Shown one piece after another: positions 1 to 64,000 of a stretch of DNA of 64,000 nt (positions are counted from its first letter, which is position 1; the number at the start of each line of letters is the position of its first letter). Source of the stretch: Escherichia phage vB_EcoM-LTH01; sequence record PP430345. The stretch is one strand, 5' to 3'. Below the pieces are notes generated by a model. It did no database searches, had not been told where the DNA came from, and saw nothing but the letters and a program-made list of their open reading frames with translations. Both the position numbers and the translations under genes were made by a program.

Positions 1-44
1 AATGTAAAAAGTTATCAGAGAATGAATTAAGTCATCTTCAAGCT

Positions 45-266
45 ATGAGAGAAGCTTGGCATTCAGCAAAAGCTGGACTGAAAGTATGTGTTGTGACTGT
101 TTACGAATGTGACTGGTACACCATTTTGGGGAACTATTACGGAGTAATGAATCAGTATGTGGAAAAAGGCTTGATTTATCATCGTGTGGAAGATAGTATG
201 AATCCTGACTTACAGCTTGTGGCTGAAGATTTGGATAATGTACTAATAACTTTGGAGATGATCTAA
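45..266 (+). CDS. hypothetical protein (frame stays open to window start; may be 5'-truncated)
   Basis: 73-aa ORF; no in-frame stop between position 3 and the ATG at 45. Confidence 0.4.
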   Translation: MREAWHSAKAGLKVCVVTVYECDWYTILGNYYGVMNQYVEKGLIYHRVEDSMNPDLQLVAEDLDNVLITLEMI

Positions 267-409
267 TGAAAGAGTGTAACGATATTGTTGCGTTTGGATT
301 GAACATCGTGGAGTTTGGAACAGTGTGGTTTCTGATGCTAATAGCATTTGGTGTCAGTTTGGTTAAGTATCTTAACAAAGGTATTGGAGAGAGGAAAAGT
401 AAATCATGA
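266..409 (+). CDS. small hydrophobic protein (47 aa)
   Basis: ORF below track cutoff; TAATG overlap with upstream stop and ATGA overlap with next start; hydrophobic core FGTVWFLMLIAFGV. Confidence 0.3.
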   Translation: MKECNDIVAFGLNIVEFGTVWFLMLIAFGVSLVKYLNKGIGERKSKS

Positions 410-705
410 AATTGATCTTTAGTGATGAATTAAGCGAGCAGTTGGAAAACATCTTTCGTGCACAGGAAAAGCCTCGGTTCTACTTGTGGTGTACAGAACT
501 GAATGACCAGTTTAAATACCTCGAAGAAATCCTCGAAGGGAGGGGTGTAGAACTCACTGTGGCGAAAGTAAGACAGAACTGTGACAACTTATGCCTCTCT
601 GTGATTGGTGACGCTGACGAGGTTGCTTGGATGGATATGGCCCTATTGGTCTATTCACATAATCATCGTTATAAGCACCTTCTTGTTTTGGAGCATATGG
701 AATGA
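406..705 (+). CDS. hypothetical protein
   Basis: 99-aa ORF, ATGA overlap with next gene. Confidence 0.5.
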   Translation: MKLIFSDELSEQLENIFRAQEKPRFYLWCTELNDQFKYLEEILEGRGVELTVAKVRQNCDNLCLSVIGDADEVAWMDMALLVYSHNHRYKHLLVLEHME

Positions 706-1040
706 AAAAGTCTATTGTGGCGTACAAGTTGTTTAGAGTCAGGAAAGACGGTACAATAGGCCCCCTATTTATCAATAGATCTTTAGTCGTAGAAAAGAAT
801 AAGTGGATGGAAGCTGAAAATCATCCTACTCGGGGATTTTCTGTACGACCAGGTTGGCATTGTACACTTAAACCTGAAGCTCCTCATCTGAAGATAAACC
901 TTAAATCGGGAGAGATCCGTAAATGGTTCAAGGTTGAAGTTCAAGGCACTGTTAATTTTCAAAGACCTGAATCTCAAGGCGGCACTTGGATATTGGCAGA
1001 AAGATTACGCGTTCTGGAGGAGGTATCTGGCAGTGTGTGA
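702..1040 (+). CDS. hypothetical protein
   Basis: 112-aa ORF in operon-like packing. Confidence 0.5.
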   Translation: MKKSIVAYKLFRVRKDGTIGPLFINRSLVVEKNKWMEAENHPTRGFSVRPGWHCTLKPEAPHLKINLKSGEIRKWFKVEVQGTVNFQRPESQGGTWILAERLRVLEEVSGSV

Positions 1041-1272
1041 ATGTGATAATTGTAAGCTTGGGAAAAGGATCGGGGATGTTCGAGAATACCTGAAAGATCG
1101 CCCTGATCTTGTTGACACTCTTGATGAACTGTATAGTGAATACATTCATGTAAGTACGGATCTTGAGTGGCTTGAGAACGTTGTAAATAAAAGGTGGCCT
1201 AATTACCAGGGGTGTATGAAGGCTTATGGTTGGGTAGAGGACAAAAAGGAGACTAATGATGAAAGTTGTTGA
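1033..1272 (+). CDS. hypothetical protein (GTG start; track ORF begins at 934)
   Basis: track start would overlap upstream gene by >100 nt; in-frame GTG at 1033 preceded by GGAGGAGG. Confidence 0.4.
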   Translation: MCECDNCKLGKRIGDVREYLKDRPDLVDTLDELYSEYIHVSTDLEWLENVVNKRWPNYQGCMKAYGWVEDKKETNDESC

Positions 1273-1450
1273 TATAGAGATCAGTGAGAACATTGCTGGT
1301 GGGTATTCTCTTCTGGTATGTAATCGTGAAGGTGGTGAGATTGTTCACGGCTATAAGGTTGGTGGGATGGACACTGTAGAGTCATTCACTGTTCCTTTGG
1401 ACGTATTACTGGAAGCAATCAAGAATAACACCTACGATACTGAAGAGTGA
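1256..1450 (+). CDS. hypothetical protein
   Basis: 64-aa ORF. Confidence 0.45.
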   Translation: MMKVVDIEISENIAGGYSLLVCNREGGEIVHGYKVGGMDTVESFTVPLDVLLEAIKNNTYDTEE

Positions 1451-1454
1451 TGCT

Positions 1455-1826
1455 ATGACGACAGAGAAGAAGCCTTTTGACAAGACGGCCTTTGTTTTTA
1501 ATACGCCAGTTGAAAAACTTGAAGAATGTTTGTTGACATGCAATGAAGAGTTGAGTAGACTGCTCACTATTCCGAAACCGGACCCTTGGGTACAGGATCG
1601 TATCGACGATCTGTCTTATTGGTTGGGTATTTGGGAGCTACAGCTTCCTGACGCTAAGAGACGGAAGATGACAACCGTTCCTATGAGTGCGATAGAAAGA
1701 GTCGTGCTTGGGCTGTATGAGAAGCCAGAGGAGCCTAAAAAGGCTTGGACCAAACCGAAAAAGAAAGCACCACCAAAGGTGGAAAAGGAGAAGAAACGTG
1801 TCACAAAAAAGAAAAAGTCTGTCTGA
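1455..1826 (+). CDS. hypothetical protein with lysine-rich C-terminus
   Basis: 123-aa ORF; C-terminal KKAPPKVEKEKKRVTKKKK tail. Confidence 0.5.
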   Translation: MTTEKKPFDKTAFVFNTPVEKLEECLLTCNEELSRLLTIPKPDPWVQDRIDDLSYWLGIWELQLPDAKRRKMTTVPMSAIERVVLGLYEKPEEPKKAWTKPKKKAPPKVEKEKKRVTKKKKSV

Positions 1827-2199
1827 GAAATGGCTTAGTAACGGAATGTCAAACCAGTGGATTGATTCTGGATTGGCAACCTGCTTGAAAAAGCCAAACA
1901 AGACGCTCATCGAAGAAGAACCAAAAGATGAAGTTTTCGAATCTCCGAATGGAAGTGTTTGGATTGTGGCTGTCGATTACAGTGGACGGGTAACCGTCCT
2001 TAAAGCACCAAATATTCATCCTGCATTGCTTGACGAGGGTCCTGAAGCGGAGTATATTGGTCTTCCACCTGATTCAGATTCTGGCCCTGGTGTTTACCGT
2101 TGGACGTGTAGTTATCATGAAAGTAAGGATCGAGAATCTAATCTTGTGGACGGTTTTGAGTTTCATGTGGAGAAAGAAGAGGTTCTTTTCTCTGTTTAG
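1798..2199 (+). CDS. hypothetical protein (GTG start; track ORF begins at 1708)
   Basis: in-frame GTG at 1798 preceded by AAGGAG at 7-nt spacing; alternative ATG at 1846. Confidence 0.4.
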   Translation: MSQKRKSLSEKWLSNGMSNQWIDSGLATCLKKPNKTLIEEEPKDEVFESPNGSVWIVAVDYSGRVTVLKAPNIHPALLDEGPEAEYIGLPPDSDSGPGVYRWTCSYHESKDRESNLVDGFEFHVEKEEVLFSV

Positions 2200-2208
2200 G
2201 AGGAAACA

Positions 2209-2430
2209 ATGAGGATAAGTAAGAAGACTCATCCGTTTTATTTCACCAATGTCTATATGGGTGGGGAACTGAAGAAATCCAGCTTTGATGCTTGGTATCG
2301 AGGGATCAAAGCATTCGCATTTCTCCGTCGGAACATTGGTGGCATCATTAAAAAGAATGATCAGTTCTTTAAAGAGAATCCTGATTATGTTGAAGGTGCT
2401 CTTTGTGGAAAACTAAAGGAGACTAAATGA
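2209..2430 (+). CDS. hypothetical protein
   Basis: SD AGGAGG upstream; 73 aa. Confidence 0.5.
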   Translation: MRISKKTHPFYFTNVYMGGELKKSSFDAWYRGIKAFAFLRRNIGGIIKKNDQFFKENPDYVEGALCGKLKETK

Positions 2431-2762
2431 AATATCGGTTCAATGGCTACAAAACTAAATTTACCTCTCTTAAGTTTGTTGTTGGTAAGGTATATGATTT
2501 CAAAGATCGAGTTTTTGAAGTTGCTAATGAAGATGGGATCATGCTATCGGGTAGCGACGAGAATGGTACAACCGGAGTGATCGTATTTTTTAAGGACTAT
2601 GATTTCGAAGTTGTTGGGGAGGGAAGTCCTGAGATACGGTATATTGTTAGTGGCAAGAATGTAACTAAAGAGGTCTTTGAAGAGGTTAAAAAATCCCTAG
2701 AAGATCTTGACAAGATTGGGTTTGGTCTGGCAAAATACACATTAGAAATCAAAGCAAACTAA
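2427..2762 (+). CDS. hypothetical protein
   Basis: 111-aa ORF, ATGA overlap. Confidence 0.5.
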   Translation: MKYRFNGYKTKFTSLKFVVGKVYDFKDRVFEVANEDGIMLSGSDENGTTGVIVFFKDYDFEVVGEGSPEIRYIVSGKNVTKEVFEEVKKSLEDLDKIGFGLAKYTLEIKAN

Positions 2763-2771
2763 GGAGAAGTG

Positions 2772-4139
2772 ATGAGCGTAACTAAGATTATCGAACAACT
2801 GGCAGCAACCGGATCAACAAAAGAAAAAGAAGCGATCTTACGTAGTCATGCGGATAACGATGGCCTGCGTGAAGTATTTCGGGTAGCATATAGCAAAGAG
2901 TTAAACTTCTTTGTTCGCAGTTTTAAGGTTGATCCTGCAACTTTCCACCAAGGAAGCCGTAATCTGCAAGAGAGTATTGATCTTATCGTCAACGATGTTG
3001 CAAGCCGTATGTACACTGGGCATGAAGCTCGTGATGTTCTCACGAATGCCGTTCAACTGTGTGAAGAACCCGAAACCCTGATAAAGATCATCAACCGCGA
3101 TCTTGAGTGTGGTATCCAGACAACTCTGACCAACAAGGTTTGGAAGGACCTGATTACAGAGCCTCCTTACCAGAGCTATACTCTTTTCAAAGAGGATCTC
3201 CTTCGTAATTTCAACTATGAGGGTGCTTTCTCCGACGAGAAGATGGACGGACTTTATGCAGACATTATGGTTTGGCCTGAGCAGGTCATTTATCGTTCAC
3301 GATCAGGGAAAGAGCTTAATTTCCGGTGTATTACTTCACTTGAGCAAAACCTGAAAGAAAAAGCCAATTCTGATGGTCCTTTTGTTATGCACGGGGAAGG
3401 TTTAGTTATTGACCTGTCATACCCGCACGGGGTTCAACCACGAGAGATCGGTAACGGATATCTTAACCAAGATCCTGAAAACATTGATCCTAATCTGGTA
3501 CGTTTGGTTGTTTGGGATGTTGTTTCTATGGACGAGTATATCGCACGTAAATCCAAGAAAAAATATAAAGACCGTCGTAAGCAGGTTGAAAATATTGTCA
3601 ACTATGTTGATGAGTCTTCTCATTTCCAGATGATCCGTGGTCGTCAGATAGGCAGTCTTAAAGAGGCTATTGACCACTTTATCGAAATGCGTTTGCAGAA
3701 GAAAGAGGGTACGGTTCTTAAAGAAGCGAATATGCCTTGGGGAGATAACAAGACTAAGAAAGGGATCAAACTTAAAAATGAGTTCGATGTTGATCTTGAG
3801 GTTGTGGCGACAACGCCTCACAAGAAGAAGCCTGGGCTTATTGGATCTCTGGTCTGCCGGACTCGTGATGGACTTCTTGAAGTTGGTGCTGGGTCTGGAC
3901 TTACTGATGCGCTTCGTAAAAAGCCGAGTGAGTATTTCATTGGGCAGATTATTACGATCAAGGCTAATGACATTACTGATGCGGAGAATAAAGATCTGAA
4001 ATCGCTGTTTTTGCCACGTTTAAATTATAAGTTTGTTGAACTTCGCTTTGATAAGAGCGTAGCCAACAGCCTGGAAGAAGTGATCGAAGCATCGAACTCT
4101 CTTCTGGATCTTCTTCGTAAAATTGCAGAGGAGGTTTAA
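2772..4139 (+). CDS. ATP-dependent DNA ligase (T4 gp30-like)
   Basis: N-terminus IEQLAATGSTKEKEAILR resembles T4 ligase; KMDG (KxDG adenylation lysine motif); RDLECG; NAGSGL-like GAGSGL; LFLPRL C-terminal motif. Confidence 0.9.
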   Translation: MSVTKIIEQLAATGSTKEKEAILRSHADNDGLREVFRVAYSKELNFFVRSFKVDPATFHQGSRNLQESIDLIVNDVASRMYTGHEARDVLTNAVQLCEEPETLIKIINRDLECGIQTTLTNKVWKDLITEPPYQSYTLFKEDLLRNFNYEGAFSDEKMDGLYADIMVWPEQVIYRSRSGKELNFRCITSLEQNLKEKANSDGPFVMHGEGLVIDLSYPHGVQPREIGNGYLNQDPENIDPNLVRLVVWDVVSMDEYIARKSKKKYKDRRKQVENIVNYVDESSHFQMIRGRQIGSLKEAIDHFIEMRLQKKEGTVLKEANMPWGDNKTKKGIKLKNEFDVDLEVVATTPHKKKPGLIGSLVCRTRDGLLEVGAGSGLTDALRKKPSEYFIGQIITIKANDITDAENKDLKSLFLPRLNYKFVELRFDKSVANSLEEVIEASNSLLDLLRKIAEEV

Positions 4140-4141
4140 TA

Positions 4142-4603
4142 GTGGAAGCTTTAATTATCGCTGTTGTGGGGATTACACTTTACCTTTCCGTAATTTTGGG
4201 CGTTCCCGTGTTGCTTACTCGTAAGCCAGCAGGTAAGATCTTGAAGTTGATTCGTGAAGGATCTTCTCGGTTTGAGGTACATTCTGGAGTTTTTGTTCCT
4301 GAGGGCCATGAAGATCCTTGTGAGGATAATGATGATCTTTGGTATGTTGATTATACAATTGTTGATACGGTCACAGGTAAGGTTACTTACATTGAAAAGG
4401 TTTGTGGTATTATCTCCGATAGCCTTTTCGTAAATGGCGATCTGTTCTGGATGAATGATTATGAAGGTACACGACTTTACCACACCTGTCGTCGAATCGT
4501 TAAGCGACGTAATAAGGCTTCAAAAAAGGACAAACGATCTAAGTTCGAGATCGAAAAGGATGAAGCACGTAAAGTTGCACTAGAAACTTATAAAGACTGT
4601 TGA
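4142..4603 (+). CDS. membrane protein (N-terminal TM helix)
   Basis: GTG start after GGAGG; N-terminal ALIIAVVGITLYLSVILGVPVLL. Confidence 0.5.
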   Translation: MEALIIAVVGITLYLSVILGVPVLLTRKPAGKILKLIREGSSRFEVHSGVFVPEGHEDPCEDNDDLWYVDYTIVDTVTGKVTYIEKVCGIISDSLFVNGDLFWMNDYEGTRLYHTCRRIVKRRNKASKKDKRSKFEIEKDEARKVALETYKDC

Positions 4604-4656
4604 CAATGATAAGGGGCCATTATACATGACCCCAAGTTAAACGAAAGGAGATTAAA

Positions 4657-5394
4657 TTGAAATACAATGAATTGAGTACTGATCAAAAAACCTTTATTTC
4701 CGAGATGATTGATGTTAAGGGCAATAGCTTCTTTCGGGAAGCAGCAGAGCGAGTAAAAAATTGGAATTTTGTTGCTCGTGGTTTTCATGACTTCTCTGAA
4801 GATGTTTCAAAATTCCAAAAAACTCTTGTTATGGAAGAGTACAATGAACTTTATGATCTTGGTTTAACTAAAAAGAATCGTAAGGAAATCATAGATGCAC
4901 TTTGCGACTTGTTTGTAGTTGGATCATATTACAACTTCTTGAAAGGTGGTTCTGAAAACATCTGTCCTGCTGACAATGTTGGTACGTATAATCTGACTTC
5001 GCTTTATCGAACTCTTGATCAATTTATCGAGAGTGACAATACAAACGGGATCGTTATGGCGGTTGTTGCAATCATGCAGAACTCCAACTTTAATGCTCAT
5101 CGTGCTTTAAATGAGGTTTTGGATTCAAATGATTCCAAGATCCCAACCGTGAAAGAATTTACAGAAGGTTTCTACAAGACGTATTACTTTTTTGCAGAAG
5201 CTGATTTTGATCTTGATGCCATGATGCGTTTGGAAGCAGAACAGATTGAACTGCGTAACCGTAACCGTTATCATGGTGTGAAGGGAAGTATCGTAAAAGG
5301 TGGTGATGGTATGGATCGAGTAGTATTTAAAGATAAGAACGGCAAGATCATGAAGCCGATCACTTATTTTGAAGCAAACCTAGAGGGAATGTAA
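4657..5394 (+). CDS. hypothetical protein, possible MazG-like NTP pyrophosphohydrolase fold
   Basis: TTG start 9 nt after AAGGAG; EEYNELYDLG...EIIDALCDLFVVG resembles the MazG EExxE...DAxxD pattern (tentative). Confidence 0.5.
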   Translation: MKYNELSTDQKTFISEMIDVKGNSFFREAAERVKNWNFVARGFHDFSEDVSKFQKTLVMEEYNELYDLGLTKKNRKEIIDALCDLFVVGSYYNFLKGGSENICPADNVGTYNLTSLYRTLDQFIESDNTNGIVMAVVAIMQNSNFNAHRALNEVLDSNDSKIPTVKEFTEGFYKTYYFFAEADFDLDAMMRLEAEQIELRNRNRYHGVKGSIVKGGDGMDRVVFKDKNGKIMKPITYFEANLEGM

Positions 5395-5397
5395 TTA

Positions 5398-5574
5398 ATG
5401 CCGTTGTATTCTTACAAATGTGAAAAATGTGGTGAAGTTTTCGATCAAAATAGAAAGATCGCAGAACGTGAAAATGCTCCTTGCAAGTGTGGAGAGATTG
5501 CAGTAAAATGTTTGTCTGCTCCACGAGGAATTAAAAACGGTTATTGTGACCAGGGTAAAATGTTTGTACGATAG
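5398..5574 (+). CDS. zinc-ribbon protein (FmdB-like CxxC...CxC)
   Basis: 58-aa ORF MPLYSYKCEKCGEVFD...CKCGE; below track cutoff. Confidence 0.45.
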   Translation: MPLYSYKCEKCGEVFDQNRKIAERENAPCKCGEIAVKCLSAPRGIKNGYCDQGKMFVR

Positions 5575-5582
5575 GGGGAATT

Positions 5583-5927
5583 ATGAATCAAGAAAAAGAT
5601 GTTGAAAAACCTGGCTTACCTGTGTATGATGGTTCTCAGACTAAAATTTCTTTTGATGGTTTAGTTATTACGGGTCTTGCAAGTGGTAAAAAATATGCTC
5701 GTCGTCCAAACGGTTATCATGAGATCTATGTCAGTGCATTAAGTCCTTTTGTCCGTCAGTTCCAAATTGGACTAAAAGGTAATTTAACCTTGAAGATCCA
5801 TACGGGTTATGAAACATTTGCAACGTGTACTTTACCTTGTGAAACTGTAGCTCTGCTTGTGTCAGAGATCAGTGATGAAATCCCAGTCTTTCAGGTTGTT
5901 TTTAAAGAACTTAAAAATCCTGCTTGA
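5583..5927 (+). CDS. hypothetical protein
   Basis: 114-aa ORF, SD GGGGGAA upstream. Confidence 0.5.
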   Translation: MNQEKDVEKPGLPVYDGSQTKISFDGLVITGLASGKKYARRPNGYHEIYVSALSPFVRQFQIGLKGNLTLKIHTGYETFATCTLPCETVALLVSEISDEIPVFQVVFKELKNPA

Positions 5928-6012
5928 CATAAGATATTGAATGGGGTATTCTTACCCCATCGAAGCAAAGAAGTTAACTTACTATTTAAACATTAAAGAG
6001 GAGAAATACAAA

Positions 6013-6324
6013 ATGGCTAAATCTAAAACTGACCTGATCACTACCCTGCCTTCTGACCTGGAAGTTCGTAAGCGTCTGGCTAACATTGTTCAGGAAGGTG
6101 TTGAAGCTGTTCGTCGTCAGAAAGATGCTGCTGAAGATCTGAAAAGCATCCTGGCGATCACTAAAGAAGACCTGAACATCGACCCTAAATTCCTACGTAC
6201 CCTGATCAACGGTGAATATGATAAGCAAGATGCAGCAGAGAAGAAACGTGCAGCGCTTGAAAGCCAGATTGAACAACTGAACGAACTTGATATCTTGATG
6301 GGCCGTGAAGTTGGTGAAGAATAA
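6013..6324 (+). CDS. hypothetical protein (start moved to internal ATG with strong SD)
   Basis: AAAGAGGAGAAA SD 7 nt before ATG at 6013; track start 5941 lies inside a promoter/hairpin. Confidence 0.55.
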   Translation: MAKSKTDLITTLPSDLEVRKRLANIVQEGVEAVRRQKDAAEDLKSILAITKEDLNIDPKFLRTLINGEYDKQDAAEKKRAALESQIEQLNELDILMGREVGEE

Positions 6325-6364
6325 TATAAAGTTAATATCTTAAACTTCTATAAGGAGAAATTCT

Positions 6365-6586
6365 GTGAATATCAAAGAAGTTAATCCAGGGCAGACAGTT
6401 AAGTTCAACCCACTGGGTAATTATGAGGATCGCTATAATTTGTACGGTGTTCAAGTTGGTGATACAGGTGTTGTTGAATTCGTTGATGAAGAATGTGAAT
6501 ATGTCACTGTTGCATTCACACGTCAGGACGGTGTTATCGTTGATGGTTTCTACGCAGAAGCTGAAGATTTAGAACTCGTAGCTTAA
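6365..6586 (+). CDS. hypothetical protein
   Basis: GTG start after TAAGGAGAAA. Confidence 0.5.
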   Translation: MNIKEVNPGQTVKFNPLGNYEDRYNLYGVQVGDTGVVEFVDEECEYVTVAFTRQDGVIVDGFYAEAEDLELVA

Positions 6587-6649
6587 GTAACGATCGGGCC
6601 ACATTAGTGTGGCCCTTATAATGAAAAATACAAAAAAGGAGATACAAAT

Positions 6650-6892
6650 ATGAATATTAATTTTAACGACGCAACTTACGAAAAACTGAAATACCTGGCT
6701 ACTCTGGAAGGTCGATCAGTTGCAGCGTATATCTCCCAAAAGATGGATGAGCTTACAGGTCAACTGGTAAATGTTGAATATTCACTGAATGATATTCCAG
6801 AAGGTACGCCTCTTGCTCATATGGATCTAACTCCAAAGCCACGAATCGTAGATCGTGACACTGATGAACAAGATGGTTACGCAAATTGGTAA
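6650..6892 (+). CDS. hypothetical protein
   Basis: AAAAGGAGA SD; followed by intrinsic terminator. Confidence 0.55.
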   Translation: MNINFNDATYEKLKYLATLEGRSVAAYISQKMDELTGQLVNVEYSLNDIPEGTPLAHMDLTPKPRIVDRDTDEQDGYANW

Positions 6893-6902
6893 AAATTTTT
6901 AA

Positions 6903-6928
6903 GCCGCCCTTCGGGGCGGTTTTTCTTT
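6903..6928 (+). terminator. intrinsic terminator
   Basis: GCCGCCCTTCGGGGCGG hairpin followed by TTTTTCTTT. Confidence 0.75.
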
Positions 6929-6937
6929 ATCTATCTC

Positions 6938-6965
6938 TTGACACCTGCCTCCAGTTCTGTATAAT
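6938..6965 (+). promoter_or_regulatory. sigma70-like promoter
   Basis: TTGACA - 16 nt - TATAAT. Confidence 0.6.
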
Positions 6966-6994
6966 ACCTATATCAACCAACAACAGGAGATAAA

Positions 6995-7183
6995 ATGAAT
7001 ATTAAACTTACAAAAGAAATGATTGCCGTGTTTATGCAAATTTCGTCAGTTCGTGATGGGATGAGTAAAGAATCTAAGAGTATTAAGTTACCTGAAGTTG
7101 ACTCTCTCGTAACACTTCTTGAAAATGTTGGAGCACTTATTCTTCGTGAAATGACCAAGCAAGATTCTACTACAGAGGGGTGA
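6995..7183 (+). CDS. hypothetical protein
   Basis: first gene after a near-consensus promoter; SD CAGGAGA. Confidence 0.5.
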
Positions 7184-7187
7184 TCAA

Positions 7188-7652
7188 TTGAAAACTTTTA
7201 AAGAACGTATGGAATTGTTAGATAAAGCTTTGTCTCGTGAAACTCCAGAGAGTTTGTTTGAAAAACTACAGTCATACGGAAATGCTGATTACTCTTTCGA
7301 AGATATGATGGATGAGATTCCTGAGATCTGTTGGCAAACATGTTATTGGAATAACGATCAAAAAGTTCAACGTACTATTGTATGTGCAGCTAATCGGTTT
7401 AAATTGAAAGATGGTGGAACTCTGATTATCCCTGGATCTCGTCATTACTCTAAGGATATGGCAGAAGTGCTTGATGTGGTGGGGCCACAATTAGTATCTC
7501 AGCAAGTTTGTGGAGACGATCAAGGCTTTATCGACCAATACGGTAATTATTGGAATCGTGAAGAAGCAATGATTATTGCAACTTATGCCGGACAGGTACG
7601 TATCGAACGTGGTGGAAGTGAGAAAGAACTTTACTCGGAGGACCTTTACTGA
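7188..7652 (+). CDS. hypothetical protein
   Basis: TTG start after GAGGGG; 154 aa; conserved-looking IVCAANRF...GSRH segment of unknown family. Confidence 0.5.
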
Positions 7653-7924
7653 TGAACACTAAACAGCTTACTATTGAAGCTTTGCAGCTTAAGATAAAAC
7701 AAATCGAGTATCTTAACCAGATGATGAAAGAGGGTTGGGGTACGTATACTAATCAGCCTGCCTGGGAGGCTTTAGGTCATCCATACCTGAACGATGCTTG
7801 TAATGGTAATATTCCTCGTGATGGGTTGAAACCTTTCTTACGGGATATGTACATTAAGGTTAACGAAGAGATCATTGATTCCCTTTACTATCAGATCAGG
7901 AAACTCGAAAATGAGAGTAATTGA
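7652..7924 (+). CDS. hypothetical protein
   Basis: 90-aa ORF. Confidence 0.5.
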   Translation: MNTKQLTIEALQLKIKQIEYLNQMMKEGWGTYTNQPAWEALGHPYLNDACNGNIPRDGLKPFLRDMYIKVNEEIIDSLYYQIRKLENESN

Positions 7925-8111
7925 TTCTAAAAGTGATTATTTCAATTCTTTAAATGATAAGGACAAGACTAAGATTCGTCACTTCATCGTAGAGATGGGA
8001 TACACCAACTCTGAAGATTTGAAAGAGCATATTCTCGAATGTTACGTAGCTAAGAAATTTTCTTTGACAAGTAAGTGTTTAAATGAGATTATACAGCACT
8101 ACACGGCTTAA
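7911..8111 (+). CDS. hypothetical protein (start moved to internal ATG)
   Basis: track start 7875 overlaps upstream gene by 50 nt; ATG at 7911. Confidence 0.4.
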   Translation: MRVIDSKSDYFNSLNDKDKTKIRHFIVEMGYTNSEDLKEHILECYVAKKFSLTSKCLNEIIQHYTA

Positions 8112-8124
8112 GGGGGATAGTTGA

Positions 8125-8457
8125 ATGGGTAAATTAGTTGTTTTGGAAGTTCGGGCAGCAGACTTAGCAAAGGCAGTTGGTTTCTTTAAATTTGAAGATT
8201 CTGAATTTCGTGAGCGATGGGGACTTAACTTACCATCCAAAATCTGTGGTCTTTTTAAGGCAAGTCAGATCGAAGACCTGATTATTAAAAAGATTGTTAA
8301 TCTTGATGGTGTGGAATTTAATAATATTGTCGTTTTCGACGAAGACTTTGATTGGTCTGCCTATTGCAGCCTTTCAGATTGGATTGCTAAATTCCCGATG
8401 GCAGAAAACTGTTCTGTTTCAATTCCTGGATCTTTACTGGAGATTGTGAATGTATAA
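8125..8457 (+). CDS. hypothetical protein
   Basis: SD AAGGGGGA. Confidence 0.5.
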   Translation: MGKLVVLEVRAADLAKAVGFFKFEDSEFRERWGLNLPSKICGLFKASQIEDLIIKKIVNLDGVEFNNIVVFDEDFDWSAYCSLSDWIAKFPMAENCSVSIPGSLLEIVNV

Positions 8458-8686
8458 TCAAGATATCGAAACGATTAAAGAAAGGCTTAAGTTGATGACA
8501 GCTTCGCCCAATGTAACGACTAAGGATGTTGATCTTATTCGTCAAACACTTCATGTAATAAATTCATTAGAAGAGGAGATCAAGTCTCTCAATGTTGATG
8601 TAGGTTGTTACAAACATGCTTATGTTGCGTTTGCTGACATTACGAAGATTATGGCTCGGGAGTTAGAAAAATCGAAACATTCTTAG
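8450..8686 (+). CDS. hypothetical protein
   Basis: 78-aa ORF. Confidence 0.5.
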   Translation: MYNQDIETIKERLKLMTASPNVTTKDVDLIRQTLHVINSLEEEIKSLNVDVGCYKHAYVAFADITKIMARELEKSKHS

Positions 8687-8822
8687 GGGTTATCGTTTTA
8701 ATACTGGCATTCTACCTCTTCACAAGAGCGTGCTGGATTGGATTTTTCAGTACGCCTGACGGATTACTTTCGGTAGTGCTATTCTTGATTTCAATATCTG
8801 CATTGGATCTATAGGAGTTTTT

Positions 8823-9374
8823 ATGCGAGTCACTGATAAACATGTGTTCTTTTATTCTTATCGCGATGTTTTTAGTAATCATTACCAGGAGATCTCTCCA
8901 TTCTCAAACTTCGACCAGAAGATGAAGGGGGTTTATTTCCACACTGGTGAGCATTACATGATGTATGAAAAGGCTATGCTTTTCGGTGACAAAGCTTCAG
9001 CGGAAAGGATCATTAAGGCCGTAACGCCGCAAGGTGCTAAAACGCTCGGTCGTAAGGTAAAGAATTTTGATCAGGCAGTTTGGGATGAAAATAAATTTAA
9101 CATTGTGACCCGTTTAGTGTATAGTCGTATGTGTGATAATGGTAATCTCCGTGAACTTGCGGTAGGTTACCGTAAAAAGGGTTTGAAGTTTGTAGAAGCC
9201 TCGCCGAGAGATCGTATATGGGGGATCGGTATGGACGAGAATCATCCTATGGTAGATGATGAAAGTTTCTGGTATGGAGAGAATCTTTTGGGGAAAGCCT
9301 GGGACGAAGCAACGGATATGATTATCGATGTTTCGGAAGCTATGAATATGATTGGTAAATGTGAGGCATACTAA
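8823..9374 (+). CDS. NADAR-family protein (YbiA/DUF1768-like N-glycosidase / ADP-ribose processing)
   Basis: VFFYSYRDVFSNHYQ...FSNF...GEHYMMYEKAMLF...IWGIG pattern typical of NADAR domain. Confidence 0.65.
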   Translation: MRVTDKHVFFYSYRDVFSNHYQEISPFSNFDQKMKGVYFHTGEHYMMYEKAMLFGDKASAERIIKAVTPQGAKTLGRKVKNFDQAVWDENKFNIVTRLVYSRMCDNGNLRELAVGYRKKGLKFVEASPRDRIWGIGMDENHPMVDDESFWYGENLLGKAWDEATDMIIDVSEAMNMIGKCEAY

Positions 9375-9878
9375 ATGAAATTAACTATCGAATTAATCCC
9401 AAGCACAGCTTGGGACAACAACCTTCGGTCTTACCTTACCCAATCTGGTTGGGACAAAGTTCGTCGAAAGTGCTATCAAGAAGCAAACTACCACTGTGAG
9501 GTTTGTGGAGGTCAAGGTGGAAATGGACGTAAGCATCCATGTGAAGCTCACGAGGTATGGGACTTTGTTGATGGGGAAGTTGTGTTAAGGGGTGTGATCG
9601 CTTTATGTCCTCCTTGCCACGAAGTAAAACATATCGGTCGTGCTCAAGCGACTGGTAACATGACTCGTGCAATACGACACTTTATGAAAGTTAACGGTGT
9701 TGACAAGAAGGCTGCTGAAGAATACATTAGGCAAGCTGCGGCATTGTGGCGAGAAAGAAGTAAGCAAGAGTGGTCTTTGAATATCGATTATCTGTATGAA
9801 TACATGGGTAAAGATTTCAAATTCAAGCGACCAGTAAAAGAAGTTAAAGAAGACGAAGATTACGGCGAAGCATTTTAA
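9375..9878 (+). CDS. HNH-like zinc-finger protein (possible nuclease)
   Basis: CEVCGG...HPCEAHEVW...CPPCHEVKH cysteine/histidine motif. Confidence 0.45.
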   Translation: MKLTIELIPSTAWDNNLRSYLTQSGWDKVRRKCYQEANYHCEVCGGQGGNGRKHPCEAHEVWDFVDGEVVLRGVIALCPPCHEVKHIGRAQATGNMTRAIRHFMKVNGVDKKAAEEYIRQAAALWRERSKQEWSLNIDYLYEYMGKDFKFKRPVKEVKEDEDYGEAF

Positions 9879-9891
9879 TAAGGAGAGGTCT

Positions 9892-11001
9892 ATGGGTTAT
9901 CCGGTAATTGAAGATTGGTCAGGTATTATCGAAGACAACGTGGTTGTTGCACTTGATCTCGATCAAACTTGCTATGTTGCTGCGGCTGGTGCAGAAAAAA
10001 GAACGATCATCGCTCGACACAAGGAGACTGGAAGGGAAAAAGAATTTCGCAACAAAACAGAGTTTTGGGGTCGCCAAAAGAATGTTGTTGGTGGATGGTT
10101 AAAAGACCAAAACATTAATATGGAAGCAAAAGCGGTTGCTCGCGGAAAAGAATTTACTCCGTGGACCCGTGATGATTTCGAGATCATTGAAAAGCAAACT
10201 CCAGAACCAGTGGAGAACTGTCTTCACTTATTGAAGATTAAGATCAATGCTATTCTTGAACACGTAGGATCAGCAAACGGGCTTGGTGTTTTAGGTGGGA
10301 GTGGTAACTTCCGTCTTGCACTCCCGACCCCTGAGATCTATAAGGGTAACCGTGAAGATACTTTACGTCCTCTGTTGCTTGGGGAGACTCGTCGATATGT
10401 TCAGCAGAAGTATGGTGCGATCATTGTGGATGGTATTGAGGCAGATGATTATTTATCGATCCTTGGTTACAAAGGTTATTTAAATTATCGAAAGACTGGA
10501 AAGTTCAGTCATATTGTGGCATCCTTTGATAAGGATCAGGTTCAGGTTCCTTCTCTGTTGTTTAACACGATGCGTGATTCAACAGAGCGTACTTGGAAAC
10601 ATCCTGAACTCTGGTTGATTGATGATTCTATGGGTGAGATCTGGATGGAGTCTGGAAAGGTAAAAGGCTGGGGTAAGAAATTCTTCGGTTACCAAATGCT
10701 ATTTGGTGATGCAGCGGATAACGTTAAACCATATCAAACCTTCGAGGGTCTTCGCTTTGGTGAAACATCGGCTTTCCAGGTCATCTCCCCTTGTGCAGAC
10801 GAGAAGAGTATGTGGTTAGCTATTATTGATCAGTATAAGAAGTGGTTTCCTGAGGGTGTTGAATATACAGACCACTTAGGGAATCATCGTAAGTTTTCAG
10901 CGGGTCAGTGGGCTTCTGTCATTTTCCAGTGTGTTTATATGAAGCGCACAGAAAATGATAAGACAACATTATCCTCAACTTTAAAACGGGTAGGTATTTA
11001 A
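9892..11001 (+). CDS. 5'-3' exonuclease / flap endonuclease (FEN, T4 RNase H / T5 D15 family)
   Basis: VVALDLDQTCY acidic N-motif, YKGNRE (YKxNR) and GIEADDYLS (EADD) motifs. Confidence 0.7.
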   Translation: MGYPVIEDWSGIIEDNVVVALDLDQTCYVAAAGAEKRTIIARHKETGREKEFRNKTEFWGRQKNVVGGWLKDQNINMEAKAVARGKEFTPWTRDDFEIIEKQTPEPVENCLHLLKIKINAILEHVGSANGLGVLGGSGNFRLALPTPEIYKGNREDTLRPLLLGETRRYVQQKYGAIIVDGIEADDYLSILGYKGYLNYRKTGKFSHIVASFDKDQVQVPSLLFNTMRDSTERTWKHPELWLIDDSMGEIWMESGKVKGWGKKFFGYQMLFGDAADNVKPYQTFEGLRFGETSAFQVISPCADEKSMWLAIIDQYKKWFPEGVEYTDHLGNHRKFSAGQWASVIFQCVYMKRTENDKTTLSSTLKRVGI

Positions 11002-11312
11002 TGTCAGGCTTTTCTGAGAGTTTTGATGATGTTATGATCGCTGACGAAATTCGTGCAGCACTCGTTCCTGGCGCAAAGCGCCAGGTCTACAAGATTGAAG
11101 AACCTTGGACTATGCTGGAGGAGCCTTGGAGAATTCAATGGTTTGACAAGCGTGTTGATTCTATCTGTCAGGTCTATGTTGTTGGTGATCCGTTCTACGA
11201 TGAGAAATATGTAACTTTTATGGTTTACATGGACGGAGAAGTAAAGAACTATGTGTTCTTAATCGACCAATATCATTATCTTGATAATACCGAAGAAGGG
11301 GAATCAGCGTGA
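11001..11312 (+). CDS. hypothetical protein
   Basis: 103-aa ORF, ATGA-type overlap. Confidence 0.5.
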   Translation: MSGFSESFDDVMIADEIRAALVPGAKRQVYKIEEPWTMLEEPWRIQWFDKRVDSICQVYVVGDPFYDEKYVTFMVYMDGEVKNYVFLIDQYHYLDNTEEGESA

Positions 11313-11887
11313 AAATTTTATCCATCGATCAGAGTATGGCTTCTTGTGCATGTGTAGTTTTTGACGGTAATGAACCGATCTTTAAAGAAGTATTGAAAAC
11401 AACAGGATCTGCAAATGCCAAAGACTGGCAGATTCGTTTTGATAATCCTGTTGAGCAGATGGCATACATTTCTCGACACATTGCGGATATTTGTGAGTCT
11501 TTCCAGGTCGAGAAGATCGTGCTGGAGTCTTTGAGCTTTGGATCTGCTGGTAATGCCACAAGGGATCTTGCAGGATTATTTTTCTGTATTCAGTTGACAC
11601 TACTTCGAGATGGATATAGTATGGACAACATACACACCATTGCACCAACATCTGTTAAATCTTGGGCGCGAGGTAAATTACCTGGTGAGGAACAAGAGGT
11701 GATGAATGCAAAAGGTACGAAGATGGAAAAAATTAAAATGGATAAAGATCAAATGATGAAGGTTTGCGAGTTGATGGAACCTGGGTTTTTAGCTGGATAT
11801 TCAAAGACAGGTAAGAACGGCGGGGCTACAGATCTTGCAGATGCCTACTTAATTGGGAGATGCTACCTTGAACGAAACGGTTATTGA
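11309..11887 (+). CDS. RuvC-like Holliday junction resolvase
   Basis: ILSIDQSMASCACVVFDG start, VLESLSFG acidic motif, C-terminal GATDLADAYLIG (DxxDA). Confidence 0.6.
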   Translation: MKILSIDQSMASCACVVFDGNEPIFKEVLKTTGSANAKDWQIRFDNPVEQMAYISRHIADICESFQVEKIVLESLSFGSAGNATRDLAGLFFCIQLTLLRDGYSMDNIHTIAPTSVKSWARGKLPGEEQEVMNAKGTKMEKIKMDKDQMMKVCELMEPGFLAGYSKTGKNGGATDLADAYLIGRCYLERNGY

Positions 11888-12521
11888 ACGCTACGAATCT
11901 GAAGAGTTTTACCAGAGTAAGAAATTAGTGATCTGTTGGAATACCCTCGAAAGGGGGGATTTCATTGCTAAACTAAAGCACACTGCAAATAAGTTGGGGT
12001 TTGGTTCTTATCAGAAGGATCGTAGTGGTTACGATATAAACCTGTTTAATGAGCGATCTAAGCTGAACATGCACATTCAGACGATCAGTTCTGCACAGTG
12101 GTCTTTTTGGCAAAAAGTCAGAGGTATGTGTTTTGACGAAATCATCATCAGTGGGTATTCTTTTAAGTCTGTTTCTGATAAAGCTTCACTGAAAGAATTA
12201 CTTTATTTGACGAAGCAAAAAGGTAATCCGATTTTTGATAATGCTTTAAGGGTTTTTATAAACTCAAGTCGATCTGAATTCTTTAAGGATTTTGATTCGA
12301 ACGTTCCATCAGAGTTTAAAAATAATGTTGACAACAGTCTGTTTAGTAATATAAACTTTCCAATGTCACTTTATCGCTTCGGAATGGAAGAGTATTTTGA
12401 AAACCCTGTTGCACCTACACACGGTGAGTTCTTAATGGCTTTGGCCTTGGAGGGAGTACATGCGAGTACCGAGAGTGAGGAAGCGGCGGTCAAAGAGGCC
12501 ACTATTCACAGCGAAGGATAA
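11853..12521 (+). CDS. hypothetical protein
   Basis: 222-aa ORF; start uncertain (35-nt overlap with upstream). Confidence 0.45.
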   Translation: MGDATLNETVIERYESEEFYQSKKLVICWNTLERGDFIAKLKHTANKLGFGSYQKDRSGYDINLFNERSKLNMHIQTISSAQWSFWQKVRGMCFDEIIISGYSFKSVSDKASLKELLYLTKQKGNPIFDNALRVFINSSRSEFFKDFDSNVPSEFKNNVDNSLFSNINFPMSLYRFGMEEYFENPVAPTHGEFLMALALEGVHASTESEEAAVKEATIHSEG

Positions 12522-12564
12522 GGCAACTACACCTATCCGTGTTAAATTGAATAAGGATCTTTGG

Positions 12565-13038
12565 GTGAGTGGGTCGAAGGAAATAGCAAAATATCGTGAT
12601 GAAATATTGCTTGACCAACAGGGAGTTTGTGCTATACTAGGTGAAGTTATGGAGAAGCCTTGTTTAGACCATGATCACTTTGATGGAAAGGTTAGGGGTG
12701 TTATTGGAAGCACCCTGAACCTTTTCGAAGGTGGTGTACAAAAACTTTGGTCTAAACACATGGAAGATAAAACAGACTTGACAATGAGTGAAGTTCTACG
12801 TAGAATGGCTGACTATCTCGAAAGGGATTACTCTTCAAGAAAGTTTCATGGTGAGATTGTTGCTGACCTGAAAAAATATTTGAAGAGATTAAAGAAAGAA
12901 ACAATTGCAATGAACGCTTTATTGAGGTACAATGTAGTTATCGATGATAGTTTGGATAAAGGTGAAATGATAACTCTTTATGTGAAAGCGTTTATCGATA
13001 AACTTGAGGAGGGTTATCTGTATGAGTCAAGAAGTTGA
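12565..13038 (+). CDS. recombination endonuclease VII (T4 gp49-like resolvase)
   Basis: CAILGEVMEKPCLDHDHFDGKVRGVIGSTLNLFEG matches the endo VII CxxC...HLDHDH...GKVRG core; GTG start with AAGGA SD gives 157 aa, the length of T4 endo VII. Confidence 0.8.
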   Translation: MSGSKEIAKYRDEILLDQQGVCAILGEVMEKPCLDHDHFDGKVRGVIGSTLNLFEGGVQKLWSKHMEDKTDLTMSEVLRRMADYLERDYSSRKFHGEIVADLKKYLKRLKKETIAMNALLRYNVVIDDSLDKGEMITLYVKAFIDKLEEGYLYESRS

Positions 13039-13249
13039 CAATAACACCTACGGTTTACCAACCCTGCGGTTTTATTATCGCAATTGGAAAGGTGATTGTG
13101 GTTATCGTACTGTAACTGGTACGCCAGTGATGTGGTATGGTGAATCGCCGTATCATCGTGGCGAACAGTGGTTTATGAAAGCGTATGATGTAGATAAACA
13201 AGATATCCGTGACTTTGCTGTTGCCGATGTAATCGAATTTTTTAAATAA
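13022..13249 (+). CDS. hypothetical protein
   Basis: ATG 8 nt after GAGGAGGG; track start 13004. Confidence 0.5.
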   Translation: MSQEVDNNTYGLPTLRFYYRNWKGDCGYRTVTGTPVMWYGESPYHRGEQWFMKAYDVDKQDIRDFAVADVIEFFK

Positions 13250-13259
13250 GGAGTTTTTA

Positions 13260-14354
13260 GTGACTAATAAAGTAACTTTTACTGTTGAACAAGTTCTGCA
13301 ACTGATGAAACACGGTTTGTCTCAGCGCGAAGTAGCTCGCCAATTGGGTAAAGAGTCTCAGGAATCTACGGTTCGTAATATGATCCGTCGTGAAATTCAA
13401 AAGAATGATGTTTCAAGTGTTAAGGAACTCCTTGAAATCACCCCAGCTTATGAAGATTACGAAAACTATGCAGAATATATGCAGCAGAAAGAGTCAGGTG
13501 GGGAGTCTGTCGCTAAGATTGAAAAAGATTTCATTGAAAAGATCAAAGAGCAGAACCCAGGTGCTAAAGTTTTCCTTGGTGACATTGAAACATCTCCTTC
13601 TATAGCATATTCGTTTGGACGATTTAAACAGTTCATTGCACCGAAGCAGGTAATTATGGAACCGTACATGCTGACATTCGCTGGTAAGTGGCTGCACAAC
13701 CCATCGATCTTCAGCCGGAAGCTGACTGACTATCCAGAAGAGTTTGCACGAGATCACCAGTCAGATCGCAAGTTGATCGAAGACCTGTGGAAAGTTCTGG
13801 ACGAATGTGATATCTTTATCGCACATAATGCTCGCTTTGACCGTGGTTGGGCAAATCAGCGTTTCGCATATTACGGTATGCAACCGCCAAGCCCCTACAT
13901 CACGATCGATACATTGGCTGCACTGAAAGAAGCTTTCTCTCTTCCTTCAAATGCACTTGAAGCAGCATGTAACTATTTTGAACTTGATAGTCGTAAGCTG
14001 TCGCATGAAGGTTTCAGTCTGTGGCGACGTTGTGTTGAAGGTGACCCAACCGCATTTGAAGAGATGGAAGAATATAACATTGGTGATATTCCAACGCTGG
14101 AAGAACTGTATCTGACTGTACGACCTTTCATGCGGAAACATCCGAACATTGCATTGTTCCACAAAGATCAATCAACTATGCGTTGTGTTCGTTGTGGTAG
14201 TGACGACTTAGTTATTGAGGAAGGTAAGTCAGCAGTAACGTTCTTGTCTAAGTTCAAGGTGTATCGTTGCCAGGAATGTGGTTCTTGTGCACGAGATCGT
14301 CAGAATGTTCGCGAGAAGGCAGCGATGAAGAAAACGCTGGCAAACATTCTGTAA
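13260..14354 (+). CDS. DnaQ-like DEDD 3'-5' exonuclease with N-terminal HTH and C-terminal zinc ribbon
   Basis: GTG start; LSQREVARQLG HTH; FLGDIETSP (exo I), IFIAHNARFD (exo II), YNIGD (exo III); CVRCGS...CQECGSC. Confidence 0.65.
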   Translation: MTNKVTFTVEQVLQLMKHGLSQREVARQLGKESQESTVRNMIRREIQKNDVSSVKELLEITPAYEDYENYAEYMQQKESGGESVAKIEKDFIEKIKEQNPGAKVFLGDIETSPSIAYSFGRFKQFIAPKQVIMEPYMLTFAGKWLHNPSIFSRKLTDYPEEFARDHQSDRKLIEDLWKVLDECDIFIAHNARFDRGWANQRFAYYGMQPPSPYITIDTLAALKEAFSLPSNALEAACNYFELDSRKLSHEGFSLWRRCVEGDPTAFEEMEEYNIGDIPTLEELYLTVRPFMRKHPNIALFHKDQSTMRCVRCGSDDLVIEEGKSAVTFLSKFKVYRCQECGSCARDRQNVREKAAMKKTLANIL

Positions 14355-14362
14355 TTTTATTT

Positions 14363-14390
14363 AACCGCCCTTCGGGGCGGTTTTTTTTAT
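14363..14390 (+). terminator. intrinsic terminator
   Basis: ACCGCCCTTCGGGGCGG + T8. Confidence 0.8.
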
Positions 14391-14413
14391 TGTGAAAATG
14401 AGAGGAGATTAGT

Positions 14414-15052
14414 ATGAAATTCATTAATTTAAATGGTCCTGCTTTTTCTGGTAAAGATGCTCTTGCTAAAGAGATTGCAGAGTTAGTTACGGTAGATAAT
14501 AACGTAGGTATTCATGTTGAGTTTAAAGGTTCCCTTATCGATCTAGCTATTCGTATTGCAGGTATTAATCGTGAACTGTGGGATGCACTTTACCACCGCG
14601 ATTATAAAGAAGTACCTCAACCATATTTTAATGTTGCAGGTAAACAAGTGTCCCCACGTAACTGGCTGATCCATATCTCTGAGAATGTTGCGAAGCCTCT
14701 CTTCGGAGAAGAATACTTTGGTGTTGCTCTTGCCAAGCGTGTTAAAGATATTGCGAAAGGTATGGAAATGAATGGTTATACCTGTACGTTTATTAGCTCT
14801 GATGGTGGATTTGTTCATGAAAGTGTTCCGGTAGTGAAGGCGGTAAATGGCGATTACACATTGATCCGTCTGCACCGTACTGATCCACGAACTGGTAATA
14901 AATTAACTTTTGAAGGCGATTCTCGTAATTATATTTACTCTGAGAATTTTCCTGAAAGTGCACGACCTAGAGATTTCGACGTTGAAAACGTTAATGGTAA
15001 GCTAACTGAAACTGCAAAATTAATTATCAAACTCTCAGAGGGGAAAGAGTAA
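14414..15052 (+). CDS. deoxynucleoside monophosphate kinase (T4 gp1-like)
   Basis: N-terminal MKFINLNGPAFSGKDALAKEI resembles the T4 dNMP kinase P-loop region. Confidence 0.6.
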   Translation: MKFINLNGPAFSGKDALAKEIAELVTVDNNVGIHVEFKGSLIDLAIRIAGINRELWDALYHRDYKEVPQPYFNVAGKQVSPRNWLIHISENVAKPLFGEEYFGVALAKRVKDIAKGMEMNGYTCTFISSDGGFVHESVPVVKAVNGDYTLIRLHRTDPRTGNKLTFEGDSRNYIYSENFPESARPRDFDVENVNGKLTETAKLIIKLSEGKE

Positions 15053-15658
15053 ATGAAAAAAGCGATCATTGTGGATGTTGACTTAACTATCGTTGATTCT
15101 GGATGGCCTTGGTTGCACTGGATGGAAAGCATCTATAATATGGAGGCTGATTCTGACCTTATGGAAAAGGACATTAGCGAGAATGGGTATTTTGATTACA
15201 ATCTTTCTCGGTACTTTCCTGATCGCTGTAAGAAGGCTATCCCTCCATATGATTATTGGGAAGACCCTTTCTTGTATGATAAGATGTTCCCTATTGCGGG
15301 AGCAGTAGAGGCAATCAATAAGTTACATGCCGCAGGATTCCCTATTCGGTTTGTGTCTTATTGCAAGAAAGGTCATTTTAGTAGTAAAGTTCGTTTCTTG
15401 AAGCGACACTTCCCTAACCTGGATCTTGAAAATGGAACAGACGGGTGTGGTTTTTATGCTACAAAGTACAAGGCTGGAGTTTCGGGTGATTACATCATTG
15501 ATGATCGTAATAAATTTTTGAATCAATTTAGTGACAAGGTAGTAAAAATCAAGTATGATACACCCTTCAGTCAAGACGAAGAAGAGATCGGGTGTTACGA
15601 CTTGGTAACTAGCGATTGGGCATCAATTGCTGAATTTATTTTGGAGAGAGAATCTTGA
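15053..15658 (+). CDS. HAD-superfamily 5'(3')-deoxyribonucleotidase-like hydrolase
   Basis: IIVDVDLTIVD (DxDxT) motif I; C-terminal DD motif. Confidence 0.55.
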   Translation: MKKAIIVDVDLTIVDSGWPWLHWMESIYNMEADSDLMEKDISENGYFDYNLSRYFPDRCKKAIPPYDYWEDPFLYDKMFPIAGAVEAINKLHAAGFPIRFVSYCKKGHFSSKVRFLKRHFPNLDLENGTDGCGFYATKYKAGVSGDYIIDDRNKFLNQFSDKVVKIKYDTPFSQDEEEIGCYDLVTSDWASIAEFILERES

Positions 15659-15840
15659 GATGTGGTAAAGGAAGATGGGTAGTTAGGGAAGGTGATTATG
15701 TAGAGATCCTTTCTAAAGAAAAGGGAAGCCTTTTGGCTTCCTTCAAAGTAAAAAGCGACATGTGCAAAGAAATGTTTGACATGTATCTTCACATTATGTA
15801 CGATATTAGCGTTGATTACAAAATCAGGAAAATAAAATGA
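15655..15840 (+). CDS. hypothetical protein
   Basis: 61-aa ORF with overlapping start. Confidence 0.4.
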   Translation: MRCGKGRWVVREGDYVEILSKEKGSLLASFKVKSDMCKEMFDMYLHIMYDISVDYKIRKIK

Positions 15841-16043
15841 ATATAGTATTTTTCGAAGGTGAAGATTGGGAAGGTATTTATGTTGACGGTAAGTTAGTGT
15901 TAGAAGGCCACAGGGTAGACATTAAGGAATTTATTTCTTACTTGGCAAAGAAAAGACTTGCTAACTTAGAGATTGTAAGGGAAAATGATTTGAGTAGTCC
16001 AATTGAAGATTACTTGCCACAATTTGTTGAAGATTTAAATTAA
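15837..16043 (+). CDS. hypothetical protein
   Basis: 68-aa ORF. Confidence 0.5.
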   Translation: MNIVFFEGEDWEGIYVDGKLVLEGHRVDIKEFISYLAKKRLANLEIVRENDLSSPIEDYLPQFVEDLN

Positions 16044-16059
16044 TAGAGAGGAGATTTGA

Positions 16060-17088
16060 ATGTCCATGATTGAAGCCCGTATTATTGCAGATTCTGTTGG
16101 CTATCGTAGTAAAGCTCGTATCACCACGTTTGAATTGACCTATCCTCGATTCATTCACTCAGAACTTATGACACACCGACTGTTTAGTAGAAATGCAATG
16201 TCTTCTCGTGCAGTGCCGATCAAGACAATGGTTAAACTGATCCGTGAAAATATGGCAATGCCTGTTCGATTTGGTGCTAACCAACCTGGTATGCAGGATA
16301 AAGGAACAGAACATGATGGTAAAGTATGGTATGATTGGGTGGAAGATACAAGTGGCGTGTGTCATGAACTGTACTGTACCGGACGAGAAGCTTGGGCGAA
16401 GGCTGCGGAAAATGCCTGTGAATGGGCAGAACGTTTCGAGGCAGCGGGGTTCCATAAGCAGATTGCTAACCGATTGATCGAGCCGTTCCAGATGATGAAG
16501 ACTATCGTTACAGCAACAGAATTTGAAAACTTCTTCTGGTTACGTGTTGATGCAGACGCAGACCCAACGATCGAAGTATTGGCTAAGAAAATGCACGAAG
16601 CTTATAAAGCTTCTACTCCAGAATGGTTACAACCTGGTGTGTGGCATACGCCTTACGTAGACCATTGTTTCGACTCTGGACCTTTGGGTGATGGGCATAT
16701 TTTTGCAGGGTATTGTGTACAGGATGAAGATGGAAATCACATTATGCTGTCCGAAGAAGAGGCTTTGTCTATCTCTTCCTCTTGTTGTGGACAGGTAAGT
16801 TATCGTCGTCTTAACAATACGAAAGATAAGGCTTTGGATATTTATGCCAAGCTCGTATCCGGTAAAAAGGTCCACGCTTCTCCGTTCGAGCATCAGGCGA
16901 AGGAGATAGAAGAGACATTTGAACCCGATGAAGTACAAGACGGTTACAATATGGTAAATGTCCCTTGGTGTTCAGCATCTTGGGAAGAGGGTATTACTCA
17001 CGTAGATCGTGACGGTAACTTCTGGAGTGGAAACCTGAAAGGGTTTGTTCAACATCGTCAGTTAATTCCTGGTCATGTTGCAAAATAA
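16060..17088 (+). CDS. thyX: flavin-dependent thymidylate synthase ThyX
   Basis: ThyX signature ELMTHRLFSRNAMSSRA (RHR...SxR). Confidence 0.9.
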   Translation: MSMIEARIIADSVGYRSKARITTFELTYPRFIHSELMTHRLFSRNAMSSRAVPIKTMVKLIRENMAMPVRFGANQPGMQDKGTEHDGKVWYDWVEDTSGVCHELYCTGREAWAKAAENACEWAERFEAAGFHKQIANRLIEPFQMMKTIVTATEFENFFWLRVDADADPTIEVLAKKMHEAYKASTPEWLQPGVWHTPYVDHCFDSGPLGDGHIFAGYCVQDEDGNHIMLSEEEALSISSSCCGQVSYRRLNNTKDKALDIYAKLVSGKKVHASPFEHQAKEIEETFEPDEVQDGYNMVNVPWCSASWEEGITHVDRDGNFWSGNLKGFVQHRQLIPGHVAK

Positions 17089-17091
17089 GTG

Positions 17092-17152
17092 TTGACATTG
17101 GTTAGTTAATTTTATATTATTATCGGCGCTGGGGCATATTGCCCCTCTTTTT
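17092..17152 (+). promoter_or_regulatory. promoter followed by short GC hairpin
   Basis: TTGACA - 17 nt - TATTAT, then GGGGCATATTGCCCC + TCTTTTT. Confidence 0.5.
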
Positions 17153-17176
17153 AAAATGTTGTACGAGGAGATTAAA

Positions 17177-17650
17177 ATGGGTTTTAAGAAAGAAGTTAAA
17201 TACGGTGCAGTAACTCTGGATTTCATTTTGGAATGTGCAAAAATCATGAACTTCGACCCGAAGGATGACAAAACTCTTCGTAAAGTCCTTCACCTGATCG
17301 GTTTCCAAGTTTCAATTCTGAATGAAGAGACTGGTGAGTATAAACCTTGCCAGATTGACCGAATTAACCGAGTGAATGTGCGTTGTATTGATAAACCGTA
17401 CCTTTGCCGTGAAACAACAGTGTTTTCTGGACGTTTACGTGACAAATCAGAATTCCCACTGGTAGATATCTACGAAAAGATGGATATCTTAGATGTTAGC
17501 AGTTCTAAAGCAACAGCTTTTGTTAATTCTTTGGATTTTGATATTCCGGTTGTTGAAAAAGTGAATACCCGTAAATACACACGAAAAGAAGATCGTTCTG
17601 AAACAATCGTTATGGATCTTCCTGAGTTTTCTGAGACACTGATTAAATAA
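17177..17650 (+). CDS. hypothetical protein
   Basis: ATG after GAGGAG; track start 17156 lies in promoter/hairpin region. Confidence 0.5.
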   Translation: MGFKKEVKYGAVTLDFILECAKIMNFDPKDDKTLRKVLHLIGFQVSILNEETGEYKPCQIDRINRVNVRCIDKPYLCRETTVFSGRLRDKSEFPLVDIYEKMDILDVSSSKATAFVNSLDFDIPVVEKVNTRKYTRKEDRSETIVMDLPEFSETLIK

Positions 17651-17664
17651 TAAGGAGAAATTTT

Positions 17665-17913
17665 ATGGGTAAAGCTAAATTAACAGTTCCGGTTGAGCAG
17701 ACTAAGTGGTTCCAACGTGGTTTTGCAAGCAAGCATGAATACTTGGGTTGGTTGCAGTTTAATGATCTGGTTGATGATTCGTTTGGTTATGACGACACTT
17801 ACCACGATCAGTACTCTGGATTAACTGTTCGATTAGGTGAACCGACATTTGAAAATGTCGATAAATATGATACACTGATCAACAAGTCTGCAACTAAAAC
17901 TGAAACTAAATAA
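17665..17913 (+). CDS. hypothetical protein
   Basis: TAAGGAGAAA SD. Confidence 0.5.
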   Translation: MGKAKLTVPVEQTKWFQRGFASKHEYLGWLQFNDLVDDSFGYDDTYHDQYSGLTVRLGEPTFENVDKYDTLINKSATKTETK

Positions 17914-17924
17914 GGAGAAATAAA

Positions 17925-20183
17925 TTGGGTATTACTGTTCGTAAGCGTAATGGTTCTGTAGAGAAATTCGAAGCTGAGAAGATCAACCGTGTTGTAGTTT
18001 GGTCTTGTGAAGGGGTTAATGATGTAAGTCCTTCTGATATCCTGATGAAATCTCAGATTCAGATGTATGATGGTGTAGAAACCGACGCGATTCACGATAC
18101 CCTGATCAAGTCCGCAGCGGACCTAATTAGTGTAGAAAGTCCAAACTATCAGTATCCAGCAGCACGTCTGCTTCTGTTTAAACTGCGTAAGCAGGCTTAT
18201 GGTGGTTTTGAACCTCGTCCACTGTACGCTCACATTCTTATGACTGTAGCTCGCGGTAAATACGATGAACATCTGATTTCAGATTACACGAAAGAAGAGA
18301 TTGAATTTTTAGATACAGTTATCGATCATGACCGTGATTTTGATTACACTTACGCAGCTATGCGTCAGTACGAAGATAAATATCTGGTCAAGGATCGTGT
18401 AACAGGTGAAATCTTTGAATCTCCTCAGACAGCACTGATGCTGATCGCAATGTGCTTGATGAGTAAAGAAGATCCTAAGAAGCGTCTACAAAAAGTGATT
18501 GATCTGTACAACATGGTTTCTACCATGAAGGTTTCTCTGCCTACTCCGATTATGGGTGGTGTACGAACTCCGACTCGCCAATTCAGTTCTTGTGTTCTGA
18601 TTGAATCAGGTGATGATATTAACCAGATCTTTGCAGCAGTTGAAGCACAAGGTAAGTATGCAGCACAGCGAGCAGGCATTGGTTTGAACTTTGGCGCTAT
18701 TCGTGGACAGGACGCTCCTATTCGCGGTGGGGAAGTTAAACATGCAGGTACGGTCGGCATTGTTCGAATGTATCAAGAATCTTTAGGTTGGGCATCTCAA
18801 GGTGGTCTGCGTAAAGCTTCAGCTAACTACTTTTATCCGATTTGGCACTGGGACTTTGAAAACCTGATCGTAATGAAGAACAACCGTGGTACTGAAAGCA
18901 CCCGTGCACGACATGTTGATTATGGTGTGCAGATCAATAAGTTCTTCTATACTCGCTTACAGAAAGGTGGCAAGATCAGTTTCTTCCATCCAAACGTAGC
19001 AAACGGTGATCTGTATAAATACTTCTTCTCGGATCAAGAAGCATTTGCAGAACTGTATGAGAAATTGGAGGCAGATCCTTCCATTCCTCGCAAAGAGCTT
19101 GAAGCGACTGATGCTTTCACTCGTTTAGCTCAAGAACGTAGCCAGACAGGTCGTATTTATATTCAGAACGTTGACCATTGCAATAGCAACAGTCCGTTCC
19201 TTCCTGATGTGGCTCCGATTAAGCAGTCTAACCTGTGTATGGAAATTGCATTACCTACGGCTCCGATCAATAACATTAAGGACCCGAAAGATTCTGGTGA
19301 AGTTGCACTGTGTACTTTATCAGCAATCAACCTCGGGAAGATTGAGAAGCTTGAAGATTTAGAAGAACCTGTTATGATCACGGTACGTGCTCTTGATAAC
19401 CTACTTGATTATCAGAACTATCCTGTTCTTGCAGCAGAGAAAACGTTACTGCGTCGTACTTTGGGTATTGGCTGGACTAACTTGGCGTATTACTTAGCTA
19501 AACGTGGACTTAAATATAGTTCGCCGGAAGCTGCCAATGAAGTTCATAAACTTGCGGAAGCATTCCAGTTCTACCTGCTGAAAGCTTCTGTTCAGTTGGC
19601 GAAAGAGCGTGGTGCTTGTGAGTGGTACGATCAAACATCTTATTCTCGTGGCATCTTACCTATCGATCGCTACAAGAAAGAAGTTGATCAGTTACATACC
19701 GCAGAATTGCAACAAGATTGGGAAAGTTTGCGTCTGGATATCGCATTGCACGGATTACGTAACTCAACGTTGTCCACAATGATGCCTTGTGAAACATCAA
19801 GCCAGATTACTAACTCTACCAACGGCATTGAACCTCCTCGTGGTCCAGTGACGTTTAAGAAGTCACCTGCGGGTATGCTTCCGACGCTGGTTCCTGGTGT
19901 TGGTGAGGAAGGTGTGGTGTACGAGTACAAATGGGATATGAATGGACCGACAGCTTATCTTAACCTGATGGCTATCATCCAGAAGTTTATTGACCAGTCG
20001 ATCTCGACCAATACTTTCTACAAACCTTGGGATTATCCAGGTGGCAAACTGCCGATTAAGATTGTACTGCGTGATCTGATGTATGCTTACAAGATTGGCC
20101 TGAAGACCGTTTACTATCAAGAAACTCGTGATGGTGAAGATGAAGAAGATGATGGCTGCGAATCAGGGGCTTGTAAATTGTGA
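17925..20183 (+). CDS. nrdA: ribonucleoside-diphosphate reductase alpha subunit (class Ia)
   Basis: TTG start after AAGGAG; ATP-cone VRKRNGSVEKFEAEKI; conserved catalytic core and C-terminal CxxxxC. Confidence 0.95.
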   Translation: MGITVRKRNGSVEKFEAEKINRVVVWSCEGVNDVSPSDILMKSQIQMYDGVETDAIHDTLIKSAADLISVESPNYQYPAARLLLFKLRKQAYGGFEPRPLYAHILMTVARGKYDEHLISDYTKEEIEFLDTVIDHDRDFDYTYAAMRQYEDKYLVKDRVTGEIFESPQTALMLIAMCLMSKEDPKKRLQKVIDLYNMVSTMKVSLPTPIMGGVRTPTRQFSSCVLIESGDDINQIFAAVEAQGKYAAQRAGIGLNFGAIRGQDAPIRGGEVKHAGTVGIVRMYQESLGWASQGGLRKASANYFYPIWHWDFENLIVMKNNRGTESTRARHVDYGVQINKFFYTRLQKGGKISFFHPNVANGDLYKYFFSDQEAFAELYEKLEADPSIPRKELEATDAFTRLAQERSQTGRIYIQNVDHCNSNSPFLPDVAPIKQSNLCMEIALPTAPINNIKDPKDSGEVALCTLSAINLGKIEKLEDLEEPVMITVRALDNLLDYQNYPVLAAEKTLLRRTLGIGWTNLAYYLAKRGLKYSSPEAANEVHKLAEAFQFYLLKASVQLAKERGACEWYDQTSYSRGILPIDRYKKEVDQLHTAELQQDWESLRLDIALHGLRNSTLSTMMPCETSSQITNSTNGIEPPRGPVTFKKSPAGMLPTLVPGVGEEGVVYEYKWDMNGPTAYLNLMAIIQKFIDQSISTNTFYKPWDYPGGKLPIKIVLRDLMYAYKIGLKTVYYQETRDGEDEEDDGCESGACKL

Positions 20184-20223
20184 CAATGAATAACCACCCT
20201 TTGGGGTGGTTCTGAGGAGGAAT

Positions 20224-20412
20224 ATGAAGTTTATCTCGTGGTTCTTTATTGATCGTTGGACATTTAAACGGCAGGCAAAAAGATTCGGAACGAAATATCC
20301 AGGTTGTGGCACAGAGATCTATATGGCTGCACTTCGTAACAATCTTGCTGGTTGTCGAGACAATAAATATATTGCAAAAGATATGTTTAAGATTCTCAAC
20401 AAGTACAATTGA
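20224..20412 (+). CDS. hypothetical small protein
   Basis: ATG after GAGGAGG; track GTG start 20206 lies in a hairpin. Confidence 0.4.
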   Translation: MKFISWFFIDRWTFKRQAKRFGTKYPGCGTEIYMAALRNNLAGCRDNKYIAKDMFKILNKYN

Positions 20413-20418
20413 AATTAA

Positions 20419-20469
20419 CCGCCCTTCTGGGCGGTTTTTTATTGACTTTGATAACGTAATCTGTATAAT
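20419..20469 (+). promoter_or_regulatory. fused terminator-promoter module
   Basis: CCGCCCTTCTGGGCGG + T6 running into TTGACT - 16 nt - TATAAT. Confidence 0.65.
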
Positions 20470-20498
20470 AAACCACATAAAAGAGACAGGAGGAAAAG

Positions 20499-20840
20499 AT
20501 GAAGATTTGGCTTGATGATTTGAGAGATCCGAAAGATTACGGGCATGATGATGCCACCTGGTTTAAAAATTCTGACCAGTTTATCGAGTTCCTTGAGGAC
20601 CCTAATAAAATGTATCGTCGGGTAACAGAATGGCATTTCGACAATGACCTCGGTGAAGATTCAAAAGAAGGTTACCGCTGCTTAGAAATGTTAGAAGAAA
20701 AGCTTGTGTTTGGCAAACCGATCCTGTATCCTGCTGTTCTGTTTGTTCACACTTCAAATCCGAGTGCCGCACAAAAGTTTATGGCAGCAAAGGAAGTCTT
20801 TAAGCGATATGGGATTGAAATTTTAAGAAATAACTATTGA
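20499..20840 (+). CDS. hypothetical protein
   Basis: first gene after terminator-promoter module; SD AGGAGGAAAAG. Confidence 0.55.
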   Translation: MKIWLDDLRDPKDYGHDDATWFKNSDQFIEFLEDPNKMYRRVTEWHFDNDLGEDSKEGYRCLEMLEEKLVFGKPILYPAVLFVHTSNPSAAQKFMAAKEVFKRYGIEILRNNY

Positions 20841-20864
20841 TTTCCTGGTAAGTTTAGGTATAAT
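20837..20864 (+). promoter_or_regulatory. promoter upstream of nrdB
   Basis: TTGATT - 16 nt - TATAAT. Confidence 0.5.
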
Positions 20865-20895
20865 GGTTTTCAGATTAGCGAAGAGGAGATAATAA

Positions 20896-21993
20896 GTGAG
20901 TTACACAACTTTTAACAAAAACCAGTTTGATTTTATGGAACAACCGATGTTCTTTGGCGAGTCTGTTAACGTTTCTCGTTATGACAAGCAAAAACACAAC
21001 AAATTTGAAAAGCTGACAGAAAAGCAGTTGGCATTCTTCTGGCGACCGGAAGAAATCGATGTGACCCGTGACCGAATTGACTTTATGGGATTACCTGATC
21101 ATGAAAAACATATTTTCATTAGTAACCTTAAGTATCAAACATTGCTTGATTCAGTTCAAGGGCGTGGCCCGAATGCAGTATTACTTCCAATTGTTTCTGA
21201 CCCAGCTTTGGAAACTTGGATTGAGACTTGGGGTTTCAGTGAAACAATCCACAGCCGTTCATATACACACATTATTCGAAATGTATTTAGTGATCCTTCT
21301 GCAATTCTTGATGAGATCATGAAAACTCCAGAAATTCTGGAACGTGCAGATGCAGTTACGAAGCTGTATGACGATTTATTCCAGTTGAACAGTCGTTACG
21401 CTTTGAACTTGCCAGTCGATCGTTATGCACATGCACGAGCACTGTATCTGTGTATGCACAGTATTAATGCTTTGGAAGCAATCCGCTTCTATGTGAGTTT
21501 TGCATGTTCGTTTGCATTTGGTGAGCGTAGTATCATGACTGGCAACACCAACATTATCGAACTGATCGCTCGTGATGAAGCATTGCATTTGTCGGGTACT
21601 CAGTATATTCTGAACGAAATGCAGAGTGGTCGTGAAGGTGACCTTATTGCACGAGTCGCAGAAGATTGTAAAGATGAAGCCCGTGAGTTGTTCTTACAGG
21701 CACGACAGCAAGAACGTGATTGGGCAGAATACCTGTTCAAAGATGGTTCGATGGTTGGACTGAATAAAGAGATCCTGTGGCAATACGTAGATTATATGGC
21801 TGACCAACGTATGCGAGCAGTTGGTTTAGATAGTTTCATCGGTAAGCCACTGAAGAACCCGATCCCTTGGATCAATAGCCACCTGAATACTAAAAACGTC
21901 CAGGTGACTCCACAGGAACTAGAAAATGGTCAATATCTGTCTGGTCAGGTTGACTCTTCAGTAAGTGCATCTGACTTCGATTTCGAACTTTAA
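20896..21993 (+). CDS. nrdB: ribonucleoside-diphosphate reductase beta subunit
   Basis: GTG start; di-iron ligand helices (EALHL... ERSIMTG), own promoter upstream. Confidence 0.95.
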
Positions 21994-22033
21994 TAAGCTG
22001 GGCCGAAAGGCCCTTAACCTGGAGATTCTAAAA

Positions 22034-22228
22034 GTGAAAAAACTTATTTGTACTTTTGCAGTGGAAGGTTTTGTGTTTGAACAGAATTCTGTTTATGAGG
22101 GATCAGATGATCTCCAATATGTGAGCACTGATCTTGGTGTACCTTGGGCATTGAATGAAGATATTAAAGTTCGTGAAAATTATTACGAAATTGAATCAAC
22201 AGTGCTTGCAACGTTCAAAGAAGTGTGA
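22034..22228 (+). CDS. hypothetical protein
   Basis: GTG start after GGAG; track start 21965 overlaps nrdB. Confidence 0.35.
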   Translation: MKKLICTFAVEGFVFEQNSVYEGSDDLQYVSTDLGVPWALNEDIKVRENYYEIESTVLATFKEV

Positions 22229-22265
22229 TTAAATAGTTTTGTTTTCTGGATAAAGGAGATTGATA

Positions 22266-22553
22266 ATGAGTAATGTGATTTTTGGTAAAGTAAACTGCCC
22301 ATTCTGTGACAATGCAAAAACCCTCCTTGGTCAGAAAGGTTATGAGTATGAGTATATTGACGTGGGTGCAAACTCTGGCAATCTGCAAGAGATGGTTAAA
22401 AAGGTAAGCGATGCTGTTGGTTATGTTCCACGTACAGTTCCTCAGATTTTTATTGACAGCGAGTACGTTGGTGGCTACACTGAACTGGTAGCAAAGAATT
22501 TGCCGAGCAAAGTAGAACTTGACTTCAATAACGATGACCTGGGAGATCTGTAA
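22266..22553 (+). CDS. glutaredoxin (NrdC-like)
   Basis: CPFC active site in VIFGKVNCPFCDNAK; AAGGAG SD. Confidence 0.8.
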   Translation: MSNVIFGKVNCPFCDNAKTLLGQKGYEYEYIDVGANSGNLQEMVKKVSDAVGYVPRTVPQIFIDSEYVGGYTELVAKNLPSKVELDFNNDDLGDL

Positions 22554-22963
22554 TGACTAATACCGTTGATAAAATTGAAAAAGAACTGACTGATCGTGAG
22601 CGTCTGCTTCATAAAATTGCAAAGTACGTTGTTGGTAAGGCAATTGACGCAAACCTTGAGGTGGCAGTGATGACACTGGACTTCCTGAAAGGTATTGAAG
22701 ATAAGACAGAAGAAGATATCATTAAGGTCCGAAATCAACAGAAGATCGTTGAAGCGATGACTTCTGAAAATTACGAAAAGGTAATGCAGAATGCGATCGT
22801 GGAAAATATGGATTCGTTATCCACTGAACATCTTCAACGCTTTGTAGACGAAATTGAATATTCAGAAGCTATCGCTGAAGTTCAGTTGAAAATGTCTGTG
22901 GCGATGAAAGAGATCCAAGATGATTTGATCTTGGGGTATGTAAAAACTGAAGTTACTCACTAG
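22553..22963 (+). CDS. hypothetical protein
   Basis: 136-aa ORF. Confidence 0.5.
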   Translation: MTNTVDKIEKELTDRERLLHKIAKYVVGKAIDANLEVAVMTLDFLKGIEDKTEEDIIKVRNQQKIVEAMTSENYEKVMQNAIVENMDSLSTEHLQRFVDEIEYSEAIAEVQLKMSVAMKEIQDDLILGYVKTEVTH

Positions 22964-22971
22964 GAGACTTA

Positions 22972-23355
22972 ATGGGATTTGTATTAGGTAAACGGAGTAT
23001 TGAACGTCTTAAGGGCGTTCATCCCGACTTGGTTGAAGTTGTGAAACTGGCAATCAAAAAGAGTACGATTGACTTTACTGTTGGTGAAGGTCTACGTACA
23101 ATAGAAACCCAACGTAAGTATGTTGCAGAAGGTAAGAGTAAGACGATGAATAGTCGTCATCTGACCGGACATGCTGTAGATTTGTGGCCTTTGGTTAACG
23201 GATCGGTTACTTGGGACTGGAAATATTATTACCCGATGGCAGAAGCTGTTAAGGATGCAGCAAAAGAATTAAACATCCCGATTGAGTGGGGCGGTGATTG
23301 GACTTCATTTAAAGATGGTCCTCATTTCCAACTCCCTCATAAACTCTACCCTTAA
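22972..23355 (+). CDS. peptidase M15 family (L-alanyl-D-glutamate peptidase, endolysin-like)
   Basis: GLRTIETQ...SRHLTGHAVDLWP...GGDW...GPHFQ resembles the T5-type endolysin zinc-ligand pattern. Confidence 0.7.
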   Translation: MGFVLGKRSIERLKGVHPDLVEVVKLAIKKSTIDFTVGEGLRTIETQRKYVAEGKSKTMNSRHLTGHAVDLWPLVNGSVTWDWKYYYPMAEAVKDAAKELNIPIEWGGDWTSFKDGPHFQLPHKLYP

Positions 23356-23370
23356 GAAGCGAGGTACTCT

Positions 23371-24123
23371 ATGCAACGTCATACTAATCGTAAATCTCGT
23401 CAGGATCGTCGTGAAGAGAAGCGTTCAAAAGGCCGTCAGGTAACACCTAAAGCATATGAAGAGTTGAAAAAACCTATTACTCCAAAGAACCGATTCCAAA
23501 AGGAATTGTTATCCCTGGTTAACGAGAAGGAAGTTGTTTTCGTTAACGCTCCGGCGGGTACAGGTAAGACATTTGTCATTATGAGTACCGTTATTGATTG
23601 GCTGAAGCAAGGTAAGATTGAAAAGATCGTCCTTACTCGACCAACATTGGGAATGGGGAACAGCCTCGGGTTACTACCTGGGACTATCCGTGAGAAATTC
23701 GAGCCTTTCCTTCAGGCACTTATTCAGGTTATTCAGCAACGCTACGGTCACGGTTTCTTTGAAACTCAGTTGGGTTGTGGTAACATTGAATTTGTTCCTC
23801 TGGAATATATCCGTGGACGTTCTTTCGATAATGCGGTTGTTATTGTCGATGAGTTTCAGAACACAGATGAAGATACGGCTTACACGATTATGACTCGTAA
23901 AGGTGAAAGTTCTAAGCTGTTCTGCTTAGGCGATATCACACAGAACGATATGCGTAATCGTGAAACTGGATTAGAATGGGCAATCGAATTCATTGATCGT
24001 CATGAACTTTACGACTTTGCTGACTATGTGGAAGCAACAAGTGAAGAAATTGTCCGTAGTCCATTCTGTAAGGCAGTTGTTAAAGCTCGTGAAAGGGATC
24101 TTAAAGGAGGTAATTTAGTTTGA
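23371..24123 (+). CDS. phoH: PhoH-like ATPase
   Basis: Walker A NAPAGTGKT, Walker B VIVDEFQN. Confidence 0.9.
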   Translation: MQRHTNRKSRQDRREEKRSKGRQVTPKAYEELKKPITPKNRFQKELLSLVNEKEVVFVNAPAGTGKTFVIMSTVIDWLKQGKIEKIVLTRPTLGMGNSLGLLPGTIREKFEPFLQALIQVIQQRYGHGFFETQLGCGNIEFVPLEYIRGRSFDNAVVIVDEFQNTDEDTAYTIMTRKGESSKLFCLGDITQNDMRNRETGLEWAIEFIDRHELYDFADYVEATSEEIVRSPFCKAVVKARERDLKGGNLV

Positions 24124-26198
24124 TTATTGCAAAACGTGACGGGCGTGAAGAAACCTTGTGCACGGATAAGATCGGAGCAGCCCTTCGGGGCGCTCTTTTA
24201 TCTGCTGGCACTAAAGCCGATATTGATAAACTTATTGCTAAAGTTGTCAGCCAGATTGAAGGGAAAGACCGTGTATCGGTAGAAGAGATTCATAAGGTTG
24301 TTGAAAATACTCTAATGAGTCAGAAAAATCTTCAAGATGCTGCTCGATGCTATATCGAATATCGTCATGACAGAGATTCAATTCGTGAAGGTAAAGGTAA
24401 ACTTTATGCGGATATTAGTGGATTTTTGGATCAGACGGCTGAAGAATTTACTCGTGAGAATGCGAATAAGCCCAGCAACTTGGTAAATACTCATCGAGAT
24501 TTACTGGCAGGTATTTTGAGTAAACATATTAGTGTTAATCAAATCTTACCGAAAGATCTTGCGGCTTGGCACAATGACGGATACGGCCACATTCATGATT
24601 TGGATTATCTGGTTAGTCCTTTGACAAACTGTTGCCTGGTTAACTATCGGGATATGCTGGAAAATGGTTTTAAGATTGGTAACGCAAAGATTGAAAAACC
24701 TAAATCTATTGGTGTAGCAACAACAGTTCTAACACAGATTATTCAGGCTGTAGCATCCAGTCAATACGGAGGACAAACATGTGCTCATATTGATGAGGGT
24801 TTGAAAACATATGTTGAGATGAGCCACAAAAAGAATGTTGAGTTTTTAGAAAAGATCGGAAAACCTAATGAATCTTTAGCAATGGAAATGACAGACAGGG
24901 ATGTGTATGATGCAATGCAAACTCTGGTTTATCAGGTTAATACTTTAATGAGTGTTAACGGTCAATCACCTTTCATTACGATCAGCATGGGTCTTGAAAC
25001 TTCAGAGTTTGGGAGAATGATTACCAAAAACTACCTAAAGGTCCATACCGAGGGGCTTGGTAAAGATAAGGTAACTCCAGTTTTTCCGAAGGTTGTCTTC
25101 TTTTTGCAAGATGGTGTAAACCTGAAGCCAGATGATGTTAATTATGATCTGAAACAAATGGCAATGCAGTGCTGTGTTGAAAGGATCTATCCTGACTTCA
25201 TCTCTGTGCCATTAAATAAAGAGGTTACTGGATCTTCAGATGGGAAAGTTACAAGTATGGGTTGTAGGAGCTTCCTTTCCAAATTTACGACAGAACATGG
25301 AGAGAAGTATGATGGGAGGTTCAACCTGGGTGTTGTGTCGATCAACCTACCATTGATTGCGGCAGAGTATAAAGCCAAAGGTGGTAATTTTTATGCACTT
25401 CTTGACCAGCACATGGAAAACGCATATGAATCGCATATGGTTCGTGTCAACCGACTTAAAAATGTAAAAGCTTCTCAAAACCCCACGCTTTTTATGGAAG
25501 GAGCTTTGGCAAGACTGGGAGCTAACGAAAAGATCGGTAAGTTATTCTACGATGGGTATGCCTCAATCAGTGTCGGGTATGTGGGATTATCTGAAACTGT
25601 TGAGATTATTGTTGGGAAAAAGGATAAGGGTTTGGCGGTAATGATCCTCAATCACATGAAAATAAAATGTGATGAATTTAAAGAGCGCTCACGTATTTCC
25701 TTTAGCCTCTACGGAACACCTGCTGAGAGTTTATGTTATCGTTTCGCTACCAAGCTTAAGGAAAAATATCCAGGGGTTCTTGATCGGGATTACCTTACAA
25801 ACTCCTTTCATGCACCTGTTTGGGAACATTCAGATCCTTTCAGTAAATGGAAGTACGAGTCAGGTTTTGCAACAATAAGTTCTGGTGGTAATATCGGGTA
25901 CGTTGAAACGCCAAACTTGAAAAATAACATTAAGGCGCTTGAAACATTGATCGACTATGGTTATGATACTATACCTTACTTTGGTGTCAATCAACCTGTG
26001 GACCAGTGCTTTAAGTGTAACTTTAGTGGTGAGTTTCATGCAACAGCAAAAGGTTTTGAATGCCCTTGTTGCGGGAATAAAGAAGAAGGAACAATTTCAG
26101 TAATCCGACGGGTTTCTGGTTATTTATCGGCTCCGAATGCAAGACCTTATAATAAGGGTAAGATGCAGGAGGTCTTACAAAGGGAAAAACACGTTTGA
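24120..26198 (+). CDS. nrdD: anaerobic ribonucleoside-triphosphate reductase
   Basis: TTG start; ATP-cone; C-terminal glycyl-radical motif RVSGYL and Cys cluster CFKCNF...CPCCG. Confidence 0.9.
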   Translation: MIIAKRDGREETLCTDKIGAALRGALLSAGTKADIDKLIAKVVSQIEGKDRVSVEEIHKVVENTLMSQKNLQDAARCYIEYRHDRDSIREGKGKLYADISGFLDQTAEEFTRENANKPSNLVNTHRDLLAGILSKHISVNQILPKDLAAWHNDGYGHIHDLDYLVSPLTNCCLVNYRDMLENGFKIGNAKIEKPKSIGVATTVLTQIIQAVASSQYGGQTCAHIDEGLKTYVEMSHKKNVEFLEKIGKPNESLAMEMTDRDVYDAMQTLVYQVNTLMSVNGQSPFITISMGLETSEFGRMITKNYLKVHTEGLGKDKVTPVFPKVVFFLQDGVNLKPDDVNYDLKQMAMQCCVERIYPDFISVPLNKEVTGSSDGKVTSMGCRSFLSKFTTEHGEKYDGRFNLGVVSINLPLIAAEYKAKGGNFYALLDQHMENAYESHMVRVNRLKNVKASQNPTLFMEGALARLGANEKIGKLFYDGYASISVGYVGLSETVEIIVGKKDKGLAVMILNHMKIKCDEFKERSRISFSLYGTPAESLCYRFATKLKEKYPGVLDRDYLTNSFHAPVWEHSDPFSKWKYESGFATISSGGNIGYVETPNLKNNIKALETLIDYGYDTIPYFGVNQPVDQCFKCNFSGEFHATAKGFECPCCGNKEEGTISVIRRVSGYLSAPNARPYNKGKMQEVLQREKHV

Positions 26199-26677
26199 AC
26201 ATCTGCGGATATGAAAGCACAGACTTCATCAACGGGGAGGGTGTAAGAACCTCCCTGTGGGTTAGTGGATGCAGTCATAAGTGCAAAGGCTGTTTTAATC
26301 AAAAGGCATGGTCATATAGTTACGGAAAAGAATTTGCAGATGAAGATATGGAGAGATTGAAAAAAGATCTTTCTCGTAATTTTATCAGTGGATTATCGAT
26401 CATGGGTGGAGAACCTCTTGACCCTGAGAATATTGATATTGTAAAAAGAATCATCAAGGAAGTAAAGTCGTCCTTTGGTGAGAGTAAAGATATCATGGTG
26501 TGGACAGGGTATCTTTTTGAAGATTTAGATGAGGAAATAAAGAAACACGTTGACTTAATCATGGACGGTAAGTATAATGAAAACAAACCTACAACTAAAA
26601 GATTCAGGGGATCAGATAACCAAAGGCTTTGGAAAAAAGTTAATGGGTACTGGTCAACTGAAGATGAAGGAGGTTAA
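26195..26677 (+). CDS. nrdG: anaerobic RNR activating protein (radical SAM)
   Basis: CSHKCKGC radical SAM cluster motif; overlapping start with nrdD stop. Confidence 0.85.
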   Translation: MNICGYESTDFINGEGVRTSLWVSGCSHKCKGCFNQKAWSYSYGKEFADEDMERLKKDLSRNFISGLSIMGGEPLDPENIDIVKRIIKEVKSSFGESKDIMVWTGYLFEDLDEEIKKHVDLIMDGKYNENKPTTKRFRGSDNQRLWKKVNGYWSTEDEGG

Positions 26678-26678
26678 A

Positions 26679-27296
26679 GTGCCAGCTTATACAGGAATAG
26701 GTTCAAGGGAGACTCCTGAAGAAATATTAAAAATTATGGAAGATGCAGGTTGGAGATTAGCAAGAGTTGGGTACACATTACGATCTGGTGGTGCAGGTGG
26801 CGCAGATGCAGCATTCCAAAGGGGTATGCAGAGGTTTCATGAAGATTGTAATATGACCCAATCACCGAGTAGACTTGCAGAGATATATGTTCCTTGGAAT
26901 AACTTTAAAGGTGGACAGGGACTTAAGGACCTGTATAATATCTCTCTGAATGAAATCGACAAAGATTTCCCACAGCATAAAGAGATGCGTTGGGATTGGG
27001 TGAAAGAAGTTCATGGTGGTTGGGATAAGTTGAGTCAGGGAGCAAGGAAGTTGCACGAAAGAAACGTACACCAGATTTTTGGTAAAAATCTTTCAAATGC
27101 ATACTTGATGCAAAGTAAATTTGTGATATACTACGCAAAGGAAACAAGAACGGGCAATCCCAAGGGTGGCACTGCTACAGCAGTCAATCTTGCAAAGAAG
27201 AGTGGAGTAAGAACACTTAATCTTTGGAAAGAAGACAACATCACAGTGCTTGAGAATTTCTTAGTTAACTTGGAGTCAAAACGTGGTCTTAGATAA
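26679..27296 (+). CDS. DprA/Smf-like (SLOG-superfamily Rossmann) protein
   Basis: GTG 5 nt after GAAGGAGG; GIGSRETP...GYTLRSGGAGGADAAFQRG and C-terminal GGTATAVNLAKKSG. Confidence 0.5.
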   Translation: MPAYTGIGSRETPEEILKIMEDAGWRLARVGYTLRSGGAGGADAAFQRGMQRFHEDCNMTQSPSRLAEIYVPWNNFKGGQGLKDLYNISLNEIDKDFPQHKEMRWDWVKEVHGGWDKLSQGARKLHERNVHQIFGKNLSNAYLMQSKFVIYYAKETRTGNPKGGTATAVNLAKKSGVRTLNLWKEDNITVLENFLVNLESKRGLR

Positions 27297-27600
27297 AGCA
27301 AAGATGTTAAACAACACTTATGCACTTGGTCGTCCTAAAAAAGAAAAGAATTTCGTTGTTGGTATGTGGGTCAATCAGGACCTTTGGACGACAGATGGCA
27401 AAAATAAACTAATCTGTAATTTTAAAGACATGGTTCAGTGGAAGTATTTTCTTGAAAGTAAGGAGTACGTTTCCGAGGTTGAGTTGAAAACTGGTGATCG
27501 TGTGAAAGAGGAAGATGAAGACGGAATTGAAAATTGGTTCTATGTAATCCACAAGATCGCAGAGAACGACGGGAAGTTTAAATATTTAATCGGAATTTAA
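27283..27600 (+). CDS. hypothetical protein
   Basis: 105-aa ORF. Confidence 0.45.
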   Translation: MVLDKAKMLNNTYALGRPKKEKNFVVGMWVNQDLWTTDGKNKLICNFKDMVQWKYFLESKEYVSEVELKTGDRVKEEDEDGIENWFYVIHKIAENDGKFKYLIGI

Positions 27601-27608
27601 GGGGTGAT

Positions 27609-28079
27609 ATGGATAAGGGTATGTACGCAACAGTTGATCATCGTAAACTGATGGAATTGAAAAATTGTGGGGCTATTGTTCCTGATCGTATTGAAGAAAT
27701 CGCAACAGCCCTGTTCGAAGAGTTAATATTTGGAATTAAGACTTTGCGTAAAAACAACGATGAGTATCGTGGATGGTTTTCTCGCTTATTCTTAGGCTCT
27801 CTTAGTATCGATCAGGAAGTTGATATTATGTTCTCTACTCGAAAAGAGTTGATAGAGCATTTATCAGCCATTGAGGTCCCAAGTAAGTTATGTCCAATCA
27901 CGGAAGAACTTAAAGAGCAGATTATCTTTTTAGATCGTGCGGCACTTTACACTGCCGAAGCAGCAAAGATTCTTGATATGTTCAAACGTCATCATGAAGT
28001 AATTGTTGACTCTGATCATTCTGTCGTAGTAGACTGGGTTCTGCAAAACGCTACCCGCATCCGTACTTTAATTAGCTAA
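27609..28079 (+). CDS. hypothetical protein
   Basis: 156-aa ORF. Confidence 0.5.
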   Translation: MDKGMYATVDHRKLMELKNCGAIVPDRIEEIATALFEELIFGIKTLRKNNDEYRGWFSRLFLGSLSIDQEVDIMFSTRKELIEHLSAIEVPSKLCPITEELKEQIIFLDRAALYTAEAAKILDMFKRHHEVIVDSDHSVVVDWVLQNATRIRTLIS

Positions 28080-28091
28080 GGGGGAATTAAT

Positions 28092-28937
28092 ATGGAAGAA
28101 ATCGTAATGAATGGTCCGGCAAAAAACATTTGGGTGTCTCCAGTAACTTCTAACGATTGGCGTATTTATGTTACGGATCTGCACAATTCACCTGAAGCAC
28201 ATATCGAGGCTGTTGACCTGATTCGTTCAGCACCAGAAGGTGATATTGTAAATCTGTACATTACTTCTTGCGGTGGTTATTGTGATATCGCAGATATGTA
28301 CATGACAGCGATCTCTGAAGCTAAGGCGACTGTTGTGACACACGGCATTGGTGAAGTGGCAAGTGCTGCAACAATGATCTTCTTATCTGGTCATGTTCGA
28401 ATTTGTCGTCCAGGTTCTCATTACATGTTTCACAACGTCCAGATGAGTATGGGTGGTGACTCGGCGCTGGTATTTAAACGTAGCGATTTCTACAAAGACC
28501 TGTTCAAAGAGAAATACTACGATCTGTACAAGGGTGTTATGACAGAAGATGAACTCGTTGAACTGTTTGATCGTGCTGGCGAAATTTACTTCACTTCCTC
28601 TCAGATGCAAGCCCGTTTGACCGCTGAAGATGAAGCAATTAAAAAGCAAATGGAAGCCGATCAACAAAATACAGGGGGGATTAAGGTTGAAGGGTCAATC
28701 GAATCGAGTGATGTTGATGATGCGAAGGAAATCGGAGAGGGAGAATTTGAAATCGTCCTCGACGAAGGCTACGCCAAAAAATTCAACATCTTTACTCTTA
28801 ACCCGCGAGACTTTGACGAGTACAACCTCGACGAACTAGACGAGATTGCGGAATGTTTCGGTGTTGAACAGTACGTTTATTATCGTGACGAGTTAATTGA
28901 ACAGATCATCACTGCGGCGAAAGAAGGGGGCAAATAA
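28092..28937 (+). CDS. ClpP-like serine protease with acidic C-terminal extension
   Basis: ITSCGGYCDIADMYMT...GEVASAATMIFLSG...MFHNV catalytic Ser/His context; acidic tail. Confidence 0.7.
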   Translation: MEEIVMNGPAKNIWVSPVTSNDWRIYVTDLHNSPEAHIEAVDLIRSAPEGDIVNLYITSCGGYCDIADMYMTAISEAKATVVTHGIGEVASAATMIFLSGHVRICRPGSHYMFHNVQMSMGGDSALVFKRSDFYKDLFKEKYYDLYKGVMTEDELVELFDRAGEIYFTSSQMQARLTAEDEAIKKQMEADQQNTGGIKVEGSIESSDVDDAKEIGEGEFEIVLDEGYAKKFNIFTLNPRDFDEYNLDELDEIAECFGVEQYVYYRDELIEQIITAAKEGGK

Positions 28938-28939
28938 GA

Positions 28940-29449
28940 GTGGCAGCATTGAAACCTAAAGCAGAGCGCCGTGAAAATGATCGCTATGAAACTCCGAAAT
29001 GGGCAGTAGATGCTTTCTTGAATTTAGTTCCAATCCGTCAGGATTGGACTTATCTGGAACCTTGCAGAGCCTCTGGAAGTTTTTATAATGAAATGCCAAT
29101 TGGTTCAGCCTGGGGAGAGATTCAAGAAGGTGTTGATTATCTTGCAACTAAATACAATAAGGTAGATTGTGTGTTAACTAATCCACCTTACAATTTAGCT
29201 CAAGAGTTTGTAGAAAAAGCGCACAAGGATGCTGATGTAGTGATCATGCTTCTTCGTTTAGGTTTCCTTGAGAGTACCAAACGTGTTGAGTTCTGGAAGC
29301 AATACCCTGTTGATCACTTAGTTACTTTATCTAAGCGACCTTCTTTTACTGACGATGGTAAAACAGATGGTGCAGCATATGGTTATTTTATTTGGGATAA
29401 AAAAGGTAAACTTGGTTTAACAAAACCTTTTTACTGGATTCACCCTTAA
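28940..29449 (+). CDS. DNA N6-adenine methyltransferase (short phage Dam type)
   Basis: YETPKWAVDAF, EPCRASGSF (motif I) and LTNPPYN (motif IV NPPY). Confidence 0.7.
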   Translation: MAALKPKAERRENDRYETPKWAVDAFLNLVPIRQDWTYLEPCRASGSFYNEMPIGSAWGEIQEGVDYLATKYNKVDCVLTNPPYNLAQEFVEKAHKDADVVIMLLRLGFLESTKRVEFWKQYPVDHLVTLSKRPSFTDDGKTDGAAYGYFIWDKKGKLGLTKPFYWIHP

Positions 29450-29455
29450 ATTTAA

Positions 29456-29509
29456 AGGTCACCTTTGGGTGGCCTTTTTTATTGACTTGAATTCATGGAT
29501 GTGTATAAT
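29456..29509 (+). promoter_or_regulatory. fused terminator-promoter module
   Basis: AGGTCACCTTTGGGTGGCCT + T6 running into TTGACT - 16 nt - TATAAT. Confidence 0.65.
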
Positions 29510-29534
29510 GATAGTCATCAACTAGGAGAACATA

Positions 29535-29864
29535 ATGAAATATTACATTTACTTTCGAAGAGTGTTTGGTATCAAGACAAAGAAATTAGAAGGCTACGAG
29601 ATGAAGGTCACCCTTGAAACTCTCAACAACCTTGAAGATTACGATGTTATTCCTGTTGCACCAAAGTCAGAAGATGAGTATAATCGTTTTGAAAGGATGC
29701 TTAAGTTAGTTGAGTGTCCGATCGATAATATTTCTTTTGTTAAGCAAGACCCGCTTGAAATCATCAACTATCTTCGTGGTCAAAAGCAAGACATTAAGAG
29801 AAATACAAACTGGAAAGAAGAAATAAAAGATTGGTCTTTAAACTTAAGAGGGGAAAGAGTATGA
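29535..29864 (+). CDS. hypothetical protein
   Basis: first ORF after terminator-promoter module. Confidence 0.5.
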   Translation: MKYYIYFRRVFGIKTKKLEGYEMKVTLETLNNLEDYDVIPVAPKSEDEYNRFERMLKLVECPIDNISFVKQDPLEIINYLRGQKQDIKRNTNWKEEIKDWSLNLRGERV

Positions 29865-30025
29865 CTAGAAATGGTAGTTCAGCATACGAGAAGGGCCGAG
29901 CAGCCGGATTCAAGTTTGGGATGTTCAAGAGAAACAACCCGTATGATCCAAACACCATGCCGGAGCAATTTCAAGATTGGGAATCAGGATTTACAAAAGG
30001 GTATCAAGAAAAGGGGTGGTTATGA
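29861..30025 (+). CDS. hypothetical small protein
   Basis: ATGA overlap; SD GAGGGGAAAGAG; track start 29831. Confidence 0.4.
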   Translation: MTRNGSSAYEKGRAAGFKFGMFKRNNPYDPNTMPEQFQDWESGFTKGYQEKGWL

Positions 30026-30066
30026 GTGGATATGTGGGGATGGAAATAATAGGAGAAGAGAGAGTA

Positions 30067-31317
30067 ATGAAAGTTTACTTGGTAGGTGGCGCAGTTCGTG
30101 ATGAACTGATGAGTGTTGAAAGTAAGGATCGGGACTATGTAGTCGTCGGCGCGACCCATGAAGAAATGATTGAAAAGGGATTTACTAAGGTTGGTGCAGC
30201 TTTCCCTGTGTACCTTGAACCAAACACAAAAGAAGAGTACGCTCTTGCTCGAACGGAAAGATCAACAGGTCCTGGTTATCACGACTTCGAGGTTGTGTTC
30301 TCTCCCGACGTTACAATTGAACAAGACCTGATGCGAAGAGATTTGACCATTAATGCTATTGCCAAGGATCTTTCTACGGGTGAAATTATTGACCCTTGCG
30401 GTGGTGTACTCGATATTGAACTTCGTCGGTTACGTTGTGTATCCACTAAAGCATTTATCGAAGACCCTTTACGTGTATACCGATTAGCCAGATTACATGC
30501 CAGATACGGCGGCGAGTTTACAATTGATCCTGAGACTTGGGGAATGTGCAAGGATGTTGATTTAAGTGCATTGCCAAAAGAGCGTAAATTTGCAGAGATT
30601 AAGAAATGCTTTAGTGATCAGTCAGAAATGAATAAACCTTCGGTAATGATCCGTATGTTGACTCAACTGGGAGAATTTCCTGAGCTTGTGGATTTATACG
30701 ATGTTGTTCAACCCAAGGAGCACCACCCTGAAGGTGATGCATTTGTTCACACTTTACTTTGCATGGATTATGCCCAAGCGACTCGTGCAAGTGAAGCTGT
30801 GAAGTGGGCAGTTCTGTGTCACGACTTAGGGAAATGCATTTATTGGTTAACAGGTAAATTGCACGGGCATGAAGAACATGGTATCAAGTTGACTGAACAA
30901 GTTTGCGATCGCTTTGGTGTTCCTAACAATTGGAAGAAGTTAGCTTTAGCTGTAACTGAGCACCATACACGACTTCACCGTATCAAAGAGATGAAGCCAA
31001 AGAAAGTTTACGACTTGTTGGTAGCCTTACGTGGTGAAAAGGACCAGGCATTCCTTTCTGAGTTTATTGACGCTTGCATCTGTGATGCTCGTGGTCGTGG
31101 CCCTGAAAAAATGTTTGACAACTACACCCAGCCTTTGGTATTATTCTCAGCACTGGCGGGGATTGTTCAAAACAGCGTTGCAATCTCAAAAGAAAGTAAA
31201 GAGATTTCTGAAAGATTTGCTGGACGTCCAGAAGAGATCAAGAATAGAATCCGAAATGTAAAAGTAAGGTACGTTACACAATACATCGATAAGATGAAGG
31301 AGAGTGAAAATGGTTGA
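30067..31317 (+). CDS. cca: CCA-adding tRNA nucleotidyltransferase with HD domain
   Basis: MKVYLVGGAVRDELM head motif; HD motif LCHDLGK; ~416 aa like bacterial Cca; track start 29977 is an upstream extension. Confidence 0.85.
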   Translation: MKVYLVGGAVRDELMSVESKDRDYVVVGATHEEMIEKGFTKVGAAFPVYLEPNTKEEYALARTERSTGPGYHDFEVVFSPDVTIEQDLMRRDLTINAIAKDLSTGEIIDPCGGVLDIELRRLRCVSTKAFIEDPLRVYRLARLHARYGGEFTIDPETWGMCKDVDLSALPKERKFAEIKKCFSDQSEMNKPSVMIRMLTQLGEFPELVDLYDVVQPKEHHPEGDAFVHTLLCMDYAQATRASEAVKWAVLCHDLGKCIYWLTGKLHGHEEHGIKLTEQVCDRFGVPNNWKKLALAVTEHHTRLHRIKEMKPKKVYDLLVALRGEKDQAFLSEFIDACICDARGRGPEKMFDNYTQPLVLFSALAGIVQNSVAISKESKEISERFAGRPEEIKNRIRNVKVRYVTQYIDKMKESENG

Positions 31318-31633
31318 AGGTTATTTGATCGGTTGTCTTATTAGTTGCCCACTTTGGTTCTTACTGATCAAATTACGGCAGAAGGGTTTTAACATTCCGT
31401 TCCCCAAGGATAGTGAAGACCTGTATATCCTAGAACCCCTGAACAATGAAAATGTAAATTTACGTATGGTCATGGTTGGTTGGCTATGTGCAACATTCTT
31501 CTGGTATCTTGTTTACCCAATTATTATCTGTGTTGCAATTGGGTCGTACTTGGTGTTCGGTATAAAAAGTTTATGTGGCCTTACTATAGGGAATGATAAA
31601 TTACTAACTAAGATCTTTGGGGTTAAAAAATGA
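31310..31633 (+). CDS. small membrane protein (paralog 1 of tandem pair)
   Basis: WFLLIKLRQKGFNIPFP motif and two TM segments. Confidence 0.5.
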   Translation: MVEGYLIGCLISCPLWFLLIKLRQKGFNIPFPKDSEDLYILEPLNNENVNLRMVMVGWLCATFFWYLVYPIIICVAIGSYLVFGIKSLCGLTIGNDKLLTKIFGVKK

Positions 31634-31950
31634 CAAGTTTATTAACGTATATTTTATGTTGCATTATAAGTTCTGCCGCTTGGTTCTTGTTAATCAAGCT
31701 TCGCCAGGGTGGGTTTCGTATCCCTTTGCCAGAAAACAGTAACTTACTCGACCCTTTAAATCACGGAAATGTTAATTATAAACTCCTGATGCTAGGTTGG
31801 TTAATAATGACTGTATTCTGGTTTGTAGGGTGGCCTTTCTTGATTTTGTTTTATGCTCTTGCGTGGATTGTTTATTCAACTATGGTTGTTTATAATCTAA
31901 CGATTGGTAATGAAAAGTTTGCAAAACGAATTTTTGGAGGTAAGAATTGA
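31630..31950 (+). CDS. small membrane protein (paralog 2 of tandem pair)
   Basis: WFLLIKLRQGGFRIPLP motif shared with upstream gene. Confidence 0.5.
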   Translation: MTSLLTYILCCIISSAAWFLLIKLRQGGFRIPLPENSNLLDPLNHGNVNYKLLMLGWLIMTVFWFVGWPFLILFYALAWIVYSTMVVYNLTIGNEKFAKRIFGGKN

Positions 31951-32402
31951 AAACTCGGATGTACGTATTGGTAAACAGCTACATGATGGGAATCCAAGCA
32001 GGTATCCAAGCAGCACATGCAGCAGCAAACCTTGTAGGTCATTATGGCTTTGCCTATGCCGATCGATATGATGACAGATACAACCTTGTAGATCAGTGGC
32101 AAAGCAAAGACCAAACAATGATCTTGTTGAACGGAGGCTATCAATCGAAGATGCTTAATTTTGCAGAAGGATTTTTAGCTCCAAACATAGAGAAGATTCC
32201 TTACGCATTTTTCTGCGAGGAGAATGATTCTTTGAATGGTGCACTTACGGCTATTGCTTTTATTCTTCCTCAACATATGTGGGATGTTAAGTTAGTTGAT
32301 GGTCGTTGTCCTCTTTTCTCTGATACAATCGATCATAAGTATACGCAAAAAGAAATGGACTTTATCGAAGCATTTAAATCTTTCAAGCTTAAGCAGGGGT
32401 AA
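31947..32402 (+). CDS. hypothetical protein; tentative PTH2-like peptidyl-tRNA hydrolase fold
   Basis: MYVLVNSYMMGIQAGIQAAHAA loosely resembles the PTH2 VVRxDLxMxxGKxAAQxxHAA motif. Confidence 0.45.
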   Translation: MKTRMYVLVNSYMMGIQAGIQAAHAAANLVGHYGFAYADRYDDRYNLVDQWQSKDQTMILLNGGYQSKMLNFAEGFLAPNIEKIPYAFFCEENDSLNGALTAIAFILPQHMWDVKLVDGRCPLFSDTIDHKYTQKEMDFIEAFKSFKLKQG

Positions 32403-32404
32403 CT

Positions 32405-32803
32405 ATGAAAGTTTCTGAATTGATTGAAGAGTTGCAGAAGTGCCGACCAGATGATAAGGTGTCCATCCCTGTTGAGGTAGGGCATGTAACAATTGGCGGG
32501 ACACCACGCCGTGAAGTAGAGGCAGTGTACAGAGGATTTGACTGGGACAGCAAGCAAGTATTTTTGCATATTTGTGCAGATGAACGCTTGACAGTAATGT
32601 CTAAAGAGGAGTATATTGAACTCATCCGATACAAGCAGTTGGTTAGCGGAATGCGTGGTAAGCAGGACATTGAGCATCTGTCGGATGTATTTGTGAAGAA
32701 AGACTTTGTTATCGAGCGCCTCCAGCGCTTGTCACACGTCGAAGAGTTAGAAACTTTCGAGATCTCGAATCTCATTTCTGAAATTATTGAGGAGAAATTA
32801 TAA
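32405..32803 (+). CDS. hypothetical protein
   Basis: 132-aa ORF. Confidence 0.5.
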   Translation: MKVSELIEELQKCRPDDKVSIPVEVGHVTIGGTPRREVEAVYRGFDWDSKQVFLHICADERLTVMSKEEYIELIRYKQLVSGMRGKQDIEHLSDVFVKKDFVIERLQRLSHVEELETFEISNLISEIIEEKL

Positions 32804-33198
32804 TGACTGCACCAATTTTTGAATACGTTACACTGATCTCTTTCTTTATCTTGGGGCTGATTATCCAGATAGTGGCAGTTGCCTATTACAATCTGAACAT
32901 CGATACCATGAAAAATAAAATCGTATATCAGAAAAAGAAAAGTGTAATTGGTTATTTGTTTACATTCCTTCTATCAGGTTTTGCAATGTACCTCTCATAC
33001 TCTCTGATGCTTTGGGCGGGTAATGTTTCAGATATTGCCACCGCGATTTTAGTGATTCACTGGACTGGTGTAATTTATAGTACAATGATGTGCTTTAAGA
33101 AAAAGCTTAAAATCACCAGTCATGGACTTTATGGGAGCTTCTTTTATACGTTGACACTTGTTGTGTTGATGATCATTTATGGTGTGAAATGCCTATAA
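32803..33198 (+). CDS. membrane protein (multi-pass)
   Basis: four hydrophobic segments. Confidence 0.5.
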   Translation: MTAPIFEYVTLISFFILGLIIQIVAVAYYNLNIDTMKNKIVYQKKKSVIGYLFTFLLSGFAMYLSYSLMLWAGNVSDIATAILVIHWTGVIYSTMMCFKKKLKITSHGLYGSFFYTLTLVVLMIIYGVKCL

Positions 33199-33288
33199 AT
33201 AAAAAAGATTGCACAAGCTGCGTAAACTTTATAAAGATTAAACAGGCCAACTGGGTTGGCTTGTGTGACTTACATGATTGGAGGATAA

Positions 33289-34416
33289 ATGGAAAATTCA
33301 GTTGTGAGTGCTGGAAAGGTAAAAAGTATCGTAGAGAAGATGGAAAAGCATCCAGACGTAGCAAAGGTCTTGATGTTGAGTCTGGCAGGATCTCATGCGT
33401 ATGGTACGAATAACGAAGGCAGTGATATTGATATTCGTGGGGTTTTTGTTGCAACTCCAAATGTGGTTCGTACCCCATTCAAAGAGGTTACTGAATTAAA
33501 CATCCCTGGTGAAGAGGATGCCAAGATCTACGAGTTGGGAACTTTCCTTCAACTGTTTTCGAAGATGAACCCAAATATCATTGAACTGGGTTTTACTGAT
33601 CCGAAAGCCACATTGTACGAGCACGAAGCTTGGAAAGAGATGAAAGAACATTTCTACTCCTTACTGTCTCGTGAAGTTGCATTTCGCTTCAGTGGTTATG
33701 CAATGTCTCAGTTAAAGCGGATCAAGGGTCACAACAAACACATTAATAATCCGCAACCAAAAGAGCCACCAACTCAATTTGACTATTTCCGTCTGGTGCA
33801 GAGCTATCTCGGAGAAGGTGAGTTGAAGTATGAAGACTTTGTTCGTAAATTTAAAAACATGGAAGGCTTCTGTACTCTGGTTCCTTACGGTGGTAACATT
33901 TACGGTGTTGTAGAAGATCGTAGTGAAGATGTTCAACCAATGTTTAATAAAGATGGTTCTATCCGTAAGCTGGATTATGAAGAAATCCCAGAGGAGGTTA
34001 AAAGAGGTAAGACACTGATGATTGTTAAGTATTGTGCAGACGATCATAAATGGGCCAAGGATAAACATCACAACTACTGGGAGTGGGTTAAGAATCGTAA
34101 CGAGAAGCGTCATGAACTGGAAGAGAAGTTCGGTTACGACACTAAACATGCTATGCATTTGGTCCGGCTTCTTCGGATGGGTGAAGAAATCCTCACAGAA
34201 GGTAAAGTTTTAGTGAATCGACCAGACGCTGAAGAACTCCTCGCAATCCGAAATGGTGAATACCGCTATGAAGAAATTGTTGACTGGGCTGAAGAAAAAG
34301 ATAAAATGATCACAGATGTTCTTTATAAGCAATCGAGCTTACCGAAGAAAACAGATCTGAAGATTGTTGAAAAACTTATTCTGGAGGCACAAGACAAGGT
34401 ATGGAAGGAAACCTAA
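33289..34416 (+). CDS. Pol-beta-superfamily nucleotidyltransferase
   Basis: LSLAGSHAYGTNNEGSDIDIRGVF = GS-x(9)-DxD NTase motif; ~300-aa helical C-terminal region. Confidence 0.6.
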   Translation: MENSVVSAGKVKSIVEKMEKHPDVAKVLMLSLAGSHAYGTNNEGSDIDIRGVFVATPNVVRTPFKEVTELNIPGEEDAKIYELGTFLQLFSKMNPNIIELGFTDPKATLYEHEAWKEMKEHFYSLLSREVAFRFSGYAMSQLKRIKGHNKHINNPQPKEPPTQFDYFRLVQSYLGEGELKYEDFVRKFKNMEGFCTLVPYGGNIYGVVEDRSEDVQPMFNKDGSIRKLDYEEIPEEVKRGKTLMIVKYCADDHKWAKDKHHNYWEWVKNRNEKRHELEEKFGYDTKHAMHLVRLLRMGEEILTEGKVLVNRPDAEELLAIRNGEYRYEEIVDWAEEKDKMITDVLYKQSSLPKKTDLKIVEKLILEAQDKVWKET

Positions 34417-34889
34417 TCTATGAAAAAATAATCACTGCTCTGAACATGGATGTTCAGCGAGAAAGATTTTTCGTTATCCGATGGATTGAGGAAAGATTAG
34501 CAAAAGATCAAGATAACGAAAAAGAATTGATAGAGGAAGTTACTGTAAGACTTACTGAGGAGTTTTCTTACAAGGTAAGCAACGGTATAGTTCAAAACGT
34601 GATTTTGTTTTCCGAGATAGATGACTTCTTCATGGAGAAAGATAAGCCTACGATCGATGAACTTAAACTTCTTGAAGCTTCTATGCCAAAAATGTTCGCT
34701 TGGTTAAGTAGACTCTGTGTTGAAATACAGGAGGCATTTGATCATCCTCACTCTTGCAGTATAGACTATCATCCTCGTGAGGCTGTTTGTAGTGGACAAG
34801 GGTGCGGAAGGATAGGTTTTGTAAACTACAAAGATTCAGAAACCAATTGGCAATTCTTCTGTGGAAGATCTCCACGGTGTTGCCCATAA
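34401..34889 (+). CDS. hypothetical protein with Cys/His-rich C-terminus
   Basis: HPHSCSIDYHPREAVCSGQGCGRIG...FCGRSPRCC. Confidence 0.45.
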   Translation: MEGNLIYEKIITALNMDVQRERFFVIRWIEERLAKDQDNEKELIEEVTVRLTEEFSYKVSNGIVQNVILFSEIDDFFMEKDKPTIDELKLLEASMPKMFAWLSRLCVEIQEAFDHPHSCSIDYHPREAVCSGQGCGRIGFVNYKDSETNWQFFCGRSPRCCP

Positions 34890-34902
34890 GGGGAGAGGAA
34901 AA

Positions 34903-35406
34903 ATGAAAATTTTAAAATTACTAACGAAACTCCATAACGAAAATAAGGTTATCGAATTTCATACGGAGCAAGAACTCAACTTCTTCGGAAGTTTCAGTAC
35001 AGAGGACAATCTTGTCGAAGGATTTTTTAAATTTAAAAATTTCGATACCCTCTTTGTTGTGGAGTCTTTAGAATACATTGTGTATTTCGAAGGTGTTTGG
35101 CGTTTAGCTGCTGGAAAATTTCGTGTTGTCGGACATGAAGAGATCGAAGAACAAAAACCAGGTTATCATCTGGATACTTTCCCTCGTGGAGAACTTGGAG
35201 AGATCACTAAGATTCAAGAAGAACTTGATGAACTTAAGGATGCAGCCAAACAAAAATGCAAGATCATGGAGTTGGTAGAGCTTTCTGATCTGGTCGGTGC
35301 TATGGAAGCCTACCTGAATAAGCATCATCCAAACACTTCACTGGAAGACCTGATGGTTATGTCAAAAATCACTAAACGTGCATTCCAGAATGGTAAGCGA
35401 GGCTAA
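34903..35406 (+). CDS. hypothetical protein, possible MazG-like helical domain
   Basis: ATG after AAGGGGAGAGGAAAA; ELGEITKIQEELDELKD...ELVELSDLVGAMEAYL. Confidence 0.5.
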   Translation: MKILKLLTKLHNENKVIEFHTEQELNFFGSFSTEDNLVEGFFKFKNFDTLFVVESLEYIVYFEGVWRLAAGKFRVVGHEEIEEQKPGYHLDTFPRGELGEITKIQEELDELKDAAKQKCKIMELVELSDLVGAMEAYLNKHHPNTSLEDLMVMSKITKRAFQNGKRG

Positions 35407-35407
35407 A

Positions 35408-35986
35408 ATGTCAAACATTGACTTCACATTATTTATTGATGCTCATAGTTGGTGGAAATGTAAAGGTTTCAATGATAAGGTTGTCCCAAGCTATGTAGAT
35501 GATGAAGCTATGGACCATACATGCCCCGAAGATGTTACTGATCTTCGCATTGTCCAGAACGGGAAATATGCAGTGGCTTCAGCAGAGCAATCATTCCTTC
35601 AACTCGACAAAGAGGGGAAGTTGGAAGATGGCAGTTGGATGGCTGTGACTCCATGCTTTCGTGATGAGATGGTTCTTGATGATATTCATTTCAATATTTT
35701 CTTAAAGATGGAACTGTTTAGAAGTGCCAGTAGTAAAAAGAATGCAGAGAAGATTTCTCACGAGATCGCAAAAGATGCCATATCGATGTTTACCCTCTTA
35801 GGGATTCCTCGTGACGTACTCTTTTTAGTTAAGACTCCGATCGGTTACGATGTTTATTGTGACGATATGGAGATTGGGTCCTACGGTGCTCGAAAAACAC
35901 TCACTGGTAAATGGTATGCATACGGAACTGGCCTGGCTGAACCAAGGACTTCGATCGCGATTCAAAAATATCGAGGAAATGAATAA
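35408..35986 (+). CDS. hypothetical protein; tentative minimal class-II aminoacyl-tRNA-synthetase-like core
   Basis: VTPCFRDE...HFNIF (motif-2-like fRxE) and YGTGLAEPRTSIA (motif-3-like GxGxxxxR); start moved to ATG after stop overlap. Confidence 0.45.
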   Translation: MSNIDFTLFIDAHSWWKCKGFNDKVVPSYVDDEAMDHTCPEDVTDLRIVQNGKYAVASAEQSFLQLDKEGKLEDGSWMAVTPCFRDEMVLDDIHFNIFLKMELFRSASSKKNAEKISHEIAKDAISMFTLLGIPRDVLFLVKTPIGYDVYCDDMEIGSYGARKTLTGKWYAYGTGLAEPRTSIAIQKYRGNE

Positions 35987-36187
35987 AATTTCACATTAAG
36001 GTATACCCTATGGGTCAGATCTGGTCCATAGGTATTTTCTATGTATTAAAATCGATTTAAGTTATTTAAATACTTTTTTGAAGTCTTGTTGTAAAAATTA
36101 ACAACATAGTGTTCATGACCGATCTTCGCTGTTGTATTTTTTCATAATATGATAAAATGTGTTCAGCTTAGTGGAAGGATGGTCATT

Positions 36188-36646
36188 ATGTACTTTACAT
36201 ATGTAAGTCAACTCCCTATGTTAGCTGACAACGTGGAACTAAATTCTGGAAAGAGATTGGAGTTTTTTGACGGATTCGTCAGAAGGGCCAGTCCCGATCA
36301 GGAAGGATTTAGAGCATACGTTTTTTATGACAAGTTCCGTTCGGTCAGTTATCGGGTGACAAAGGATGGTCTTCTCATAGAAAGTTATGATGGTAAAAAG
36401 TATCACAGCAGCTTTGTCGCAAACACAGAAGGTACATTTAAGTACACACCTTTTGCGGAAAATGCTGAAGATATCCATGTTAACTCTTTCATTATTTTGA
36501 CAAACAAGATGGAGAAGGAGTACAGACGCAGATCAACTTTCATGGGAAAACTTAAGCGAGTAACCTCTGACCCCATTATGATAATTTTTGTTGCAATTGG
36601 ATTTCTGTATGCTATAGTTACTGCATTCGTGGTGATTAGTAGCTAA
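36188..36646 (+). CDS. tail-anchored membrane protein
   Basis: C-terminal IMIIFVAIGFLYAIVTAFVVISS; ATG after GGAAGGA; track start 36149. Confidence 0.45.
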   Translation: MYFTYVSQLPMLADNVELNSGKRLEFFDGFVRRASPDQEGFRAYVFYDKFRSVSYRVTKDGLLIESYDGKKYHSSFVANTEGTFKYTPFAENAEDIHVNSFIILTNKMEKEYRRRSTFMGKLKRVTSDPIMIIFVAIGFLYAIVTAFVVISS

Positions 36647-36652
36647 CTTTAG

Positions 36653-36684
36653 GCCAGTCACCGAAAGGTGGCTGGCTTTTCTTT
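36653..36684 (+). terminator. intrinsic terminator
   Basis: GCCAGTCACCGAAAGGTGGCTGGC + TTTTCTTTT. Confidence 0.7.
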
Positions 36685-36697
36685 TATGGGGGTTTTA

Positions 36698-37219
36698 ATG
36701 AGTAAACGTAACATTGAGAATCATGTTCTGAATGCGTATGGTAAAGGTGCTCGTTGGATTGGTTGGGATCATTGGATCAAGCACCAGCCTTTCTTTAAGG
36801 CGGCAGAAAAGAAAATTGAAGAGTCTGTTGCAGTTGGGAATCGCAAAAGCATCTACGTTTATGCGATATCTGAATCAAATTGGTCAACTCCTGCAATAAC
36901 TTTGTATCTTGATGGAAACACAGGAGAACTGGAATGTGTCAAAATCCTGAGCGTAGATGATGTTTACACGGTATTAAATATCTATCGTGATTCAACTGTA
37001 TTGATTAAAAGAAATGAGGCCCAAGTGGTGTTTGAGGACTTATTTCAAAACCCTACGCATCCGACAGATGAAGAACTCGATCTTTTCACGGCGTTGTATG
37101 GGGATGATGATATTCTTCTTGACTTGAACCCAATGTTCTTCCAGCGTGTTCAACATCTGAACAAAGCTGCTGTAAAGAATGCTATGAAATTTATTGTTGA
37201 CGAGGACATACCATTTTGA
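36698..37219 (+). CDS. hypothetical protein, member of C-terminal ALYPE-motif paralog family
   Basis: C-terminal DEELDLFTALYGDD; ATG after terminator; track GTG start lies inside the hairpin. Confidence 0.5.
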   Translation: MSKRNIENHVLNAYGKGARWIGWDHWIKHQPFFKAAEKKIEESVAVGNRKSIYVYAISESNWSTPAITLYLDGNTGELECVKILSVDDVYTVLNIYRDSTVLIKRNEAQVVFEDLFQNPTHPTDEELDLFTALYGDDDILLDLNPMFFQRVQHLNKAAVKNAMKFIVDEDIPF

Positions 37220-37671
37220 AAACTAAAGAGATAATCGAGAGATTGAGCAGGCAGTGGACTTTTAATGCCCTAGGTAAAAACAGATACCGGAACAATATTT
37301 TTAAGAAGGGTGAAAAATGGACTCAATCCGAAGGAATGTCGGCATCCGTGAGTTTTAGAATCCCACTGGACAAGGCTGACAAAAGGATAAACATAAGTTC
37401 AAACAGGCATCTTTTTCAATGGAGAACATCCAAAGATTCTATTGGGAAACCTGATCGTTTCGTTTTTGTTACTTATGGCGACAAGAGCGGGACAAAACGA
37501 ATAGTCCTTGAAGAGTATTTCTTCGATCCAACAGATATACTTGAAGAGGAGATAGAGATGTTTGAAGCGTTGTTCCCTGAAATTTCAAGGTATATCCTTG
37601 CAATGGGGGAAGCTTTAGATGAGGCAGAGATAAAAATTCAAGAGAGGGTAGAAAATGTCATTGTACGATAA
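37216..37671 (+). CDS. hypothetical protein, ALFPE-motif family member
   Basis: TTG start; C-terminal EEEIEMFEALFPEI. Confidence 0.5.
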   Translation: MKTKEIIERLSRQWTFNALGKNRYRNNIFKKGEKWTQSEGMSASVSFRIPLDKADKRINISSNRHLFQWRTSKDSIGKPDRFVFVTYGDKSGTKRIVLEEYFFDPTDILEEEIEMFEALFPEISRYILAMGEALDEAEIKIQERVENVIVR

Positions 37672-38026
37672 AAATATGAAAGGTTTCTTCAATAATACCG
37701 GAGGGAATACCTTTGTGAAGACAGGTGCATCGCCATTACCTATGACGGGTTTTCCTATTCCAAATCCCCCAACTACGACAATTGATAGGGAGGGAGCAAT
37801 ATCTCAAGGTTTTATGACAAAACGTTTGACGTTGAAATACAAAGGGATTTTGATAGAGGGTGTCTTCAATGAGCAGATTTTGGATTTCTTTGCTGACCCT
37901 ATGAACATAGAGAAAGAAGAGATACTTCTCTTAGAGGCTGCAAATCCAAAGTGGGCAGAGGTCCTCAAGGGGGCTTTTCGACAAGGTTGGTTGAATGAAC
38001 AAGCAGATAAACTTTTTTACGAATAA
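37655..38026 (+). CDS. hypothetical protein, family member (degenerate motif)
   Basis: KEEILLLEAANPKW. Confidence 0.5.
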   Translation: MSLYDKNMKGFFNNTGGNTFVKTGASPLPMTGFPIPNPPTTTIDREGAISQGFMTKRLTLKYKGILIEGVFNEQILDFFADPMNIEKEEILLLEAANPKWAEVLKGAFRQGWLNEQADKLFYE

Positions 38027-38035
38027 GGTGATAAA

Positions 38036-38275
38036 ATGGTTGACGAGAGGAAGCTGAATCTTGTATATTATCTCTTACCGGAGCGGGATAGAGAAGAATA
38101 CTTCACTTCCCAAACCACAGAAGGGAGAGCAGAGGATTGGAAATTCTATGAATCTGTTCATCCCGAAAAGGTAAGAGAGATACTCATGGTTTGTGAGAAA
38201 ATCGATGGTGATCTCGCAAAATCTTTAATCGAATACGTAAAAATAAAAGAAAACTTAACAAAATCAGGAGACTAA
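38036..38275 (+). CDS. hypothetical protein, family member
   Basis: YYLLPERDREEYFTSQ...AEDWKFYESVHPEK. Confidence 0.5.
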   Translation: MVDERKLNLVYYLLPERDREEYFTSQTTEGRAEDWKFYESVHPEKVREILMVCEKIDGDLAKSLIEYVKIKENLTKSGD

Positions 38276-38278
38276 CGA

Positions 38279-38440
38279 ATGAATACCAAATTTTTGAAAC
38301 GTGTAATTGCTATCTGGGCGGGTTCTGTTGTTGTTGGTGCAGCATGTGTTGCAGCAGATCTCAAAATGGTTGAAGCTATCATTGTCGCAGTCCCTGCTGG
38401 GTTCCTTATCGGTACAGCTGCTGCTCGGTACATCAAATGA
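38279..38440 (+). CDS. small membrane protein (53 aa)
   Basis: ATG after GGAG; hydrophobic; ATGA overlap with next gene. Confidence 0.35.
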   Translation: MNTKFLKRVIAIWAGSVVVGAACVAADLKMVEAIIVAVPAGFLIGTAAARYIK

Positions 38441-38745
38441 AAAATGAAACTTGGCGTTATGGTGAATTCGGTTATTACTTTGTTGACAGCATCGAAAGAG
38501 ATCGGTACTTTACATCGGGAGACTCTTACGAAGACCGACTGGAAGATTGGAACCTCTTTGCAGCGTTGTTTCCAGAAAGGGCGAATCAAGTTTACAAGTT
38601 GATCGAAGAGAAAATTCTTCGTGCTGAAGAAGAAATGAAGTACAAGATGATGATTCGTGATTTCTCAGAAAGAAACGAGTCAAGGGCGGCAACCCTTCTT
38701 GAAGTCAGAACTGCACTGGCTAATTTGGAGGAAAATGATGATTAA
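38437..38745 (+). CDS. hypothetical protein, family member
   Basis: YYFVDSIERDRYFTSG...LEDWNLFAALFPER. Confidence 0.5.
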   Translation: MKNETWRYGEFGYYFVDSIERDRYFTSGDSYEDRLEDWNLFAALFPERANQVYKLIEEKILRAEEEMKYKMMIRDFSERNESRAATLLEVRTALANLEENDD

Positions 38746-38989
38746 GATATTCAGTTTGGATGGTGGTCAGGGTTGGGCAACAGATGCGAAAACCGCAATT
38801 CTTTTGATGTTTCCTGGTTTAAAGGGTAGCGATATCTTTTTGTCAGGGGAAGTGGTAAAAGAGATGGAGAAGATAGATAATGAGACTCATGAAATCTTCT
38901 TCAATGAGCCAGAAGAGGGGAAACCCGTGCTGTTCAACTCTACTAAAGAAGGGTTGTTAAAAGAGATGAATTTGCTAGGTATGATTTAA
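38738..38989 (+). CDS. hypothetical protein
   Basis: ATG 6 nt after GGAGG; track start 38657. Confidence 0.45.
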   Translation: MIKIFSLDGGQGWATDAKTAILLMFPGLKGSDIFLSGEVVKEMEKIDNETHEIFFNEPEEGKPVLFNSTKEGLLKEMNLLGMI

Positions 38990-39111
38990 ACGCTCTCAGA
39001 ACGATTCTAACGAGGTCTACGACGAGGTAAGGTGATTTATCATTCCCTTAAGAAAACCTCGTCAAAATCGCTTCTGCGGGGCTTATATTTGATATGTAGA
39101 GAGATTATTAA

Positions 39112-39468
39112 ATGACGACGATTGTAATTAACGAAGTTACGGGACAAGTGTACAAGGAGAGAGGTCCTGTTACAGAAGAACATGTAGACTGGTACGGCTT
39201 TGAAGCTCTCGGGATGGAGATCGATAGTATGATCGCTAACCGGATATTTGAAGATAACTCTGTCGAAGAGGAGTACAGAGGTATCTACGATGCAATTAAG
39301 CGGGAAGGTAAATTCACCAAAGGGCTTAAAAAACGGGCAGCGGATTTGGAGAATGTCGTGATATTTTTCAGGATGCCTCTTAGAGCACAAAGAGAATTAC
39401 TTGCCAAACAAAGATTAGAGAGAGGGGTATTTGAATATGAAACTGAAATGTCTGAACGTGATTGCTGA
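39112..39468 (+). CDS. hypothetical protein
   Basis: 118-aa ORF after 120-nt intergenic region. Confidence 0.5.
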   Translation: MTTIVINEVTGQVYKERGPVTEEHVDWYGFEALGMEIDSMIANRIFEDNSVEEEYRGIYDAIKREGKFTKGLKKRAADLENVVIFFRMPLRAQRELLAKQRLERGVFEYETEMSERDC

Positions 39469-39670
39469 TTTTAAAGAAGTTTTTCCGAAAGGTGAATTGT
39501 TTGATGCAACAGAACTTCGGAATGATTTCTGCGATGTGGTTGGTAAGCGGCCTAAGAAGAATGATACTCCGTGGACAGGAGTCCAATCGCTAGGGCATGT
39601 GGTTGTCCTTGGCGTAGCAAAGTTCGAGATTGTTGGTGCTCTAGATAAGGAATCCTCCGATGGCGTATGA
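39437..39670 (+). CDS. hypothetical protein
   Basis: ATG after AGAGAGGGG; track start 39431 (TTG). Confidence 0.4.
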   Translation: MKLKCLNVIADFKEVFPKGELFDATELRNDFCDVVGKRPKKNDTPWTGVQSLGHVVVLGVAKFEIVGALDKESSDGV

Positions 39671-40163
39671 AGCATTTAAGGAAGTCTATGAAATACTCAT
39701 TCGAGATTGGAATTGGAAAAAGATCAGACATACTCAGTATCTTCGTCAACTGATCTATACGGGGGACCACAGCTTTCGCCGAGATATGAAGATTAGTCAA
39801 AGAGTGGGAAAGACCAAGTTTAAATTTCAACGTGGTCGTGGATACTATGACGAGGGTTTTAAGGTTCAGGAAGTACCACGCTTCTGTGTTTCAACATTGC
39901 CGAATGCGAATGGTAAAGGATCTAGGATCTCCTGGATGGCTACCTGTAACAATGAAATCTTCATGGGTGTCCGAAAGGCAGGGTGTAAGGATTGGCAGAT
40001 ATTCAATCTTGACGAGTATTTCGAAGATATTCAAAAACCCACAGATGATGAGATTGACTTCGTTAATGTCCTCTATCCTGAGTTTATAAGAGATCTTCCA
40101 AAACTGAAACCAGGGTTGGATGAGGTTCATAAAGAGTTGCGATGGAGGTTCGGTGGATATTAA
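39660..40163 (+). CDS. hypothetical protein, family member
   Basis: C-terminal DDEIDFVNVLYPEF. Confidence 0.5.
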   Translation: MAYEAFKEVYEILIRDWNWKKIRHTQYLRQLIYTGDHSFRRDMKISQRVGKTKFKFQRGRGYYDEGFKVQEVPRFCVSTLPNANGKGSRISWMATCNNEIFMGVRKAGCKDWQIFNLDEYFEDIQKPTDDEIDFVNVLYPEFIRDLPKLKPGLDEVHKELRWRFGGY

Positions 40164-40359
40164 ATATGAGAATGGTACAAGGGTAAGGATCACAAGAGGG
40201 AAGAATAAAGGCATGACAGCGAGGATAAGTTATATGGCTGATCCACATCACCTCTCGTCAGAGCGAAGATTCTATCTTGTTTTAGACAATCGTAAGGATT
40301 TCTTCGGTAAATCCTTTGTCCTGATGAACGAATCAGGATTCTATGTAATCAGGGGTTAA
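40150..40359 (+). CDS. hypothetical small protein
   Basis: GTG after GGAGG; track start 40120 overlaps upstream by 44 nt. Confidence 0.4.
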   Translation, partial: SVDIKYENGTRVRITRGKNKGMTARISYMADPHHLSSERRFYLVLDNRKDFFGKSFVLMNESGFYVIRG

Positions 40360-40360
40360 T

Positions 40361-40576
40361 ATGCTTAAGCTGGCTAAGGGTTTGAAATTTAGGGGGAAAG
40401 AAATAAATTGCCTTCTACCTATCCCTGTGGTAGAATACTTGGAAATGGAAGAGTGCGAAGATATCGATGAGGATATTTACATCATGATTTGTGCTCTCTA
40501 TCCCGAATGGAAAGATATGGTTGATCAAGCATTTATGACTTTTGGAGGATTGTATAATGAAAGTTCGGATCGTTAA
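40361..40576 (+). CDS. hypothetical protein, family member
   Basis: EDIDEDIYIMICALYPEW. Confidence 0.5.
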   Translation: MLKLAKGLKFRGKEINCLLPIPVVEYLEMEECEDIDEDIYIMICALYPEWKDMVDQAFMTFGGLYNESSDR

Positions 40577-40769
40577 AGTTCGGAAAGGTGAATCAACGCA
40601 TTACGAAGTTCATCGTAAAGTGTTTAACTTGTTTTGGGTAACTGTCCGTATTGGCCCACACGAAGAGTGGAAATTTGAAACATACGGTGAGGCTGTTGGT
40701 GTAGTTAATACGATGAAAGGATGGTACAGCGCAGATCATCGTGAGATTCTTAAAGAGGAGGTCATTTAA
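40557..40769 (+). CDS. hypothetical protein
   Basis: ATG 8 nt after GGAGG; track start 40542. Confidence 0.45.
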   Translation: MKVRIVKVRKGESTHYEVHRKVFNLFWVTVRIGPHEEWKFETYGEAVGVVNTMKGWYSADHREILKEEVI

Positions 40770-41107
40770 TGGTCGAACAAACAGAGATTGAACATCTGAT
40801 TGAAATGGCTAAAAAAGACCATGAACTTGCCAAAGAACTGACGACTGTTTTTATGTGGGAATACAACGCAGAAAAATACTTTCGTATTGAAAACATGGTA
40901 GAAGATTACTTCCCTTTGCTCTACAAGGTGAGCTATATCGTTAAGTTTCTGATTACGAACATCAGCGTACATAGCCGGATGGAAGAGTTAGCCGATTCGA
41001 AGTTTAAGAGCCAAATTGCAGAGGCTCTTGTTGAATCGTACACCATTGGCTTGAAAGATTTCTTGAGTGAACTGGCTCATGCTGTGGAAAATACTGAAGA
41101 ATTATAA
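40769..41107 (+). CDS. hypothetical protein
   Basis: 112-aa ORF. Confidence 0.5.
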   Translation: MVEQTEIEHLIEMAKKDHELAKELTTVFMWEYNAEKYFRIENMVEDYFPLLYKVSYIVKFLITNISVHSRMEELADSKFKSQIAEALVESYTIGLKDFLSELAHAVENTEEL

Positions 41108-41124
41108 TAACTAAGGAGAATAAA

Positions 41125-41304
41125 ATTAAAAATTTAACGAAAGTAATTGACAACATCATTCGTAACGGGCATTATGAAGACCAAGAAGACGAGATGCTTT
41201 ACAGCTACGAAGACTCTGAACTGACTGGTAATTTTGGTGTGTGGAATGAATCAAGTAGTCTGGGGGTTTTTCGTGGTGATGAGTTCATCTTAGGTATTTA
41301 CTAA
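41125..41304 (+). CDS. possible small protein with non-canonical ATT start
   Basis: 180-nt open frame; AAGGAG 6 nt upstream of ATT; no ATG/GTG/TTG near the 5' end. Confidence 0.2.
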   Translation: MKNLTKVIDNIIRNGHYEDQEDEMLYSYEDSELTGNFGVWNESSSLGVFRGDEFILGIY

Positions 41305-41318
41305 ACGAGGAGAAATTT

Positions 41319-41426
41319 ATGAGCATTTGGAAAAACAACGTGCCTGCAACAAACAAAGTGACTTTTACCAAAACCGAGATCACTGTGATGGTCATTGCAA
41401 CATTCATCGTTTTAGTGCTGCTGTGA
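41319..41426 (+). CDS. tiny hydrophobic peptide (35 aa)
   Basis: GAGGAGAAAT SD then ATG; TM-like EITVMVIATFIVLVLL. Confidence 0.3.
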   Translation: MSIWKNNVPATNKVTFTKTEITVMVIATFIVLVLL

Positions 41427-41433
41427 TGTTACT

Positions 41434-41661
41434 ATGCTTAAGTTCATGAATAGATTTGTGAATAGATACAGGATCGTACTAATTGAATATAATCATACAC
41501 ATGCAGGCAAAAAGGTTACTTATGCCTTGCAAAAACGAATAGGTTTTTTCTTTTGGTACACAATGACAAAGTGTGATAGTAAATCTCAGACTGAATACTA
41601 TTACAGCAGGGTAAAAGATAAATCCGACAAACTGGTAAAGATCATAGGTTACAGAGAATAA
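41434..41661 (+). CDS. hypothetical protein
   Basis: 75-aa ORF. Confidence 0.45.
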   Translation: MLKFMNRFVNRYRIVLIEYNHTHAGKKVTYALQKRIGFFFWYTMTKCDSKSQTEYYYSRVKDKSDKLVKIIGYRE

Positions 41662-41671
41662 GGGGCAAAAC

Positions 41672-41878
41672 ATGATTTCTTCAGAGCAGGTTCAATTTTG
41701 TGAATTAAAACAGGATTTCGGGCAGCACAAGAAAGGTGATCGATTTGAGTTTCACTTTGGTAACACTTATCGTGACCCACGTAGAACTTTCGTTGTTGAT
41801 ACCCACTCTGGAGCAATGGTGTTTTGGGAAGAGGACTTTATGAAATTGTTTTTCACGGAGGGTATCGTTGAAATTTGA
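41672..41878 (+). CDS. hypothetical protein
   Basis: 68-aa ORF, SD AAGGGG. Confidence 0.5.
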   Translation: MISSEQVQFCELKQDFGQHKKGDRFEFHFGNTYRDPRRTFVVDTHSGAMVFWEEDFMKLFFTEGIVEI

Positions 41879-41939
41879 AAATAATGAAGAAAAACAAGGG
41901 TATGTGTCTACAGTACCTGAAAGTAAGTCTCGCTCCTTT

Positions 41940-41969
41940 TTGGACTTTGTAAGGAAAAACAGGTATAAT
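41940..41969 (+). promoter_or_regulatory. promoter upstream of RCC1-like gene cluster
   Basis: TTGGAC - 18 nt - TATAAT, followed by GGAACC...GGTTC hairpin and SD. Confidence 0.5.
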
Positions 41970-42044
41970 AGTAAAGTAGATAATGAAACAAAGGAACCTC
42001 TTTATGGGGTTCTTTGTGGTATTCCAAAACAACAGGAGAATTAA

Positions 42045-43244
42045 ATGTTAGAAATGTTGAACTTAGGTGCTGTGGCCTCTCTACCGCCGATTGATGGTGA
42101 AATTTCACCTGAATTTATCCAAGCGCAGCAATCGATAGTTATGTATCTTCACAGGCCAACTGGCAATCTTTACGGGTATGGTAATGCACCTGTATACCGA
42201 TTCGGAGACGGTATCCCAACAGAAGTGCCGAGCTTTAAACTTATCTATTCAAACTGTAAATATTTCTGGTTGGGTCAGGCTAGTACACTTGTTGCAACAA
42301 ACGATGATAAATTCTATTATGCTGGGGTCAGAAACGCATTTCCACCACTGGGGACAGGTGGTGGTAACGTTGCTTACTTTACTGAAGTTACAGTACATTT
42401 TAACAATATTGGTGTGACACCTGATGATATAAAAACTCTGGCGCTCGGTAGCGGATCTTGTAGGCTTCTGACAAAAGATGGTCGTGTTTTCTGCTGTGGT
42501 CTTAACTCTAATGGTGAGTGTGGGAACGGTACAAGAAATATGATTGCAAACTTTGTCCAGATCACCAATATGGGACCTATATCTCAATTGGCTACAAGGG
42601 CTTTCGGTACTCATTTCTTAACTGAAGATGGCAGGGAATTCTTTGCAGGGTACGATGCTTACGGGGAAAGTGGCCTAGGTGCTCTTAACAGCCACTTACA
42701 AACTCCAACATTGGTTACTTCGGGTGTTAAAAACATAATTGTTGCTACGGTATGTACTTGGAGAATAATGCAAAATGGAGACGTGTATTGGAGCGGTTTG
42801 AATACTCAAGGTTCTGCGGGAACAGGTTCATTTAACAACGCAGGTACGGTCCTAAGACCTATAAAAAACGATGCCTTGAGTGGAAACTTACCGGAGGGTG
42901 ATTTATTATATCCATCAGGCATCCAAACAGGTGATGCAACGGGTGCTCCGATCATTTGTTTCGGGAGAAACACTATCAAAAACGGTGGTGAAAACGGATC
43001 AGGTCAAGTGGGTGATGGTGTAAGTTATACATCGGTATATAACTATGTGGACATGTACAAACCTGCAACCTTCGGAGATAAAAAGGTTATTGGGGTGGCT
43101 AAAGATTATGTACGATCATTTATCTTAACTGAAGATTATCAATTGTTTGCCGCAGGTGGTAGAACAGCAAGTGGATGGACACTCCCTGATGGAGGGACCA
43201 GTGTTACACCCATGCGCCTCATGGCTAGTATGCCTTGGTACTAA
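42045..43244 (+). CDS. RCC1-like Gly-rich repeat protein, paralog 1 of 4
   Basis: starts MLEMLNLG; repeated G-x-N-x-x-G-x-x-G-x-G units such as CCGLNSNGECGNGT and WSGLNTQGSAGTGS. Confidence 0.7.
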   Translation: MLEMLNLGAVASLPPIDGEISPEFIQAQQSIVMYLHRPTGNLYGYGNAPVYRFGDGIPTEVPSFKLIYSNCKYFWLGQASTLVATNDDKFYYAGVRNAFPPLGTGGGNVAYFTEVTVHFNNIGVTPDDIKTLALGSGSCRLLTKDGRVFCCGLNSNGECGNGTRNMIANFVQITNMGPISQLATRAFGTHFLTEDGREFFAGYDAYGESGLGALNSHLQTPTLVTSGVKNIIVATVCTWRIMQNGDVYWSGLNTQGSAGTGSFNNAGTVLRPIKNDALSGNLPEGDLLYPSGIQTGDATGAPIICFGRNTIKNGGENGSGQVGDGVSYTSVYNYVDMYKPATFGDKKVIGVAKDYVRSFILTEDYQLFAAGGRTASGWTLPDGGTSVTPMRLMASMPWY

Positions 43245-43257
43245 TAAGGAGAATAGA

Positions 43258-44391
43258 ATGTTAGAGATGTTAAATTTATCTGGCGCGGCAGGGAAGGTCC
43301 CATTTAAGTTGAAAAAGTTTGATATTACAGCAAGCGAAAGTATTCACTTGCTTAGTGAAGCTGGCAATCTGTACTCAATATCACCTACAAATGTAAACTT
43401 ATCGGGAACGGGTGTTACCACAACGCAGTGGACGTTAGTCTCTTCGGGTGTAGATGACTTCTGGGCTGGGCAAGCTTCGCTCTTGTTCAAAACAAAAGGG
43501 GGATCGTGGTTTATTACAGGGTATAACTTCTTCGTACCTAGAGTAGAGAATACGCCCGTTGACGTAACGGCTAAGGTAATGGCAATCAATAAGCCGATAA
43601 GAAAAATAGAAATGGGTGCTAATGCGATCGCTTTCCTTTATACAGATAATACTCTGGCAGTTGCGGGATCAGGCCCCCATTTAGGCTTAGGTTCCAATAC
43701 TTCAGTCCCGAATTTAACTTATGTTGAACCACCAAATACTTCGTTGGGTATCAAAGATGTTGCGATATTGGATACTTCAGTTACTACCTGGATTATAAGC
43801 GGGGGTGATGTATACGGATGTGGAAACGGGGCTTACTCTAAGTTTTCTTCTTCCAACGGGACAGGCCAAAGGACCTCTTTTGTTAGGATACCAAACCCAA
43901 TAAACTCAGCACCACTTGCATTAAAGACTGGATATGAGTGCGTGTATATTTCAGGCTCACGCACAGACGGGGATGAATTGATACTCGGCTTAGGTAGCAA
44001 CGCATATGGGTCATTAGGTGCAGCATCTACTGTTGCAACTGTAACTGACATATCTGTAGTCACAAGCAGTGTTTATTCACCCGCTTACGGGTTTTACCCT
44101 CTCGCCCAAGGTCTTGTGAGGAGAATAAATAACAATATCGGTATTACGGGGAGGACTGCGGGGACAGGCTGGGGATTGGGAACTCAGACGTATTACGGTA
44201 TTACTAGAATAACCACTACAGCAAGTCCGTTATGGGGTCAAATATTTCAAAGGGGTGAGTATACAAACACTTACGTTCTGGCAGAAGATGGTATTTTGTA
44301 TGGGTCGGGTGGGGCTTCAACAGGTAAATTACCTGGTTACACAACAGATCAGTCAACCTATGTGCCACTGGACCTTACCGGACTTGAATAA
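43258..44391 (+). CDS. RCC1-like Gly-rich repeat protein, paralog 2 of 4
   Basis: AAGGAGAATAGA SD then MLEMLNLSG; track start 43147 overlaps paralog 1. Confidence 0.7.
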   Translation: MLEMLNLSGAAGKVPFKLKKFDITASESIHLLSEAGNLYSISPTNVNLSGTGVTTTQWTLVSSGVDDFWAGQASLLFKTKGGSWFITGYNFFVPRVENTPVDVTAKVMAINKPIRKIEMGANAIAFLYTDNTLAVAGSGPHLGLGSNTSVPNLTYVEPPNTSLGIKDVAILDTSVTTWIISGGDVYGCGNGAYSKFSSSNGTGQRTSFVRIPNPINSAPLALKTGYECVYISGSRTDGDELILGLGSNAYGSLGAASTVATVTDISVVTSSVYSPAYGFYPLAQGLVRRINNNIGITGRTAGTGWGLGTQTYYGITRITTTASPLWGQIFQRGEYTNTYVLAEDGILYGSGGASTGKLPGYTTDQSTYVPLDLTGLE

Positions 44392-44400
44392 GGAAAAATT

Positions 44401-45540
44401 ATGTTAGAGATGATGAACTTAGGTTCTGTCGAATTGCCAGAAGTGGAAGGTAACGTTAAGAAATTCGCCGCCGGAGGTACGGGGATTGTTGTACTTATGA
44501 AATCCGGCAACGCCTACGGTATCGGAGATCAATACTTCAGCGGTACAGGGGGGAATGTTACAACATGGAGGCTTCTGGCAAGAAACGTTGCAGATATATG
44601 GGCTGCAACTGGCTCTGTGCTTATGAGGACAACCGCAGATAGATGGTTGTTTATGGGGTTTAACCAATATTTTAATACTGGTTTTGGAACTACGATAACC
44701 ACCCCCAGAGATATAACTACAGATATGCCTATACCCGAAGGATTTGAGATCAAGCAGTTGGTACTCGGGTATCGTAACTTGGCTGTTGTCTTTACCAATG
44801 GGCGGTATGCAATGTGCGGGACTAATAACGCAGGAGGTCTGGGGACAGGGGACACTTTTGCAGTAAGAACCTTAACCTTAAGAACTGACTTCACAAACGT
44901 TGAAAAAATAGATCTTGATTGGGCAACCTACGACACATCTTATCTTCTTACCCAAGCTGGTGAAGTTTATGTATCAGGTGTTTCAAATAATGGACAAAAC
45001 GGGACAACTTCAAACACTACAACTTGGTTTAGGCAAAGCCCAATTAGTGGTGGTACGGTAGTTGACATAATCGCGACAACGCTTGGGTTTTTTAGGGTTG
45101 TACTTTTAAATGGTAATTACTACGTCTACGCACAAGGGCGAAGTTCGTCAGGGAGTCTTGGGGTAAATAACTCAGGTAACATAAACGTTCTTTCACCCTC
45201 ATTGGTATTTTCTAATGTACCTTCAAGACCTCCTTTGTACATTGGTCACCTTAGCGCCCGTATTCTCCACCCCGAAGAAAGGGTATACTATACAGGGGCG
45301 GCTACGGGTAGTTTACAAGGAGCAGGTGCACAATTTCAGTCGTCGTATTCAGTATTTACACGGCTTGCAGAGACTGTACCGTATGGTGGAGAATATTCAT
45401 CCCTAAAAGGTGGCTATGTTGCACACTACTATGTAGATAAAGGAAACCTATATGGTGTCGGTAATAGCAGTGCAGGATTGCTCCCAGGTTACATAGGTAC
45501 ACAACTCTTCGAATTTACACCGTTGGAATTGCCGGAGTAA
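44401..45540 (+). CDS. RCC1-like Gly-rich repeat protein, paralog 3 of 4
   Basis: MLEMMNLG start; CGTNNAGGLGTGDT; C-terminal LLPGY...LELPE. Confidence 0.7.
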   Translation: MLEMMNLGSVELPEVEGNVKKFAAGGTGIVVLMKSGNAYGIGDQYFSGTGGNVTTWRLLARNVADIWAATGSVLMRTTADRWLFMGFNQYFNTGFGTTITTPRDITTDMPIPEGFEIKQLVLGYRNLAVVFTNGRYAMCGTNNAGGLGTGDTFAVRTLTLRTDFTNVEKIDLDWATYDTSYLLTQAGEVYVSGVSNNGQNGTTSNTTTWFRQSPISGGTVVDIIATTLGFFRVVLLNGNYYVYAQGRSSSGSLGVNNSGNINVLSPSLVFSNVPSRPPLYIGHLSARILHPEERVYYTGAATGSLQGAGAQFQSSYSVFTRLAETVPYGGEYSSLKGGYVAHYYVDKGNLYGVGNSSAGLLPGYIGTQLFEFTPLELPE

Positions 45541-45562
45541 AAAACTTCAAAAGGGGAATTAA

Positions 45563-46714
45563 ATGTTAGAAATGATGAACTTAGGCACTGTTAAACTTCC
45601 TGCGGGAGGAGGCAGGGTCAAGAAGTTTGCAGCGGGGCAACAAGGCATCGTTGTACTTATGGAGTCTGGGAAACTCTATGGTCGCGGAAGTCAGTATTTT
45701 AGTGGTACAGGGTCTACTGTAAACACTTGGAAACTGCTAGGAACAGATATCGCAGACGTATGGACGGGTCCCGTATCAACTCTTGCAAGGACAACAGACG
45801 ACAGATGGTTGTTTATGGGATTGAACCAATATTTTAACACTGGTTTTGGGACAACATGGTCCGCGCTGACGGATGTTACAGTGGATATGCCTATCCCTGT
45901 TGGCCTTACGGTTAAGCAGGTAGTGATGGGATACATAAACGTTGCAGTAGTCTTTGCAAATGGACAATATGCCATGTGTGGGACAAATGTCTCCGGTGGA
46001 TTGGGTGTTGGTAACACATCACCTGTGAGAACCTTAACATTAAGGACCGATTTTACGAACGTGGAGAAGATAGACCTCGATTGGGGGACATATGATACCT
46101 CCTATCTTCTTACCCAAGCTGGTGATGTTTATGTGGCCGGACAATCTTCTTATGGTCAAAACGGAACACAGTCTAGCTCCACAACTTGGTTCAGGCAAAG
46201 TTCAGTTAGCGGCGGGACAGTGGTAGATATAGTTGCAACAACCTTAGGGTTCTTCAGGATCGTTCTTTCATCAGGGAGTTACCGAATATATGCGCAAGGG
46301 AGGGACATAAACAATAGTCTTGGAACTAACACCACAAGCAACACACCTCGACTGGCCCCTGTATTAGTTCTTTCGGGAATAGCAAGTGCAGTAAGACCAA
46401 GGGTATATATCAGTCACTATGCTGCCCGAGTTATAGATAGCGATGGAGTAGTATACTTTACAGGACAAGGGACGGGAGATCTACAGGGTGTTGGGACCAC
46501 ACCTCAACCAACGTATCGTGTTTTTTCACAGCTTGACCCAATAGTTCCGTCCGTAGGTGATTATTTTTCCACAAGATCTCAGTACCTGACTAACTATTAT
46601 TTGGAAGATGGTGTTCTGTATGGTGTTGGTCAGGGTGCTCAAGCAACACAGTTACTACCTGGTTATGGAACGACACAGGTTCTGACTTTCTCTGTTCTGG
46701 AATTACCGGAATAA
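45563..46714 (+). CDS. RCC1-like Gly-rich repeat protein, paralog 4 of 4
   Basis: MLEMMNLG start; CGTNVSGGLGVGNT; C-terminal LLPGY...LELPE; followed by terminator. Confidence 0.7.
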   Translation: MLEMMNLGTVKLPAGGGRVKKFAAGQQGIVVLMESGKLYGRGSQYFSGTGSTVNTWKLLGTDIADVWTGPVSTLARTTDDRWLFMGLNQYFNTGFGTTWSALTDVTVDMPIPVGLTVKQVVMGYINVAVVFANGQYAMCGTNVSGGLGVGNTSPVRTLTLRTDFTNVEKIDLDWGTYDTSYLLTQAGDVYVAGQSSYGQNGTQSSSTTWFRQSSVSGGTVVDIVATTLGFFRIVLSSGSYRIYAQGRDINNSLGTNTTSNTPRLAPVLVLSGIASAVRPRVYISHYAARVIDSDGVVYFTGQGTGDLQGVGTTPQPTYRVFSQLDPIVPSVGDYFSTRSQYLTNYYLEDGVLYGVGQGAQATQLLPGYGTTQVLTFSVLELPE

Positions 46715-46730
46715 CAAATTAATAAACACA

Positions 46731-46754
46731 AACCGCCTTTGGGCGGTTTTTTAT
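46731..46754 (+). terminator. intrinsic terminator
   Basis: AACCGCCTTTGGGCGGTT + T6. Confidence 0.8.
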
Positions 46755-46924
46755 TACCTATCGCTTCACAGAACGCATCGTAACGACCTAAACTGACTAA
46801 CCTACCCGAATGTATACCCTACTTAAATAACCTCGTGAGAAGCCTTCTAAGAGGCTTTAAAAAGTTCTTGCATTCTCCCATTTTGTCCTGTACATTAAGT
46901 TCATCAACTAAACAGGAGGCTAAC

Positions 46925-47089
46925 ATGACACCACAAGAAAAATACTTTGACCTAATGGCAATGATCGAGGCATACGCAAACGCTGTTTCTGACTTCGAGG
47001 ATAAACCTTGGGACAGGGATAAAGTACGGAAAGTGGCGACAATGCACACAGAATTACAAGAAAAGGTTGCAGAGTACACCGGAAACTAA
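46925..47089 (+). CDS. hypothetical small protein
   Basis: ATG after ACAGGAGG; track start 46835 has no SD. Confidence 0.4.
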   Translation: MTPQEKYFDLMAMIEAYANAVSDFEDKPWDRDKVRKVATMHTELQEKVAEYTGN

Positions 47090-47124
47090 TATACTGGGCA
47101 TATCAAATCAAAGAGGAGAACAAA

Positions 47125-47592
47125 ATGTACAGCTTAACAGTCTATCGTCGTGAATTTCCTGAACATACATCCAGCTATTTCTTTGCTTTCTGCACCCCTG
47201 ATCGTAAAGAACTGATCCAGAAGCTTGCAGATGAGATGTTCAAAGAAGCCTTAGCTCAGGATTATGACATTTCTAAAGGGGTTAGCTACTATACTAACTG
47301 GAATGATTTTATCGTCGGCATTGATGGCTATATGGGTGCTTGCTGGTCAAGTGGCAAGACTGCAACGCCGGAATGTTTAGAACTCGACGACAAAATCGAT
47401 GCTATTCTGGCAGAGGCATATGATATCTCTGAGCAAATGCTGAAAGATAAGTATGGCGAACTTCTTAAAGAGGTGCAAGAAGAGCGCAATCAAGAAGCAA
47501 AAGCAAAACTTCTGGCATTGATCGAAGAATATGAAATTCCTTTCGACCAAGCCGTTGAAAACATTCAGAAATTAATCATTAGCAAAAAGTGA
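47125..47592 (+). CDS. hypothetical protein
   Basis: AAAGAGGAGAA SD. Confidence 0.5.
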   Translation: MYSLTVYRREFPEHTSSYFFAFCTPDRKELIQKLADEMFKEALAQDYDISKGVSYYTNWNDFIVGIDGYMGACWSSGKTATPECLELDDKIDAILAEAYDISEQMLKDKYGELLKEVQEERNQEAKAKLLALIEEYEIPFDQAVENIQKLIISKK

Positions 47593-47602
47593 GGAGGTTA
47601 TA

Positions 47603-47887
47603 ATGGAAAAGAAACGTCGTGCGGGTATGTTAGATAATCAATTTTTCTGTCCATTTAAGTTCCATGCGGAGTATAATCGAGGAGAATTTGAGATGAACGC
47701 TACTAATCTGGCAAGCATTCAAGAGGTGATCTACGGTGATGGTCACGTAGAGTACATCTTTTGGGATGAGTCAGACCTCGCTATGCCAGCAGGGTTTACT
47801 CTGGAAGATGCAAAGACCTCATTCCGTACTTATTGCACAGATTACCTCGGTGATCCTAAGCCAGTGGACTTCTATGACTGGAAATAA
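47603..47887 (+). CDS. hypothetical protein
   Basis: GAGGAGG SD. Confidence 0.5.
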   Translation: MEKKRRAGMLDNQFFCPFKFHAEYNRGEFEMNATNLASIQEVIYGDGHVEYIFWDESDLAMPAGFTLEDAKTSFRTYCTDYLGDPKPVDFYDWK

Positions 47888-48023
47888 AGACAACCCGAAC
47901 GCCCTTTGGGAGAATTGTGACTACCTTTTATGGCCTAACTGGTATCATTACTTGACTTATGGCATTATCTTAGTGTTAATCGCATCCGTCGCCGTACTGT
48001 CGGCTATGGAGCAACTACGATGA
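47874..48023 (+). CDS. small membrane protein (49 aa)
   Basis: internal ATG of track ORF 47766; TM segment LTYGIILVLIASVAVL. Confidence 0.3.
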   Translation: MTGNKDNPNALWENCDYLLWPNWYHYLTYGIILVLIASVAVLSAMEQLR

Positions 48024-48206
48024 CTGCTGGGGTAGTGATCGCGCTACCACTACTGATACTGGCGTTCTCCATGATTATGGTGGACATTATGGAGAAAGGA
48101 CGATGAATCACACTGACACAAAGAAGGGTCAGTGGGGCACTTGGTGAACACTTAACATCAGGGTTTAAATCATAATTACCCTATCGACAATAAAGAGGAA
48201 ATTACT

Positions 48207-48416
48207 ATGAAAACTGTACGCATTGAAGACGTTGATTTCGACGAAACCGAGGTTAGCATCAAGAAGTCTGGGATCGGCAACCTCGTCTCTGTAGACTTCA
48301 ATCCCGATGAATATGAAGAAGGAAATACATTAATGTATTATACACCAGAGGCAGCACGTAAGCTTGCGGCAGCACTTATCACCGCAGCAGACGAAGCAGA
48401 GCAGGGTGAGAAGTGA
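48207..48416 (+). CDS. hypothetical protein
   Basis: AAAGAGGAAA SD. Confidence 0.5.
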   Translation: MKTVRIEDVDFDETEVSIKKSGIGNLVSVDFNPDEYEEGNTLMYYTPEAARKLAAALITAADEAEQGEK

Positions 48417-48419
48417 GAT

Positions 48420-48539
48420 ATGAACATTTACGAAATGGTAACAGTTGAGCACGTCCTGTTTGACCTTAATAACGGATACATTAACGTTTGTTGCGGTGAT
48501 ACATTAACTTCAATTGTTAAATTGGAAATTGAAGATTAG
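48420..48539 (+). CDS. small protein (39 aa)
   Basis: ORF packed exactly between neighbours. Confidence 0.3.
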   Translation: MNIYEMVTVEHVLFDLNNGYINVCCGDTLTSIVKLEIED

Positions 48540-48541
48540 AT

Positions 48542-48736
48542 ATGGTATACCGTACATTTGAAGAATGGAAAAAGAAAGGTCGTGTCGTCGTAAAAGGAGA
48601 GGAAGCTGCGGGATTCCTTAAGGACGGCACGGCATTGTTCTCTAAAGAGCAGACAAAGAAAACACCAACTAAATTATACACTCACAACCAAGGGTACGAC
48701 TCATGGTACATGGGTGATGAGTATGAATACTATTGA
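48542..48736 (+). CDS. hypothetical protein
   Basis: 64-aa ORF. Confidence 0.45.
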   Translation: MVYRTFEEWKKKGRVVVKGEEAAGFLKDGTALFSKEQTKKTPTKLYTHNQGYDSWYMGDEYEYY

Positions 48737-48747
48737 TAAGAGGTAAT

Positions 48748-48984
48748 ATGGCACACTATAACTTTCAAGAAATTAAAAGAGGTGCATACTTCGGTCATGT
48801 GGACGGCCCTAATGACGAAGTGTTCAGGAAATCGGGGACGTTTACGTTCTACGATGTTAAGAGCAAAGACTGTCTGGACATTCGAGAGACGACTTGGAGA
48901 CATAACTTCAGTAGTGATGAACGTCCTTTCGTGTTGGCACAGGTAGAAATTAAGGTCGATATCACTTGGAGGCCGGAATGGTAA
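48748..48984 (+). CDS. hypothetical protein
   Basis: ATG after AAGAGG; track start 48733. Confidence 0.45.
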   Translation: MAHYNFQEIKRGAYFGHVDGPNDEVFRKSGTFTFYDVKSKDCLDIRETTWRHNFSSDERPFVLAQVEIKVDITWRPEW

Positions 48985-49364
48985 ATAAAATCGCACATCG
49001 TTGGAATGGTACACGTAAATCTTTGGCAGAAGAGGCCGAAAGGCGTAAAGAACAAGAGGAGAAGATTGTTTCTGGCTCTGTACGTAGGATCTATATAGAA
49101 CCGAAAGATAAGAAGGTAATTTATGACGGAACAGAGGCGCAATTTGTCTACGAAATAGCTAAGAAGGATGCAGATGCCCTTGGGTTTACTCAGAGCTACC
49201 TTGAGTATGCCTACGATAATGGAATTGAATCTATCATCCTTCAAGAAGATAAAGATAAATCTCAATACAAGTCAGTAAAAGCACAGAGCTACAGAATTGT
49301 TAAGCTTGTCAATCTATTTGACATTGACAATCCAACGTATGCCCTCAGACGACTGGCTGTATGA
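48978..49364 (+). CDS. hypothetical protein
   Basis: ATG after GGAGG; last + strand gene, followed by terminator. Confidence 0.5.
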   Translation: MVNKIAHRWNGTRKSLAEEAERRKEQEEKIVSGSVRRIYIEPKDKKVIYDGTEAQFVYEIAKKDADALGFTQSYLEYAYDNGIESIILQEDKDKSQYKSVKAQSYRIVKLVNLFDIDNPTYALRRLAV

Positions 49365-49377
49365 TCCTGAACTACAG

Positions 49378-49404
49378 AGAGCACCCCAAAAGTGGGTGCT
49401 TTTT
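49378..49404 (+). terminator. intrinsic terminator closing the + strand block
   Basis: GAGCACCCCAAAAGTGGGTGCT + TTTTT. Confidence 0.75.
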
Positions 49405-49429
49405 GCATCTGGATTGCAACCAAACTCAT

Positions 49430-50400
49430 CTGCTCATCCCAAAATGTTGTACACCTCTCCAAAATGTTGTGCCCACCAAACTATATAGTCCTTCCAAACT
49501 GTTGTACTCCAGCTACAATAATGCCCAAATATCGTACAACGATTCCCACAAATATCGATTCATCCCAAAATTAGGTAGTTTGCCTAAAGAGTAACCACTA
49601 CTTGGCCTACTGAGGCGCATCTTTTGCCACAGAGTTACCTCCCTTCCCTATACATCCATCCCTCATAGTTTAGAATTTCCAGTATATGTCTACTCTGAGT
49701 GGACCTCCATCATGAATTTTAAACGACAACTTTTTAGTTTTTATACCCTCCCGCCAAAATTTTGAGTCACCTCTTATGGGGTATGCCGCCTGTGAATATC
49801 CCACAAAATATCTCACAGGTCATAAAATATACCTCCCCGCCAAATTTTATGATGGATACTCCACGGGGGTGGGTCCATTATTTATCCTGCCCAAATATAT
49901 CTAAAGGGGGTAGCCTAAAGAGGCTCGCCAGTAGTGTCCCTTGACCTTGTTCCTCGTCAGCAAGAAAGAAGAGGATGTTTGCATCTTTTTTGTTGAGTGC
50001 GTTGGCACTGTTGCCAGGCACGGCGACCGTGGGGGAGGGGGAGGGGGTCGGATGTTTTCAAAATATCCAGGAAGTCAAGCATTATTTCTATTTATTTTCA
50101 ATCCACAATACATCTTTGATTCGACTTGTCAAGAAAAATGTTGTGCTCTTCCAACAATAAAGTTAAAGATTTCTATTGACTTCTGAATCTGATTTAGAAT
50201 ACTGATTTCAATCTGCATTTAACATAATACAACTTATACGCACTACAAGCGACTTGCAAGCGCCCTTCTTCCAGTCCAACAAGTGAGGCGACCTCAAGCC
50301 CCGCCAGGTCTGGCCCCTTCCAACTTGTGAGAAGAATAATCCCAACTTGTTACTATCCAACTGTGAATTATTCCAACTGTACAGAAGCGACTCCATCAGG
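49430..50400. repeat. iteron-like short direct repeats (CCAA-N-TGT family)
   Basis: CCAAAATGTTGT x2, CCAAACTGTTGT, CCAACAAGTG, CCAACTTGTG, CCAACTTGTT, CCAACTGTG, CCAACTGTAC in an ORF-free region. Confidence 0.5.
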
Positions 50401-50534
50401 GCCATCAATAGCCTGAGCGCCCCGCCATACTCTGGCAATAAAAGCAAGAAAAAATTTATTTTGGGAGAGAAGAGAGAAGAGAGTTTTACCTAGCAATATT
50501 CTATTGTCTGTTCATTCTGTGGGCAAGTAACAGC

Positions 50535-50600
50535 CTTTTACGGCCTCTTTGTGTACTGTGCATCCTCTTTGTGTACCCTACAGCCTCTTTGTGTGGTCAC
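50535..50600. repeat. triple direct repeat CCTCTTTGTGT
   Basis: three copies at ~22-bp spacing. Confidence 0.55.
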
Positions 50601-50714
50601 ACTAACGGCCTTCCTATTGACTAGCTATTCACTTTATATGAATAACAAAGCATTAAATAATTCAATATTATCTTCGATAATGTATTGACAAAAGATAAAA
50701 GATTACTACAAGTA

Positions 50715-50828
50715 GACACTATAAAACGAGGAAACGAAGAGAACAGATAGCAACAATCTGTTTCGTTGATATCGGTTATCACCGATGACCGCATAGCGGT
50801 AGGAGGGGTATACTCGTTTTATAGTGTC
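50715..50828. repeat. nested inverted repeat (long hairpin/cruciform)
   Basis: GACACTATAAAACGAG ... CTCGTTTTATAGTGTC 16-bp perfect inverted repeat enclosing ACAGAT/ATCTGT and ATCGGT/ACCGAT palindromes. Confidence 0.55.
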
Positions 50829-51084
50829 GCTCCCTACGGTCGCGCCACCTCCATACTCTGGCAATGGTATCTCTTTAAAACTGCTTTCTTTGTGGGCAAG
50901 ATAGTTCTTTCTTTGTGTGTTTTGTTGTGGTAAGCTATCAGATTAGTTTTGATTTTTGGGAGAGAGATTCCAAAGGGTGATTGGATTGATGGGTAAAGTA
51001 AGTTAGAGGGGTTAGATAGGATAAGATGATCCAAATAGGGAAGAGATTAATAGAGTTGGGAGAGTCACGCCGATGGATATGATA

Positions 51085-51105
51085 AGGGCCGCTATTGCGG
51101 CCCCT
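51085..51105 (-). terminator. intrinsic terminator closing the minus-strand block
   Basis: minus strand GGGCCGCAATAGCGGCCC followed by TTATCAT. Confidence 0.5.
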
Positions 51106-51119
51106 GATTATGTTACCTC

Positions 51120-51539
51120 TTAAAGTGCTTCATAGATTTCATAGTAGCGATTTGCCAGATCATTACGAAAGCGGAATTTTTCATCACGTTTGATAATCAG
51201 GTCTTTAAAGCCAAAATCTTTCAGTGCTTCATTAACTTTACTGCGGCTTACTTTCATGTTGTCCTGTGCATCACCGATAAATTTGTTGCTGTGCTGCATT
51301 GCTTTAATTTCTTCTTCCAGAACCAGGGCAACTACACGAACCGGATCAAGGCGATAATCGTTAACATCCATACGGCATTGTAAACGGCTTTTAACGTCTG
51401 CCACTGGATAAACTGCAACCTCTTCCCCATCAACATTGACGATAACCAGTTTACCATCAATTTCAAAACCTTTGGCGGCGCTACCGTGACAAAAAGCGTT
51501 ATCGAAAGAGTAAGCCGGATTAGTTGATTTGATGTTCAT
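51120..51539 (-). CDS. hypothetical protein (possible KilA-N/Bro-N-like N-terminal domain)
   Basis: 139-aa ORF with promoter upstream; FEIDGKLVIVNVDGEEVAVYPVADV loosely Bro-N-like. Confidence 0.55.
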   Translation of the reverse strand: MNIKSTNPAYSFDNAFCHGSAAKGFEIDGKLVIVNVDGEEVAVYPVADVKSRLQCRMDVNDYRLDPVRVVALVLEEEIKAMQHSNKFIGDAQDNMKVSRSKVNEALKDFGFKDLIIKRDEKFRFRNDLANRYYEIYEAL

Positions 51540-51671
51540 GTCGTTGTCCTTTGTTTTGTTGTTTGCTGCTAGAGATATAACTATACTGCAAAATTGACTT
51601 TCTTGTCAATAGAGGGAATTGTAAATTAATGGAATATTTACAAAGGGGGCATATAACCCCCGTTTTCGATA

Positions 51672-51941
51672 TTACTTAGTATACCCTTTAAACCACTCCT
51701 GCCAGGCCTGGTTATGTTCTGCCTCATCACGACGAATCTGTTTTTGCTCCGCAAGTCGGATCTCATCTTCGAGGTAGCCCAGGATATCGGCCTTTTTGAC
51801 TTTCTGCAACTTCCAATCATCAGCTTTGTGGCTGAATACCTTATAAGCCTTCTCACATACTTCTTTTTTGCTCCCTTTCTGAACTTCAAGGATACGGTAA
51901 GCCATATGCTGAACTACTTTAAGCTGGTCGATGCGATTCAT
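51672..51941 (-). CDS. hypothetical protein
   Basis: 89-aa ORF with balanced composition; preferred over overlapping 51638..51889. Confidence 0.5.
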   Translation of the reverse strand: MNRIDQLKVVQHMAYRILEVQKGSKKEVCEKAYKVFSHKADDWKLQKVKKADILGYLEDEIRLAEQKQIRRDEAEHNQAWQEWFKGYTK

Positions 51942-51996
51942 GATGTTAATCCTGTTAGGTCAGTTAGTGGGCCTTTCGGCCCGTTTGATTATTCTA

Positions 51997-52272
51997 TTAT
52001 GAGCGTCTGGCAAATTCAAGAGTTTTTTCTTCGAAATCTTCTTGAGCTTGCCACAATACTGATTGCATCATGTGATTAGCATCAGTGAAACCGTTGCTTT
52101 TAGCAAACTTATCCGCGCCGCCTTCTTCTGCGTATTCTGCATTCATAGCTGCAACATTATGATACTCGATGTTATTGAGGTAAGGACTTGCTACACCGTC
52201 AACATCTGTAGCCACTACCATATCCCAAAACTCAGTGATTTCTTTGTCTAATTTGGCGTTAAGTTGTAACAT
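51997..52272 (-). CDS. hypothetical acidic protein
   Basis: 91-aa ORF downstream of TTGACA promoter. Confidence 0.55.
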   Translation of the reverse strand: MLQLNAKLDKEITEFWDMVVATDVDGVASPYLNNIEYHNVAAMNAEYAEEGGADKFAKSNGFTDANHMMQSVLWQAQEDFEEKTLEFARRS

Positions 52273-52792
52273 TTTGTACCCTTTTTGATGTTTTGAATGT
52301 TTGCCCTACGAGAGATATAATAGTATACAACTTACTTTTGTGTCAACAATCTTTTTAACTTCTTTTCTTGTTTCTTTCTTTCTTTCCTGGTGCTCTTTTG
52401 TTTCTCACAGTTTAACACTTCGATCGCAATCTCAGTAGAAGGTGTCTAGGAGCGCCCCTTTTCGGGACTTACTCAACGTGCCCTTTCTCAACACTTGCCA
52501 GCCTTTTTCATCTGGACGATTCGAAAACTTAGAAACTTTCTGATACTTTATCGGATTCGACTTCTCAGAACTTACATCATAGAGTAACTACTTTGCATCA
52601 CTGCTTCGCTGCCCTACGTGATAAATAATAATATAACGGTAGTCCGGTGTCAATAGGTAGAATTGTAAAGATTTGATAGATTTTATTTTATTTTTGGTGA
52701 GTATTGATAGTTATTTACTATCGCCATATAGAGGGGTCGTCCAGTGATTACCTTCCCCTGTCCCCAGTTGCCGCCCGTTTGATAAGAATAGC

Positions 52793-52823
52793 AAAAAAGG
52801 GCCGAACAAGTCAAGCCCTTTTG
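52793..52823 (-). terminator. intrinsic terminator
   Basis: minus strand AAGGGC...GGCCCTT hairpin + T6. Confidence 0.55.
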
Positions 52824-52829
52824 TTGAGG

Positions 52830-53090
52830 TTAATAAACAGACCAGGGTATTTTTAACATTCCGTTAATCTCTATCGTTTGCTCAAGTATGGCCCTGTTGA
52901 TAAATGATGTTATTGCTTTAATGTCTACTTGTTCGAACGTATCAGAGTAGCACCAACTATAAGCGCCAGAATCATCCTTTGAAGGATACACTTGTACAAG
53001 GAGATCGCCACCTGGTTGATCAATCAGTTCAACACATAACTTTAATGCTTTTGCCTCTTCTACCGCATTAATTAACATTGCAATGCTCAT
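52830..53090 (-). CDS. hypothetical protein
   Basis: 86-aa ORF; terminator downstream. Confidence 0.5.
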   Translation of the reverse strand: MSIAMLINAVEEAKALKLCVELIDQPGGDLLVQVYPSKDDSGAYSWCYSDTFEQVDIKAITSFINRAILEQTIEINGMLKIPWSVY

Positions 53091-53293
53091 ATTTCGCCCC
53101 CTATGAAGTCTGATCGATTGCTTTCTGTCATGCGTTTATGTAAATCAGATAATTTTGAAATGGCTTCCAATGTATCGCTTTCTAACGATGAATCTAGATA
53201 GCTCTCATCGTTGATAACCTTCCGTCTATGGTGATAGCGTAATACAGATAAAGCCTTTTTAATGTCGGATGAGCTAATCATTGAAATACTCAT
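53087..53293 (-). CDS. hypothetical protein
   Basis: 68-aa ORF, overlapping stop/start with downstream gene. Confidence 0.5.
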   Translation of the reverse strand: MSISMISSSDIKKALSVLRYHHRRKVINDESYLDSSLESDTLEAISKLSDLHKRMTESNRSDFIGGEI

Positions 53294-53341
53294 TATTGTT
53301 TCTCTTTGGTTGACTTGGGGCGTTGCCGCCCCTTATTAATA

Positions 53342-53587
53342 TTAGAATTGGCGAGTAAGGCGGTCGGTGTTTTCCTGCATTACAACCTTACCTGTTGCTA
53401 CCATTTCTTTGATTTTTTCATCATTAATAATGTTGTTGTTCTCTTTAATCCACTTCCAACGATTACCCATCAAGGTATCCCCTTTTAATGCATAATACCA
53501 AACGTTGTTGGGCATCTTGATCCAGGCTGTACCGCGTGAATTTTTAGGATCGTGATAGATATTGCCAATTTTAGTTGTCTGGTACAT
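53342..53587 (-). CDS. hypothetical protein
   Basis: 81-aa ORF with promoter, palindrome and SD AAAAGG. Confidence 0.5.
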   Translation of the reverse strand: MYQTTKIGNIYHDPKNSRGTAWIKMPNNVWYYALKGDTLMGNRWKWIKENNNIINDEKIKEMVATGKVVMQENTDRLTRQF

Positions 53588-53686
53588 GATTTTTTACCTT
53601 TTCCAGTGGGCTGCACCATTGCCGCCCTACGTGATAAATATTAGCATATTGACGATCCGTGTCAATAGTTTTCCATTAATATTTCA

Positions 53687-54088
53687 TTACAGACCTAGGA
53701 TAGCCCGTACTTCGTTACGTTCTTTGGCCTCAGTCATGATCATACTTAAAATAGCTGGATTAATATAACCTTTTTCCATAGCCTCGCGAACTGGAACATC
53801 ATAAGCCCCAAAACCAGTGCGAACGATACGCACATCATTAAGATTAGTATTATAGATACCGCCCAAATACACGGCCTTGAATACTGCATCAACGCTATAC
53901 TCGATGTTACCATCATTTACGTTTTCAATCTCGATGTTACGAGATACCGCCCAACGTTTACAGCTTCCAATCAGGTAACATTGCTCTTTTGTCAGATTAC
54001 CATTGGATACTGCATATTTGAGGGCTTCAGGGCCGAAAGTTTTAGCAATGTTGGCAACGTCAGCGTAAGAGGTGATTGTAAAGTTCAT
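53687..54088 (-). CDS. hypothetical protein
   Basis: 133-aa ORF; promoter and GCGGCA palindrome upstream; SD GGAG. Confidence 0.55.
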   Translation of the reverse strand: MNFTITSYADVANIAKTFGPEALKYAVSNGNLTKEQCYLIGSCKRWAVSRNIEIENVNDGNIEYSVDAVFKAVYLGGIYNTNLNDVRIVRTGFGAYDVPVREAMEKGYINPAILSMIMTEAKERNEVRAILGL

Positions 54089-54172
54089 GATGATAACTCC
54101 AGTCAGTGAGCGGCAACATTGCCGCCCCTACAAGATGAATATTAACAGATTAAGGATTTATGTCAATACTTT
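54089..54172 (-). promoter_or_regulatory. early promoter + GC palindrome unit
   Basis: minus strand AAAAAGTATTGACA - 16 nt - TAATAT, then GCGGCAATGTTGCCGC palindrome, SD GGAG. Confidence 0.55.
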
Positions 54173-54559
54173 TTATTCGATATTGATTAAATTGTTGTTG
54201 TCAATGTAGGCTGACACGTTCGGCATAAATTTAGCGGCATTTGTTAAACGGTTAGCCGTGTTAGTGGTGTATGTTTCAGGACGATCCCAAAAGCCTACGC
54301 CGTGACCGTTGCGTGTAAGATGTAAATCATTCCCTATCTGGATCGCTGTTGCACCGTCAGCCATTGCCTCAGAGATAGCGGCGATATTGGCATTAATGAA
54401 GGCTGTTACATCCTGGGCGATCCGGTCGTTTGCGTCCTGGGAGAAGTCATAAGGATCAAGGTTATCGATATGCTCCCCGTGCTGATCCGTTGCTGATTCA
54501 GCGAAAATAAAGGCTTCTTTGTAACCGTCGATAATTGTATTGATGATTTCTTGTTTCAT
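54173..54559 (-). CDS. hypothetical protein
   Basis: start moved to MKQEI; track N-terminus (54586) runs through the palindrome. Confidence 0.5.
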   Translation of the reverse strand: MKQEIINTIIDGYKEAFIFAESATDQHGEHIDNLDPYDFSQDANDRIAQDVTAFINANIAAISEAMADGATAIQIGNDLHLTRNGHGVGFWDRPETYTTNTANRLTNAAKFMPNVSAYIDNNNLINIE

Positions 54560-54603
54560 TTCATTTATTCCTTTATATGGCGGCATTGTTGCCGCCCTGT
54601 TGA

Positions 54604-54777
54604 TTAGTAGTCTTCTTCTTCGCTGTTGTAATACTTGATCCCGTTCTCATCTGTAACGGTGATGTTTTCCTGGCCTAACAAGGAAAGCTCATGAGCGTAG
54701 CGAATTGCATCGCTTAAATTGTCCATCCAATGGATGTTAATGCCTTTGCGAGAGATGTGGAAAATAGTCGGGATCAT
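54604..54777 (-). CDS. small protein (57 aa)
   Basis: SD AAGAGGAAAC upstream; below track cutoff. Confidence 0.35.
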   Translation of the reverse strand: MIPTIFHISRKGINIHWMDNLSDAIRYAHELSLLGQENITVTDENGIKYYNSEEEDY

Positions 54778-54790
54778 TTGTTGTTTCCTC

Positions 54791-54895
54791 TTAACCGATA
54801 CCGTGGGAAGATAGGATCATATTAGCCATAGTTGCAATCACTCCAACCGATAAAGTTAAACCGATAATTGCTACCGTGAAAACTTTCTCTGACAT
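54791..54895 (-). CDS. tiny membrane peptide (34 aa)
   Basis: hydrophobic MSEKVFTVAIIGLTLSVGVIATMANMIL; SD AAAGGG; follows promoter/palindrome unit. Confidence 0.3.
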   Translation of the reverse strand: MSEKVFTVAIIGLTLSVGVIATMANMILSSHGIG

Positions 54896-54970
54896 GATTT
54901 TACCCTTTTTCAGTGAGCGGCGCTATTGCCGCCCTACGTGGTACACTTTACCAGATTATTAATTGCCGTC
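54896..54970 (-). promoter_or_regulatory. early promoter + GC palindrome unit
   Basis: AAAAAAGTAGTTGACG ... TAAAGT ... GGGCGGCAATAGCGCCGCTC. Confidence 0.55.
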
Positions 54971-55098
54971 AACTACTTTTTTCGAATTATTTTGTGCCCT
55001 TTTAAAAGCCCGAGGGTAAGCCAGGGCGTAAATAGCGTCAAGTAAGGTGATTGCATACTTTCGCCGTTTTAGGCTGTTACAGGACCATTTATCGCCTC

Positions 55099-55377
55099 TT
55101 AACGGTTATAAATATTGTGGATAGTGATAAAGGTTCTACGACCATACGCCGCCAAATCGGGATTGATCCAGGCATTATCTAACATCGTTTCAAGGATGAT
55201 AGAATCATCATGCAAAGCATCATAGAAATCAGCATGAACGATCGTTTCAATATCGTCTGATGTTAGCTCTGTATTCAGCTTACAGGTTGCTTGCAAATCA
55301 GCTTCACGCTTCCAATCTCCAAGATTAGTAGTCAGAATGTTGGTGATCTCTTCGGTGGATAATTTAGTAATAGTCAT
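55099..55377 (-). CDS. hypothetical protein
   Basis: start moved to MTITKL after SD AGAGAGGA; track N-terminus crosses palindrome. Confidence 0.5.
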   Translation of the reverse strand: MTITKLSTEEITNILTTNLGDWKREADLQATCKLNTELTSDDIETIVHADFYDALHDDSIILETMLDNAWINPDLAAYGRRTFITIHNIYNR

Positions 55378-55435
55378 GATAGATATCCTCTCTTTTCTCT
55401 TTAATAAGGCGGGAACTATTCCCGCCGCTTTATGA

Positions 55436-55675
55436 TTATTTGATAATGAAAGCGTAGCCGCTGCCGTCCGGTGTTTCACCGCTTGCAACGATATTCCAAT
55501 CAATATCTGTTGTCATCTTCAATTTTGTAATTAACACTTCTGCCGCCAGTTTATGGGCTTCGTTGATCTCGGCTACCGGATAGGCTATAGTGATATCTGT
55601 CAACCAACATTTTGCTTTGATGCGAGCGCCACGGGTATTAGTAGGAGGAAGAAATTTAGTGATAATAGTTTGCAT
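55436..55675 (-). CDS. hypothetical protein
   Basis: 79-aa ORF; TTTACA-N16-TACAAT promoter upstream. Confidence 0.5.
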   Translation of the reverse strand: MQTIITKFLPPTNTRGARIKAKCWLTDITIAYPVAEINEAHKLAAEVLITKLKMTTDIDWNIVASGETPDGSGYAFIIK

Positions 55676-55751
55676 GGTCTTTACCTTTCTTTGGTTGGCT
55701 TTATTGCCTGATTTGTATTGTACTTACTTTGTTGTTTTTGTAAAGCTATTT

Positions 55752-55970
55752 TTAAATCTTTGTGAGGATTATACACTCAGTGGGGATGTTCCCCACACTT
55801 ACGATCATTGACCTGATTTGTGTAACCTTCATATTCAGCCGACAACAAATGGCGGTGAATAATCTCATCTGTTTTTCTACTTCTCCATCTTTGCAGATCC
55901 ATACGGTGGATTCACCTGGCGCAAGATTCTTAAGGATCTCGGTCTTACCTGTAATGTTGACAATATTCAT
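55752..55970 (-). CDS. hypothetical protein
   Basis: SD GAGGAATAA upstream of ATG. Confidence 0.4.
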   Translation of the reverse strand: MNIVNITGKTEILKNLAPGESTVWICKDGEVEKQMRLFTAICCRLNMKVTQIRSMIVSVGNIPTECIILTKI

Positions 55971-56195
55971 TTTATTATTCCTCAGTGTAGCGAGTGTCGT
56001 AAAGTACAGCGGCGGCAGTAGCAGAACATACAGCGACCAGGAGAGAAACTAAGAAAATTGCCATCATGATAATCACCTTTGAGTTTTTTCGTTTTGGGCT
56101 ATCTCGCCCCGTTGAAAGTACTATACTACTACCCAATGTTTGTTGCAACTACTTTTTAAAACTTTTTATAACTTTCTTTTAAGTGCATGAATTAA

Positions 56196-56348
56196 TTAAA
56201 ATTCATAAAGGATAACATTAAATTCATCAATGATTTGGGCCTTATGATATCCTCCCTTTGCCAGCTTGTAAGCCGTGCACAAATCAAAAAAGGTCCGGCT
56301 GATCGGTGACGATGATTCTGTTTCCCAGGTCAATAACTTATACACCTT
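56196..56348 (-). CDS. hypothetical small protein (GTG start)
   Basis: track start 56411 overlaps upstream gene by 53 nt; GTG after GAGG. Confidence 0.3.
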   Translation of the reverse strand, partial: KVYKLLTWETESSSPISRTFFDLCTAYKLAKGGYHKAQIIDEFNVILYEF

Positions 56349-56358
56349 ACACCTCAAT

Positions 56359-56565
56359 TTAGTTTGAATATTTATAATCTTCTGACCAGTAAATAACTTT
56401 AATCCCTGCATATCCTGTAAAAACAGACAATGCAGCGAAAGCTATGCTAATACCTATTGCCCCAGGAAACAAAGATCCTATGGCGACGATTAAAGATAGC
56501 CCTGCAATAGCCAGGAGGGTAGTCGCAATAAAGCTAACAAAGTTATATACAATTTTCTTTTTCAT
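56359..56565 (-). CDS. small membrane protein
   Basis: two TM segments; promoter TTGACG-N17-TATAAT upstream. Confidence 0.5.
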   Translation of the reverse strand: MKKKIVYNFVSFIATTLLAIAGLSLIVAIGSLFPGAIGISIAFAALSVFTGYAGIKVIYWSEDYKYSN

Positions 56566-56591
56566 TTCTATAAATCCTATTTCGTTTGCCT

Positions 56592-56637
56592 ATGCCGTCC
56601 ATTATAGGTACGGCACAAGCCAACGTCAACAAGTTTT
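56592..56637 (-). promoter_or_regulatory. promoter with palindrome spanning the -10
   Basis: TTGACG - 17 nt - TATAAT with TGCCGT...ACGGCA inverted repeat around the -10. Confidence 0.45.
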
Positions 56638-56802
56638 TTAAATTAGTTTAGTACCTGGCTTGTTAAGGTGGCGCTTTGCCATTTTAACCGCTGTTACTTT
56701 ACTATGACCAGCTTCACGATAAAAGTTAACCAGACGTTTCAAGTTTTCTTTCTTCTCAGCCTTATTGGGCCAATTTACATAAGATAAATTTTGCGGATTC
56801 AT
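56638..56802 (-). CDS. hypothetical basic protein
   Basis: start at MNPQN with ATGA overlap to upstream stop. Confidence 0.45.
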   Translation of the reverse strand: MNPQNLSYVNWPNKAEKKENLKRLVNFYREAGHSKVTAVKMAKRHLNKPGTKLI

Positions 56803-57101
56803 TTGCTTTTTTCCTCGTAGAAACAAGCTGCAACAAAACCAATAATTACAGTGTTCACTTCCGATTTTGGGATCGGATGGCTACTACCTGATGCGATAAC
56901 TTCACCGCCGTTGGTCAAGGTATAGATTAAAACAGACGTAGCAGGTTCTTTACCTTCCTTGACTGTTAGCACGGCTTCGCTATCTTCAAAGTCACCATTA
57001 TCTTTTTTGCGTTTAAAGACCATTGACTTTTTGCCCATAGCTACAAAGATACTTTCGTCAAGTGAATCTAAAAAGAAATACTCATTTGCTTTGGTAAACA
57101 T
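56799..57101 (-). CDS. hypothetical protein
   Basis: 100-aa ORF; TTGACG promoter upstream. Confidence 0.5.
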   Translation of the reverse strand: MFTKANEYFFLDSLDESIFVAMGKKSMVFKRKKDNGDFEDSEAVLTVKEGKEPATSVLIYTLTNGGEVIASGSSHPIPKSEVNTVIIGFVAACFYEEKSK

Positions 57102-57161
57102 GATTATGCCTCATTTGTCGATTTGTTACAGTTTAAATTAAAATGACCTTCACGTCAACTA

Positions 57162-57341
57162 TTAATTTGCTACTTTTTTCTGATAGCCTTCACGAAAGTA
57201 AGCGCGGATTTGGCCCAAAGATAAACGCATGTCGTTTTTGAGGGAGCTAATAGAGTAAGCCTTGTTTTTTATGATTTCGTGGTGTCCGGTTCCGTTACCA
57301 ATGATAATGTTTACAGTAGCTACCATCATACTTGCTTTCAT
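57162..57341 (-). CDS. small protein (59 aa)
   Basis: follows promoter + GGCGGGGA palindrome unit; below track cutoff. Confidence 0.4.
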   Translation of the reverse strand: MKASMMVATVNIIIGNGTGHHEIIKNKAYSISSLKNDMRLSLGQIRAYFREGYQKKVAN

Positions 57342-57402
57342 TTTGTTGGCCTTTCGTTTTGTGGCGGGGAAACACTCCCCGCCTGATGTGATATATTATA
57401 CT

Positions 57403-57654
57403 TTACGCTTTTAACTTTGCAAGTGATTTATTAAACATTTCAGCGGTAATATTTTTACCCGTTGGTTGTACTTTATCCAGGATCTTTTGGTGTGCACTAC
57501 GTCCGAAAGAATAAGATCCATAAGCCGTTAGCCAATAGTCGCCATTTTGGTTTACATGCACCGCACAATAAGGTACTCCACGGGATTCATCACTAATGAA
57601 GTGAGATACTGTACCCGTTACATTAGCCGTCGTAGTTTTGATTTGTTCTAACAT
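57403..57654 (-). CDS. hypothetical protein
   Basis: 83-aa ORF; promoter/palindrome/SD CCTAGGAG unit. Confidence 0.5.
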   Translation of the reverse strand: MLEQIKTTTANVTGTVSHFISDESRGVPYCAVHVNQNGDYWLTAYGSYSFGRSAHQKILDKVQPTGKNITAEMFNKSLAKLKA

Positions 57655-57741
57655 TTCTCTTACTCCTAGGACATAGGCGGGAAGTGTTCCCGCCTTCTAT
57701 GTAATATAGTTTACTCGTTTTCTCTATGCTGTCAATGATAA
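57655..57741 (-). promoter_or_regulatory. early promoter + GC palindrome unit
   Basis: TTGACA ... GGCGGGAACACTTCCCGCC ... SD. Confidence 0.5.
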
Positions 57742-58122
57742 TTACATATCTTTTTTGCGTTTAACATCAACAGCGTTCGAATAAACAGGGATGTTATTGT
57801 CACGGCAAAAGCGGGAAAGGTAACTATACTCTGAAAACTCTTTTCCTTCCAGGTTGATAACCTTGCTAAATTCTTCCAGTGCCACGGTATCGAAATGATC
57901 ACCATAGCCATATTTGAACGGCACGCTAACTACCTCAACCAATTTACCAGCGATCTCCACGTCTACACTTAAAGAGAAATAAGTATTACCGTATGATTGT
58001 TGGAACCAACGGCGGGCCAGGACGTGCACCGCTTCCACGTTTGACAGCTTGATTTTAGAATCTGCATTCAGAGTAACCATATCAGCATAATCGCAAACGT
58101 TAGTATTTTTAGCCATTTTCAT
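57742..58122 (-). CDS. hypothetical protein
   Basis: 126-aa ORF; promoter TTGACT-N17-TAAATT and palindrome upstream. Confidence 0.55.
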   Translation of the reverse strand: MKMAKNTNVCDYADMVTLNADSKIKLSNVEAVHVLARRWFQQSYGNTYFSLSVDVEIAGKLVEVVSVPFKYGYGDHFDTVALEEFSKVINLEGKEFSEYSYLSRFCRDNNIPVYSNAVDVKRKKDM

Positions 58123-58205
58123 AATCTCTTTTTGTTTAGCGGGGCCATTCCCCGCCTGATGTGATTAATTTACTTGTTTTGTTTCTTTCAGTCAACTACT
58201 TTTTC
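58123..58205 (-). promoter_or_regulatory. early promoter + GC palindrome unit
   Basis: AAAAAGTAGTTGACT - 17 nt - TAAATT, GGCGGGGAATGGCCCCGC. Confidence 0.55.
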
Positions 58206-58208
58206 AAA

Positions 58209-58502
58209 TTATTTTTGCAATGCACGTTGTAAGTTTTCAGCGTCCAGATTATCAATCATGTAGCTCATAACTTCTTTTACTTCTTGCAAGTCTTCCTCTG
58301 TTAATTCCTCACCTTCCGGCATAGGTTCAACCTCAGGCGATGCGATACAGGCCGGATTAATCCAACGGCGATCTTGCTCATACGCCGTAGTAACAATCTC
58401 ACACGCTAAAGGATCATCGAATGACTCAACTACATAATCATCACATTGGCGAACGGCGGCAGCACCATAAAAACAAAATCCTGCAAAAACTTCGTATAAC
58501 AT
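58209..58502 (-). CDS. hypothetical acidic protein
   Basis: start moved to MLYEVF after SD AAAGGTGA. Confidence 0.5.
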   Translation of the reverse strand: MLYEVFAGFCFYGAAAVRQCDDYVVESFDDPLACEIVTTAYEQDRRWINPACIASPEVEPMPEGEELTEEDLQEVKEVMSYMIDNLDAENLQRALQK

Positions 58503-58587
58503 AATAATCACCTTTGGGTTATCTTCATCTCGTCTTGATGAAACTAATATACATCCTCTCAAAAATGGATGCAAGAAGTTTTTTAAA

Positions 58588-58815
58588 TTATTTTCTAATT
58601 ATCTTTACTGCCTGGATAGTCTCGCAAGATGACGGATCAACAATCAACAATTGGCTTACGCTGACCTTTATTTCTTCCCTAGAGGCCGTAGCAGTGATTG
58701 AACGTGTAACGCTGGTATAATCCTTACCTTGCGGGATTAGATACGTTATAGACGTTCCCAGGGCGTTGTTTTTGAGGAAGCGGATCACTTCTGTAAGTGA
58801 AAGAATATTGATCAT
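58588..58815 (-). CDS. hypothetical protein
   Basis: start moved to MINIL (SD GGAG); track N-terminus lies in terminator hairpin. Confidence 0.45.
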   Translation of the reverse strand: MINILSLTEVIRFLKNNALGTSITYLIPQGKDYTSVTRSITATASREEIKVSVSQLLIVDPSSCETIQAVKIIRK

Positions 58816-58834
58816 GTCTGTTCTCCATAAAGAA

Positions 58835-58862
58835 AGGCCCACATTATAGCGGGCCTTGATTG
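58835..58862 (-). terminator. intrinsic terminator
   Basis: minus strand AGGCCCGCTATAATGTGGGCCT + TTCTTT. Confidence 0.6.
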
Positions 58863-59003
58863 TTAAAGATCGATTGTATTAGTGATCCATTCGTGCCGCT
58901 TGTTCTCTCGCTTATCTTTTACTTTCTTCTTCTTACATTCTTGATAAGTATTGAAATCAAGTTTTTTAGTTTTGATGATTTTTTGTCGGTTTGTATTAGT
59001 CAT
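58863..59003 (-). CDS. small basic protein (46 aa)
   Basis: K/R-rich ORF followed by intrinsic terminator. Confidence 0.35.
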   Translation of the reverse strand: MTNTNRQKIIKTKKLDFNTYQECKKKKVKDKRENKRHEWITNTIDL

Positions 59004-59006
59004 ATG

Positions 59007-59318
59007 TTAAGCCCTGCGTTTAGTTTGTTGTTCGTGGTAATATTGACGCTCGTCAATAATGTCGTGAATCTCTTCTTCTGTACTGCGGTACACTTCAAAA
59101 ATTATCTCAGCCCCAAGTGACTGGCGATACTGCATAGCGCCAACCGCATCAATCTCTAACATCGGACCATAGTCACGGGATGATCCAACCTTACCACGGT
59201 AACGATACTCAAAGTAACAAAACATTTTATCACGCCTTTTATTGAAGTAACTCATTGTAATTGATGTGGCGATGTAACCTATGCCGAGTAAACCTATGAT
59301 GCTAACAATATCATTCAT
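59007..59318 (-). CDS. membrane-anchored protein
   Basis: start at MNDIVSIIGLLGIGYIA (TM) after SD AAGGA. Confidence 0.45.
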   Translation of the reverse strand: MNDIVSIIGLLGIGYIATSITMSYFNKRRDKMFCYFEYRYRGKVGSSRDYGPMLEIDAVGAMQYRQSLGAEIIFEVYRSTEEEIHDIIDERQYYHEQQTKRRA

Positions 59319-59382
59319 CTTTGTGTCCTTGTTTCTTTTAATCTTGCCCCTGAATACTAATAGGGGCAATGTTAAAAGTCAA

Positions 59383-59592
59383 TCAAAAACTTTCTTTAAT
59401 GATTTGGTCGAGGCGCTCACTTGTTTTCAGTTTTCCCATTTGTTCAAGTTTAACGCTGACCTGATTGAGAATATTTTCGGCTTGCTCAGGGTAAAGATCA
59501 GTAGCTTTCCAAAATGCCTGACGTGCGCCAGATTCTACGGCAACGGCTAAAACTTCCTCTCGAACGTCATTGATTGTTTTTTCATTGATCAT
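59383..59592 (-). CDS. hypothetical protein
   Basis: 69-aa ORF, SD AAAGGTGA. Confidence 0.5.
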   Translation of the reverse strand: MINEKTINDVREEVLAVAVESGARQAFWKATDLYPEQAENILNQVSVKLEQMGKLKTSERLDQIIKESF

Positions 59593-59622
59593 TTTATCAC
59601 CTTTCTATTTTTGCGTTGTATA

Positions 59623-59805
59623 TTAACGATAGTCATCATAAGCAATATTGATAAGTTCGAAATATTTTTCGAAAGCTTCATCAATGCAATCAAGTTCTGC
59701 GATCATTCTGCCATATTTCACAACATAAACCAGACTAGAAGAATCATAGGACAAAGTAACATCGTTAACGCCTTCGATCTTTGTAGTTGCAATCAGTTCT
59801 GTCAT
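59623..59805 (-). CDS. hypothetical protein
   Basis: 60-aa ORF after promoter and GGGGGAA palindrome. Confidence 0.5.
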   Translation of the reverse strand: MTELIATTKIEGVNDVTLSYDSSSLVYVVKYGRMIAELDCIDEAFEKYFELINIAYDDYR

Positions 59806-59900
59806 TTTTCAATCTCTCTTTTTGTTTATGGGGGAAGATGTTTCCCCCTATTCGTTAATTATCTTACTTCTTTATACTCTTTCCGTCAACTACTTTTTTA
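59806..59900 (-). promoter_or_regulatory. early promoter + GC palindrome unit
   Basis: AAAAAAGTAGTTGACG - 17 nt - TAAGAT, GGGGGAAACATCTTCCCCC. Confidence 0.55.
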
Positions 59901-59903
59901 ATC

Positions 59904-60236
59904 TTAGTTTTCTTCTTCTTCTGATTCATCACTGTAAGCACTTTCTAACGTCTCGCCAGTGTAATCATCGATTAAAGAGTCATCATTGTAGTTCACCTGG
60001 ACACCGACGATATAGAATGAGCGCTCATCGGGATCATTGAAATTAATGTTTTGGATATTAGCCATCACCGTATTGATACCTAAAACACTTCCATCGTCAG
60101 TTACAAAATACTGGTATCTCTCATAACCACCACTATTGAAACCAAAATTGATATTTGGGATACCTTTGTCAATGTTGATAGCTTGAGCAATAAAATCATT
60201 TTCAAAGTTAGTCTGCACGATAGATAAAAAGCCCAT
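59904..60236 (-). CDS. hypothetical protein with poly-acidic C-terminus
   Basis: start at MGFLSIV after SD AAAGAGAAGAGAG; C-terminal SDESEEEEN. Confidence 0.5.
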   Translation of the reverse strand: MGFLSIVQTNFENDFIAQAINIDKGIPNINFGFNSGGYERYQYFVTDDGSVLGINTVMANIQNINFNDPDERSFYIVGVQVNYNDDSLIDDYTGETLESAYSDESEEEEN

Positions 60237-60325
60237 TTTGATTTCTCTCTTCTCTTTTGGCGGGGCCATTCCCCGCCTGATGTGATTAATTTACTTGTTT
60301 TGCTTGTTTGTGTCAACTACTTTTT
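60237..60325 (-). promoter_or_regulatory. early promoter + GC palindrome unit
   Basis: AAAAAGTAGTTGACA - 17 nt - TAAATT, GGCGGGGAATGGCCCCGCC. Confidence 0.55.
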
Positions 60326-60329
60326 CTTT

Positions 60330-60569
60330 TTACATTCCAACCATCGCGGCACGGATTGCAGTAGTACTATATTTGAAGCCGTCCGGTGTTTTATCTTGTC
60401 CAGTTTGGCCTAAAAATAACATCATATCACGGGCCGCCTCATTACGGTTAGTATTAGCATGGATAAATTCTTTTGCCATCTGATATAATGACTCTTCGTT
60501 ATTAATCCATAATGAAACATTCCAATGAGTTTTGTTTTTGTGACCGTTGAAAGTTTTAGATTTAGCCAT
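60330..60569 (-). CDS. hypothetical protein
   Basis: 79-aa ORF; promoter TTGACT-N17-GATAAT upstream. Confidence 0.5.
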   Translation of the reverse strand: MAKSKTFNGHKNKTHWNVSLWINNEESLYQMAKEFIHANTNRNEAARDMMLFLGQTGQDKTPDGFKYSTTAIRAAMVGM

Positions 60570-60660
60570 GATGATATTCTCTCTTTTTGATTTTTACTAC
60601 TTGATAAAAGTTATTATCCCAGCACTATCGGCTTAAGTCAATAGTGCTAGATTAAAACTT

Positions 60661-60873
60661 TCAACTAACAATAGTTAATGTGAAATTATAATCACCATTT
60701 TGATAAAGGACTTTATCCCCGAAAGTGCCAACACGTTTCATATTCAAGCGGATACCAAAAAGATCCTGGATATCTTTGAGATTCCGAACGCCTGTAATAT
60801 CTTTATTCAATACTTCATGGTCAGAGAATAAAACTTGTTTTGCATGTTTTAACAGTGTCACGATATTAGCCAT
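60661..60873 (-). CDS. hypothetical protein
   Basis: 70-aa ORF; full promoter/palindrome/SD unit. Confidence 0.5.
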   Translation of the reverse strand: MANIVTLLKHAKQVLFSDHEVLNKDITGVRNLKDIQDLFGIRLNMKRVGTFGDKVLYQNGDYNFTLTIVS

Positions 60874-60951
60874 TTTGATTTCTCTCTTTGATTTGGCGGC
60901 GCTATTGCCGCCCTACGTAATACAGTTTACTCTTTTTCTTCTTGCTGTCAA
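60874..60951 (-). promoter_or_regulatory. early promoter + GC palindrome unit
   Basis: AAAAAAGTAGTTGACA ... GGGCGGCAATAGCGCCGCC. Confidence 0.55.
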
Positions 60952-61092
60952 CTACTTTTTTGCTTTCTTTTCTGCTTCAACCTGGTCAGCCCACGTTTTA
61001 CCCCATACTTGACTATTGTAATGATACTGGCATAAAGCAACACCGCGACGCAGACCAGCAATAGACTTTTTACCACACTGGCAAGTTTTCAT
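60952..61092 (-). CDS. small zinc-finger-like protein (46 aa)
   Basis: MKTCQCGKK...CQYHY; SD AAGAGGAAA; below track cutoff. Confidence 0.35.
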   Translation of the reverse strand: MKTCQCGKKSIAGLRRGVALCQYHYNSQVWGKTWADQVEAEKKAKK

Positions 61093-61176
61093 CTTAGTTT
61101 CCTCTTAGTGGGGAGAACTATTCTCCCCTTGATGTAATGTATTATACTTTATTCGTTTTACTTTGCAACTACTTTT
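61093..61176 (-). promoter_or_regulatory. early promoter + GC palindrome unit
   Basis: AAAAAAGTAGTTGCAA - 16 nt - TATAAT, GGGGAGAATAGTTCTCCCC. Confidence 0.55.
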
Positions 61177-61404
61177 TTAAATCAATTCATCCAGGCATAA
61201 CAGGCGATCAACATTGAGATCGGTTAGGCTGATAGTTGGCACCTGGTAAGATTCGATATACTCGACGCTCGACCATTGACCAAAGTTAGCAACGGCCCAT
61301 TCGTTCAAGATTTTAGAAGATTCATTAATCTTTTTGCTTGTTACAACTGCTACAACCTGGGAGTTACCAACTGTACCGGATACACGAACAATAAGGATAG
61401 CCAT
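61177..61404 (-). CDS. hypothetical protein
   Basis: start at MAILIV after SD AAAGAGA; track N-terminus crosses palindrome. Confidence 0.5.
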   Translation of the reverse strand: MAILIVRVSGTVGNSQVVAVVTSKKINESSKILNEWAVANFGQWSSVEYIESYQVPTISLTDLNVDRLLCLDELI

Positions 61405-61500
61405 AATTTTAATCTCTTTGATGTGAGGCGGCACTATTGCCGCTCTCGATGTAAAACATTATACGTTAATCTAATTACTTTGCAAGTACTATTTGCTACA
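61405..61500 (-). promoter_or_regulatory. early promoter + GC palindrome unit
   Basis: TTGCAA - 16 nt - TATAAT, GAGCGGCAATAGTGCCGCCTC. Confidence 0.55.
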
Positions 61501-61530
61501 AAATTCGTAAATCTTGCCGCTGTCAATTAC

Positions 61531-61803
61531 TTACAATAAGAAATCTACATCTTTCGCTTTTAGGTTAGTATCAACCATCAAAGGATTGTTATAGTCAACA
61601 AAACGAGTAGTTTTCTCAATAGCGAAGCCTAGATACTCTTGCTTGTTGAAAATACATTCTTTCTTAAATGTTTCTTGCGCTACGGCGATCGCTGCATCCA
61701 GGGATAAACGTCCGTCAATATTGATGTTAGCAAATGATCCGCCACCGCTCATAGGTTTACCAGTAAGGCCAGTTACGATCATTGTTGCGCTATATGATGC
61801 CAT
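61531..61803 (-). CDS. hypothetical protein
   Basis: 90-aa ORF with palindrome and SD AGAAGAGAAA. Confidence 0.5.
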   Translation of the reverse strand: MASYSATMIVTGLTGKPMSGGGSFANINIDGRLSLDAAIAVAQETFKKECIFNKQEYLGFAIEKTTRFVDYNNPLMVDTNLKAKDVDFLL

Positions 61804-62018
61804 AATATTTTCTCTTCTATTTGTGAGTCGGGAACTATTCCCGCCTTGATGTAAGTATCTTATTACTATTTGTATTTCATTTCAAGCTATTTTTGACGGT
61901 CACTTGTTTTTCTTATGACTTACAAGTTGTCTACTTATGTTGCCCCGTCTTGATGTGATACATTCTACGCTTTTAATCAGCACTGTCAACAACATTTTCA
62001 ATATTATTTTCATAAAAG

Positions 62019-62046
62019 AAAGGCCCGCACAATGGCGGGCCTTAAC
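62019..62046 (-). terminator. intrinsic terminator
   Basis: minus strand AGGCCCGCCATTGTGCGGGCCT + TTCTTTT. Confidence 0.65.
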
Positions 62047-62049
62047 ATA

Positions 62050-62349
62050 TTAATTGCAGATTATTTTACCTGAAAACTCTTCCACGCCTTCAACCTGGAT
62101 TGATAAGCTACCTTTCTTTGTCGCTGGATCGTAATGGATTATCAGCGTACTGGCTTTACCTTCCTGATATAAAACACCGTCAGTAAATGCCGCCGGATTG
62201 ATCTGGAAAGGCTTAACAAATTTGTTGCCTGTTTCATGGTCCAGCATATGAGCTTTACAATCTATCAAGTTAGCACCGTAAAACTTAGTACCGTGCGCCA
62301 AAAATGGTATACACAATAAAGCAGTAAGTGCAATAACTTTAATCATCAT
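62050..62349 (-). CDS. secreted/periplasmic protein (signal peptide)
   Basis: N-terminal MMIKVIALTALLCIPFLAHG signal-peptide-like; terminator downstream. Confidence 0.55.
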   Translation of the reverse strand: MMIKVIALTALLCIPFLAHGTKFYGANLIDCKAHMLDHETGNKFVKPFQINPAAFTDGVLYQEGKASTLIIHYDPATKKGSLSIQVEGVEEFSGKIICN

Positions 62350-62504
62350 TCTTGATCCGCTGTAAATTCACAAAAGGCCCGCTTTGTACTGCGATCGCGT
62401 TTAGTTTTATTCAGCTTCTTACCTTTGAGATTCAATGTTTCATTCCATGCTTTACGCTCTTTCGTAATGTTGATTTTTTCAATGTTAGTGTTTTGGCTAG
62501 TCAT
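62346..62504 (-). CDS. small basic protein (52 aa)
   Basis: ATGA overlap with downstream gene; SD CAGGAG. Confidence 0.35.
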   Translation of the reverse strand: MTSQNTNIEKINITKERKAWNETLNLKGKKLNKTKRDRSTKRAFCEFTADQE

Positions 62505-62567
62505 GTTAATACTCCTGGATAATGTTATTTAGTGAGGGGCAAATTTGCCCCGTTAATGTTTTGGCTA
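62505..62567 (-). promoter_or_regulatory. GC palindrome in 5' leader
   Basis: GGGGCAAATTTGCCCC upstream of SD CAGGAG. Confidence 0.4.
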
Positions 62568-62780
62568 TTAGTGTTTATTGATCGACAGTGTACCGGATTT
62601 AATAGATACCTTCCATCCTTCTTGTGTTTTGGTCGGTGCACTTACAGTTAAGCCACGGGCTTTAATCTGTTTTGCAACGCTTCGGGCTTCCTCGCGAGTC
62701 CGGTAGCCTGGCATGGTATTTACCATTTCGACGCGAGCAACAGAAGATACACGGGATTTTTTAATGATGATTTTAGCCAT
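62568..62780 (-). CDS. hypothetical basic protein
   Basis: start at MAKIIIKK after SD AGGA. Confidence 0.5.
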   Translation of the reverse strand: MAKIIIKKSRVSSVARVEMVNTMPGYRTREEARSVAKQIKARGLTVSAPTKTQEGWKVSIKSGTLSINKH

Positions 62781-62868
62781 TTTGTTCATTCCTATCAGTT
62801 TTATTGCCGCACCGTTGCGGCGTTACGTGGTATAATTTAATTTACTTCTTTCTTTCTGTCAATACTTT

Positions 62869-63204
62869 TTATTTAAAATATTTGCTTTCGTACTGGTAAG
62901 GCTTACCGTCAGCAGTGTAAACAACAAAGTAACCCGCACGATCCGATTGTTTCAATGTGATCAATTTGTCGTTGCATTCTTTAACAGTCCCCACATAAAC
63001 TATTTGCGGCGATGCCTGGTAGGAGGTAACAGGCTTGCCCACTGGATCGGATTCGAAGCGTAGGACCATTGCATCACGGTTTACACTATCGTAACCCTTG
63101 AAAAATTCAATCTTGTTTTCTTCTTTCTTGTAACGAGTAACACGGCTGTAACCTTGTTGCGCCGCTTGCTGGCCTTCAATGAAATACTTAGTGACTAGTG
63201 CCAT
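62869..63204 (-). CDS. hypothetical protein
   Basis: 111-aa ORF. Confidence 0.5.
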   Translation of the reverse strand: MALVTKYFIEGQQAAQQGYSRVTRYKKEENKIEFFKGYDSVNRDAMVLRFESDPVGKPVTSYQASPQIVYVGTVKECNDKLITLKQSDRAGYFVVYTADGKPYQYESKYFK

Positions 63205-63215
63205 TTTAAAAATCC

Positions 63216-63401
63216 TCAGAAAGTTTTAACTGTTTTATTTGCTTGGAAAGTGTAAGTCTGTACGATACCAAAACGATCGCGAAGTTGCAAGATATTTCTA
63301 TTTACTCTTACAGTATGCTCTTTGTTGCTTACTACAGTGTGCAAATGCCCCTCATGTTGGAAACGTTCGCCAGGATTTACGTTTGTAATTCTTTTATTCA
63401 T
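63216..63401 (-). CDS. hypothetical protein
   Basis: 61-aa ORF; TTGACG-N17-TAGTAT promoter upstream; SD AAAGGG. Confidence 0.5.
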   Translation of the reverse strand: MNKRITNVNPGERFQHEGHLHTVVSNKEHTVRVNRNILQLRDRFGIVQTYTFQANKTVKTF

Positions 63402-63597
63402 TTTGTTGTTGCCCTTTTATTTGTTTACTTGTTGGCATGTCGCCGTTCGATGAGATGAATACTACGCTACCAGATTCACCACGTCAACATTATTTTCAAT
63501 CTTTTTTAATTTCTTTTTCCTTGCTATATAAAGGAAGATCATTTATAGTCTTTTTACCGCGCCAACCAGGGCGCACAATAGAAGAAAGGGCGATACT

Positions 63598-63876
63598 ATG
63601 ACTACCATCACTACTGCTACTACTTTGCATCTTATGCACTCGTTAGGCTGGCAAGGTGGCACGGTCTACCAAGTAGCAAGCGCAACAGGCTTAGACGTTA
63701 ATACTATCCTTAACCTGGCGGATCGAAAGGTGGAAGATATGGACTACCTTGATACGTTTACCGATGGTTACCTTTGGGCGTGTGCTGGCGGGAAAGAAAG
63801 CAAGATACCGCCGAACGCTAAGGGCGACGTGTATTTTTGGTTAGGCGTTCTTACCTGGCAAGAAGATAAAAAATAA
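63598..63876 (+). CDS. hypothetical protein (divergent from minus-strand array)
   Basis: 92-aa ORF; SD AAAGGG. Confidence 0.5.
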   Translation: MTTITTATTLHLMHSLGWQGGTVYQVASATGLDVNTILNLADRKVEDMDYLDTFTDGYLWACAGGKESKIPPNAKGDVYFWLGVLTWQEDKK

Positions 63877-63878
63877 TG

Positions 63879-63907
63879 TTGACAACGGCCCCGCCAGGGG
63901 CCATAAT
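63879..63907 (+). promoter_or_regulatory. promoter with GC palindrome in spacer
   Basis: TTGACA - 17 nt (GGCCCCGCCAGGGGCC palindrome) - CATAAT. Confidence 0.45.
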
Positions 63908-64000
63908 GCTTACATAGGAAAACAATCGCCATCCCCACGGCGTAAAGGCGGGGCTAACATACCAGGCATCGCCGCCAGGTTGTAAGGTGGATCGCCGGTA

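Follow-up and report, generated by a model that had tools for sequence, protein, structure and literature searches.

A conserved structured noncoding element behind an early promoter of an Escherichia coli phage, shared with unrelated coliphages and placed where sister phages carry a protein gene

The stretch of DNA analyzed here, 64,000 nucleotides in length (the window), comes from a coliphage of ~145 kb whose nearest relatives are UPEC06, A73, A5-4, and A7_1 (all unclassified Vequintavirinae). From ~50 to 64 kb, every gene lies on the minus strand, and the genes encode small proteins of PHROG families of unknown function. One gap of 557 bp in this region separates the stop codon of an 86-aa gene, which belongs to the upstream gene cluster (52832-52830, minus strand), from the ATG at 52272 of the first downstream protein gene (51997..52272, minus strand; 91 aa; PHROG 7287, unknown function). 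The gap is best explained as three stacked sigma-70 promoter cassettes, of the type used for small early genes in this phage family.

The middle promoter, P1 (TTGACA-17-TATTAT; 52625..52653, minus strand), has its -35 hexamer at 52653-52648, its -10 hexamer at 52630-52625, and a predicted start near A52619. The original prediction described it as a near-consensus minus-strand promoter, and this is confirmed. Its score of 11/12 is the highest in a scan of 50 to 56 kb, where it is one of three such sites, and it is conserved in relatives; in A73, the two hexamers and their 17-nt separation persist despite changes at 10 of the 17 spacer bases. The scan returned 34 promoter-like sites in total, compared to 16.9±3.5 in shuffled sequences. 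The sequence context that P1 was said to share with a unit at ~53600 to 53665 is also present, as the same TTATCACGTAGGGC stands directly after P1 (52624-52611) and after the promoter at 53665-53637 (unit 53665-53624). The conserved first transcribed bases, as predicted, are CGTAGGGC (52611..52618, minus strand), a motif common to five promoter units of the window. All five copies are on the minus strand, each 5 to 6 nt 3' of a -10 hexamer; 0.46 copies are expected by chance, and none of 100 shuffles reached five. An ATG follows ~35 to 45 nt beyond CGTAGGGC in four of these units, but the unit at 52618 lacks one, and a stretch of ~290 nt downstream of P1 is free of conserved ORFs.

Two promoters of the stack had been overlooked. 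P2 (TTGACA-18-TATTAT, 52346-52317; scan score of 11/12) and its copy of CGTAGGGC (52310-52303) together occupy 52303..52346 on the minus strand, between the ORF-free stretch and the ATG at 52272, and serve the next gene. Given this second promoter, the downstream genes are independent of P1. The A/G-rich tract (AGGAAAGAAAGAAAGAAACAAGAAAAGAAG...; 52351..52388, minus strand) varies in length among close relatives and is probably a spacer or an upstream A-tract of P2. The scan also listed a plus-strand promoter-like site (TTGAAT-17-TATAAT) at 52293-52321. P0 (TTGACT-18-TATTCT with an extended -10 TG; 52785..52814, minus strand; 9/12 with the TG) lies upstream of P1 and adjoins a conserved leader. 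Its -35 hexamer falls inside a terminator-like hairpin, making a composite terminator/promoter.

This hairpin (AAAAGGGC-12 nt-GCCCUUUU plus further Ts; 52795..52822, minus strand), which ends the upstream gene cluster, was read from the sequence; its 12-nt loop is above the limit of the scan tool, which does not list it. In Schickermooser and Murica, the annotation gives its homologue as a terminator, and as the hairpin is symmetric, it may work in both directions. Phapecoctavirus, Vequintavirus, and Certrevirus also have a promoter at the P0 position, as measured from ACGGGCGGCA, and Justusliebigvirus has a different promoter (TTGCCT-17-TATTAT) at the equivalent distance from ACGGGCGGCA. The conserved, leader-like sequence 3' of P0, element B (52739..52780, minus strand; core AACGGGCGGCAACTGGGGACAGGGGAAGGTAATCACTGGAC), aligns across five phage groups and includes a Shine-Dalgarno-like GGGGAAGG without a start codon. 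It gave no convincing consensus RNA fold (-6 kcal/mol), and small ORFs within it were rejected, as none has a conserved start. Between element B and P1 lies a palindrome, GATAG-N7-CTATC (52706..52722, no strand assigned), which reads TTGATAG-N7-CTATCAA in relatives. We regard it as a candidate operator: an extra CTATCAA half-site occurs at 52679-52673, just 5' of the P1 -35 hexamer, and in phage arall both arms of the palindrome are altered together (TTAATAG/CTATTAA).

The framework is widespread. A query of 52600-52830 matched 174 phage records over 52610-52818 with ~76 to 86% identity, always in unannotated intergenic DNA; the matches include Phapecoctavirus, Justusliebigvirus, Vequintavirus (rV5-like), and Certreviruses of Pectobacterium and Cronobacter. 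In Phapecoctavirus and Justusliebigvirus, element B and the P1 cassette are ~80% identical to the sequence studied here and precede unrelated genes. The order in these phages is terminator, P0, the leader 'AACGGGCGGCAC..GGGG.AG..AATCACCGG', TTGATAG-N7-CTATCAA, P1, and CGTAGGGC, and the ATG of a protein gene, which differs between phages, follows ~40 nt after CGTAGGGC. A homologue of one of these slot genes is present in the window at 57427-57654, behind a different promoter. As the P1 cassette drives varied protein genes in relatives, P1 can be read as a standard early promoter of this phage family, the cargo of which has been replaced in this phage. Composite terminator/early-promoter motifs that mediate gene shuffling have been described in T4-like phages as PeSL (PMC2839356, PMC4122927). 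The P0/P1/P2 framework resembles PeSL in having conserved cassettes of terminator, promoter, and 5' hairpin (CGTAGGGC and GGGCGGCAA motifs) with different cargo in each genome, but the phage family and the sequences are different, and the cassette carries a noncoding RNA element here instead of an ORF. The PeSL-type property, a composite terminator/promoter motif that is conserved while its cargo differs, belongs to P0/P1/P2 and not to the RNA element.

That cargo, which we call element C, is a conserved noncoding RNA unit of 171 nt that extends from GAAGCAG to ACACCTTCT (52437..52607, minus strand). Its span is also 171 nt in Seuratvirus SA80RD and is 128 nt in Rtp-like phages. The 5' part (52523..52607, minus strand) comprises two modules that have diverged from one another, each built as GAAG-(short hairpin)-AAAGUA, with the hairpins GCA-GUGA-UGC at 52604-52595 and UCG-AAUC-CGA at 52560-52551; there is one such module in Rtp and there are two in the window and in Seuratvirus. 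A diverged internal duplication of 36 nt and the palindrome AGAAAGTTTCT (52541-52531) also lie in the 5' part. The remainder is a core of 86 nt (52437..52522, minus strand) that consists of three hairpins, H1 (52517-52497), H2 (52494-52478), and H3 (52474-52450, with a GAAAA pentaloop at 52463-52459), and a 3' tail, AGACACCUUCU (52447-52437), all on the minus strand. The original prediction had singled out the AGAAAGTTTCT palindrome and the A/G tract (52388-52351); both exist, but they are the least conserved parts rather than the key features.

When 52300-52625 was used as a query, 52437-52524 proved to be 86 to 94% identical to unannotated DNA in unrelated siphophages, namely Rtp, ZL19, BUCT-XGG-1, and PH1062 (Drexlerviridae) and SA80RD, SLUR75, and WildeMaa (Seuratvirus). 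The reciprocal search with the Rtp copy matched only 12 of 50,697 phage records, and the carriers form three groups: UPEC06-like myoviruses, Rtp-like Drexlerviridae, and three Seuratviruses. Pattern scans of metagenomes added one further true copy, on an Rtp-like contig (L022). Those of IMG/VR found no copy besides Rtp itself, and a pattern scan of 185,579 species genomes gave no true match and one chance match inside a CDS. A host or plasmid origin was rejected, as neither 5,426 E. coli genomes nor 72,556 plasmids gave a match to element C. Compared to SA80RD, the 5' part is 53% identical, the core 94%, and the 3' flank 18%; across lineages, the core remains at 86 to 94%, the 5' part reaches at most 53%, and the 3' flank is at random levels. 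Within the UPEC06 group, element C is 98 to 100% identical, whereas the adjacent 52600-52830 is only 88% identical in A73. By tblastx, element C is the sole similarity between the loci of the siphophage carriers and the whole 64-kb window, with no shared gene.

In every carrier, element C has the sense orientation of the following early operon, lies within a large unannotated gap, and is directly 3' of an early promoter. The scan detects this promoter in the window and in SA80RD; that of Rtp-like phages, an extended -10 (TGgTAATAT), falls below the scan threshold and was read by eye. Homology begins at GAAGCAG, 10 to 17 nt 3' of each lineage's own -10 hexamer. A covariance model of the core (R1) finds a single copy in the 64-kb window, at 115 bits. 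A search of the published literature, including a literal-sequence search, returned nothing on element C, which appears to be an undescribed RNA family. We consider horizontal exchange among unrelated virulent E. coli phages, each using its own early promoter, to be the best explanation of this distribution. In several deposited genomes, automated annotation has placed spurious "hypothetical proteins" over element C.

The structure of the core was assessed with an alignment of 10 distinct sequences (A2) and a four-helix model. In this model, 96.7% of cells are paired, and neither the covariation score nor the percentage paired was reached in any of 500 shuffles, a comparison to be read with the tool's warning that related sequences (here only ~10 distinct ones) can beat shuffles without any structure. 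Pairing falls to 34 to 50% in slid controls. Three pairs have changed on both sides, from A-U to G-C in H1 and from G-C to C-G and C-G to U-A in H3, and the H1 switch is seen both between lineages and within one (Rtp versus ZL19). Loops and junctions are invariant while the stems covary, except that the H3 pentaloop, GAANA, varies at its fourth base alone (A, C, or U). H2 and the outer stem of H3 are invariant, and thus without covariation support. The strand of the RNA can be told from the same pairs, which are 96.7% canonical on the minus strand but 81.7% canonical on the plus strand, where 30 G·U cells become A·C. As the G·U pairs fit the minus strand only, the RNA strand is that of P1. Local RNAalifold did not separate the strands, and single-sequence folding was no more stable than that of shuffled sequences (z = +0.8 on both strands). 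For both the Seuratvirus and the Rtp unit, the predicted folds enclose H1, H2, and H3 in a closing helix (GGAAGGUG/CACCUUCU or AGAGG/CCUUCU). The 5' hairpin shows compensatory changes between the window and Seuratvirus (UCG/CGA versus AGC/GCU), which depend on the alignment. We predict that the core most likely folds into H1, H2, and H3, closed by pairing of a 5' GAAG-type strand with the 3' CACCUUCU.

A covarying hairpin lies 3' of the core in the siphophages, and the hairpins that follow the core have no U-tracts. Between element C (52437) and P2 of this phage, neither a terminator nor a 3' hairpin was found, so the element may just as well form the 5' portion of a longer early transcript. 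The scan also detected no intrinsic terminators within 2 kb in the minus-strand operon downstream. The candidate small RNA of the original prediction is supported in part, as a noncoding stretch that holds a conserved, strand-specific, structured RNA-like element, of which a discrete small RNA would be one possible product. Overall, that reading is substantially strengthened and refined, with the signal now placed in the 86-nt core inside a mobile promoter cassette system.

The sister phages of the carriers are informative. In the Seuratviruses SA80RD, WildeMaa, and SLUR75, element C stands behind an early promoter and serves as 5' UTR to the first early gene; Skure, CAjan, and many others have a gene for a 94-aa protein behind that promoter instead, and the same gene comes next in either case. 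Among the Drexlerviridae, sisters have the shared promoter-associated motif joined directly to the rtp74 homologue, with element C, rtp75, and the second promoter all missing. Downstream of element C, a promoter of the lineage's own type recurs in the window (by the scan) and in Rtp-like phages (read by eye). Because element C is absent from sisters with the same flanks, it is an accessory, swappable unit that is not required by the downstream operon. Judged from these arrangements, it behaves as a putative swappable noncoding gene in a slot that holds a protein gene in sister phages.

Element C does not correspond to the known RNA classes with which it was compared. None of the 4,227 Rfam models matched the window at its gathering threshold, and at E<=10 the sole match was a Drosophila snoRNA model (20.9 bits versus a gathering score of 101). 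ARAGORN reported no tRNA or tmRNA genes in the window; the core has a four-way junction in predicted folds, with arm and loop sizes that are not tRNA-like. Like a classical Hfq-dependent sRNA, element C has its own promoter, but it has no intrinsic terminator hairpin with a U tail, and the 3' hairpin of the siphophage copies lacks a U-tract. Runs of ARN triplets number six in the window (approximately the top 0.5% of windows), 10 in the metagenomic contig, and two to five in the other carriers, and this inconsistency between carriers gives an (ARN)n/Hfq link weak support. A CsrA site was also rejected, since the GGA that Rtp and Seuratvirus have in their H1 loop is AGA here and so is not conserved, as was a hammerhead-like CUGAUGA, which all copies read as CAGAUGA or CGGAUGA (by eye).

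Phages are known to counter host defences with RNA, for example with pseudo-ToxI, RNA anti-CRISPRs, and tRNAs that replace cleaved host tRNAs. Pseudo-ToxI is reportedly carried by Pectobacterium phage PhiTE, which we take to be a member of a phage group related to the phage studied here. Element C resembles such genes in being a noncoding accessory unit that is patchily distributed, located in an early or accessory region, and horizontally exchanged. It differs from ToxI in that it has no near-identical tandem repeats (~34 to 45 nt in type III antitoxins) and no Rfam ToxI match. ToxI-like repeats were rejected, as TRF gave only short low-complexity arrays; the internal duplication of 36 nt is single and is 76% identical over 17 nt. 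By eye, element C is also unlike E. coli CRISPR repeats. We know of no cognate defence system for element C.

We propose, with roughly even confidence, that element C is an early noncoding RNA made from P1 that acts in trans on a host factor. P1 would drive the 171-nt RNA element with its 86-nt core in place of a protein gene, and synthesis would take place in the first minutes after infection. Through its invariant loops and junctions, the RNA would engage an E. coli protein or RNA that is present in the hosts of all carriers. The outcome could be that of a decoy, a sponge, or a regulator, with an accessory role in host takeover or anti-defence. The proposal builds on direct observation of the promoter, the conservation, the noncoding status, the covarying stems, the strand, and the cassette behaviour, and it is best supported by the independent promoter in combination with a distribution that is patchy, crosses lineages, and follows a gene slot. 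Its presumed components would be transcription, discrete RNA ends, a target, and action in trans. The high identity of the core could result in part from recent transfer and not from constraint. A more specific version, offered tentatively and with less than even confidence, is that element C is a horizontally mobile, early-expressed RNA gene that unrelated virulent coliphages take up as a cassette in order to neutralise or hijack one specific E. coli factor, for example as a decoy for a defence-system nuclease or an RNA-binding regulator, and would represent a new class of RNA-based counter-defence or takeover function.

The original prediction stated that no ORF behind P1 exceeds eight codons. 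This holds for ATG starts, for which the maximum is seven codons (MKKAGKC), but not for GTG and TTG starts, which give minus-strand (sense) ORFs of 20, 21, and 28 aa and plus-strand (antisense) ORFs of up to 45 aa. No ORF keeps its start, stop, and frame among homologues. The sense GTG ORF is interrupted by a 1-nt insertion in WildeMaa and SLUR75 and by a stop codon in A73, the A/G tract contains indels with lengths not divisible by three, and the antisense ORFs vary by lineage in start, stop, and upstream frame. We think it very unlikely that element C encodes a very small protein, either in the plus-strand frame LSQHLPAFFI(R/W)TI or as the seven-codon sense MKKAGKC. An antisense segment of ~17 aa is in frame in every lineage within an ORF of 30 to 33 aa, the antisense ORF is called by automated annotation in UPEC06, the promoter-like site at 52293-52321 is on the plus strand, and the seven-codon ORF is intact in 13 of 13 copies. 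However, WildeMaa and SLUR75 undergo a frame shift, through their 1-nt indel, immediately ahead of the shared segment, the start has no Shine-Dalgarno sequence, and the seven-codon ORF also has none here and shows K/N and K/E changes. Nonsynonymous substitutions outnumber synonymous ones (3 versus 2, including W/R and K/E), and the W/R change always occurs together with a synonymous change at a distance of 13 nt, a coupling that is explained by pairing and not by coding. Moreover, the tblastx similarity at element C scores in all six frames, which are equally similar. Still less credible is an element with no function, whether a decayed pseudogene or neutral filler that travels with the promoter cassette. 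The low-complexity A/G repeats of variable length would fit it, but a tblastn search with five slot-occupying proteins against 52273-52625 produced noise only. The slot genes of relatives have therefore left no trace, and the decayed pseudogene for which the original prediction had allowed is rejected. Nor does it agree with a core that is 86 to 94% identical across unrelated lineages between flanks at random levels, with the excess of identity over the adjacent DNA in A73, or with covarying stems. An element that works at the level of DNA, as a site bound by a protein, a hotspot of recombination, or a replication origin primed through an R-loop by a purine-rich transcript, seems quite unlikely. 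It would be consistent with three promoters stacked within 500 bp, with the purine-rich tract after element C, and with cassette boundaries that coincide with repeated promoter sequences, as recombination predicts. The compensatory changes and G·U pairs nevertheless indicate a single-stranded RNA of defined strand, the A/G tract is lineage specific and variable in length, and the GC skew turns at 48 to 50 kb, away from the gap and not at element C. As element C is absent from sister phages, it is not an essential replication origin.

The main rival, possible but in our view doubtful, is a leader that acts in cis on the downstream operon, through processive antitermination (nut- or put-like), as a riboswitch-like aptamer, or as an mRNA stabiliser. 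It is favoured by the constant position of element C directly behind an early promoter in the sense orientation and by the absence of a terminator after it in the window. The Seuratvirus copy, as a 5' UTR, fits action in cis equally well, and the covarying hairpin after the core in the siphophages is also in favour of it. Invariant junctions with covarying stems are the pattern of a riboswitch too, but here a promoter separates element C from the next gene. The lambda boxB pattern is reportedly a GNR(N)A pentaloop, which Legault et al. are said to have treated in 1998 in the literature on N antitermination. H3 is like boxB in its covarying 5-bp stem (GUCCC-GAAAA-GGGGC, 52468-52454), in its GAAAA, GAACA, or GAAUA loop that varies at the fourth base, and in its place in a promoter-proximal leader. 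This form alone is not diagnostic, however, as boxB-form hairpins occur 21 times in the window and have weak specificity. Unlike lambda nut, element C has no conserved boxA and no second site, and most of its invariant sequence lies outside H3. The search for a boxA (CGCUCUUA-like) found none upstream; the only copy with one mismatch, CGCTCCTA at 52454, overlaps the 3' arm of H3, is not conserved in the Rtp-like or Seuratvirus copies, and was rejected. A parallel in arrangement is the put RNA of HK022, an RNA of ~70 nt with two stems and conserved unpaired bases that lies behind an early sigma-70 promoter, needs no protein gene, occurs twice per genome, and is required for early-operon read-through, with about ten put sequences known (PMC9378689). 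Element C is similarly a short structured RNA directly behind an early promoter, with stem-loops and conserved unpaired bases, no associated protein gene, and a very small family. It differs from put in its length (86 to 171 nt), in its three hairpins and closing helix, and in its single copy in the 64-kb window; moreover, sister phages do without it, and a further promoter lies behind it. Homology to put was rejected: with filters off, R1 had its best score on the whole HK022 genome in the terminase gene (12.4 bits, E = 0.13) and no match in the early region. Further evidence against a cis-acting leader is that sisters with the same promoter and downstream genes have a protein gene in its place, that a second promoter follows element C in two lineages, that no intrinsic terminators were detected within 2 kb in the downstream operon, and that the hairpins 3' of the core have no U-tracts.

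Accessory regions of phage genomes are usually read as lists of small proteins, and here a conserved structured RNA fills such a slot. This RNA has moved among three unrelated groups of coliphages, in each of which it is placed behind that group's own early promoter. The proposal that it acts in trans on a host factor is directly testable, as WildeMaa (Bas23), one of the carriers, belongs to the BASEL collection and E. coli K-12 supports the growth of others. If the RNA does act in this way, element C would be an RNA-based addition to the repertoire of phage takeover and anti-defence functions, in well-studied model hosts.

The most upstream of the three stacked minus-strand promoters, P0, is followed by a leader (together 52739-52814; pattern AACGGGCGGCAC.TGGG.ACA.GGGG.AG..AATCACCGG) that retains approximately 80 to 86% identity across Phapecoctavirus, Justusliebigvirus, Vequintavirus, Certrevirus, and the UPEC06 group. 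Despite this conservation, nothing but another promoter lies downstream. The leader contains an SD-like GGGGAAGG with no start codon after it, and it yielded no convincing consensus RNA fold.

Near the second promoter, P1, is the palindrome (T)TGATAG-N7-CTATCAA (52706-52722), and an additional CTATCAA half-site (52673-52679) sits immediately 5' of the P1 -35 hexamer. In phage arall, the two arms are altered jointly, to TTAATAG/CTATTAA. We consider the palindrome and half-site a candidate operator through which a phage regulator would control early promoters.

A promoter-like site is also found on the plus strand, antisense to P2, the third promoter (TTGAAT-17-TATAAT, 10/12; 52293-52321). Were this site active, transcription from it would run antisense through element C, the conserved noncoding RNA unit behind P1, toward the symmetric hairpin at 52795-52822. 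In deposited annotations, short plus-strand "hypothetical protein" CDSs span the noncoding element and its tail (UPEC06, 2100-2375; the homologous loci L010 and L011, 1502-1645; PH1062, 1290-1633); these are probably spurious.

Elsewhere in the window, a region of approximately 1.2 kb (49900-51100) has few ORFs, and plus- and minus-strand transcription meet there head-on. The cumulative GC skew maximum falls within it, as do three 20-nt tandem repeats (50539-50594), an 18-nt direct repeat with copies 426 nt apart (50422/50848), and a 21-nt inverted repeat (50715-50735/50808-50828); a "non-coding" box is also mentioned in the rV5 genome paper.

The minus strand also carries a family of early promoter units (52303-60917) that share the first transcribed bases CGTAGGGC(GGCAAT), at 52310, 52618, 53631, 54938, and 60917. 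Further GGGCGGCAA sites occur at 53331, 54127, and 54597; the strand's GGGCGGCAA count is eight, each opening a 5'-UTR or intergenic hairpin (GGCGGC...GCCGCC). In Schickermooser and muut, the P1 cassette drives a gene with a 70%-identity homologue at 57427-57760 (minus strand) of the window, where the promoter is different (TTGACA-17-TAAACT) but the same 5' hairpin, GGCGGGAA...TTCCCGCC, is retained. This shows that exchange takes place downstream of the promoter but ahead of the 5' hairpin. In Rtp-like phages, the motif AATAGCAC-N4-TG(C/T)TAAA lies 22 nt 5' of a -10-like hexamer (Rtp, about 1440-1680; also PH1062, L013, L014, and the metagenome contig L022), with one copy ahead of the element and a second ahead of the first protein gene. 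As the whole motif is also present at the cassette boundary of sister phages, it is likely both a site of recombination and a promoter signature specific to the lineage. Taken together, the promoter units and GGGCGGCAA hairpins behave like PeSL-type shuffling cassettes, the composite terminator/early-promoter elements that mediate gene shuffling in T4-like phages.
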